A stretch of DNA of 45,581 bases from Oleiagrimonas sp. (GTDB taxonomy: Bacteria; Pseudomonadota; Gammaproteobacteria; Xanthomonadales; Rhodanobacteraceae), in contig NZ_JAQIBU010000178.1 in assembly GCF_027858935.1 (NCBI RefSeq), positions 1-45,581 of the forward strand. Direction: 5' to 3'. This document shows, piece by piece, positions 1 to 45,581 of this stretch. Below the pieces are notes generated by a model. That model was given only the letters and a program-made list of their open reading frames with translations, did no database searches and was not told the DNA's origin. How positions within the stretch are numbered: the stretch's first letter is position 1; the number at the start of each line of letters is the position of its first letter. A program made the position numbers and the translations under genes.

Positions 1-501
1 ATCGACGCGCTGGCCGAGGCGCTGCGCAGCGGACATCTGGCGGGCGCCGCCGTGGACGTGTTTCCCGTCGAACCCAAGAGCAAGGGCGACGAGTTCGTGT
101 CGCCGCTGCGCGCGTTCGAAAACGTGCTTCTGACTCCACACGTGGGCGGCAGCACGCAGGAAGCCCAGGCCAACATCGGACACGAGGTCGCGGCCAAGCT
201 GGTGCGTTACAGCGACAACGGCTCGACGCTCTCGGCAGTCAATTTCCCCGAGGTATCCCTGCCCGAGCACGCAGGCAGCCGCCGCTTGCTGCACATCCAT
301 CGCAACGTCCCGGGCATGCTTTCCCGGGTCAACGAGGTCTTCTCACGCGACGATATCAATATCGACGGCCAGTACCTGCAGACCGACAACGAGGTCGGCT
401 ACGTGGTCATCGACATCAGCGCTACCGAAGCTGCTACCGAAACCATCAAGCAGCAGTTGTCGGACATCGACGGCACCTTGCGCACGCGACTGCTGTACTG
501 A
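1..501 (+). CDS. serA: D-3-phosphoglycerate dehydrogenase, 3' part (gene starts before the window)
   Basis: Frame is open from base 1 (IDALAEALRSGHLAGAAVDVFPVEP); LTPHVGGSTQEAQ catalytic-His motif; C-terminal ACT domain (HIHRNVPGML...YLQT...GYVVID...TRLLY). Confidence 0.95.
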   Translation: MDALAEALRSGHLAGAAVDVFPVEPKSKGDEFVSPLRAFENVLLTPHVGGSTQEAQANIGHEVAAKLVRYSDNGSTLSAVNFPEVSLPEHAGSRRLLHIHRNVPGMLSRVNEVFSRDDINIDGQYLQTDNEVGYVVIDISATEAATETIKQQLSDIDGTLRTRLLY

Positions 502-518
502 GCCCCGGAGGAACGTAC

Positions 519-884
519 ATGGCGACCGGCGTGATCAATCTTGCGGACAAGCTGGCCCGCATCCGCGACCACTGGAAACCGCGCGTGGTCGCCGAGATGA
601 ACGACTACCAGTTCAAGCTGGTGAAGCTCGAGGGCGATTTCGTCTGGCACGACCACAAGGACACCGACGAGGTGTTCCTGGTGCTGGAAGGCGAGCTGGA
701 CATCGAATTGCGCGACGGCAGCGTGCACCTGTCCGCGGGCGAGATGTACGTGGTTCCGAAAGGCGTCGATCACCGCCCGCACGCCGCCGCGGAATGCCAC
801 GTGATGCTGATCGAACCGCGCGGCGTGGTAAACACGGGCGACGCCGGCGGGACGATGCAGGCCGAAAACGACGTCTGGATCTGA
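519..884 (+). CDS. cupin domain protein
   Basis: FVWHDHKDTDEVFLV and GEMYVVPKGVDHRP cupin motifs; GGAGG SD upstream. Confidence 0.9.
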   Translation: MATGVINLADKLARIRDHWKPRVVAEMNDYQFKLVKLEGDFVWHDHKDTDEVFLVLEGELDIELRDGSVHLSAGEMYVVPKGVDHRPHAAAECHVMLIEPRGVVNTGDAGGTMQAENDVWI

Positions 885-906
885 CCCGGTCCAAGCCGTC
901 CTGAGG

Positions 907-978
907 GACTTCAGGGTCGACTTCACGACTTCAGGGTCAGGTCTCGCCTTTCACGACTTCAGGGTCAGGTCTCGCCTT
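907..978. repeat. tandem and nested repeats of the transposase end motif
   Basis: Perfect 28-bp tandem TCACGACTTCAGGGTCAGGTCTCGCCTT at 923-950 and 951-978, preceded by partial copies GACTTCAGGGTC (907-918) and GACTTCA (919-925). Confidence 0.9.
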
Positions 979-1864
979 TTGCTTCCACCAGCTTCACAAT
1001 TCGTCTGACACGCGAGTAATGCAACCCGAAGTGCTCGCCGATTTCTCGCAACGTGTATCCACCGCTGGCATATGCAAACGCGATGGCCTCGTTGCGATCC
1101 GACGCTTGCGCGGCGTACTCCTCAATCGAATGCAAGCGCCCTGCGCGTTGTCGCTTGGGGACGTCCGTCAGTGGTTGATCGAGACGCTGCATACGTTCGT
1201 GCAGGTCATCGACAAACGTGTCGTTGCCCAGCATCACCTGATTGCGCAACTGCTCCCACGGTGAGGGTTGATCGCGCCCAAGGTCGACAAACGACTGGTA
1301 GGCCCGGGTCGCCTGGGCTCGTTTGGCTCCGAACGCAGAGAGTATCCAGTCACTCGACAAGCCGGCTGTAGCTGCCGACGCGCCGACCGTGGCCCGATAG
1401 CTGCTCCAGGGCCAGTCGCCTGCCCGACGCACCATGCGCGCACGCACCGGATTGAGCACGATGTAACGTGCCAACTCCAGCAGATAGGCCTCTTTCTGGA
1501 CCAAAATCGCCTTGAACCGCCCCTGGAACAGATGCCCTATCCGGTGGTGACGGCGATTGCTGTGCTGCGTGAACACACCATTGAGTTGACGCATACCTTT
1601 GGACAGATTCCCGTCCGGTGTCTCCACCAGCAGATGGTAGTGATTGTCCATCAGGCAATACGCGTGCAAGCACCAGTTGAAGCGTTTCACCACCGCACCC
1701 AGCACCTGCAGAAAGTCACGGCGATCCGTGTCGTCCTCGTAGATCGACTCACGGCGATCCCCACGCGCTGTGACGTGATACAGCGCTCCTGCAAATTCCA
1801 ATCTCAAGGGTCGAGCCATGTCCACAAGCTACTTGGGGTTTAGGCAAATGGCAAGACCTGACCC
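962..1864 (-). mobile_element. Y1/HUH transposase element bounded by 21-bp imperfect inverted repeats
   Basis: 962-982 GGGTCAGGTCTCGCCTTTTGC versus the reverse complement of 1844-1864, GGGTCAGGTCTTGCCATTTGC (19/21 identical); the left repeat overlaps the transposase stop codon. Confidence 0.7.
965..1819 (-). CDS. REP-associated tyrosine transposase-like protein (Y1_Tnp/IS200-like) with C-terminal HTH
   Basis: MARPLR...YHVTARG N-terminus, HUH motif NHYHL, GHLFQGRFK, catalytic Tyr in YIVLNPVRA, WPWSSY; C-terminal HTH GYTLREIGEHFGLHYSRVRRIV. Confidence 0.9.
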   Translation of the reverse strand: MARPLRLEFAGALYHVTARGDRRESIYEDDTDRRDFLQVLGAVVKRFNWCLHAYCLMDNHYHLLVETPDGNLSKGMRQLNGVFTQHSNRRHHRIGHLFQGRFKAILVQKEAYLLELARYIVLNPVRARMVRRAGDWPWSSYRATVGASAATAGLSSDWILSAFGAKRAQATRAYQSFVDLGRDQPSPWEQLRNQVMLGNDTFVDDLHERMQRLDQPLTDVPKRQRAGRLHSIEEYAAQASDRNEAIAFAYASGGYTLREIGEHFGLHYSRVRRIVKLVEAKGET

Positions 1865-1920
1865 CTTTCTTCTCTCTGACCCGAAGAATGACGGGGGCGG
1901 AAAAATAGTGACCCCATTGA

Positions 1921-2625
1921 TTATCTAATAAAGTCAACCATAAACGAATGTGATTTCGAGCAATCACTGTATATAACAACTCCTCCGAAGGTCTGTGCAA
2001 TTAAATCAAGCGCCTGATCCATAGTTATATTAGTCAGAGAACCAGGCAGGTGAGGCAGTCCGTTGGCCGGTAAGGCGATACCAAGATTGGTAACTCTTGA
2101 TGCCACATGGATGCCAAGCTTGTTCATTGCCGCATGCACGTCCTCACTACTCTCAAGAGCAGATATCGCCATTGAGGGGTTGTACTGTTCAATTGAGCTA
2201 AAAGTAATTGAGGAAATTCTTGTCTGGAGAACCGCATCCGACACCCTGCCTACCCTGATTCTAATGATCCCAGGCGGAGTCTCCGTAACCGCGATATTTT
2301 GTTGACCCCTAAATATATGCAAAACTGCAGCCAAGCCCGTTACATTCCTCGACGGGGATTGCACGTCTATCTTCGGAAATAAATTAGGATAACCTTCGTC
2401 TGCATGACAGAATGTTGAATAGTAAATGCGCCCCACTTTATCATTTTTCTTCAATACAGGCAAAAGATATTTGAGTACAGCATATTCGTTACGCCAGCCC
2501 TGGGTCTGCAGAACTTCTTGTTTTGAGGACAACGTATCTGTCTTCTGGCATCCGAAAAGGCTTCCTAGCATCAGGATGGGTAGAATTATTGAATGCCACT
2601 TGAAATTTTCACGTCTAAGAATCAT
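1921..2625 (-). CDS. lipoprotein, putative immunity/partner protein of the upstream RHS-core toxin
   Basis: Hydrophobic N-terminus with lipobox LFGC; AT-rich; start overlaps the stop of the RHS-core gene by 4 nt. Confidence 0.7.
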   Translation of the reverse strand: MILRRENFKWHSIILPILMLGSLFGCQKTDTLSSKQEVLQTQGWRNEYAVLKYLLPVLKKNDKVGRIYYSTFCHADEGYPNLFPKIDVQSPSRNVTGLAAVLHIFRGQQNIAVTETPPGIIRIRVGRVSDAVLQTRISSITFSSIEQYNPSMAISALESSEDVHAAMNKLGIHVASRVTNLGIALPANGLPHLPGSLTNITMDQALDLIAQTFGGVVIYSDCSKSHSFMVDFIR

Positions 2626-3635
2626 GGCTTAATCACCGTAACGGTATTTGTGATGAGACCATTGTAGGCTTTATTTTCATGCCTAAACTCAGATGTTAAA
2701 TGATAGTCTACTCCTTGATATCTTACGACAAATGTCTGAGTTGTAATATAGTCAGCGATTCTAGGAGGTTTCACTGGAGGAACCCATCCAACGACGTCAA
2801 TCGCTACCCCTTTTGTCATCGGAACAAATGGCAGGTGATTTCCATTTATAGTTATGTCTGGCGTAATGTGTTCTTTCCAACTATAACCAGATCCTGTAAT
2901 GGCTACTCCGCGAGAGCCTTCCAGTTGGTAGAAGTAGTACGAAAATGTACCCTCATTTAGAGTTTTTACTATTACAAACTTAGCTGGCAAACGCGTCGGC
3001 GAAAGCTGCCTCGCCATCTGCGACGCCGTGGATGTTGCCGGCGAGGGTGATGATGGAGCTGAGCTATTGGCTGAATTACCTGACCCTTGTCCATCACCTG
3101 AATTTGATGTTTGCTGTTGACCTCCATCTGAAACATCAACACCAAAATCCTGCATGCCATGTCCGCTACCAGGAGCGCCTGTTACATTGCATGGAAATCC
3201 CGGTTCACACATGGAATCTGGATTATCAGGAGACTCTCCTGTTGGATCCGTGTTCAGGATTGGATTGTTGTTTGCATAATCATACCGATTGAAATTGAAT
3301 ACACTGCCCGATGTCAGGGCTATAGGATCAGGGCTCAAAACCCGTCCGACCTCCGGATCATAGTACCGCGCCTGCATGTACACCAACCCAGTATCCGTAT
3401 CCTCCACATGCCCACTATACCCCGGCCCATGCTCCGCCATACCCAGCACCTGCGCCCCATACGGCCGGTACGCCGCCTGCTTGATGACCGCCCCCTGCGC
3501 ATCGGTCTCGACCACCGGCGTCCCCTGCGCATCGGTCAGGTAGATCGTCACCGTGGTCTTGGCCCGCGCTGGCGCCGACAGCACGGCGCACAGCAGCCCG
3601 AGTACCACCCCGAATGATGCCATGCCTTTGCTCAT
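2622..3635 (-). CDS. signal-peptide RHS repeat-associated core protein with variable C-terminal (toxin-like) domain
   Basis: ATG at 3635 with GAGGG SD; Sec-type signal (MSKGMASFGVVLGLLCAVLSAPARA); core motifs TDAQGTPV, YRPYG, GLVYMQARYYDPEVGRVLSPDP, NRYDYANNNPILNTDPTG; AT-rich C-terminal region. Confidence 0.88.
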   Translation of the reverse strand: MSKGMASFGVVLGLLCAVLSAPARAKTTVTIYLTDAQGTPVVETDAQGAVIKQAAYRPYGAQVLGMAEHGPGYSGHVEDTDTGLVYMQARYYDPEVGRVLSPDPIALTSGSVFNFNRYDYANNNPILNTDPTGESPDNPDSMCEPGFPCNVTGAPGSGHGMQDFGVDVSDGGQQQTSNSGDGQGSGNSANSSAPSSPSPATSTASQMARQLSPTRLPAKFVIVKTLNEGTFSYYFYQLEGSRGVAITGSGYSWKEHITPDITINGNHLPFVPMTKGVAIDVVGWVPPVKPPRIADYITTQTFVVRYQGVDYHLTSEFRHENKAYNGLITNTVTVIKP

Positions 3636-3646
3636 GATCTGATCCC

Positions 3647-6600
3647 TCAGTCGTTCACGACACTGGCGGCAACCGGCCCTTTCCAGGCCGAGCACCCCAC
3701 TGCGTTGCACGCGCGTAACCAGACCTGCGCGGATGTTGTCGCGTTGGCGATCTGTATCGAATAGCTCAGCGCGGTGGTGGACACGGTGGTACACGTCGAG
3801 CTTCCGTTCAGGCAGTACTTGAGGTCATAGCTCGTCGTTTAGGCCACGCTGGGCCAGTTGACATTCAGATAGGTTCTCTCGGGTGGGCGCAGATCAATAT
3901 ATGACCGATGCTCGACAACCGCGGTGACTGTGGTCGGTGTTTGCGGCGGTACCGTTACCGCCACACTCTGGCTTGCGCTCCAGCCGCTGCAACCGCCGAC
4001 ATTGCAGGCGCGCACTCGATAGCCATAGGTCGCATTGGTCTTGCCGCTGACGGCTTTACTGGTGGCACCGCCGCTGTACACCGTGCTCCAACTGCCGCCG
4101 TTGACCTGCTCCTGCAGGGTGTAGCTGGTTGCGCCACCGACGCTGTTCCAGCTCACCGTGTAGCTGCCGGTGGTATTGGTAGCCGGCACATTCAGACTCG
4201 GCGAACTGCCTGGCGGGAGGGTCACCGCCACGCCGCTGCTGCCGGCCCGGAACGCGCTGCAACCGCTGGCATTGCAGGCCTTTACCTGATAGGTCCACGT
4301 TCCGGTGCTGGTCTCGTGGGCGCTATAGCTGGTGCCGCTGCCGTTGTAGATCGTGACCCAGCCGCTGACACCACTTTCTGCGTGCTGCAGGATGTAGCTG
4401 GTCGCGGTGCTGGACGCTGCCCAACTGACGGCCACCGTGCCGCTGCTGGTCGCCGGGAGGCTGATGCTGGCCGGTTCCGGGGGCACATGCAGCACGCTCA
4501 CGGTCACCGTGGCGCTCCAGCCGGTGCATACACCGGACGTGCAGGACTGTGCCCGGTAGCCATACGTGCCATTGCCCAGGCCACTGCGTGCCACGCTGGT
4601 GCCGCCGCCGTCGTAGATCTGGCTCCACGACCCTCCGTTGAGCTGCTGCTGGACCACGTAGCTGGTCGCCTCCGGCACCGCGGTCCAGCTCACCGTATAG
4701 CTGCCGCTCGTGCTGCTGGACGGGGCGCTCAAGGTCGGTGGCGTGTTGGGCAGGGGCGGCAGCGTGAAGCTGCCCGAGCCGCTCAGTGCATTGTTCGCAT
4801 TACCTACAGGTGAATCGCCGTACACGTACAGCTTCTGGCCCCCATGGCTGGAGCGCATGGACGCGGTCATCGCGATCGCGAAGCGGTAATGCGTGCCGGT
4901 GGTGCCGCAGGCCGTCGCTACGGCTGACCCGCTGCTCTGGTTGGCCGTGGCCGTGGCAATACGCGTGCCGCCACCGCCCGACGGGCCGCCGGCGAAGACC
5001 TCCACTTCGACCGAGTCGAGCAGGCCCAGCCGGTCAGCGTCTCGTTGCCGCTGGCGTCTGCCGTCAGGCCGTCAACGTTGCCGATAATGGCCGAGCTGTT
5101 GGTCGTCACCTTGGCAATCAACCGCTTGCCCATGTGGATGTAATCGCTGGTGTCGCCGGTGTTCGGGCTGTAGTTCATCATCAGCTGCCCGGCCGCGCTG
5201 TAGACCGCATAGGTCTTCGCGCCGTCGGCCGCGATGGTCTTGACCCGGCGGCCGGACGCGTCGTAGCCATAGCTGTCCTTGCCCACCACCTGGTCGAGCT
5301 GGTCGGCCTGGTCGAACAGCAGACTGGTGCTGTCCTTGGCGGTGGTGTTGCCGCGGGCGTCGTAGGTGAAGCTGTGCAGCGTGGAACCGCCGCTGGCAAT
5401 GCTGGCCAGTCGGTTGGTGGCGTCATAGGTGTATGTGGCCGTCACGCCGCCGTTGGTCATATGCGTAAGGTTGTTGAGTGCGTCATAGCCGTAGCCCATG
5501 GAGCCCCACAGGTGGGTATCCGTGGCCGCGGTCAGACGGTTGAGACCATCGTATGTAAACGACGCGTTGCGCGTGCCATCGACCAGATCCGTGATCTGCG
5601 TAATGTTGGCGTTGTTGTCGTAGGTCAGGTCCTCGCTGAAGACCTGGCTGCTGCCTTGCGCGTAGCTGATATTGCGCAGAATCTGGCGGGTGTTTTCTTC
5701 GGCGACATACTCGGACCCGCCCATGTAAGTCAGGTATTCGAGGTGCCCGTCCGGATAGTATGTGGCCCCGCTGGCGTAGGTGCCGGCCTCGGTGGGGCGG
5801 CCCAGCGCATCGGGGGCATACGGGACCACAGTGCCATCCGGATAGGTGGTGCTGGCCAGGGCGCCGTTGGCGTCGTAGGCATAGGTGAACGGCCACTGGT
5901 AGCCGTCGATGGACAGCGTCTCGCCGGTCAGCTCGCCGGTGGCGTTGTGCGTGTAGGACCAGTCGGCGCCGTCCGAGGGCACGCTGGAACTGGCCAGGTT
6001 GCCGCGCGGGTCGTAGTGGAAGCTGGCGCTGCCGACGCCGTCGGGATAGTTGATGCTGAGCACCCGGTTCAGGGCGTCGTACGTGCGCGTGACCTGGGCC
6101 CCTGCGGGAACTTGCGACTGCCCGCAGTCGGTGCCGGTGATGGTCTGCCCCTCGGCGCTCCAGGCGAGGTTGCCGGCCGCATCGTAGGCCATCACCGTGC
6201 TGCCGCTTTCCGGCTCGGTGCGGCGGCACAGGCGCTGCTGGGCGTCGTACACCAGGGTCTTGGTCAGAAGCTCGCCGCCGCCGGACTGGGTGATGGACGT
6301 CGGGTTGCCGTAGATGTTGCGGGTGATGGTCTGGGTGACGCCTTCGGGCGCCTGCACCTCGATCACGCTGTCGTAGGTGGGCGTGTCGAAGACCTGGTAG
6401 CTGGTCGTGGTGACGTTGCCGTTGGGGTCGGTGACCTGCTTGCGCGCACCGCTCAGGTAGGCGGTGGTGGACGTTACGCTGCCGCCTGCAGTTTCGGAAT
6501 CCTGGTCGACTTCGATCTCCCGGCCCAGCGTGTCGTACGAGGTGTGCGTGCCGAGCGTCAGGGCCGACACGTCCGGGCTGCCGGAAACCGGATACGACGC

Positions 6601-9095
6601 GAACGTGGTCTGCCCGCGCCAGTTGTAGGCGTTGGCCGCGGTGACATCCGAACCGCTGGTGCCGCTGATGTAGGTATCGGTCAGCAGCGGACGCAACTCG
6701 GCATCGAAGTACGTTACGTGTCGCGCGTTGCCCTGGCTGACAGTCCGGTCCCAGTGATCGCCGACGATGCCGCGCTCGGTGCCGGTAATGAAGCTGTAGG
6801 TGAAGGTGGTGGGATTGCGTGCCGGCGTGTCGGCCGGGTAGTCGATTCCGGTGACCCTGCCGATCGCGTCGTAGCTGTAGTTTGTCGTGTTGCCGGCCTG
6901 GTCGGTGATGGCCGTGATGTCGCCAAACGTATCGACGGCCAGCGACTCGCTGGTGCCGTCGGAATAGCTTATGGCGGTCGGGATGCCGCGGACGTAGCTG
7001 GACAGGCTGGTGGTGTGGCCGTTGGCATCCGTGAAACTGGCCAGTTGCCCGGCACTGTTGAAGGTGTAGTCCATCACCTTCTGGCCGAAGTGATAGCGTG
7101 TTTGCAGCGTGTCGTTGGACGGATTGTAGTCGTACTTGTTTACAACGGCTTGAACCGAATGGTCCGATGGATTCAGGGTATCCGTTTCCTGCGGCAGACC
7201 CTGGCACCACAGCGTCGTGCCGTCGTAGTACGTGGTCTGGGTCTCGTCAGGAACCTGGCCTGCGATCGAGTTGTAGCGCTTGGTTCTGGTGACCCGGGCG
7301 CATTGGTCGTAGGCCTCCGACAACCAAGTGTAGGTATCGCCATCCTGGACGATCTGCCTTTCCTGCAGCGGCGAATACTCCGTGAGCTGGGCCTGGTTGA
7401 GCCAGGGATACAACAACCCACCCGCCGAAGCAGGCCAAGGCCGTGTGTTCGGGTCCGGGGTCGGATCCGCGTACTGCACATTCTTGACCGATCTCATCAG
7501 GGTGGACGAACCCGCCGCCCCCACGTAGTAGTCGGTTTCCAGCAAGTGGCTTTCGGTGACGTCGAACTTGTTGCTGAAGGTGCGCCGCACCGTGCTGCCG
7601 TCCGGATGGATCACGTCCGTCCAGACTGTGGTCGGGCACGATCCGGTGCAGGTATCCCAACTCGCATTGGGCGCGGAGTATTGATACTGCCAGGTCCGCG
7701 TGGGCACACCGGCGCCCGATACCGCGCGCTGGGTAATCGTGAAGTCGTACCATTCCTTGGGGATATATGCGTACGTCCCCGAATAATCGGCCGTGGCTAC
7801 CCCTTCGGTATTCGCGCAGCGTTGCGGTACAAACGACCGGCCATGCGGCATGCTCTTGACCGTGAAGGTTCCGGTCAGACCCGATGGATGAACGATACTC
7901 GCGGAGATCGCGTCGAGATCTTTCGGGACGCTGACCGAATTGCATGAGCCGCCGGTGGTGGGGTCGACCAGATAAGGTAGCGCTACGAAATTCCCAAGGT
8001 TGTACTTCCATTGACTGCCATCGGGCAGCGTCACGGACTGCAGCGTCGTCAAGCTTCCGCCGTAGAGCGGATTGGTGAATGTCGTGTAGGCATACGTCCA
8101 GGTTCGTGGCGCACCGGCCGATGGCTGCAATGTCACGCTCTGCACATTCCCCGCGCTGTTGTACTGAACGCTCAATGCACGGCCGTCGCTGGCCGTGATG
8201 CCGGTCAGCGCTCCGCCCGAGTTGTAACTGTAGGTCAGAGAATTGCCGAACCGGTCCACGACCTTGGTGACCAGCAGGAAGGCCACTTGCCGGCCGAGAC
8301 TGCTCGAAATCGGCGTATTCCCGTTCCACGTGGTTTGGGATGCGCCCAGCGCCAAACCATACGTCAATTCATTGAAGTAATATTGAGTACCGTCGGGAGC
8401 TTGCGCGATGAATCCATCGCCTGGTTCACCATTGGCGGTCGTGGACTCGGAAATACAGCTCAATCGCCAGTGGTTGTTGGTGACAGCCGGATAGGTTCCG
8501 TTGGTTGCGGCATCCTGATTTTTCAGGATGTCCTGGCTGCCTTGCCCCGGAATGATCAAATGATAATCCTGCCACCATTGCCCTGGGGCCCACTCCGTTG
8601 CGCCAGAGCTCCCAGTGATATTCGTGTAAAGCATTGGCGGCGACCCGAAATCTTGACAGCGCATGTTGCTGCCGTTGCCCACCACCTATCCCGTCACTTT
8701 TTTCCAAGTGCTCGAGACGCTCACCCACGCAGTTGGGGGGTCAAGGTCCGGATACGCGGCAAGTCGATGGTCCAGTAGCCGATCAACTTCTCCGCACTGG
8801 TGGCGGAGGCTGATGCGCCTTTGAGCTCGAACGCACGCGTGAACTGCAAGACTGGGCCATTCCCACGGGCACTGACGTCCGTGACGGTAAATGACAAGTG
8901 GCCGTTGTACAGGCCGATGTTTTCGCCAAAGGGATGCGTTCCCAGCGGATGGATGGCCTGATCGACCCGAATCAGTTTCCTGTATTCGGCTTCCGGCTGT
9001 GCGTTTTGCCCCCATGCAGGCACCACGATCGCAAGTAGAGTCAGCGCAGCCAGGCACACACGTGCCCATCCTTGGTTCGTTTCCATGCCCTTCAT
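3647..9095 (-). pseudogene. giant secreted RHS/YD-repeat protein with four C-terminal Fn3-like repeats, disrupted
   Basis: Signal peptide in ORF 8721-9095; frameshift near the homopolymer at 8735-8740; in-frame TAG at 8686-8688; YD repeats in 4918-8685; frameshift near 5014; Fn3-like repeats (SYTVSW...YRVRACN..GCSGWS) in 3839-5005; in-frame TAA at 3839-3841, after which the fourth repeat continues (TTSYDLKYC...VWLRACNAVGCSAWK) to TGA at 3647-3649. Confidence 0.85.
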
Positions 9096-9305
9096 CCCCG
9101 ATGAACCCCCTCAAAGCCCACATTGCACGGGCAACATGTTTACGAACCTATACCCGAATCATGGAAATCTTCAAGTAGGGGATGCCTGATATGTGCGTAC
9201 GGCATTACTTACATGCATTCTGATCGGCGTGTCCTCAAGATCTTGTCGCAGGCCAAGAAACGCTGGCTGCACAACGGTCACCGGCGTCGGATACATGCGA
9301 ATTCC

Positions 9306-9462
9306 TCAACGGTCGTGGAGCGATACCACGTTCAAGGTCACCAAGGCTGTGTTGGCCTGCTGGCCGCGTACCAGGAGCATGACTGTGCTGCCAGGTTTGT
9401 AGTCGGACACGGCCTTGTTGAACCCGGCCACGATGGTGGCCATGCGTTGACCGAGCATCAGC
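9306..9462 (-). pseudogene. fragment resembling the C-terminal PDZ domain of a DegP/Do serine protease
   Basis: LMLGQRMATIVAGFNKAVSDYKPGSTVMLLVRGQQANTALVTLNV resembles HtrA PDZ2 C-termini; no protease domain upstream. Confidence 0.5.
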
Positions 9463-9469
9463 GGCGTTC

Positions 9470-9577
9470 GTCGGGTTAGTGTTACCAACTCGACATACAA
9501 ACCACATGCGGCGACATGTCCGGATTCGGCCCGCAAGGCGAGCATGCTGTCGGGTTGATGAAGCCAACCCGACCTAC
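9470..9577 (-). repeat. two REP-like palindromes (GTAG-type)
   Basis: Minus strand of 9548-9577 reads GTAG-GTCGGGTTG-GCTTCAT-CAACCCGAC-A; degenerate copy GTAT-GTCGAGTTG-GTAACAC-TAACCCGAC at 9470-9498. Confidence 0.65.
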
Positions 9578-9642
9578 GAGACTGCTAACGTCAAGACCGT
9601 CGGGTGCGGCACCCCGACCGGATTCGGGCGCAACGACCGGGC

Positions 9643-9676
9643 AAAAAAAAACGGCGCCGCAAGGACGCCGGTTTTT
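9643..9676 (-). terminator. intrinsic terminator downstream of tRNA-Pro, possibly bidirectional
   Basis: A9-CGGCGCC-GCAA-GGACGCCG-GT5: GC stem flanked by A and T tracts. Confidence 0.8.
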
Positions 9677-9695
9677 CGAAATTGGTCTGCCGCAG

Positions 9696-9772
9696 TGGTC
9701 GGGGCGGCGAGATTCGAACTCGCGACCCCTACAACCCCATTGTAGTGCGCTACCAGGCTGCGCTACGCCCCG
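9696..9772 (-). tRNA. tRNA-Pro(GGG)
   Basis: 77 nt CGGGGCGTAGCGCAGCCTGGTAGCGCACTACAATGGGGTTGTAGGGGTCGCGAGTTCGAATCTCGCCGCCCCGACCA; anticodon arm CTACA-ATGGGGT-TGTAG; TTCGAAT T-loop; encoded CCA. Confidence 0.96.
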
Positions 9773-9841
9773 ACTGGGCGGCAAATCAAGAGGAGCGATT
9801 CTAGCAGGAGCGGCCCCGGTTCCGGTAGCCGCCGGGTGCAA

Positions 9842-10198
9842 TCAGCGGCGCAGGATGCTGAGCACTTCCTCCAGCTCCATGCGGACCTGGTGCACGATCT
9901 GCTGCGACATGCTGGACTCGATCTGGGCCTCGCCGCCTTCCAGGCGCGCGCGGGCTCCGGTGATGGTGAAGCCCTGCTCGTACAGCAGCGAGCGGATCTG
10001 GCGGATCATCAGCACGTCGTGGCGCTGGTAATAGCGGCGGTTGCCGCGCCGCTTGACCGGCTTGAGCGCGGGAAACTCCTGCTCCCAGTAGCGCAGCACG
10101 TGCGGTTTGACGGCGCACAGCTCGCTGACCTCACCAATGGTGAAGTAGCGCTTGGCCGGGATGACGGGAAGTTCTGCGTTACTGCCTGGGTCCAGCAT
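9842..10198 (-). CDS. MerR-family transcriptional regulator (the type found downstream of ihfA)
   Basis: [25 protein letters not shown]...RRGNRRYY MerR HTH; standard pheT-ihfA-merR-tRNA-Pro order. Confidence 0.93.
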
Positions 10199-10478
10199 AG
10201 CCTTCGACTCGCACCTTGAGTTTCTGGCCCGGACGGAACGTCACCACACGACGGGCGGAAATGGGAATTTCCTGACCCGTCTTGGGATTGCGTCCGGGAC
10301 GCTGATTCTTCTGGCGCAGGTCGAAATTGCCGAAACCCGACAGCTTCACCTGCTCCCCCTTTTCGAGCGCTTCGCGAATGGACTCGAAGAACGCGTCGAC
10401 GAATTCCTTCGCCTCACGCTTGTTCAAGCCTACATCGAGAAACAGCCGCTCGGCTATGTCTGCCTTGGTCAGAGCCAT
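10179..10478 (-). CDS. ihfA: integration host factor alpha subunit
   Basis: [12 protein letters not shown]...[25 protein letters not shown]...[10 protein letters not shown]. Confidence 0.97.
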
Positions 10479-10479
10479 T

Positions 10480-12861
10480 TCAGCCTCGCAGTTGCGCCAT
10501 GCAATCGCGTTCCAGTGCAGCCAAAGCATCCGCCACACACTGGTCCGCGTCCCTATCCGTAAGAGTGCGCGAAGCGTCCTGCAAAATCAAGCCCATAGCG
10601 AGACTTTTGCGTGCATTACCCAAACCTTCGCCGCTGTAACGGTCAAACAGCACAAGTTGCGCCAGTTGCGCGCCCAGCGCGTTCTGCACGCAAGCCTTGA
10701 CCTGCCCCCACGAAACCGTCTCGGGCAGCTCCACGGCAAGATCCCGGCGTACGCCAGGATAGCGTGAGATCACACGCGCCTCGGGCATGGCGCGCGGCAG
10801 CAATTGCGCAAGATCCAGCGCGGCGACCCAGATGTCGTGATCCAGGTCCAGCACGGCAGCAATGGCCGGATGCAGTACCCCCATGTATCCGGCCGGCGCA
10901 TCGTCGCGCATGACCCGGGCACTGCGTCCCGGGTGCAGCCAGCCGGGCAGTTCCCGGGTGTCGAACTGCCACGCCTGCGGTTGGGCACACATGGCCAGCA
11001 CCGATTCCACATCCCCCTTGAGGTCGTGGAAGTCCATTGCCCTGGAAGGTTCGCCCCATTGCTCGGCGTGCGCCGCGCCGCTGGCCACCAGGGCCAACTG
11101 CATGGTCTGCACGGGCGCCTCGGCATCGGCGCGGAATACATTCCCGACTTCGAACAGCCGTACACGCGCCTGCTGCCGCGCACGATTGTGCCGCAACGCC
11201 TCGACCAGTCCCGGAAGCAGTGAAGGACGCATCACGGCGAGATCCGCCGATAACGGATTGGACAACGGCACCGTTCCGGCATCGAGACTCCAGTCTGCCA
11301 GCAGGTCGGCGCGCACAAAGGCCATGCAAAGCGCCTCCTGGTAATCACGTGCCACCAGTTGCTTCGCCAGATCGAGCGGCTTCAGGCGCGCTTCCGGGTC
11401 AGGCTCCAGCGCCAGCTCGCCGCTGGGCGCATGGGTCGGGATGTGCTCGTAACCGTGGATGCGGGCGACTTCCTCGATCAGGTCTTCCTCGCGTTCGATG
11501 TCGAAACGGAAGCTTGGCGGTGTGGCCCGCCAGCCGGTCTGCGTGTGTTCGACCTCAAGGCCCAGCGCGGTCAGTGCACGCGACACCACGGCATCTTCGA
11601 TGGCAAGACCCAGCACGCGCTCCAGCCGCTGGCGGCGCAAGATGACCGGACCGGTGACCTTCAGGTCCGCTTTGCGTTCCGCGCCCAGCAGTGGCCCGGC
11701 ACTGCCACCGGCAATATCCAGCAACAATGCACTGGCGCGTTCCAGCGCACGCGCCGGAAGTTCCGGATCCACGCCGCGTTCGAAGCGATGCGATGCGTCG
11801 GTGTGAAGGCCTAGCTTGCGCGCTCGACCGCTGATCGCGGTGGGTGCGAAATGTGCGCTTTCCAGGAACACGTTGCGCGTGCTCCCGGTGACGCTCGAAT
11901 CCTTCCCGCCCATGATCCCGGCCACGGCCAGGGCACGCGCGTCGTCGGCAATCAGCAGGAACTCCGGATCAAGCTTCACTTCGCTGCCGTCCAGCAGCAC
12001 AAGGGTCTCGTCCGCGGTGGCGTGACGCACGTGCAAGGCACCCTGCAGCGTATCGTTGTCGAATGCATGCAGCGGCTGGCCGGTTTCGAGCATGATGTAG
12101 TTGGTCACATCCACCACCACACTGATCGGTCGCAGACCCGCACGTCGCAGGCGCGCTGCCATCCACGCAGGGGTCGAAGCAGCCGGGTCGATGCCCTCGA
12201 CAATGCGCCCCAGATAACGTGGACAGTCGGCACCGGCCTCGAGTATCACTTCACGCCGTCCATCACCGCTCACGCTGACGGACTCAGGTTCGGGCAGGCT
12301 CGCCGAGGTACCGAACTGTGCCGCGACATCCCGGGCAAGACCCCACATGCCCAGGCAATCGGGACGGTTCGGCGTCAGGCCAATCTCGATGGATGCGTCG
12401 GGCAATCCCAGTGCCTCGGCCAGGGGGGTGCCCGGTTCGATGTCGGCGTCGAGCTCCATCAGGCCGGAGGCGTCGGCATCCACTCCCAGCTCTCTGGCCG
12501 AACAAAGCATGCCCGACGATTCCACCCCGCGCAGCCTGGCCTTCTTGATCTTCATGCCGCCCGGCAGCGTGGCGCCGATGCGGGCCAGCGGAGCCTTCAG
12601 GCCCATTCGCGCATTGGGCGCGCCACAGACAATCTGTACCGGCGACCCATCGCCTGCATCGACCATGCACAGCTTCAGCCGATCGGCATCCGGATGCGGT
12701 TCGGCGGAAACGATCTCGCCGACGACGACGCCTTCAAGGTTTTCTCCGATCACGCTGACATCGTCGACCTCGAGGCCGGCCATGGTCAGGCGATGCACCA
12801 GAGTCGCGCGATCGGCGGGAATCTCGACAAGTTGACGTAGCCAGTTTTCGCTGAATTTCAT
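10480..12861 (-). CDS. pheT: phenylalanine--tRNA ligase beta subunit
   Basis: [50 protein letters not shown]-terminal FDX-ACB domain. Confidence 0.97.
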
Positions 12862-12896
12862 GGATGTGAAGCCGGGTGTCGTGGAAAGGCCCGCCC

Positions 12897-14021
<1,125 letters not shown>

Positions 14022-14049
14022 TCACCGCAGATGCGGCAAATCGCGGACC

Positions 14050-14760
14050 TCAGGCTTCGCGGCCGCCCTTCAGTTCGTCCTGCAGCTGCTTGAGCTCATC
14101 GAACTTGCCGGCAGCAGCCAACTTGGACTGCTTCGGCCAGGTCGACGGATCATGCGAGGCGTAGTGGCTGCCGGCTTCGTGCAGGATCTCGCTCAGCTTC
14201 TCGACCTTGGTCTCGGCCAGGTCTGCGAAGCTGGACAGGCCCTGGCCGTGCAGCAGCTCGCCGATCTTCGGGCCGATACCTTCGATGCGGGTGAAGTCAT
14301 CGGACTTCTCCGCAACTGCCTTGATCGCTTCGGCGGCCTTGGGCGCGGGCTTCTTCACCGGTGCCTTGGCGGCCGTCTTGGGCACGGCTGGCTTGGTGAC
14401 GGTACCGTCCAGCGCAGCCTTGGCCTGCGCGGCAATGGCACCGAACGCCTTGATGTCGTGCACCGCGATATCGGCCAGGACCTTGCGGTCGACCTCGATA
14501 CCGGCCTTGGACAGGCCGTTGATCATCCGGCTGTAGGACAGGTCGAACTGACGCGCGGCGGCGTTGATGCGCACGATCCACAACGAACGGAACTGACGCT
14601 TTTTCTGTTTCCGGCCGATATAGGCGTACTGGCCGGCCTTGATGACCGACTGTTTGGCGACGCGATAAACCTTGCGGCGGGCGTTGTAATAGCCCTTCGC
14701 GCGGCCAATGACTTTCTTGTGACGACGACGGGCGACAACGCCCCGCTTGACTCTTGCCAT
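14050..14760 (-). CDS. rplT: 50S ribosomal protein L20 with Ala/Lys/Pro linker and C-terminal helix-hairpin-helix (DUF4332-like) domain
   Basis: Residues 1-~118 are canonical L20 (MARVKRG...AGQYAY...[12 protein letters not shown]...DRKVLAD); the frame continues to 236 aa with [17 protein letters not shown]...[20 protein letters not shown]...LKGG. Confidence 0.93.
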
Positions 14761-14778
14761 GGTGGTCTGCTCCTGAGC

Positions 14779-14976
14779 TTATGCGTACGGCAACATGCGT
14801 GCGACGGACTTGCTGTCGCAATCGCGCACGTGGTTGGTGGCACGCAGACCGCGCTTACGCTTGGTCGACTTCTTGGTCAGGATATGCGACCTGAAGGCAT
14901 GACCGGCCTTGAACTTTCCGGTAGCCGTCTTGCGGAACCGCTTGGCGGCGGCCCGATTGGTCTTGATCTTGGGCAT
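14779..14976 (-). CDS. rpmI: 50S ribosomal protein L35
   Basis: [23 protein letters not shown]...[15 protein letters not shown]...MLPYA. Confidence 0.97.
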
Positions 14977-15188
14977 GAGATGAATCCCTTGGGTATGTTC
15001 TTCGACTGATCCCGGCGGCCGCCCTTGAGCGACGCTTTCCATCCATGCCCGGATCGGCTTGTCATGGCCCGTCCAGATCGGGCCGAACTGCGGATTTTAC
15101 TATGATTTGCTGCTGCAGGGGAAGCCTTGCAGGCAGAACCGGCCCCGAGGTTTCCCGCGAGGCCCGGAGAAAGTGCAGCGCCATGACC

Positions 15189-15716
15189 TCAGGCGGTTTT
15201 CGGCGGCCCCAGCATCATCACCATCAGACGGCCTTCCTGGCGCGGAAACTGTTCCACCACGCCACTTTCGCCCACATCCTGCTGGACCCGGCCCGCCAGG
15301 TCGCGACCCAGCTCCTGGTGAGCCATCTCGCGACCACGGAATCGGATGGTCACCTTGACCTTGTCGCCCTCCTCGAGAAAACGGAGGATGTTTCGAAGCT
15401 TGATCTGGTAGTCACCCACGTCGGTGTTCGGACGGAACTTGACTTCCTTGATCTCGATCTTCTTGGTCTTCTTGCGGGCCGCGTTCGCCTTTTTCTGCTG
15501 CTCGAACTTGTGCTTGCCAAAGTCCATGATGCGGCAGACCGGCGGCTCGGCGTTCGGCTGGATCTCGACCAGGTCGAGACCGGCCTCTTCGGCCAGGCTC
15601 AACGCCTCGTCGCGTGACACGATGCCGACCTGCTCGCCTTCGGCGTCGATGACGCGCACTTCGGGCACCCGGATTTCGTGATTGCGGCGATTACGCTTGT
15701 TGTCGGGGATGGCGAT
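15189..15716 (-). CDS. infC: translation initiation factor IF-3 (non-canonical ATC start)
   Basis: IF3 motifs ([40 protein letters not shown]); in-frame ATC at 15716 with GGAGG 7 nt upstream. Confidence 0.93.
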
Positions 15717-15758
15717 ACCTCTTCCTCCAAATGGTTTGATGAAACGACCGCATCCGGC

Positions 15759-17660
15759 TCAAGGCCGACCTTCGGTCTCCAGCCGCGCGATGAATGCATC
15801 GAGCGGCATGCTGCCCAGGTCTTCACCCGTGCGGCTACGCACGGACAAGGCGCCGGACTCCTTTTCGCGGTCGCCCACGACCAGGAGGTACGGCACCTTG
15901 GACAGCGTGTGCTCCCGGATTTTATAACCGACCTTTTCGTTGCGCAAATCCGCCTCCACGCGGAATCCTTTGTCGACAAGGACTTGCGCCACCTCTCCAG
16001 CATACCCCGATTGCGCGTCGGTGATGTTCAGGACGACCGCCTGCACCGGCGCCAGCCAGGCCGGGAAGTTTCCGGCGTGGTGCTCGATCAGGATGCCGAT
16101 GAACCGCTCCATGGAGCCGACGATGGCGCGATGCAACATCACCGGATGCTGACGCTGGCTGTGCTCGTCGACGTACTCGGCGCCCAGGCGTTCGGGCATG
16201 GAGAAGTCCACCTGCATGGTGCCGACCTGCCAGCCGCGGCCGATCGAGTCGCGCATGTGGTACTCGATCTTGGGCCCGTAGAAGGCGCCCTCGCCCGGTA
16301 GCTCGTCCCATTCCACGCCAGCGGCGCGCAACGCCGAGCGCAGGGCATCCTCGGCCTTGTCCCATACCGCGTCGGAGCCAATACGGTCCTCCGGGCGCAG
16401 GGCGATCTTGAGGTCGATCCCGGTGAATCCGAAGTCGTGATAGACCTGCATGGCCTGGCGATGGAAGGCGGTGACCTCGGACTCGATCTGCTCCGGCGTG
16501 CAGAACACGTGGCCGTCATCCTGGGTGAAAGCGCGCACGCGCATCAGCCCGTGCAGGGCTCCGGAAGGCTCATTGCGGTGGCATCCGCCGAATTCGCCAT
16601 AGCGGATCGGCAGGTCGCGATAGCTGTGCAGGCCGGTCTTGTAGATCTCCACGTGGCCGGGACAATTCATCGGCTTGACCGCGTAGGTGTGCTTCTCCGA
16701 CTCGGTGAAGAACATGTTGTCCTTGTAGTTGTCCCAGTGGCCGGATTTCTTCCACAGCGCCACGTCCAGGATCTGCGGCGCGCGCACCTCCTGGTAGCCC
16801 GACTGGCGGTACACCTTGCGCATGTACTGCTCGACCTGCTGCCACAGCGCCCAGCCCTTCGGATGCCAGAACACCATGCCCGGGCCTTCCTCCTGCTGGT
16901 GGAACAGGTCCAGGGCCTTGCCGATCTTGCGATGATCGCGCTTTTCGGCTTCCTCCAGCTGGGTCAGGTAAGCCTTGAGCTGCTTGTCGTTGATCCACGC
17001 CGTGCCGTAAATGCGCGTGAGCATGACGTTGTCCGAATCGCCGCGCCAGTAGGCGCCGGCCACTTTCATCAGCTTGAACGCGCGCAGCCTGCCGGTGTCG
17101 GGCACATGCGGGCCGCGGCACAAGTCGGTGAACTCGCCCTGTGAATACAGCGAAAGCTCCTGGTCGGCGGGAATCGACTCGATAATCTCGGCCTTGTATT
17201 GCTCGCCCATGCCGCGGAAGAATTTCACCGCCTCATCGCGCGACTTGACACTGCGCTCGACCGGCAGCTTCTCGTCGACGATCTTGCGCATCTGCACTTC
17301 GATCTTCTCCAGATCCTCCGGTGTGAAGGGTCGCTCGTAGGCAAAGTCGTAGTAGAAGCCGTTGTCGATCACCGGGCCGATGGTCACCTGGGCGCCCGGA
17401 TACAGCCGCTGCACGGCCTGAGCCAGCAGGTGCGCAGTGGAATGGCGCAGAATCTCAAGGGCTTCCGGGCTCCTGTCGGTCACGATCTCCAGACGCGCAT
17501 CGTGGTCGATCACGGTGCTGGCATCGACCAGGCGATCGTCGACCTTGCCGGCCAGGGTGGCCTTGGCCAGTCCGGCACCAATGGCGGCGGCCACATCCTG
17601 CACCGAAACCGGATGCTCGAACGGCTTCTTGCTGCCATCGGGGAGAGTGATTTCAATCAT
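15759..17660 (-). CDS. thrS: threonine--tRNA ligase
   Basis: TGS N-terminus (ITLPDGS), [48 protein letters not shown]. Confidence 0.98.
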
Positions 17661-17769
17661 CTTCGACTACCAGGTACGCCCTTAGGAGCGTGGTTTTGTT
17701 GACGAGTCCGGCCGCACAGGACCGGTTTGTTCCTGTACATCTGGGCGATGGACAAGAACGAAACCCATG

Positions 17770-17844
17770 AAAAAGGGGCGCGCAGCGCCCCCCAAGGCAG
17801 TGGCCCGACGCGCAGAGTCAGCGAGGAACGTTGGTCGTGTCCAT
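17770..17844 (-). promoter_or_regulatory. candidate threonine leader-peptide attenuator of thrS
   Basis: Short ORF MDTTNVPR* (17844-17818; tandem Thr codons ACG ACC) followed by the terminator GGGGCGC-TGC-GCGCCCC-TTTTT (17791-17770), about 110 nt before the thrS ATG. Confidence 0.6.
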
Positions 17845-17976
17845 CTCGCACACTCTACCCGCAGTTGCCAGTGGGCCACCTTTGTTGGTTCCCGGGAAGT
17901 GAAAGCTAGCCGGGCACCGCAGTGGTGTCAACGACGGTGCCAGCCGGCAGGACAACGCAAGGACCAGCGCCGGAGG

Positions 17977-18009
17977 CCGGGGTGCCCCATGCGAGGATGG
18001 GCACCCCGG
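17977..18009 (-). terminator. hairpin downstream of the porin gene
   Basis: CCGGGGTGCCC-N11-GGGCACCCCGG 11-bp stem, 13 nt after the stop; no U tract. Confidence 0.45.
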
Positions 18010-18022
18010 AGATCCATCGGGT

Positions 18023-19384
18023 TCAGAAGTAGAAGCCGAAGTTGATGTTGAAGCGGTGCTCGACGCCACCGTCTCCCGCCATGCTGCCGCCAACAAACGG
18101 CTGGTTGCGCGCGGTGACATAGTCGAAATAGGTGTACAGGTCGCCCGCGCCGACCGCCACGCCCAGCACGTTCATGAAGGTGCTGGGCAATTGTCCGGAC
18201 TTGTGGGTGACCAGCGAATAGTCGTTGTAAAAATCCAGTCCGTGGATCGGACCCCACTGCACCGGCTGGTGGTACTTCACGTTGAACGTGTATGAATCGG
18301 CGCGCGCCGCGATGCTGTCGTAGAACGCATAGGCACCGACGGCCATCAGCGCAGCACCGCCGTTGACGTTGTAATTGTAGTGCGCGGCCTCGGCCTGCAC
18401 GTTCCAGCGATTGTAGAAGGCGTTCATGTGCAACGCATATGCGTCGTAATTGCCGACGGTGCTGGTCGACGACTCGAGGTTGCCATGCAGACCGGACGCA
18501 CCGAACTCGACCTTGAGGTCGTCAGTGGGCTTGACGGTATAGGCCACGCGCGCGGCCACCGTATTGGCGGTGCCGATCGGGTTCTGCGGCGCTGCATAAA
18601 TACCCTCGCCCGGCGCTCGCACCCCCACCACGTCATAGGAATAGCTATTCGAGCGATTGCTGACGTAACCGTTGACGCCACCCATGCCGTCGTTCTTGAA
18701 AAACGCCAGTTGCACGTTCCACGGATCACCCGAGTAAACATACTCCACGCCCAGGTGGTATGTGTCCTCAAGACCCAGGTAGTAATTGGAACTGAAGAAA
18801 TAATTGTGCGAATCGTAGGGCTGGTTGCCGAACGGGATCCGCGTCAGACCGATCTGCAACTGCTGGTCCTTGGTGAAATCATAGCCGAGCCAGGCGTACT
18901 TGACCGCGCTCATGTACTGGAACCAGCGCCACTCGGCCTGCAGTTCGATGTTGTCGACCTTGCCGCGCATGTTCAGGCGGAAGATGTCAAAAGCGGCATC
19001 GCCCTTACGGTGCACGTTGCCCTTGCTGTAGTCCTCGTAGCTGTATTGGAAGCGCATGGCGCCCCCGAAATGGATGCCTTGCCTGGACTTGGCAGCCTGC
19101 TTGGCCACCTCCTTCATCCTGGCCGCCCTGGCTTCGGCCAGCTTCTGCCGTTTGTCCGCCTTGCGCCCGGCGGCGGCTTGCTGCTGGCGAAGTGCATCGA
19201 GCTGCTGCTGCAGGGACTTGATCTGCTTCTGCATCGCGTCGATGCGCTGGTCCATCTTCTTGTCGTTGGTCGTGGACCCGGCGGACGACTTCGTGCTGCC
19301 TGATGAGGCCGTTGCAATGGACGGCGTGGCCCATGCGAAAGCCATGCAGACAGCCACGCATGAAAAACGGATTGATCCGTGCAT
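18023..19384 (-). CDS. putative outer-membrane beta-barrel porin with N-terminal coiled coil, last gene of the betaine transporter operon
   Basis: Signal peptide; coiled coil (IDAMQKQIKSLQQQLDALRQQQ); alternating aromatic beta strands; C-terminal RFNINFGFYF. Confidence 0.75.
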   Translation of the reverse strand: MHGSIRFSCVAVCMAFAWATPSIATASSGSTKSSAGSTTNDKKMDQRIDAMQKQIKSLQQQLDALRQQQAAAGRKADKRQKLAEARAARMKEVAKQAAKSRQGIHFGGAMRFQYSYEDYSKGNVHRKGDAAFDIFRLNMRGKVDNIELQAEWRWFQYMSAVKYAWLGYDFTKDQQLQIGLTRIPFGNQPYDSHNYFFSSNYYLGLEDTYHLGVEYVYSGDPWNVQLAFFKNDGMGGVNGYVSNRSNSYSYDVVGVRAPGEGIYAAPQNPIGTANTVAARVAYTVKPTDDLKVEFGASGLHGNLESSTSTVGNYDAYALHMNAFYNRWNVQAEAAHYNYNVNGGAALMAVGAYAFYDSIAARADSYTFNVKYHQPVQWGPIHGLDFYNDYSLVTHKSGQLPSTFMNVLGVAVGAGDLYTYFDYVTARNQPFVGGSMAGDGGVEHRFNINFGFYF

Positions 19385-19459
19385 GAGGTACCCCCTTTTC
19401 GAGTCGGAAAGTCCCGTGCCCGGACGGCCTGCCGTCCGGGCACGGGAACGACTCATGCG

Positions 19460-20440
19460 TCAGTGCGCGCTCGAGGTCGCGGCCGGCATCGAAGATGCAC
19501 CTGAGGCCGGAGCTGTTGTCCAGCTGTCGACCTTAGCCACGTGCGTGGACACCCACTGCCTTGCCGCCTTGGCCGGGCTGCTGTCCGGTTCACGCGCGGC
19601 GGCCATCACCTGCTGCATGTCCTTCGCCGTCCAGTGGAAGGCATTGAGGATGGCATAGGCGCCCGGGTTGTCCTTCTTCAGGCCTTTGCGAACCAGCGTG
19701 TCAATGTTTTCGGAGCCCCCATAGACATCCTTCGGATCGGCGAGGTACTTCAGCTTCCAGCGCGCCCACATCCAGTGCGGTGTCCAGCCGGTGACCACGA
19801 TCCACTTGTGGTTGTCGATGGCGCTCTTGAGCGCGGCCGTCATGGTCGCACCACTGCCCGACACCAGCTTCAGCGGCAGGCCATACTGCTTGATCGCCTT
19901 CTGCGTGAGATCCATTTCGCCCGCGCCCGGATCGATGCCAACGATGCGATTGTCGAACTTGTCGGCGTTGGCCTTGAGTTGCTCGATGCTGTCGATGTTC
20001 ACATAGTCAGGCACCACCAGGCCCAGCTTGGTGCCATTCATGTTGGCACCAAGGTTTTCCAGGCGATCCTTGGTCTTGGCGTAGTAGTTGGCCTGGGTCG
20101 AAGGCAGCCAAGCACAGACCGTGGCGTCGGCGTCGTTATTGGCGATCGCCGAATACATGGCCGCGCCGCTGACCGAGATGGCATCGACCTTATAGCCCTG
20201 CTTCTCCAGCACGGCCTTGGCCACGTTGGTGGCCGCGGTGCAACTGGACCATTCCACATAGGCCAGCTTGACCGTACCGCCCGGCTTGGCGGACGAAGTC
20301 GAGGCACCCGCGCCCGACGCGGACGTGGCGGCTGTCCTGGATGCGTTGCCGTTGCTGCCACCCGAACAGGCCGACAGGGCCAGTGCGGCCAGCACCATGG
20401 GCATGGCGATAACATAAGGTTTGAACATGTTGCGAATCAT
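19460..20440 (-). CDS. glycine betaine ABC transporter substrate-binding lipoprotein (OpuAC/ProX type)
   Basis: Lipobox LSAC; AWLPSTQ, LVVPDY, IVGIDPGAG, VVTGWTPHWMW..WKLKYLADPK motifs. Confidence 0.9.
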   Translation of the reverse strand: MIRNMFKPYVIAMPMVLAALALSACSGGSNGNASRTAATSASGAGASTSSAKPGGTVKLAYVEWSSCTAATNVAKAVLEKQGYKVDAISVSGAAMYSAIANNDADATVCAWLPSTQANYYAKTKDRLENLGANMNGTKLGLVVPDYVNIDSIEQLKANADKFDNRIVGIDPGAGEMDLTQKAIKQYGLPLKLVSGSGATMTAALKSAIDNHKWIVVTGWTPHWMWARWKLKYLADPKDVYGGSENIDTLVRKGLKKDNPGAYAILNAFHWTAKDMQQVMAAAREPDSSPAKAARQWVSTHVAKVDSWTTAPASGASSMPAATSSAH

Positions 20441-20465
20441 CGAATCGCTCCTGTGAATGAGGGAG

Positions 20466-21313
<848 letters not shown>

Positions 21314-21317
<4 letters not shown>

Positions 21318-22558
21318 GCGGCGTCACTCCTTTCCGGCTCGGATTCCGGCTCGGATTCGGGCTCGGCGGAAGTCGTCTTGTCAGGGGTGTTTTCGGCCAG
21401 TGCGGTCAGCACGGCCGCGCGCGTGACTACGCCCAGCACCTTGTTGTTTTCATCCACCACGGGCAGCAGCCAGCGCCATTCGGAGAGGATGCCGATAATG
21501 CTCATGAGGGGCTCATTGATCGGAATCGACGGTGTCTCCTCGATCAGGGGCTCGATGGTTTTCAGGCCATCCTGCACCGCCTTGCTGGCCGCCTCGACAC
21601 TGATCGTTCCGCGCAGCGTGTAGTCGCGTTCCACCACCAGCAGGCTGGCATAGTTGTCGTCGTTCATCTTGCGCAATGCCGTTCGCGGCCCGTCACCGGG
21701 AAACGCCAGAACGCGTGCACGCTGCAACACGGCTTGCGCGGTCAGAACGCGCGACATGTCCACGTTCTCCACAAACCGTTCGACATAGGCGCTGGCTGGA
21801 TTCTTCAGGATGTCCTCCGGCGTGCCGATCTGCACCACGCGTCCGTCCTTCATCAGCACGATGCGGTCGCCCACCTGCAGCGCCTCGTCCAGGTCGTGGG
21901 TGATGAACACAATGGTCTTTTTCACGCGTTGCTGCAGCAGCATCATCTCGTGCTGCATGTCGCGGCGAATCAGTGGATCGAGCGCACTGAAGGCCTCGTC
22001 CATCAACAGGATGTCCGGCTCCACCGCCAGCGCCCTCGCCAGACCCACGCGCTGCTGCATGCCGCCGCTGAGTTGGGATGGATACGAATCGGACCAGCCC
22101 TTCAGCCCGACCAGCTCCAGCGCCTCGTTGGCACGGCGGCGGCGCTCCTCGGGCTCGATGCCCTGGATCTCCAGCCCATACGCCGCGTTGTCGACTACGG
22201 TGCGGTGCGGAAACAGGGCGAAATGCTGGAACACCATGCTGATCTTGTGCTGTCGAAGTTTCAGCAACTGGTCATGGTCGTAGGTGGTGATGTCCTCGTC
22301 ATCGATGTAGATGTGACCGCGCGAAGGCTCGTTGAGGCGGTTCAGGCAGCGGATCAGCGTGGACTTGCCACTGCCGCTCAGCCCCATGACCACCACGAAC
22401 TCGCCTTGCTCCACCTCGAACGAGACATCGGATATGCCCACGGCATGGCCGGCTTCCCGGATTTCGGCATTGCTCTTGCCTGCATCGAGCATGCGCAAGC
22501 CTTCTTTCGGGCGGGGCCCGAAAATCTTGGTGAGCTTCTCGATCCTGATTTTCGCCAT
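21314..22558 (-). CDS. glycine betaine/proline ABC transporter ATPase (ProV/OpuAA) with CBS pair
   Basis: Walker A GLSGSGKST, LSGGMQQRV, LLMDEAFSALDPLIR, C-terminal CBS-like region; tail has a 12-bp tandem (21332-21367) encoding EPES repeats. Confidence 0.94.
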
Positions 22559-22821
22559 CGCTTGTTTCCCCTTCCCTCGGGCATGTGTCCCGGTTGGAGG
22601 ACCGAGCCTGAAGGTGCGCAAGCGACTACTCCAGCCGCTGCGCTCAAGGCCAGCCCATGCTGTTTTGTTGAAAGACCACCGTATTACCTCGGCGCCCCCG
22701 GACACAAGCGCAGTGCCTGCCTCAGGCAGAGGTCAAAGGAGGCCTTCCACCCTCTTATCAAGGCCTTGCCGTGTCTTGCGCACAGTGCAAGCTATAGGGA
22801 TCCGGCCTGGCATGAGTCCGA

Positions 22822-24678
22822 TCAACCGGTTCCTGCGGGCTCTTCGAGCAACTGCGCCAGGCCACTGAAGCGTCGCGTGCTGCGAACAATGGTGCGCTCA
22901 AGGACGTCCAGACCGGCGACAACCGTGACATGGCGACGCGCCCGGGTGATGCCGGTGTAAAGCAGCTCACGACCCAGCACGCGAGCATCGGCCGAAGGCA
23001 GAACCAGGGTCACCTGGTCGAACTCCGATCCCTGGCTCTTGTGGATCGTCATCGCATAGGCACTCTCGTGCTCGGGAAGCGTCGCGAGCGCGAGCCTGCG
23101 CACCTCGCCGTCGATGGCGGGGAACCATGCGCACAAGCTGCCGGTAGCGTCCGGCAGGACGATACCGATATCTCCATTGAACAGATCCATGGCGTAGTCA
23201 TTGCGGGTGACCAGCAAAAGGCGCCCCGGGTAGTCGGCCTGCTCGGGAGCAATGCCCAGGCGTTGGCGCAATGCATGCTCGAACACCTCGTTCAGCGAGC
23301 GGCTGCCTGCAGGCCCTTCACGCAAGGCGGTGAGCATGCGTTGGGTCCCTGATTTTTCCAGCGCCTGGCGCGGATCGACGCATTTCGCCAGTGCGGCAAA
23401 AGCTTCCAGGTGCCGCGCAAGCAGCACTTCGGCCAGTCGGCTCGAAGGCTCCTCGACCAAGTCAACCCCCTCGAACGATCCGTCTCGCAAGCCCTCGCAG
23501 ACCGCCGTTGCATCACCTTCCCGCACGCGCGCAGCCATTCGCCCCAGTCCGCTGTCGGCACCGAAGCGATGCGAATGGCGCAAGCCGACCACGGCATCGG
23601 CAAATGGCGAGGCGTCAGGTCGACCCGCGACATCCACCCCGGTGACCTGCCCAACCAGCCTGGCGCGCCCAGGCGACATCACGCCGTCGCCAGCCGCCGC
23701 GCAGATCGCCGAAAGCACGTTGCCGGCCTCCACTGAAGCCAGTTGGTCGCGATCCCCAAGCAAGACCAGACGGGCACCCGGCGACAGCGCTTCGAGCAGG
23801 CGCGCCATCAACGGCAGATCAACCATCGAGACTTCGTCGACCACCACCAGATCGGCATCCAGCGGATGCGCGGCATCATGCCGGAACCTGGCGCTGCCCG
23901 GGCGAACGCCCAGCAGCCGATGCAGGGTGGATGCCTCGCGAGGGATCGCTGCACGCACTGCATCCGGGACCGGCAATGCCTTGACGCGCTCGCGCAATGA
24001 CTCGCCCAGGCGGGCTGCGGCCTTGCCGGTCGGCGCAGCCAGCCGAATGCGGGGCAGCCGCTGGCCCTGCTCGATGGCGCCCATGATCCAGGCCGCCAAC
24101 AGCCACAGCACGGTGGTGGTCTTGCCGGTTCCGGGACCGCCGGTGATCACGCTGAGTGGCGACACCAGTCCGGTCAATGCCGCCACGGCCTGCCAGCCAT
24201 CCGCGACCCCCTGCAGGTCGAAGAAGGGCTCAAGCAGCGATCGCAGACGCTGCGCATCCGCGGCTTCGGTCGTGCGGGTGGCCAGTGCGCGCAATACCCG
24301 GGCCACCCCGCGTTCATGATGGTAATAGCGTCCCAGCCAGACACGATCCAGGTCGTGCAGCAATGGCTGGTTTGCATCCGCGCCCGCTGGCGCGGCCCAT
24401 GCACTGGAGCCCAGCGCGGTCCTCAACGCAGGCAGATCCGGCAACACCGGCAGGCCCATGCCCTGGGGCGCCGCCTCGGCCAGCACGTCGCCCAGGGATG
24501 CAAGCGGCAGGCAACTGTGCCCCTGGGCCACCGCCAGGGAAGCGGTGGCCGCAAGCAATCCGAGCGCAGGGTCCGCGACCGGATCAAGCTCCAGCAGGCA
24601 GCGCCCGAGTTCCACGTCGATCGGCTGCAGCACGCGAAGGTCCGCAAGACGCTGCAACAGGTCGTATCTGCCGTTCAT
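22822..24678 (-). CDS. recD: exodeoxyribonuclease V alpha subunit
   Basis: GGPGTGKTT, AAPTGKAAARL, VVDEVSMVD, LGDRDQLASV, AMTIHKSQGSEF, ELLYTGITRAR. Confidence 0.96.
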   Translation of the reverse strand: MNGRYDLLQRLADLRVLQPIDVELGRCLLELDPVADPALGLLAATASLAVAQGHSCLPLASLGDVLAEAAPQGMGLPVLPDLPALRTALGSSAWAAPAGADANQPLLHDLDRVWLGRYYHHERGVARVLRALATRTTEAADAQRLRSLLEPFFDLQGVADGWQAVAALTGLVSPLSVITGGPGTGKTTTVLWLLAAWIMGAIEQGQRLPRIRLAAPTGKAAARLGESLRERVKALPVPDAVRAAIPREASTLHRLLGVRPGSARFRHDAAHPLDADLVVVDEVSMVDLPLMARLLEALSPGARLVLLGDRDQLASVEAGNVLSAICAAAGDGVMSPGRARLVGQVTGVDVAGRPDASPFADAVVGLRHSHRFGADSGLGRMAARVREGDATAVCEGLRDGSFEGVDLVEEPSSRLAEVLLARHLEAFAALAKCVDPRQALEKSGTQRMLTALREGPAGSRSLNEVFEHALRQRLGIAPEQADYPGRLLLVTRNDYAMDLFNGDIGIVLPDATGSLCAWFPAIDGEVRRLALATLPEHESAYAMTIHKSQGSEFDQVTLVLPSADARVLGRELLYTGITRARRHVTVVAGLDVLERTIVRSTRRFSGLAQLLEEPAGTG

Positions 24679-27600
24679 GTGCCGGCCCTCCCCGGCGCGC
24701 GCAACAGTTCATCCATGCCCAGCACCAGTTCGGCCGGAGGACGGTCGGCGAATATGCCGTTGTCGGCTGCCCCCATTCCCATACCGCGCAGGTACAGATA
24801 GCGGATCCCGCCGAAGTCGCGAGCATAGTCGTAGTCCGCGCCCAATACCTGGCCGAGCCAGCGGTGCAGGGCCACGGTGTAAATCAGGTATTGCAGGTCG
24901 TAATCACTGGCTCGAACCGCATCCTGCAAGCGCGCGGGTGCGTAGTCGTCGGTGGTGTCGCCCAGGTGATTGGTCTTGTAGTCCACCACCCACCACTGCC
25001 CCTCGTGGACCAGGACCAGATCGATGATGCCGGTCATCAGTCCGGCCAGCCTGCGCCCGACATGGGCAAAGTCAAGACGCTGCGTCTGGTATCCATGCGC
25101 GTGCATCAGGTCCAGCAGCGCGCGCGGATCGGTACCGTCCATGCCGAAGTGGAACTCCATCTCCTCGCGACGCTGTTCACGCGGCAACCTGGCCAGGGTC
25201 AGGTCGTCCAGAAACGGTGTGCACAGGGTTCGCCGCAGCAGGCCCTCGACCGGGGCACGGGCCGCGGAGGATACGAATCCCTGCGCGGCCAGCGCGCGCT
25301 CCACGATCACGCGCTGGGACTCGGGCAGCACCGCGTCCGGGTCCGACCACGCCGCGAAATCGATGCGTTCGAGCATGTCATGCACAGCACTGCCGAAACG
25401 GCTGCCATGCAGTCCGGCGCCGAGCGCGGGCACCTTCTGGGCCGGCCCGGTTGCGGCCTCCTTGTCGTCCCGGGTCGCCAGCTCCGGAAATGCCCCATGA
25501 CCACCTTCGGCCAGGCGCGTGAAGCTGTGGCTGCGCCAGTCGCGATCCATGGAACGCGTGAAAACGCGCGCCTGCAGAGTTTCCCCGACGTTTGCTCGCA
25601 GCGTGTCGAGGACAGCAGGTTCGGGCAACGCCTGCGCGAGGACATGCCCGGCGGAAGCACCGAACAACGCGTCCACGCCCTCAGGCAATACCCAGTCCAG
25701 TACATGTCCCTTGAACTTCGGCGCCGCAGTGCCCGCACTGAACCAGCACGCATGCCGGGCGCGGGTCACGCCGACATACAGCTTGCGCACGCCCTCGGCC
25801 AGGTCCTCCCGCTGCGCGGCAGCCAGGGCAGCATCGTCGTCCGGATCGCGCTCATCCGAACCGGACGCAATGAAACGTTTCACCAGGTCGTCGCCGTCGT
25901 GGTACGAGGCAAACGCGCCCTTGCTCGGTGGCGTAGCCTGCATCAGCGCCGTAAACGGCAGGAACACCAGGTCGAACTCCAGTCCCTTGCTGGCGTGCAC
26001 GGTCATGATCTGCACGCGCGCGGCATCGCTATCCAGGCGTAGTTGCTCTTCCTCGTTGTGATCATCGGCCCGCTCGATGCGGCGCGCCAGCCAGTCGCGC
26101 TGAGCGTGGACACTGGACAGGTGCCGCGCTTCGGCCTGCAAGGCGTCGCCAATCTGCATCAGATTACTCAGGACGCGCTCCCCGCCGGGCTCGGACAGCA
26201 GCCGGCGCGCGTGGCGCTCGCCCAGGCGTTCAAGCATCGCCAGCACGCCGCGTTGCAGCCAGCGTGCGCGAAGGTCGTCCAACTCCGCGCGCCAGTCGGC
26301 GTCGGTATCGAGCATGGCCGCGAGGTCGCCCAGCCGACGACCCAGCAGGCGCGTGCTCAGCGCGGCACGCGCCAGACCTGCGTGTCTGGGCGCCAGCATT
26401 GCATCAAGGATGCGGCGCAGTTCGGTCGCCTCTTCCGAGGCATACACGCTCTCGCGCCGCTGGCACACGGCGGGTACGCCGGCATCGGCCAGTGCATCCT
26501 GCACGCGCATGGCCTGACGATTGGAATCGACCAGCACAGCGATACTTCCGGGGCGGAGCGACCCCCCATCGAGCGAGGCCGCATCGGGCGCCAACAGACG
26601 TGCCACGGCACCGGCGCAGGACGCAGCAAGAAGAGTTTCCAGCCCCGGCTTGCCCCCGCCCACTGGCGCGTCGGGCAATCGCCATACGGTCATCGGCGCG
26701 ACGCGGCCGGTCGCCACCTGCAATGCAGCGTCGGCCACATGGCCACCGGGCTGCACCTGCTCGAATGCAATGCCGTCCTCGACGAACACCTCACCGCGCT
26801 GGGTGAACAATGCTTCACACGCGGCAAGCAACCCCGGCGCGGAGCGGTAGTTGTGATCCAGCGACCAGTGATGATCGGCCAGGCGCTTGGCACGCAGGTA
26901 GGCATGCACATCACCGCCACGGAACCCGTAGATGGCCTGCTTGGGATCGCCAATGCAGAACAGCGTGCCCTCGCGCTCATACAGGTGCCTGAAGATCTCG
27001 AACTGACGCACGTCAGTATCCTGGAACTCGTCCACCAGGGCCACCGGATACTGCGTGCGCAGGGCCTTGCGCAACCGCGCGCCGTGGGTACCGTCATTCA
27101 GGCCACGATGCACCCAGTCCACCTGATCGGCATAGGACATGCGCACCAGGTCGCGCTTGCGCATGGCCAACCAGCCACGCGCCTCGTCGACCAGACGGTG
27201 AAGCACGCGGGGCAACCGCGAACGTATGTACATCTGCCAGGCCCGATCGGTCTGCAACCAGGCATCAATGGCCGTGAAAGCCGCGTGACCGCGGAACGGC
27301 GGTTGGTTGCTCTTCACCGACCCCTTGAGCTTTTTGCCTGCAAACTTCTGCAACTGGGCCATCGACGGCCAGCCGCCGCCCAGCAACCGGGCTCGCAGCG
27401 CCTGCAGCTGTTCGAGGCTCGACTCCTTGTAGCTGCCCTTGTTCAAATGCCCTGCATGAAAGGCGTCCCCGAAAACCGACACGGCTGCGTCACCGCCCTC
27501 GACCCAGGCCTGCACCAGCGCAGCGCGCGCAGTATCCGGGTGCTCCGGCGCGACCTCATCCCCTTCCGCGGCCGGTTCGATGCGACCAGCGAAATCGACC

Positions 27601-28238
27601 AGGCCCTTGAGCGTGTCGGCCAATGCCTGGGGCGTCGTGCCGAACGCCTGCAAGGCGCATCGCTCGGCCTCATCCACACTGCCTCCCAGACGCAGCCAGG
27701 CGTCGGCGGCAAAGACCTCCAGCAGATCCCGGTCGGACGGTTCCAGTGCGAGCATGCCGCTGACCCCATCGATCAGGCTGGTGTACTCGCCCAGCACGCG
27801 TTGGCAGAATCCGTGGATGGTGAAAATGGCGGCCTCGTCCATGCGCGTGACCGCCTGTTCCAGCCGCCGCGCCAGTTGCGCGGCTGTTTCATCGCCTTTT
27901 TCAAGCACGCCGCGCAGCAGGGACAGTGCCCATAGCTGCTCGCCGGAAGCGTCGGCAGGTGGTGCGCCCTGATGCAGCCAGGGCTGCGCCGCAACCTGCG
28001 CGCACACGGCCAGCCGCTGGCGCAGGCGCTGGCGCAATTCCTCGGTCGCCGCCTTGGTGAACGTCATCACCAGAATCTGCCGCACCTCCAGCTGATGTTC
28101 GGCCACCAGCCGCACATACAGGCCGGATATGGTGTAGGTCTTGCCGGTCCCGGCGCTGGCCTCGATCTGCTGCACACCAGACAGCGGGACGCGCAGGGCC
28201 ATGTCGGTCCTGGCAAGGGAGTAGCGGGGTTCGTTCAT
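24675..28238 (-). CDS. recB: exodeoxyribonuclease V beta subunit
   Basis: EASAGTGKTY, LVDEFQDTD, IGDPKQAIYGFRG, TVHASKGLEF, nuclease motif GIIDL...VVDYKTN. Confidence 0.96.
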   Translation of the reverse strand: MNEPRYSLARTDMALRVPLSGVQQIEASAGTGKTYTISGLYVRLVAEHQLEVRQILVMTFTKAATEELRQRLRQRLAVCAQVAAQPWLHQGAPPADASGEQLWALSLLRGVLEKGDETAAQLARRLEQAVTRMDEAAIFTIHGFCQRVLGEYTSLIDGVSGMLALEPSDRDLLEVFAADAWLRLGGSVDEAERCALQAFGTTPQALADTLKGLVDFAGRIEPAAEGDEVAPEHPDTARAALVQAWVEGGDAAVSVFGDAFHAGHLNKGSYKESSLEQLQALRARLLGGGWPSMAQLQKFAGKKLKGSVKSNQPPFRGHAAFTAIDAWLQTDRAWQMYIRSRLPRVLHRLVDEARGWLAMRKRDLVRMSYADQVDWVHRGLNDGTHGARLRKALRTQYPVALVDEFQDTDVRQFEIFRHLYEREGTLFCIGDPKQAIYGFRGGDVHAYLRAKRLADHHWSLDHNYRSAPGLLAACEALFTQRGEVFVEDGIAFEQVQPGGHVADAALQVATGRVAPMTVWRLPDAPVGGGKPGLETLLAASCAGAVARLLAPDAASLDGGSLRPGSIAVLVDSNRQAMRVQDALADAGVPAVCQRRESVYASEEATELRRILDAMLAPRHAGLARAALSTRLLGRRLGDLAAMLDTDADWRAELDDLRARWLQRGVLAMLERLGERHARRLLSEPGGERVLSNLMQIGDALQAEARHLSSVHAQRDWLARRIERADDHNEEEQLRLDSDAARVQIMTVHASKGLEFDLVFLPFTALMQATPPSKGAFASYHDGDDLVKRFIASGSDERDPDDDAALAAAQREDLAEGVRKLYVGVTRARHACWFSAGTAAPKFKGHVLDWVLPEGVDALFGASAGHVLAQALPEPAVLDTLRANVGETLQARVFTRSMDRDWRSHSFTRLAEGGHGAFPELATRDDKEAATGPAQKVPALGAGLHGSRFGSAVHDMLERIDFAAWSDPDAVLPESQRVIVERALAAQGFVSSAARAPVEGLLRRTLCTPFLDDLTLARLPREQRREEMEFHFGMDGTDPRALLDLMHAHGYQTQRLDFAHVGRRLAGLMTGIIDLVLVHEGQWWVVDYKTNHLGDTTDDYAPARLQDAVRASDYDLQYLIYTVALHRWLGQVLGADYDYARDFGGIRYLYLRGMGMGAADNGIFADRPPAELVLGMDELLRAPGRAGT

Positions 28239-31200
28239 GGCGCGCCTCCATCCGCCAAGGCACGGCACAGCGGCTCGTACACACGCAAGGACAAGGCCCG
28301 GAAGCGTGCTTCAACCGGCCCGTCATCCAGCAATTCCCGCCCGCGAAAGGCGAGTGCGAACCAGGCATCGCTGGACTCGGCAAAGCCATTGTAGCCTCCG
28401 TTCCATGCGTTGCTTGCGGCCTTGCGTGCGGCGTTTTCGTCGAACGTTTCACCGACACCCATCGTGGCCCACGCAAACGCCGTTCGCGGCGGCAACGGGA
28501 GTGGCTCGCACAGGCCTTCCCGAACGGTGTCAATGAGCTCGGCCAAGTGGTTGCGTGCCTGCAACGGTGCCGGCATGGCCGGACGCCAGGGCAGGCTCCA
28601 GCGAAATTTGTCGCTATCGCGCCCCCAGGCCAGACACTCCCCGGCCGCTCCCAGAGCCACCGCGACCAGCGCGCCCAGCCACCACTGCATCCAGCCACCG
28701 GAACTGTGGGCCTTGCCGACCCATGCGCCGTAGCCGCCGTCATACAGCTCGTCCAGCGCTCCCTGCAGCACCCTGCCCGCGCCGAGATCGAGATGAAATC
28801 GCCGCGAAGGCAAAGCAGGATGCAGCTGTCGCCACGACTGCCATTGGCGCAAACCCGGGCCAAGCGCATCCATGGTCTGCTCGAATGCGGCCTGGCCCCA
28901 CGCCAGTGGCGGCAGCAGCGATTGTGCTCGCAGCATCTCCAGGGCCTGCTCCGAAGTCGACTCACCTCGTTGCACCCGCAGGGCCAGTGCGCTATCCAGC
29001 TGATGCTGTTGCAGCGGGCCCAGCACCAAAGGCTCACGCTGGTCCGCAAGCACCGCCGCGTTGGCCAGGGACAAGCCCGCCCTTCCCCGCAGAAAGGCAG
29101 CGGCCGGATTGCGCATGAATTGCCGCAACGCGGTCAACTCGAACACCTCGTCGACCGCTTCCGGTGCCGGCCAGGGCTGATCGACGAAAGCCGGCTGCAT
29201 CGACACGCGGGGCGCGGGACGCAACGCTTCCAGCCACTCGCCGCGATAAGTGAACACGTTGTCGGCGTGTCCGGCCTGGGCATCGGCCATGAACAAGCGT
29301 GACGCAAACGGCTGCATCGGATACTGCGTGACCAGCGCTGAGCGCGCGGCCTCCGGCTGGTCGAAATAGCCTTGGCAGACGTGCTCGAGCAGTTCGCTGA
29401 GCACCACCGAGGGCTCGATCGCGCTGCCCTTGCGCAGATCGATACCCGTGTAACTCAGGTACAGCTGCTCCCTGGCCGCCATCAGGGTCTGCAAGAACAG
29501 GTAGCGATCGTCCTCGCGCACCGAGCGATCGCCCACAAGCCGTTTGCCGGCCAGCATGCGGTTGAGCGTATCGGCCGGATCACGACGCGGGAACGAATCT
29601 GCGTCCAGGCCCAGCACGCAGATCACCTTGAACGGCACGTTGCGCAGCGGCACCAGGCCGCAGACGCTGACGCCGCCCGCCAGGAATCGCTGTGATGGCG
29701 AAGTGTCGCGCAACTGCTCGCGCATGAAGGCACGCACGCTTTGCCAGTCGAGGGGGCGCTCGAAACCGCCCGCGGCACTGTACTCGGCCAGCGACCGCAG
29801 CGCCCCGCGCACAACGTCCATGGCACGCTCCTCGTCGCGCCCCTCGGGCCCCGGCACCAGTTGATCCAGTGCACGATTGAGCAGGGCCTGCCAGTCCGCC
29901 GGCACGCGCTCCTTGCGCTGCGCTCGACGCAACTCCCGCAGGGTCCGCTGCAAGCCAAAAAGTGCGCCCAGCGCGGCGGTATCCCCAGCCTCCAGATCCG
30001 TCAGCGGCGCGATGCCGTGAAGCAGTTCTCCGGCGGCCGCGTCACCGCTCATGTACCCCAGCAGCAGACGCCTCCGACCGAAGCGCCAGCTGTATTCCTC
30101 GAACGCCGGCAGGCCTTGACCCACGCGGTCCTCGGCATCCTCTCCCCAGCGCACGCCGGCCTCGTGAATCCAGCTGCCGAGCTGCTCGAGCACGTCCTCG
30201 TCCAGGCCGAAGCCGCGCAGCACCGCAGGCGTGGCCATCACTTCAAGCACCTCGGTCGCGGTCAGGCGGCTGGCCGGCAGGTCAAGCAGACCCAGGAACA
30301 GGGATACCAGGGTATGGGATTCGGCCAACGGCCGGTCGGCCAGGGTCCACGGGATGCGGCGCGGATCGTCCGTGGCCAGTGCGCCGAACACCGCTTCCAC
30401 ACAGGGCGCGTAGCGTGCCATGTCCGGCACCATCACTGCGATGTCGCGTGGCTGCAGGTCCGGATCGAGCTGCAGTCGGTCCAGCAACTGATCATGCAGG
30501 ACCTGCACCTCGCGCAGCGGCGAGTGACAAACATGCACGCGCAGCGAACGATCGGCGGGATCCGGCATATCAAGCCGTTTCTCGACTTCGGGCGCGACCA
30601 GCGTGATCACGTCCGCCTGTACCCGCTGCAGCAAGGTCCCGCGCGGCGGATCGTGGTCGTCGGGCATGTCCTCGACATCCGGCTGCACCTGCTCATAGGA
30701 AAACAGCTGGGCGACGAAGTCACGACCGACTCCGCCCAGCGACACCAGCAGGCGATTGGGCTTCTCGTCGAACAGGCCGGTGAGCGCGTCCATGAAGGCG
30801 GCGCTGCCTTGGCGACGGTTCGGAAGGTCGCCCCAGTATTCACGGCATGGCGTGGGCAGGAAAAAATGCAACTCGCAGTAGCGTCCCAGAACACCCAGTA
30901 CGCGCAGCACGTCGGGCGAGACGTTGATGATGCCGAACGCATACAGACGCGTCGGCAGGCCCTTGGGAGGCACTGCCGACGCATCACCCTGGCGATCCAG
31001 AAACTGCCCCAGCAGATGACTGCGCGAGGCAGTGTCGGTGCGGGTCAGCCGGCGCCAGAGTTCGGCTTGCGGGGCATCCGGCTCCTCGCCTTTTTCCCAT
31101 TTCTTGAGCAGGTCCCGACGATAGCCCTGGTAGCGTTCGAACAACTGCGCCAGGTGCCCGGCGAGTTCGAAGCGCCGCAGGTCACGGGGCTCACTCCCGG

Positions 31201-31534
31201 ACAGCTCGGCCAGCGCGGTCGGAATATCCTCGCCGTGCAGCAGATCCAGGATCCTCCAGCGCAGCACCTCGCGGTCGAACCCCGCAAGCTCGGGCAATTC
31301 AGGGTGTTCCGCACGCAAGACCCGCCATACCAGTTGTGCCGGGGCGATGAATTCCAGATTGGCGGCAATGCCGTGACGTTCGGCCAGCCGCTGCACCAGC
31401 CAGCGCTGCAGACCCGCTTGCGGCACCAATACGGTCAGCGGCTCCAGGATGCGCTGAGGATCGTGCCGGACCAGAAGCTCAGCCAGAGTATCGGCCAGAC
31501 GGTCAAGATTGGTGTCGTAGTGCAGGTGAAACAT
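28235..31534 (-). CDS. recC: exodeoxyribonuclease V gamma subunit
   Basis: PCREYWGD, CHSPLREVQVLHD, PRDIAVMVPD, DDRYLFL motifs; overlaps recB by 4 nt. Confidence 0.95.
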   Translation of the reverse strand: MFHLHYDTNLDRLADTLAELLVRHDPQRILEPLTVLVPQAGLQRWLVQRLAERHGIAANLEFIAPAQLVWRVLRAEHPELPELAGFDREVLRWRILDLLHGEDIPTALAELSGSEPRDLRRFELAGHLAQLFERYQGYRRDLLKKWEKGEEPDAPQAELWRRLTRTDTASRSHLLGQFLDRQGDASAVPPKGLPTRLYAFGIINVSPDVLRVLGVLGRYCELHFFLPTPCREYWGDLPNRRQGSAAFMDALTGLFDEKPNRLLVSLGGVGRDFVAQLFSYEQVQPDVEDMPDDHDPPRGTLLQRVQADVITLVAPEVEKRLDMPDPADRSLRVHVCHSPLREVQVLHDQLLDRLQLDPDLQPRDIAVMVPDMARYAPCVEAVFGALATDDPRRIPWTLADRPLAESHTLVSLFLGLLDLPASRLTATEVLEVMATPAVLRGFGLDEDVLEQLGSWIHEAGVRWGEDAEDRVGQGLPAFEEYSWRFGRRRLLLGYMSGDAAAGELLHGIAPLTDLEAGDTAALGALFGLQRTLRELRRAQRKERVPADWQALLNRALDQLVPGPEGRDEERAMDVVRGALRSLAEYSAAGGFERPLDWQSVRAFMREQLRDTSPSQRFLAGGVSVCGLVPLRNVPFKVICVLGLDADSFPRRDPADTLNRMLAGKRLVGDRSVREDDRYLFLQTLMAAREQLYLSYTGIDLRKGSAIEPSVVLSELLEHVCQGYFDQPEAARSALVTQYPMQPFASRLFMADAQAGHADNVFTYRGEWLEALRPAPRVSMQPAFVDQPWPAPEAVDEVFELTALRQFMRNPAAAFLRGRAGLSLANAAVLADQREPLVLGPLQQHQLDSALALRVQRGESTSEQALEMLRAQSLLPPLAWGQAAFEQTMDALGPGLRQWQSWRQLHPALPSRRFHLDLGAGRVLQGALDELYDGGYGAWVGKAHSSGGWMQWWLGALVAVALGAAGECLAWGRDSDKFRWSLPWRPAMPAPLQARNHLAELIDTVREGLCEPLPLPPRTAFAWATMGVGETFDENAARKAASNAWNGGYNGFAESSDAWFALAFRGRELLDDGPVEARFRALSLRVYEPLCRALADGGAP

Positions 31535-32098
31535 GCCACCCCCGATTTCAGTCGCCCCAGTCTAGGGGGTGTCCGCTCCCGCGAGTAGGTCGCGCATGGA
31601 TTGACGCGCCTTGCACACGGAGACGACGGAACATCGGGATCGTTTTGACACGACGCAGTCTCATGCATCGCGACGAGGCCTTTTCCATGGAAGCCCCATG
31701 CCATCACCCCGGTCCTTTATGTTGCGGGATGGCGCTTGTGGTGGTCCGCGCGTGAATCGCCATGGTGGCGCTGCGGAACAGTCATGGCAGGACGCATGCC
31801 CGCGTACCGCATCCGGAGCCGCATGTCGGATTTCACCCCGCAGCGACGCCCAAGCAGCGCCCGGACGAACGAATGGATCTCTGCAACCAGATGGCGCACA
31901 AGATGACCGCCCATCGTGCGCGCAGCAGGGCGTGCTTGCGGGCTTCACCGATGCAAGCCGTATCTTTGCGAAGGCCTTGGCCCCAGTCGTACGGGCAGTT
32001 CTGCTGCCCGATATCGCTTCTGGTCGGGCCGATGCGAAATCCTGGGCGATCACCCGAGTGCTGGATCCCGCTGGACCCAAAAGGCGGCAACACGAGCC

Positions 32099-33100
32099 TC
32101 ACACAGCTATCGACGCATCCGAGGTGTGTTCCATGAGCGCGCTCCACTGGGGCGGCTCGGGCCACTCCGGGGCAAGGTCCCCGGCCAATGCGGCCTGCAG
32201 GTCACGGCGGTCCAGATGTGGCGCCAGCAATTCGGCAAAGCCGAGGGTGTAATCCCGCAGGACGCGGTCACGACGCAATATCAGCCAGGTGGTGCAAGAC
32301 GGCAGCAAGTTTCCGACATCCAGGACCTTGAGATCTCGCGAGTCCTCCGGCTGCACCGCCATTTCAGCCAGGATGCCCAAGCCCAAACCGGCGCGCACAT
32401 AGGTCTTGATCAAGTCGGCATCGCCCGAGGTGCAGGCAAAACGAGGCTGCAACCCGGCCTCCATGAAAGCCTGACGCAAGGACGATTCGGGACGCAGGGA
32501 GGAGTCGTAACTGACCAGCGGCTGCCCGGCCAGATCGCCCAGGCGCAAGGAACGCCCCAGGGAGGCAAGGGCGTGATTGCGCGGAACGACCACGGCCCGG
32601 CGCCATTTGTACAAGGGCACAGCCAGTCCGCCCACCGGGGCAGCGCCACTGCTGCTGATGATGGCGAGATCAGCTTGACCGCCAGCAAACAGGTTCATGA
32701 TCTGCGCGTCCCCATGCGGACGCAGGTGGAAGCCGACCATCGGGTGGCGATGCTTGAAGGCACCGGCAACATGCGGCAGTACAAAACGTGCCTGGGTATG
32801 CGTGGTCAGGATGGTCAGCTCGCCGTGCTGGTCATCGCGCAGGTTTGCGGCAAGAGCGCGGATGCTGCCGGCCTCTTCCAGGATCATGCGCGCGCGGGAA
32901 ATGACCTGCTGTCCGGCAGGGGTCACGGTCTTCAGGCTTTTGCCCTTGCGCGAGAAAAGCTGGAAGCCAAGTTCGCTCTCCAGCTGCTTGAGTTGCTTGC
33001 TCACGCCGGGCTGCGTGGCATGGATGCGTTCGGCCGCCAAGGTGATATTGAGACCTGAATCGGCGATCGAGACAATATAGCGGAGCTGGGTCAGTGTCAT
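32099..33100 (-). CDS. cysB: LysR-family regulator CysB
   Basis: MTLTQLRY...LNITLAAE..HATQPGVSKQL, TTHTQARFVLP, DADLIKTYVRAGLGLGI; divergent from sulfur genes. Confidence 0.88.
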   Translation of the reverse strand: MTLTQLRYIVSIADSGLNITLAAERIHATQPGVSKQLKQLESELGFQLFSRKGKSLKTVTPAGQQVISRARMILEEAGSIRALAANLRDDQHGELTILTTHTQARFVLPHVAGAFKHRHPMVGFHLRPHGDAQIMNLFAGGQADLAIISSSGAAPVGGLAVPLYKWRRAVVVPRNHALASLGRSLRLGDLAGQPLVSYDSSLRPESSLRQAFMEAGLQPRFACTSGDADLIKTYVRAGLGLGILAEMAVQPEDSRDLKVLDVGNLLPSCTTWLILRRDRVLRDYTLGFAELLAPHLDRRDLQAALAGDLAPEWPEPPQWSALMEHTSDASIAV

Positions 33101-33313
33101 TGGATGCGTTCCGTGGGGGCCACCGGCGTGTAGAGGTATCCAGGACGTTTTATGCCCTGAGCACATATGCATACGGATGGTTTTGACAATCAGATGTTCC
33201 CTCATGCTGATTTCGCCCGGATGACGATCTGGCCCAGCACCACTAGCGCAACCACAGGTGCTGGACCGAACGTATGGACGTCTATCGCATCGAACATACA
33301 CCCAAAGTCTTTT

Positions 33314-33330
33314 TATGCATATATGGCATA
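33314..33330. promoter_or_regulatory. candidate LysR (CysB) binding site
   Basis: TATGC-N7-GCATA dyad containing T-N11-A, in the AT-rich divergent intergenic region. Confidence 0.4.
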
Positions 33331-33501
33331 TGGTGACATCGAGGTTTCATTTCACCTGTCCATGCACACGGACTAGGCTTGAGAGTCACTGCTCTGCCGT
33401 GTCCATGCCGATGAACACCGCAACAGCCACGCCACCCCGGACACCACACCGGACAGTGGTGATCGTGGATATCCTGCCCACCGTTCGCATGAGGATTCAA
33501 C

Positions 33502-34137
33502 ATGACCCTGCAACTTGGCGAAACAGCCCCGGACTTCACTCTCGACTCCACCGAAGGCCCCATCCACTTTCATGAATGGAGCGGCGACCAGTGGGTCATC
33601 TTCTTCTCGCATCCCAAGGATTTCACCCCGGTATGCACCACCGAACTCGGTGCTTTCGCAAAGCGCAAGGACGAATTCAAAGCCCGCAATACGCGCTTGA
33701 TCGGGCTGTCGGTCGACAGCGTCGATGACCATGAAAAATGGTCGAAGGATGTTGCCGATGTCGGTGGATCAGCCCTGAACTACCCCCTGCTCGCCGACCC
33801 CGAACTCAAGGTCGCCAAACTTTACGGCATGTTCCACCCCAAGGCCGACCCGAAGGTCACCGTGCGTTCGGTATTCATCATCGACCCGGCCAAGAAGGTG
33901 CGTCTGACCATGACCTATCCACCGAGCGCGGGTCGCAACGTGGACGAGGTGCTGCGGGTGCTCGACTCGCTGCAGCTGACGGAGGGCAAGCAGTTGACCA
34001 CCCCGGTGGACTGGAAGCCCGGTGAGGACGTGATCATCGCGCCCTCGGTCAGCGACGAGCAGGCCAAGGTACGTTTCCCCGGGGGATGGCGCACGCTCAA
34101 GCCGTACCTGCGCTTCGTGCCCAGCCCGAAAGACTGA
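33502..34137 (+). CDS. 1-Cys peroxiredoxin (Prx6/LsfA-like)
   Basis: FFSHPKDFTPVCTTELG active site; TVRSVFIIDP; GRNVDEVLRVLDSLQL. Confidence 0.94.
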   Translation: MTLQLGETAPDFTLDSTEGPIHFHEWSGDQWVIFFSHPKDFTPVCTTELGAFAKRKDEFKARNTRLIGLSVDSVDDHEKWSKDVADVGGSALNYPLLADPELKVAKLYGMFHPKADPKVTVRSVFIIDPAKKVRLTMTYPPSAGRNVDEVLRVLDSLQLTEGKQLTTPVDWKPGEDVIIAPSVSDEQAKVRFPGGWRTLKPYLRFVPSPKD

Positions 34138-34214
34138 CGGACGCGCCCTGCAACCGCATGGCCGGCAGGCGTACCTGCCGGCCCCATTCCTGTTGACCCT
34201 TTACAGCCCCGATC

Positions 34215-35276
34215 ATGAACATGCATATAGCCGCCAAGCATCCGTCGCCGGAGATGATCCTGCGCCCCGATTTCGCCGCCGCGATCGGCAACACCCCGCT
34301 GATTCGCCTGCGCCGGGCCAGTGAGTCCACCGGCTGCGAAATCCTGGGCAAGGCCGAATTCATGAATCCGGGCGGTTCGATCAAGGACCGAACCGCGTTG
34401 GGCCTGCTCGATGATGCCGAACGACGCGGCCTGGTCCGGCCGGGCGGCACCCTGATCGAGGGCACGGCGGGCAATACCGGTATCGGGCTGGCGCTGGTCG
34501 GCAACAGCCGCGGCTATCGCACCATCATCATCATGCCCGAGACGCAGAGCGCGGAAAAAATTGCCGCCGTGCGCATGACCGGCGCCGAGGTGCGCCTGGT
34601 CCCCGCCGTGCCCTACAAGGACCCCGGACATTTCGCGCACCGGGCACGGGCCCTTGCCGAATCCATGAATGACCAGGACCCCGGCAGCGCCTGGTTCGCC
34701 AACCAGTTCGACAACACGGCCAATCGCGACCTGCACGAGAACACGACCGGCGTGGAGATCTGGGAGCAGACCCGCGGCCGCGTGGACGGATTTGTCTGCG
34801 CCAGCGGTACCGGAGGCACCCTGGCCGGCGTCGGGCGCGCACTGAAAGCGCGCAAGGCCGGCGTGCAGATCGGCTTGTCCGACCCCATGGGCTCGGCCCT
34901 GGCGCATTTCATCAACCACGGCGAGCTGAAATCCGAAGGCGGTTCCATCAGCGAAGGCATCGGCTCCAGCCGCATCACCGCCAATTTCGAGGACGCCCCC
35001 ATCGACCGGGCCTGGAGCATCCCCGACACCGAGTCGGTCCCGCTGGTGCATGAGCTGCTGATCGAAGAGGGCCTGTGCCTGGGAGGCTCCAGCGGCGTCA
35101 ATGTGGCGGGTGCCATCAGACTGGCGCGCGAGCTTGGTCCCGGCCACGTGATTGTCACGATCCTTTGCGATTCGGGCACGCGCTACCCACGCAAGCTTTT
35201 CAATCCGCAATTGCTTCACGAGAAGAACATTCCGGTGCCGGCATGGCTGGAGCAGGCGTTTACCGAAGCCGCCTGA
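34215..35276 (+). CDS. cysteine synthase (PLP-dependent O-acetylserine sulfhydrylase family)
   Basis: IGNTPLIRL, KAEFMNPGGSIKDR, EGTAGNTG, GTGGT, GGSSG, TILCDSGTRY; exact start uncertain. Confidence 0.92.
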   Translation: MNMHIAAKHPSPEMILRPDFAAAIGNTPLIRLRRASESTGCEILGKAEFMNPGGSIKDRTALGLLDDAERRGLVRPGGTLIEGTAGNTGIGLALVGNSRGYRTIIIMPETQSAEKIAAVRMTGAEVRLVPAVPYKDPGHFAHRARALAESMNDQDPGSAWFANQFDNTANRDLHENTTGVEIWEQTRGRVDGFVCASGTGGTLAGVGRALKARKAGVQIGLSDPMGSALAHFINHGELKSEGGSISEGIGSSRITANFEDAPIDRAWSIPDTESVPLVHELLIEEGLCLGGSSGVNVAGAIRLARELGPGHVIVTILCDSGTRYPRKLFNPQLLHEKNIPVPAWLEQAFTEAA

Positions 35277-35848
35277 ACCTTGCGCCAAAACGGATGATGG
35301 CGAATGCCCGGTTGCGTTCATGCCAGAACGGATATGCGCGTGTGTCCGGTTGCTGCGCTCCCTCGCGCGCCATGAACACGACGAAACAGGAACAGCGTCC
35401 TGCAGAGCGCATGCAGCGTCCCGTTCCTGTTGACCAGAAGTGTCGTTCTGGCCTGGGATCCATGTGATCGCAGCAGACCGTTGCATGCATGGTCTACTGC
35501 GAACGTGGCAACCCGCGCACCCATCGCCACACTCACCGCACCGGCAGACGCAGCAATCTGTGGCCCGTCACCTGGTCGCGCATGGTCGTGATGCCGCAGC
35601 CGTTCGCATGGAGCGGCGCTGAGGCCCACGCAAGGCTTCTAGTGAAGGCATGACAAACACTACCAACCTTGTTTGCGGCCTGACGGCCCCGTCTTCTCCT
35701 GTCCCAGGGACCAAGAGCACGGATTCCAGGCCCATGACGACGCTTGCAAGGAAACTTCAGGCTGTGTTTTAGCATGCTGCGCAATACCTTGCGCCCCAGC
35801 GACACATGGAATAATGATAATGTTTCGCATCGAAGCCTGGGCATCTCA

Positions 35849-38800
35849 ATGTTCGCTAGGCAGTACGAAGTTGAACAGATCGAACCGCTTGAGTTGCGCA
35901 GACTGCTCAAGCTGCAGCGGGACATGCTTGATATCGTCGCAAAGCAGCAGCCGCTGCGCGGACGGCTGGATGCCATCTGCTCTCTTTTCGAGCAGACAGT
36001 GTCCGGCATGGTGGCCATGGTCATGCGCCTCGATGACTCCGGCCGGTTGCATTTTGTCAGCGCCCCGAATGCACCGCAGGCAATCCTCAAGCGTCTGGAC
36101 CAGGTGAAGCCTGGACCTGAATCGGGTTCCTGCGCACATGCTGCGTGGTCCGGTGAACCCACCTACGTGAGCGATGCCGGAAGCGACAAGCGATGGTCGT
36201 CCTTGCAGAGCATCGCCAGGATGCACCGTATTCATTCGTGCTGGTCGTACCCGGTGCGTGACCGCGAACAGGAAGTCATCGGCACCTTCTCCCTGACCTC
36301 GTTTGAATCCCGGCTTCCCGATGCATTCCAACGCCTGCTCCTGGATCTGGGCGCGAGCGTGGTCGGCCTGCTCTTTGACCAGGACCGCGAAGCGCTGGAG
36401 AGCGCCAGGCGTGACGAAACCCTGCGCCGCATGGCCCTGGTGGCCGACGCCACGGCCAACGGCGTGCTGTTTATTGATTCGAGCGGCCATATCGAATGGA
36501 TGAACGCCGGCATGCAAGCGCTTTTCGGTCGAACCGGGAGGAGCATCATCGGAACACCGGTCGGCGAGTTCCTGTCTGGCCCCAGAACGGATATGGATCG
36601 GCTTCGGACGCTGCAGGCCGCCATTCTCCATGGCGAGCGTTTCTCGGACACCCTGGTCCTGACCGACAAGAATGGCCATACCCTCATCAGCCAAGTCACC
36701 TGTACGCCGCACCAGGGCGAAAACGGCGACTACAAGGGTGTGGTGGCGATGTTCGTGGACGTGACCGGGCACAAGCGCCTGTCCGAGTTCAATGTCCTCC
36801 TGGCAAAAGTCAGCGAGGCCATCGCCCATGAGAACGATCCGACCGCGGTCCTGCAGACCATCTGCGATCTGGCGGTGCAGCATGCCGGGCTGCGCCTGGC
36901 ATGGATCGGCATCCCCGACCCGAAAACGGGATGGTTCCATGCCGTTGCCAAAGCAGGTATAGGCATGCCTTATCTGGACGAAGTCCACATTTCGGCCGAC
37001 CCCTTGCGGGCAGAAGGCCAGGGACCGGGGGGTCGGACCTGGCGCGATGGAGCAAGTTACTACAACCGCTCGTTCGAACACGCCCCCAGTCTCGCACCGT
37101 GGGCCCATATTGCGCGGAAATTCAAGTTTGCAGGCAGTGCGACTCTGCCGATCCAGCGTGGCGGACAGATGTGGGCCGTGCTGATGGTCTACCACGAGCA
37201 ACTGGACTCGTTCGACGACGCCCTGCGAAACGTGCTGGAAACCCTGGCCGCGAACATCTCGCGCGGTCTGGACCGGATCGACCTCACTCAGCGCGAGCAT
37301 GACGTCCAGGCGTTGAACCAGTCCATGCTCGACAGCGCAACGCTGGGCGTCACCCTGATTCGAAACCGCATCATCCTTCGCGCCAACCAGCGCGCTGCGG
37401 AAATTCTGGGTGCCACGAGCACGCACGATCTGGTGGGGAAAGATGTCACCACCCTTTACCCGTCAAGGGAGATCAGTAACTCGGTCGCCGAGCGCATCCG
37501 CGAAGCCTTTCGCCAAAACAACCGCGCGATCCTGGAGACTCCGGTGCGGCGTCTGGATGGGCGCATCATCTGGATGCGCCTGGACGGGGCGCCGTTCGAG
37601 CACGAGGGGTTCGACGAAATCTGGACCTTGGTCGATGTCACGGAGCAGCACGAGGCCGTCGAGAGTCAGGCACTACTGGCCAATGCCCTGATCGCCGTCG
37701 GAGAAGGGGTCCTCATCACGAACGCGGACCAGAAGACGATCTATGTGAACCCGGCCTTCGAAGCACTGACCGGTTATGACTTCGAAACCATGCGCGGGCA
37801 AAACTGCAACGTGCTGCAGGGGCGGGAAACCGACCCGCAAACGAAAACCCTCATCCGCGAATGTATACAGAACGGCAAGCCCTTTGAGGGCGAAATCCTC
37901 AACTACACCCGACAAGGCAAGGCATTCTGGAACTTGCTGACCATCAATCCCTTGCGTGACGAGGCCGGAAACATCACCCATTTCGTCGGCGTGCAGCGCG
38001 ATATCACGGAGATGCGCAATCTCAACCAGCGCCTGGCCTATCAGGCATTCCACGACGAGCTGACCGGGTTGCCCAACCGCAGGGATCTGGACCGTCACCT
38101 GACCGATGTACTCAAGATCTCGACCGAGCAGGGCAAGGGCGTTGCATTGGCAATCATCGATCTGGACGACTTCAAGACCATCAATGATTCGCTCGGTCAC
38201 AAATATGGCGACGAGTTGCTGAAATCCGTGACCGGACGCTTGAAGACAAGAATGCATCCAGGCGATTTCATTGCCCGCCTGGGCGGAGACGAGTTCGTCA
38301 TCGTGTTCTCCAACCTGCCCGATAGCGGACGCGAACACGAGATCAGGAGGCGCGTTCTGGATCTGGGAGAAAGTTTCGATGCCCCCTACGAAATCAAGCA
38401 CGGCCATGCCGTGGAGATTGGCCTGAGCATGGGTGTCGCACTCAGTCCGGAGCATGCATCCGAGGGCGGCACCCTGCTTCGCCTGGCCGATGAAGCCTTG
38501 TTCCAGGCCAAGCAGAACAAGTTCGAGCGCACGCATTGGTGGGCCATTTACGGCTCGGATGAGGCCGAATACGCTGCGGTGGAACAACCCATGGATACCT
38601 ATGGCGAAGCCGCTGCGGACATCCTGGAAAAATCCGTCGCTCCGCTGGGCCAGGTCCTGGGACCCTTCGTTGAGGCGTTCTACAAGGAAATGGCCGCCGA
38701 CGCCTATGCAAAGCTCATCCTGATCAACCTGGGTGAACACGATTTCGCTCACCTGAAGCATCAGCAAGTCCGTCACCTGACCTTCCTGACGGATCCGAAA

Positions 38801-40603
38801 ACCACGCACGAGGTGTTGATCAAGGCCAGCATGAATATCGGCCGCATCCATGCCTTGAGTGGCGTTGACAGTACCTTGCTGATGCGCTGGATGACGTTCT
38901 ACCAGGATCTGGTCAGCAAGCATTTCAACGCATTGCCGATGGGTGCCCGCCAACGCTATCGACTGGTCCAGTTGGTCGAACATCGGCTTCAGGACGACAT
39001 GCATGCCCAACTGCAGGCTCAGGAGCAGCTGCATCTACAGTACATGCATACCTTTGAACAGCCCATGCCGCAGGCGGGAAACTCCTGGAACGAGGCCATG
39101 CTGGCAGAGTCCGAACGGATATCCAGCCTGCCAGGTGTCAGCTGCGTCCTGGTCATGCGCCAGAACACGCAGGACCGATACAGCATCGAGAGCGCCACGG
39201 GCCCCACTGCACAAAGGGTCACCAAGGCCTTCGAAGACCATTTCGGAGGGAGCAACCCGGCGTCCATCCTGCCGCCCGAGGACACCCGTCTTTCCAGGGC
39301 CTGGCAAACGGCAAGCATCCAGCACCTGACGTCCTTCAGCGTTTTCAGCGGTGACAATGCCAAGGCGCGCGTGGCCTCGGAGATGCTGTCGATCGGCATC
39401 CGTTCGGCCACCTACATCCCGGTCCTGGACGAAAACAAGCAGCCTGTGGCTCTCATCCTCGTGATGGGGCATTTTCCAAACCAGTTCAACGGCAAGGAAA
39501 TGCAGTACTTTACCCGCAGCCTGCAGCAACGCTGGAGCGAGATCTGGTTCCGCATCACGCGGCCCTCGCCGCCCATCGCGCAGGAACTTGGAATCGAATA
39601 TCGTCGTCAGTTGTTCAAGGGCGGCCTGCGCATGTTGTTGCAACCGGTCGTCGAACTAGGCAGCGGCAAGCTGGTCAAGGCTGAAGCCCTGGCTCGATTA
39701 CAGCTTGAGGACGGCACACTGCTCAGCCCGGATGTGTTCCTGCCGTTGCTGCGGCATGCCGAACTGGACAGTCTTTTCCAGAAGGGCCTGGACACAGCGC
39801 TGGGCAGCCTTGTCCAGTTGCAGCATGCGGGTCTGGATATCGACCTTTCCATGAATATCGCACCCAGAACCCTGGCCAATCCCGCCTGCGAGGCATGGGT
39901 GAAAGAGTCCCTGCAACGACATCAAATCAAGGCTACGAACCTGACACTGGAAATCCTCGAAAACCAGCGGGTGGATCCCATGGCTCGCGATGACGGCGTG
40001 CGCCGACTGATGGTGCTGGGTGTGAAATTCGCCATCGACGACCTGGGGTCCGGCTACAGCAGCCTGCGGCGCCTGGCCAGCATGCACTTCAACGCCATCA
40101 AGGTTGACCAGACTCTGCTTTCCCGGATCCGTATGGATCCGATCCAGACCGTCAGCCTGGTCAGCGCCGTGATCCAGATTGGCCGCGACTTCGGTAGCGA
40201 GGTGATTGTCGAGGGTCTGGAGCACATCGGCATGATCGAAGTCGCCCGGCTGCTCGGTGCGCAGTTTGGCCAGGGATACGCGATCGCGCGACCGATGCCG
40301 GCCGATGCACTGCCCCACTGGTCGCGCACCTACCTCATGACCGGACTGCACGAGTCACTCAATACCATGCTGGGTGCCCTGGCCTTCCAGTGGCTTTCCG
40401 TTCGCCACGAATCACTGCACACCCATGCGCTGGATACCTGCCCCCTGACCCGACTGATCCAGGAGGGTGCACAGGAACTGGAATACGCGCTGGCCCTGCA
40501 TCGGACCATCCATTCCAATCCGCACGACTTGGTGGCCGCCAGGAAACTACTGGAATGGCTGGAAGGGGAAGTGCGCAGGGACGCCTTGTCACCCGCAACC
40601 TGA
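35849..40603 (+). CDS. multi-sensor diguanylate cyclase/phosphodiesterase (GAF-PAS-GAF-PAS-LOV-GGDEF-globin-GAF-like-EAL)
   Basis: GSCAHAA..GEP.YVSD GAF; PAS/PAC motifs; GQNCNVLQG...NY...FWN...GVQRDIT; DELTGLPNR and ARLGGDEF; globin-like FVEAFY...LKHQQ...IGRIHALSGV; AEALARL, DDLGSGYSSL, VEGLE, GQGY. Start uncertain (35744 or 35849). Confidence 0.9.
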   Translation: MFARQYEVEQIEPLELRRLLKLQRDMLDIVAKQQPLRGRLDAICSLFEQTVSGMVAMVMRLDDSGRLHFVSAPNAPQAILKRLDQVKPGPESGSCAHAAWSGEPTYVSDAGSDKRWSSLQSIARMHRIHSCWSYPVRDREQEVIGTFSLTSFESRLPDAFQRLLLDLGASVVGLLFDQDREALESARRDETLRRMALVADATANGVLFIDSSGHIEWMNAGMQALFGRTGRSIIGTPVGEFLSGPRTDMDRLRTLQAAILHGERFSDTLVLTDKNGHTLISQVTCTPHQGENGDYKGVVAMFVDVTGHKRLSEFNVLLAKVSEAIAHENDPTAVLQTICDLAVQHAGLRLAWIGIPDPKTGWFHAVAKAGIGMPYLDEVHISADPLRAEGQGPGGRTWRDGASYYNRSFEHAPSLAPWAHIARKFKFAGSATLPIQRGGQMWAVLMVYHEQLDSFDDALRNVLETLAANISRGLDRIDLTQREHDVQALNQSMLDSATLGVTLIRNRIILRANQRAAEILGATSTHDLVGKDVTTLYPSREISNSVAERIREAFRQNNRAILETPVRRLDGRIIWMRLDGAPFEHEGFDEIWTLVDVTEQHEAVESQALLANALIAVGEGVLITNADQKTIYVNPAFEALTGYDFETMRGQNCNVLQGRETDPQTKTLIRECIQNGKPFEGEILNYTRQGKAFWNLLTINPLRDEAGNITHFVGVQRDITEMRNLNQRLAYQAFHDELTGLPNRRDLDRHLTDVLKISTEQGKGVALAIIDLDDFKTINDSLGHKYGDELLKSVTGRLKTRMHPGDFIARLGGDEFVIVFSNLPDSGREHEIRRRVLDLGESFDAPYEIKHGHAVEIGLSMGVALSPEHASEGGTLLRLADEALFQAKQNKFERTHWWAIYGSDEAEYAAVEQPMDTYGEAAADILEKSVAPLGQVLGPFVEAFYKEMAADAYAKLILINLGEHDFAHLKHQQVRHLTFLTDPKTTHEVLIKASMNIGRIHALSGVDSTLLMRWMTFYQDLVSKHFNALPMGARQRYRLVQLVEHRLQDDMHAQLQAQEQLHLQYMHTFEQPMPQAGNSWNEAMLAESERISSLPGVSCVLVMRQNTQDRYSIESATGPTAQRVTKAFEDHFGGSNPASILPPEDTRLSRAWQTASIQHLTSFSVFSGDNAKARVASEMLSIGIRSATYIPVLDENKQPVALILVMGHFPNQFNGKEMQYFTRSLQQRWSEIWFRITRPSPPIAQELGIEYRRQLFKGGLRMLLQPVVELGSGKLVKAEALARLQLEDGTLLSPDVFLPLLRHAELDSLFQKGLDTALGSLVQLQHAGLDIDLSMNIAPRTLANPACEAWVKESLQRHQIKATNLTLEILENQRVDPMARDDGVRRLMVLGVKFAIDDLGSGYSSLRRLASMHFNAIKVDQTLLSRIRMDPIQTVSLVSAVIQIGRDFGSEVIVEGLEHIGMIEVARLLGAQFGQGYAIARPMPADALPHWSRTYLMTGLHESLNTMLGALAFQWLSVRHESLHTHALDTCPLTRLIQEGAQELEYALALHRTIHSNPHDLVAARKLLEWLEGEVRRDALSPAT

Positions 40604-40760
40604 GTCATCCGGCTGCCGCTTCGACCCTTGCATGGCCTGGCGGGCTGTAAACCGGAACATCGTGCAACCAGGCAAGCACCAAGACGGCAACTCCAAACGA
40701 TCCGGGGTCGCGCCAGCAACCACTGAAGTTGCAACGGATCGTTCCACTGAACAGGGAACC

Positions 40761-41732
40761 ATGATCATGATTTACGAAAACATCGTCGACACCATCGGCC
40801 GCACTCCCATCGTGCGACTGCAGCGCATGGCCCCCCAGGGCATCGAACTGTTCGTGAAGATTGAATCCTTCAATCCCGGCGGCTCGGTCAAGGATCGGCT
40901 GGCCCTGGCGATCATTCTTGATGCGGAGCGGAGCGGCGCACTGAAGCCCGGGCAAACCGTGATCGAGGCCACCAGTGGCAATACCGGCGTCGCCCTGGCC
41001 ATGCTCTGCGCCGCTCGCGGCTATGGCTTCGTTGCGGTGATGAGCGAAACCTTCTCGGTCGAACGGCGCAAGCTGATCCGCGCCTATGGCGGTCGGGTAA
41101 TCCTGACGCCGGCGGCTGCGCGCGGCAGCGGCATGGTGGAAAAGGCCAGGGAACTGGCGAAAAAGCACGGCTGGTTCCTGTCCCGGCAGTTCGAGAATCC
41201 GGCCAACCCCGCCTATCACCGCGCCACCACCGCCAGCGAGATCCTGGGCGACTTCGCCAATCGCCGGCTGGACGCATTTGTTTCCGGCTGGGGCACGGGC
41301 GGCACGCTCACCGGCGTCGGCGAAATGCTCAAGGCGGCGCGGCCGCAGGTCCGCGTGGTGGCCACGGAGCCGGTCGGCGCCGCCCTGCTCAAGGGTGAGG
41401 CGTGGCAACCGCACAAGATCCAGGGATGGAACCCGGACTTCATTCCTGCGGTGCTCAACCGCAGCGTGGCCGACGAGATCATCACGGTCAGCGACGAGGA
41501 GTCGCGTGACACCTCGCGCCGATTGGCCCGCGAGGAAGGGATCTTCGCTGGACTTTCGGCCGGCGGCACGCTCGCCGCGGCGATGAAGTTCGCAGCCAGC
41601 GCAAGCGAAGGAACCGCCATCCTGGCCATGCTCCCGGATACAGGGGAGCGCTACCTCAGCACATTCCTGTTCGAAGGCATGCCCGAAGGTTCGGACGATG
41701 AGTGGCTGGCCAGTCTGGACGGATCGGCCTGA
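40761..41732 (+). CDS. cysK: cysteine synthase A
   Basis: TIGRTPIVRL, ESFNPGGSVKDR, EATSGNTG, RQFENPANP, PHKIQGW, LPDTGERYLST. Confidence 0.92.
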   Translation: MIMIYENIVDTIGRTPIVRLQRMAPQGIELFVKIESFNPGGSVKDRLALAIILDAERSGALKPGQTVIEATSGNTGVALAMLCAARGYGFVAVMSETFSVERRKLIRAYGGRVILTPAAARGSGMVEKARELAKKHGWFLSRQFENPANPAYHRATTASEILGDFANRRLDAFVSGWGTGGTLTGVGEMLKAARPQVRVVATEPVGAALLKGEAWQPHKIQGWNPDFIPAVLNRSVADEIITVSDEESRDTSRRLAREEGIFAGLSAGGTLAAAMKFAASASEGTAILAMLPDTGERYLSTFLFEGMPEGSDDEWLASLDGSA

Positions 41733-41782
41733 AGTAGTCTGGGGGACGTCGTTACACCAGCATCCTGCCCCGTGTAACTCAT
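41732..41782 (-). pseudogene. probable N-terminal stump of an integron integrase
   Basis: GGAGGG SD followed by MSYTGQDAGVTTSPRLL, divergent from attI in the position expected for intI; resembles (from recall) IntI N-termini that precede 'PRLLDQVR'; ends at the cysK stop codon. Confidence 0.5.
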
Positions 41783-41924
41783 ACACCCTCCATGTGCCGC
41801 ATAACACCGACAGCTTACGAGCACCCGAAGAGCGAGCGAATAATGCAATCGCTTGTTCCAAGGTAGGAATTGCCTGATTGTAGGCACACACCAGATGCGC
41901 AATACTCGGTGCAACGCCTCACCA

Positions 41925-41947
41925 TGAGGCCGAATAAGCGTTAGAAC
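41925..41947 (+). other. probable attI recombination site
   Basis: CCGAATAAGC-G/TTAGAAC; GTTAGAACC (41940-41948) is the exact reverse complement of GGTTCTAAC (42436-42444) at the end of cassette 1; no attC hairpin upstream. Confidence 0.65.
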
Positions 41948-41949
41948 CT

Positions 41950-42489
41950 ATGAAAAAGATATTCGCCCTATTGTTGCTAACTTTCGTTTCGTTGCCCGCG
42001 TACGCAGATTGGGGAGAGGTTGGAGCCGCCGCACTGTGCGCAGCTAACGGGCAATCATTTGAGCTCGCGCCAACCTTGGAGACATCTGGGTGGGGCGACA
42101 TACCCGCCCCTCCGGGTGCTCACAAATTTCCCATTGGAGCAGAGCAACATTATCACTGCAAGGTCGGTAGTAGCCGCGTATCGTTGATCATAGATGTTTA
42201 TCCTCCGGGCCAAGGTATGGGCGAGGGAGCGGGTGTTATTACGATAGAAAAATTAATGGTAGACAAAAAAATACTTCTAACTAATACTTATTTTAACTGG
42301 CAAGTTTCGAGCGAACCAGAGCTTAGTCGAGTTGCAATTGAACACACCAAAAATGGTATTGTCGAACAACTTTGCTATGCCGCAGATACAACTAATCCGC
42401 AATCGCATACACACTGTGATACCAAGCAGATAAGCGGTTCTAACGGTTCGTTCAAGCGGACTGGCGGAAAAGCGCCGCCAGCCGCTTAA
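41950..42489 (+). CDS. integron cassette 1: secreted hypothetical protein
   Basis: Signal peptide MKKIFALLLLTFVSLPAYA; AT-rich; stop codon lies inside attC1. Confidence 0.8.
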   Translation: MKKIFALLLLTFVSLPAYADWGEVGAAALCAANGQSFELAPTLETSGWGDIPAPPGAHKFPIGAEQHYHCKVGSSRVSLIIDVYPPGQGMGEGAGVITIEKLMVDKKILLTNTYFNWQVSSEPELSRVAIEHTKNGIVEQLCYAADTTNPQSHTHCDTKQISGSNGSFKRTGGKAPPAA

Positions 42490-42503
42490 CTCAAGCGTTA
42501 TGC
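42438..42503 (+). other. attC site 1
   Basis: TTCTAAC-N5-GTT(C)AAGCGG(A)CTGGCGG...CCGCCAGCCGCTTAAC-N6-GTTATGC; hairpin with two extrahelical bases. Confidence 0.92.
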
Positions 42504-42522
42504 CCCAGAATCACCACTATAG

Positions 42523-43248
42523 ATGACCCGAGAAAGAATCCTCGCCGAGATCGCTAGGACTGCCGACGAGAATGGCGGCGTCGCTCTCGGCCGTGAGCGG
42601 TTCTATCAAGAAACAGGCATCAAAGAATCCGACTGGCTCGGAAAATTCTGGGTGCGTTGGTCTGACGCCGTGACGGAAGCGGGATGTACTCCAAACTCGT
42701 GGAATGTACCGCTGCATGAAGCCGATCTGCTCGGGAGCTACGCCAGTCTTGTGCGCGAGCTTGGCCATATCCCTGTGGTTGCAGAGCTAAAGCTCAAGTC
42801 CAAGCAAGATCCTGGCTTCCCAAGTCACAATACTTTCCGCCGTTTCGGCACTAAGGCTCAGCAGATCGCGCGCCTCATTACACATTGCGAGGCTTCGCCC
42901 GCGCTCGCGGATGTTCTCGCTATAGCGCGTTCCAGTCCAGCGAAGAGCGAAGCCTTGGCACCGCTGCCAGAGGACAATACTTGTCGAGAGGCAGCAGGTT
43001 ATGTCTATCTGCTGCGGGTAGGCCCACACTTCAAAATTGGTCGCAGCGTCTCATTTGAGCGGCGCTCCAGAGAGCTGGCTATCCAACTCCCAGAGCGAGC
43101 TGAAACAGTTCATGTCATAAGCACCGACGATGCAGTCGGCATCGAGGCATACTGGCATCGCCGGTTCGAGCCCAAACGCAAGAATGGCGAATGGTTCGCT
43201 TTGAGTGCTCAAGACGTCAAAGCGTTCAAGCGTCGCAAATTCATGTAG
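42523..43248 (+). CDS. integron cassette 2: GIY-YIG/T5orf172-like nuclease with N-terminal helical repeats
   Basis: C-terminal GYVYLL...FKIGRS...RR.RELAIQLP...IEAYWHRRF..KRKNGEWFAL; N-terminal repeats (WVRWSDAVTEAG; FPSHNTFRRFG). Confidence 0.8.
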   Translation: MTRERILAEIARTADENGGVALGRERFYQETGIKESDWLGKFWVRWSDAVTEAGCTPNSWNVPLHEADLLGSYASLVRELGHIPVVAELKLKSKQDPGFPSHNTFRRFGTKAQQIARLITHCEASPALADVLAIARSSPAKSEALAPLPEDNTCREAAGYVYLLRVGPHFKIGRSVSFERRSRELAIQLPERAETVHVISTDDAVGIEAYWHRRFEPKRKNGEWFALSAQDVKAFKRRKFM

Positions 43249-43252
43249 TGGG

Positions 43253-43315
43253 GCATAACCAGTCGTTCAATCGGACGCGCGAAAAGCCGCGCGCCGCTTA
43301 ACTCCAGCGTTATGT
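43253..43315 (+). other. attC site 2
   Basis: GCATAAC-N5-GTT(C)AATCGG(A)CGCGCG...CGCGCGCCGCTTAAC-N6-GTTATGT; TGGGGCATAAC is complementary to the cassette start GTTATGCCCCA over 11 bp. Confidence 0.92.
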
Positions 43316-43336
43316 CGCAAGGGGGGAGTTCGCCAC

Positions 43337-43846
43337 ATGCTGGCATTAGGTAGCTCGCGCTGGACAGAATTGCAGCATGCCTATGGGTCTGCATCGGACA
43401 CGCCCGACTTACTTCGTAAACTTCAAAGCCTGCCGGATGCTGAGGGCGATAGTGAGCCATGGTTTTCTCTGTGGAGCTCGTTGGCGCATCAAGGGAACGT
43501 CTATTCGACTTCCTTCGCTGCAGTACCTCACATTGTTGAGGCGCTGTCGTCCGCCCCGGCCTCGGCTCCGTTTACATATTTCCATTTCCCCGCGTGGGTT
43601 GAGATCTGCCGCAAGAATGGTGGTGTATCCATCCCGCAGGATTTGGAGTTTTCCTACTTCGCCGCAATCGCAAAGTTGCCATCGCTCGTCGCCGCTGCAG
43701 CCGCGCGACCTTGGGATTCTGAATTCACCGCATGTGCCTTGGCGGCGGTCGCCGCAGCGAAAGGTAATGCTAAAGTTGCCGAGGCTGTGTTGGAGCTCAC
43801 TCCCGAGGTAGCAGAAACCTTTCTTGAGTGGTTCTTCGCGCAGTAG
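43337..43846 (+). CDS. integron cassette 3: hypothetical helical protein (W..L.HAYG.A.D.P.LL type)
   Basis: GGGAG SD; ORF fills the space between attC2 and attC3. Confidence 0.8.
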   Translation: MLALGSSRWTELQHAYGSASDTPDLLRKLQSLPDAEGDSEPWFSLWSSLAHQGNVYSTSFAAVPHIVEALSSAPASAPFTYFHFPAWVEICRKNGGVSIPQDLEFSYFAAIAKLPSLVAAAAARPWDSEFTACALAAVAAAKGNAKVAEAVLELTPEVAETFLEWFFAQ

Positions 43847-43848
43847 CG

Positions 43849-43905
43849 GCATAACCACTCGTTCGAGGCGGACGGCTCCGCCGCCGCTCAACTCAAGCGT
43901 TAGCG
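43849..43905 (+). other. attC site 3
   Basis: GCATAAC-N5-GTT(C)GAG(G)CGG(A)CGGC...GCCGCCGCTCAAC-N6-GTTAGCG. Confidence 0.9.
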
Positions 43906-43963
43906 CCCGTTGTGTAGCACCGCGCGAGAACGAAATGTCATTTGCACCTAGGGCTTGCTTCAC

Positions 43964-44332
43964 ATGCAAAATGTTCTGTTAGCTCTCGCCGGCTTTTTCG
44001 TTCTGGTGAAAGTCGTGTGCACAATTTGGTACGTTCGTCAGCCAGATGCTACGGCTGTTACGGCCACACCACGGGGCAGCATCCTCTATTACGCGGGTAA
44101 ATTTTCGCCGGCGCTCGTCATGGCATGCATGCTCGTTCGTGCGTGCATTCCTGGCCCGCCGTTGCAGATCACATTCATACAAAGCGACCGTTGGCGTGTC
44201 GTGTTCTGGGCTGCGTTCCTTGTCATCGCTACCGTAGCTGCCATCGTGGCTGTGCGGCAGCACGCATCGGGCACATCGTACGGTCTGGTGCACGATGCTA
44301 AGCTGGCGCGGCGGCGGGGGCACGGGCGCTAA
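43964..44332 (+). CDS. integron cassette 4: small membrane protein (about three TM segments)
   Basis: Three hydrophobic stretches; the TAA stop is part of the attC4 R'' box. Confidence 0.72.
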   Translation: MQNVLLALAGFFVLVKVVCTIWYVRQPDATAVTATPRGSILYYAGKFSPALVMACMLVRACIPGPPLQITFIQSDRWRVVFWAAFLVIATVAAIVAVRQHASGTSYGLVHDAKLARRRGHGR

Positions 44333-44384
44333 CAACTCAGTCAAGCGGACGGCGTTCCGCCGCCGCTTACTTCGGGCGTTAGGC
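44327..44384 (+). other. attC site 4
   Basis: CGCTAAC-N5-AGT(C)AAGCGG(A)CGGCG...CGCCGCCGCTTACT-N6-GTTAGGC; ACGGGCGCTAAC is complementary to the cassette start GTTAGCGCCCGT over 12 bp. Confidence 0.92.
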
Positions 44385-44390
44385 ACCTTG

Positions 44391-44472
44391 ATGCACCGTG
44401 TTCTGTTTGTTCTTCTGCTGACAGCGACTCTTGTTCACGCGGTGGGCAACTCGTGTTCAGCACCCAGGATGT
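44391..44472 (+). pseudogene. integron cassette 5: 5' end of a secreted-protein gene interrupted by IS3
   Basis: ATG 6 nt after attC4; signal-like MHRVLFVLLLTATLVHA; runs into the IS end at 44473. Confidence 0.65.
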
Positions 44473-44478
44473 TGGGTT

Positions 44479-45339
44479 CTACCCCGAAATCACGGACGGT
44501 TGTGAAAGGGTGGAAAACTTCAAATCCTGCCTGATGGTCCTTCGCCGCATCCTCGGGTTGTGGTGCCGCTCGATGTATTCAAACACATCCGCTCTTGCTG
44601 CATCGAGTGTCGGATAGGTCATGCGGTAAATCCGTTCGCGCTTGAGCAGACCGAAGAAGCCCTCGCATGCGGCGTTGTCTCCGCAGTGACCCACGGCGCT
44701 CATCGAGCTCACCAAGGCGTTGGCCAGCAAATACTTCTGATAGTCACCGCTTCGAAACTGACTGCCTCTATCTGAATGCAGGATCACAGGTTCGGTGCGC
44801 TGTCGCTGCCATACGGCTGTCTGCACGGCCCGGATAACCATCTGTCGATCCTGCCGATGGTGCATGGACCAGCCCACTACCCGGTGGTCAAACAGGTCCA
44901 GCACAATGCACAAATACAGCTTGCCTTCCTGGGTCTTGATCTCGGTGATGTCGGTGACCCATTTGGTCTCTGGTTCCAGTGCGGTGAAATCCCGTTCCAG
45001 CCGGTTGCGCACGCCCGGCGGGGTAAGCGCCGGCCGCCCCCGCGGACCTCGTCGCTTCGGGCGCGGCCAGCCCTGCAAGCCATCGGCTGCCATCAACCGA
45101 GCGACGCGGTTGAGGCTAGCTGTCTCGCCTTCATCGGCAAGGTCTTCCTGCATCCGCCCCGCTCCCAACGCTCCACGGCTGTCTTCGTGAAGCCCACGAA
45201 TACGCCCCAGCAAGCGTTCGTTGTCGAGCTGACGGGCGCTGGGAAGGCGCTGGCTCCAATCGTAATAACCGCTGGCCGATACCCGCAGGCAACGACACAT
45301 CAGCCGGACCGGGAACTCATGGCGACAACGTTCGATCAC
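44479..45339 (-). CDS. IS3 transposase OrfB (DDE/rve)
   Basis: [43 protein letters not shown]; the -1 frame stays open upstream through the T6 run (45388-45393), consistent with a programmed frameshift. Confidence 0.93.
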
Positions 45340-45347
45340 CTGATACC

Positions 45348-45581
45348 TCAGGATGATCCCTTGGCAAAGAACGTCGCCGCTTCTCGCAAAAAATCTCGTT
45401 CCTTCTTCACCCGCGCCAGCTCGCGCTTCAAACGCGCCAGCTCCTCATCCCGTGGCGTTCCCGTGCCGGCAAAGGCGCCGCTGCCCTGGCTTCCGGCCTC
45501 GCGCTTCCAGCGAGTCAACAGGCTGTCCCGGATCCCCAGCTCACGAGCCACCTGGGCACAACTGACCCCCGGCTGGTTGGC
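45348..45581 (-). CDS. IS3 transposase OrfA, partial
   Basis: [18 protein letters not shown] and leucine zipper [28 protein letters not shown]. Confidence 0.92.

What the first reader, a model, noticed from the sequence alone, without database searches (positions are those of the whole stretch)
14050..14760. Ribosomal protein L20 doubled in length by a fused helix-hairpin-helix domain
Seen: rplT in its normal operon is 236 aa, made of canonical L20, an Ala/Lys/Pro linker and a ~85-aa domain ([17 protein letters not shown]...[27 protein letters not shown]). Known: L20 is normally about 118 aa. As I recall, this DUF4332-like HhH module occurs as a tail on other ribosomal proteins (e.g. L21, S2) in Bacteroidota and Alphaproteobacteria; I do not know it on L20. 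Inference: an acquired nucleic-acid-binding module tethered to the ribosome surface near L21, which could also alter L20 autoregulation of rpmI-rplT.
Basis: partly seen in the sequence, partly recalled or inferred. Interest (0 to 1): 0.7.

Follow-up and report, generated by a model that had tools for sequence, protein, structure and literature searches.

The report
Ribosomal L20 carrying mobile HhH tag
This bacterium's only gene for ribosomal protein L20 really encodes an extra, conserved 84-residue helix-hairpin-helix domain on a predicted flexible linker; the same add-on ends at least ten other ribosomal proteins and several membrane and scaffold proteins in other bacteria, and it likely works as a weak DNA-gripping tether, which is untested.

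Summary
Confirmed. rplT (14050-14760, minus strand) encodes 236 aa: L20, a Lys/Ala/Pro linker and an 84-aa HhH-type domain. It is the genome's only rplT and only copy of the domain. No stop lies near residue 118 in public contigs. 120 of 120 listed homologs are full-length, and the tail is under purifying selection (dN/dS 0.26). It passes Pfam HHH_5 but not DUF4332.

The fusion is patchy in Xanthomonadales (13 of 301 and 5 of 351 genomes in two families). One genus shows signs of both allele transfer and loss. The domain is a portable tag: 65 of the 80 nearest loci end ten different ribosomal proteins. It also ends RpoC, DivIVA, NrfD and glycogen-binding proteins. This argues against a role specific to the L20/L21 site or to autoregulation.

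Best reading (0.45): a position-independent, non-specific DNA tether, like the related domain of Caulobacter PhaH. The domain is acidic, so NusA-AR-like protein docking is a serious rival. Five literature searches found no paper. The scan has seen this kind before on other DNA (S2, S6, and a double-HhH on L20). A side finding: a covarying, non-Rfam rpmI leader present with or without the tail.

The parts
14050..14760 (-). rplT, 236-aa L20-linker-HhH fusion (about 25.8 kDa), with stop codon
14407..14760 (-). canonical bL20 core, residues 1-118
   Evidence: TIGR01032 150 bits against cut-off 65.65; PF00453; Foldseek hits are bL20 chains
14305..14406 (-). Lys/Ala/Pro-rich linker, residues 119-152, net charge +6, predicted disordered; length varies 6-81 aa among homologs
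14053..14304 (-). 84-aa HhH-type module, residues 153-236, net charge -5, six predicted helices
14245..14301 (-). helix-hairpin-helix motif with the G-I-G-P-K hairpin (G161, G163, K165 invariant in 120 aligned fusions)
14779..14976 (-). rpmI (bL35), upstream gene of the same operon
15003..15061 (-). conserved structured leader 26 nt before rpmI; candidate L20-responsive element; present in fused and plain genomes alike; context, not part of the fusion
12897..13907 (-). pheS, downstream gene; used with infC and rpmI as the neighbour-gene tree

Best explanation
L20 here carries a portable helix-hairpin-helix tag on a predicted flexible linker, and the tag likely grips DNA weakly and without sequence preference, which would tether 50S subunits and ribosomes loosely to the nucleoid. 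Steps. (1) Shown: the L20 core is intact and is the only L20, so if the protein is made full-length every 50S carries one tag. Full-length protein was not tested. (2) From the literature: L20's C-terminal domain lies at the subunit surface (PMC1888825, passages), so a disordered linker of about 34 aa would project the tag into solvent. (3) Shown: the tag folds independently (predicted) and is kept by purifying selection. (4) Shown: the same tag ends 11 different ribosomal proteins on both subunits, and also RpoC, DivIVA, NrfD, glycogen-binding proteins and membrane anchors. Inferred from this: its ligand is outside the ribosome and generic. (5) Inferred: the ligand is DNA, bound through the G-I-G-P-K hairpin as in other HhH proteins and as reported for the related domain of Caulobacter PhaH. 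The benefit would be positioning or even partitioning of large particles. It is optional, since most relatives lack it.
For: Carriers: 65 of the 80 best genome loci are ribosomal proteins of 10 kinds (L27 20, S1 14, L21 7, L17 7, L15 5, S16 4, L20 3, S2 3, L19 1, S20 1); 3 are NrfD; 12 have no family at 1e-12. Of 8 of those 12 rescanned, 6 are glycogen-binding CBM; L30 and DivIVA are further carriers. P0146 is an RpoC fragment with 3 terminal copies. All 5 genomes checked hold 2-6 matches on different carriers. Hairpin G161/G163/K165 is invariant; HHH_5 is over cut-off. Top fold neighbours include DNA-binding HhH regions of POLQ (Z 7.8), pol iota (6.0) and Rad51 (5.9). The PhaH model matches linker plus tail at E 2.6e-7. 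A review states that PhaH binds DNA non-specifically through its C-terminal HhH and positions PHB granules on the nucleoid (PMC13052382, passages). Tail dN/dS 0.26, 0.15 and 0.08 in three groups.
Against: The module is net acidic: -5 here, negative in 124 of 136 copies, and in 30 of 33 copies of the alphaproteobacterial sister type. NusA acidic repeats, which bind proteins, score as well by fold (Z 6.0-6.5) as the DNA binders, and all Z are under 8. The PhaH match is to a sister subfamily, is far below that family's cut-off, and the primary PhaH paper could not be read; a second paper calls the PhaH domain only a 'predicted' DNA-binding one. Only one canonical hairpin is present, so affinity would be low. 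No binding, localisation or proteomic data exist here.
Confidence: 0.45

Rival explanations
1. The tag is a protein-docking module like the acidic HhH repeats of NusA. It would bind RNA polymerase alpha-CTD or another common partner, or bind copies of itself, and so link ribosomes to polymerase, to each other or to membrane carriers of the same tag.
For: Net acidic in 124 of 136 copies. NusA AR domains are among the top fold matches (Z 6.5, 6.3, 6.0; Foldseek ranks 1 and 3, not significant). SAM domains appear at Z about 4.3. Tandem arrays of up to 11 matched stretches exist. Several carriers occur per genome.
Against: G000 has a single copy, and 14 of 301 family genomes have only a membrane-anchored copy with no L20 copy found, so a ribosome-to-membrane pairing of like domains is not required. 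A polymerase partner makes little sense for phasin, glycogen-binding or respiratory carriers, or for RpoC itself. The G-I-G-P-K hairpin is the canonical DNA-contacting form (established knowledge of HhH motifs).
Confidence: 0.25
2. The tag binds RNA (nascent mRNA or rRNA) and helps capture messages or helps assembly.
For: 81% (65 of 80) of the nearest loci are ribosomal proteins. Nop5/Prp31 RNA-binding domains and kinetoplastid mitoribosomal proteins appear at Z 4.5-5.6. The linker is basic.
Against: Carriers lie far apart on both subunits (recalled ribosome topology), so there is no common RNA site. Membrane, granule and scaffold carriers fit poorly. The domain is acidic.
Confidence: 0.13
3. 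The tag is a solubility or chaperone-like appendage, or close to neutral: an acidic folded domain that offsets very basic ribosomal proteins and is tolerated at exposed C-termini.
For: Core charge +24 against tail -5. Full-length L20 tends to aggregate (PMC1888825, passage). The tag is absent from most relatives and was lost in 6 of 21 whole L20 genes of genus g63, leaving a linker stump.
Against: Invariant hairpin, Trp and Gln residues across unrelated carriers. dN/dS well under 1. It recurs on acidic or membrane carriers such as S1 and NrfD. The long allele appears to have spread between lineages.
Confidence: 0.12
4. The tail acts locally at the L20/L21 site or retunes L20 autoregulation of rpmI-rplT.
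For: It is attached to the C-terminal domain, which is the operator-binding domain in E. coli (PMC1888825, passages). L21 is also a carrier. A candidate leader exists upstream of rpmI.
Against: The leader motif is found in 18 of 21 fused and 43 of 51 plain genomes whose locus reached rpmI, and in the two main families in 17 of 19 fused and 43 of 45 plain, with no pattern that I could see separating them. Nine other ribosomal carriers have nothing to do with this site.
Confidence: 0.05

Closest known systems
Long-form bL21 (NCBIfam NF008915/NF008916, PRK12278) and long-form uS2 (NF008966, PRK12311)
   Same: Ribosomal protein + low-complexity linker + C-terminal HhH-type module. The tail alone matches these models at E 2e-4 to 0.01.
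   Different: The carrier is L20. The tail is of the Bacteroidota-like subtype (H-D-P-x-T-W-P motif) rather than the alphaproteobacterial subtype (F-K-G-R-I-x-R motif) seen. No function is known for either.
L20 fusion models NF051450 (sunset domain variant) and NF011109 (PRK14537, L20/unknown domain)
   Same: L20 with an extra C-terminal domain; shows that L20's C-terminus tolerates add-ons.
   Different: Both match only through core and linker (128 against 375 bits; 103.5 against 187) and neither matches the tail alone: a different domain.
Caulobacter phasin PhaH (NF045508; Salinas et al. 2023, seen only through PMC13052382 and PMC12678847)
   Same: A/K/P linker + C-terminal HhH domain of the sister subtype (E 2.6e-7); anchored on a large particle.
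   Different: The anchor is a PHB granule, not a ribosome. 31 bits against a cut-off of 250. DNA binding has been reported for PhaH only.
Urf1 / protein-O / protein-3h and NuoE C-terminal domain of Rhodobacterales (PDB 8yy9_O, 9wqv_a)
   Same: The only PDB sequences clearly related to the tail (E 2e-8 and 9e-5); same anchor-linker-domain design.
   Different: Membrane complexes. The C-terminal domain was not resolved in either map and its function is called obscure or unknown (PMC12079452, PMC13066640, passages).
NusA acidic repeats AR1/AR2 and Rad51/RadA N-terminal domain
   Same: Similar small acidic HhH fold (Z 5.9-6.5, about 65 residues).
   Different: Sequence identity 14-23%. The tail has an extra C-terminal helix pair with its own invariant residues. 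No significant Foldseek match.

Membership tests
bL20 (TIGR01032 / PF00453) | score over the curated cut-off across the whole model | tested here: met
   150.3 against 65.65 bits, positions 1-114 of 114; 148.1 against 30.8
bL20 (TIGR01032 / PF00453) | sole copy, in infC-rpmI-rplT-pheS context | tested here: met
bL20 (TIGR01032 / PF00453) | full-length protein built into 50S | not testable with these tools
   needs ribosome proteomics
HHH_5 (PF14520) | score over gathering cut-off, G-h-G hairpin | tested here: met
   29.8 and 31.8 against 27 bits; hairpin invariant
HhH DNA-binding domains | non-specific DNA binding | not testable with these tools
   motif and fold only; acidic charge
DUF4332 (PF14229) | score over cut-off on the 122-position model | tested here: not met
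   18.8 and 20.2 against 23.2 bits; only positions 54-96 match
L20 sunset-domain variant (NF051450) | sunset domain after L20; 375-bit cut-off | tested here: not met
   128.3 bits, match stops at 161 of 219; tail alone does not hit
L20/unknown domain fusion (NF011109, PRK14537) | its C-terminal domain; 187-bit cut-off | tested here: not met
   103.5 bits, match 1-122 of 232 only
Ribosomal proteins with a fused HhH-type tail (PRK12278 L21, PRK12311 S2 kind) | ribosomal core + low-complexity linker + homologous terminal module | tested here: met
   tail hits those models' C-terminal parts; tail profile finds the alphaproteobacterial L21/S2/NuoE domains in 30 of 30 loci at E <= 1e-3
Phasin PhaH (NF045508) | N-terminal granule-binding region; 250-bit cut-off | tested here: not met
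   31 bits, positions 125-209 only
NusA acidic repeat (AR1/AR2) | fold and alpha-CTD binding | tested here: inconclusive
   Z 6.0-6.5, tied with other HhH folds; binding not tested

The most novel reading that the evidence does not exclude
The module is a general-purpose nucleoid-address tag that bacteria append to whichever large particle they need near DNA (ribosomes, polymerase, respiratory complexes, glycogen and PHB granules, DivIVA). On ribosomes it is a genetic switch for whether ribosomes mix with the nucleoid or are excluded from it. Its richest lineages here, Alphaproteobacteria and Bacteroidota, are the ones where cell-filling nucleoids were reported (bioRxiv 10.1101/479840, passages). 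Xanthomonadales sister species with and without the L20 tag would be a natural experiment.
Probability: 0.17. Interest if true: 0.8.

Novelty: new member of a known kind. Interest (0 to 1): 0.42.

Why it matters
Bacterial ribosomal proteins are treated as near-invariant, yet one small folded domain has been added to the ends of at least 11 of them and to other large complexes, with no paper found on the pattern. Whatever it binds cannot depend on where it sits on the ribosome, which points to an unstudied link between ribosomes and something outside them, most likely the chromosome. The L20 case is ordinary as an instance. It is useful because named, cultured Xanthomonadales carry it (Oleiagrimonas citrea, Solilutibacter tolerans, Lysobacter oculi), this genome has no second copy to mask a deletion, and close kin have full, stump and plain alleles.

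Tried and rejected
Assembly artefact: rejected.
DUF4332 membership and the two existing L20-fusion models: not met.
One tagged protein per ribosome: rejected; S1+L27, S20+L30 and L19+L21 co-occur in single genomes.
Spread of one whole fused rplT across the order: rejected; fused L20 cores are not one clade (AU p 1.6e-6).
Phage as vector: no relative in viral contigs with one 8-residue pattern; a weak test.
Solved structure of the domain: none. Foldseek had no match at E <= 0.001; VIA Z <= 7.8; the ESM Atlas gave only hypothetical/DUF4332/HHH_5 clusters, best 0.90. No ribosomal PDB chain matched the tail profile.
RNA-run contigs cover parts of core and tail but cannot show transcription, since DNA carry-over was not excluded.
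No Rfam family at the leader; no consensus sigma-70 promoter called.
A PhaH sequence was sought in 301 genomes and none passed the cut-off, so its charge could not be compared directly.
One search used a wrong frame for PheS; this was corrected and only the L20 lengths and tails are used.
Literature: searches returned 0 papers; (25 of 77 listed; 12 of 121 listed) no listed paper held 'helix-hairpin-helix'. Subscription journals and supplements were not searched.

Full report
OBSERVATION. The minus-strand ORF 14050-14760 encodes 236 aa, in the usual thrS-infC-rpmI-rplT-pheS-pheT order. Residues 1-118 are bL20. Residues 119-152 are a Lys/Ala/Pro linker of net charge +6, and 153-236 a domain of net charge -5. 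The domain passes HHH_5 (29.8 against 27 bits) but not DUF4332 (18.8 against 23.2). G000 (95% complete) has one rplT and one copy of the domain. The protein is 78% identical to an Oleiagrimonas citrea protein, so the host is likely Rhodanobacteraceae.

NOT AN ARTEFACT. Four runs of one study were laid. A DNA contig spans the whole stretch in X2, and another crosses the core-linker-tail junction in X1, without indels. Nine substitutions fall in the ORF: 5 silent, 4 missense, no stop. These runs may include the source sample. The independent evidence is homology: 120 of the 120 best hits cover 97-100% of the query. An alignment of the query and 119 of them has 14 invariant tail columns, including G161, G163, K165, P205, W208 and Q211, while the linker varies from 6 to 81 aa. 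Nei-Gojobori dN/dS for the tail is 0.26 (8 genomes; core 0.12), 0.15 (6 genomes) and 0.08 (3 genomes); pairs are not independent and one pair reached 0.91. AlphaFold2 gives a confident core, a disordered linker and a confident six-helix tail.

DISTRIBUTION OF THE L20 FUSION. In the window's genus, 8 of 16 whole L20 genes are fused (19 genomes searched; 2 without a match, 1 fragment). In the family, 29 of 301 genomes hold the module: 13 on L20, 14 on a short membrane-anchored protein, 2 weak. In a second family, 5 of 351 have it on L20. An even sample of the order gave 7 of 401 genomes: 3 with it on L20, 2 on L21, 2 only on membrane proteins. So the L20 form is rare and patchy.

HISTORY. I built a tree of flanking genes (PheS, IF3, L35) for 82 genomes, 21 of them fused; the sample is enriched for fused ones, and 2 duplicate loci were dropped. 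It needs at least 8 changes of state. Fused L20 cores are not one clade (AU p 1.6e-6). The 41 L20 tails among 136 module copies are not rejected as one clade (p 0.71), on only 84 columns. In genus g63, 21 whole L20 genes split into 6 fused, 6 of 143-145 aa with a linker stump but no domain, and 9 plain; no domain remnant lies downstream of the stumps. The 12 long forms are one clade on L20 DNA (98/95) but are rejected as a clade on flanking genes (p 7e-7); the group was named after seeing the first trees. The simplest reading is one or a few origins, then in-place transfer of the long allele between kin and repeated loss. Ancestral presence with many losses is not excluded.

THE MODULE IS A PORTABLE TAG. 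It has 6,545 clusters at 50% identity, and the top hits are tandem arrays. A genome-collection scan (9 of 64 parts scanned; best 80 of 571 kept; mostly Bacteroidota) placed it at the C-terminus of ribosomal proteins in 65 of 80 loci: L27 20, S1 14, L21 7, L17 7, L15 5, S16 4, L20 3, S2 3, L19 1, S20 1. Three are NrfD and 12 had no family at 1e-12. Six of 8 of those rescanned are glycogen-binding CBM proteins; L30 and DivIVA are further carriers. An RpoC fragment ends in three copies and one L20 in two. Five of 5 genomes checked hold 2-6 matches, with S1+L27, S20+L30 and L19+L21 together. A sister subtype occurs in 65 of 301 Pseudomonadota genomes at E <= 1e-7, on L21, S2, NuoE and membrane proteins as judged from their N-termini. 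This ranking favours copies close to the query, so 65 of 80 is not a family-wide share.

MECHANISM. Carriers scattered over both subunits and outside the ribosome imply a ligand that is generic and independent of position (inference). The hairpin is canonical HhH. Fold neighbours are HhH regions of POLQ, pol iota, Rad51 and NusA AR domains, all at Z 5.9-7.8 and effectively tied; Foldseek found nothing significant. The only functional lead is Caulobacter PhaH, whose model matches linker plus tail at E 2.6e-7. A review says it binds DNA non-specifically through this domain and spaces PHB granules on the nucleoid (PMC13052382, passages); another paper calls the domain 'predicted' DNA-binding (PMC12678847, passages); the primary paper is not held. 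DivIVA, glycogen-binding and membrane carriers fit a DNA tether. Against it, 124 of 136 copies are net acidic, as are 30 of 33 sister-type copies, which suits NusA-AR-like protein docking. Acidic HhH domains such as alpha-CTD do bind DNA (recalled). The two PDB relatives were unresolved in their maps (PMC12079452 and PMC13066640, passages). I put DNA tether at 0.45, protein docking 0.25, RNA binding 0.13, solubility or neutral 0.12, local or autoregulatory 0.05.

AUTOREGULATION. In E. coli the C-terminal domain of L20 represses rpmI-rplT through sites at the infC/rpmI junction (PMC10931766, PMC1888825, PMC3616713, passages). Here a hairpin with an invariant purine-rich internal loop lies at 15003-15061. 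In 52 distinct sequences, 9 of 15 pairs show two-sided changes and 95% of cells pair, against 85% in shuffles and at most 56% when slid; the pair-count measure alone does not beat its shuffles (93 of 500), and the sequences were picked by the motif. It is single-copy in 4 of 5 genomes searched and has no Rfam match. The motif is in 18 of 21 fused and 43 of 51 plain genomes whose locus reached rpmI. This gives no sign that the tail changed regulation, though it cannot exclude a change in affinity.

WHAT IS KNOWN. NCBIfam models long L21 and S2 with this kind of tail, and two L20 fusions with other domains, but not this one. Paper searches returned none; none of the listed papers held 'helix-hairpin-helix'; the F. 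johnsoniae ribosome paper does not mention it (PMC7797042, passages). Subscription journals and supplements were not seen. Earlier notes of this scan record the same kind on S2, S6 and, as a double-HhH, on L20 of an Acidobacterium, and other domains on L20; I did not re-test them.

VERDICT. Real, conserved, and a new carrier of a tag that databases know but nobody appears to have studied: new member of a known kind, interest 0.42. The boldest reading left open is that the tag sets ribosome-nucleoid mixing. Cell-filling nucleoids were reported in Alphaproteobacteria and some Bacteroidetes (bioRxiv 10.1101/479840, passages), the lineages richest in the tag here, but I could not test the match species by species (probability 0.17, interest 0.8).

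Noticed in passing
window 15003-15061 (-): Conserved, covarying hairpin with an invariant purine-rich internal loop 26 nt before rpmI, in two Xanthomonadales families; single-copy; not in Rfam; no paper found. Candidate L20-responsive leader. Its GGA motifs also recall RsmA/CsrA sites (recalled motif). A -10-like hexamer lies at 15094-15099, and a second small hairpin between it and the leader also appears to covary.
   Followed up: partly
L197, L200, L202, L203, L204, L206 (genus g63): L20 of 143-145 aa that keeps the start of the linker but has lost the HhH domain: natural tail-loss alleles.
   Followed up: yes
P0146 (1205 aa), residues 947-1205: RNA polymerase beta-prime fragment ending in three tandem copies of the module.
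   Followed up: partly
L227:1744-2700 (-); L075, L084, L095, L098, L110, L118: The module also ends a DivIVA protein and glycogen-binding (AMPK1_CBM/CBM48) proteins in Bacteroidota, which suggests pole and granule tethers analogous to PhaH.
   Followed up: partly
L132-L144, L161, L034, L035: Short proteins with one predicted N-terminal membrane helix, a Pro/Ala linker and the module; common in genus g25 (12 of 20 genomes).
   Followed up: partly
L009, L011-L016: Plain L20 in the window's genus ends at 117 aa, two residues short of the 119-aa form of other genera, which could be the scar of tail loss.
   Followed up: no
window 4918-8685 and 8721-9095 (-): Long RHS/YD-repeat-like ORF preceded by a short ORF that looks like its N-terminal part, next to tRNA-Pro(GGG) at 9696-9772; judged from the translation only.
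   Followed up: no
L191 (G565:C3): rplT appears in two frames (residues 1-76 and 75-117), a frameshift or assembly error in an essential gene.
   Followed up: no
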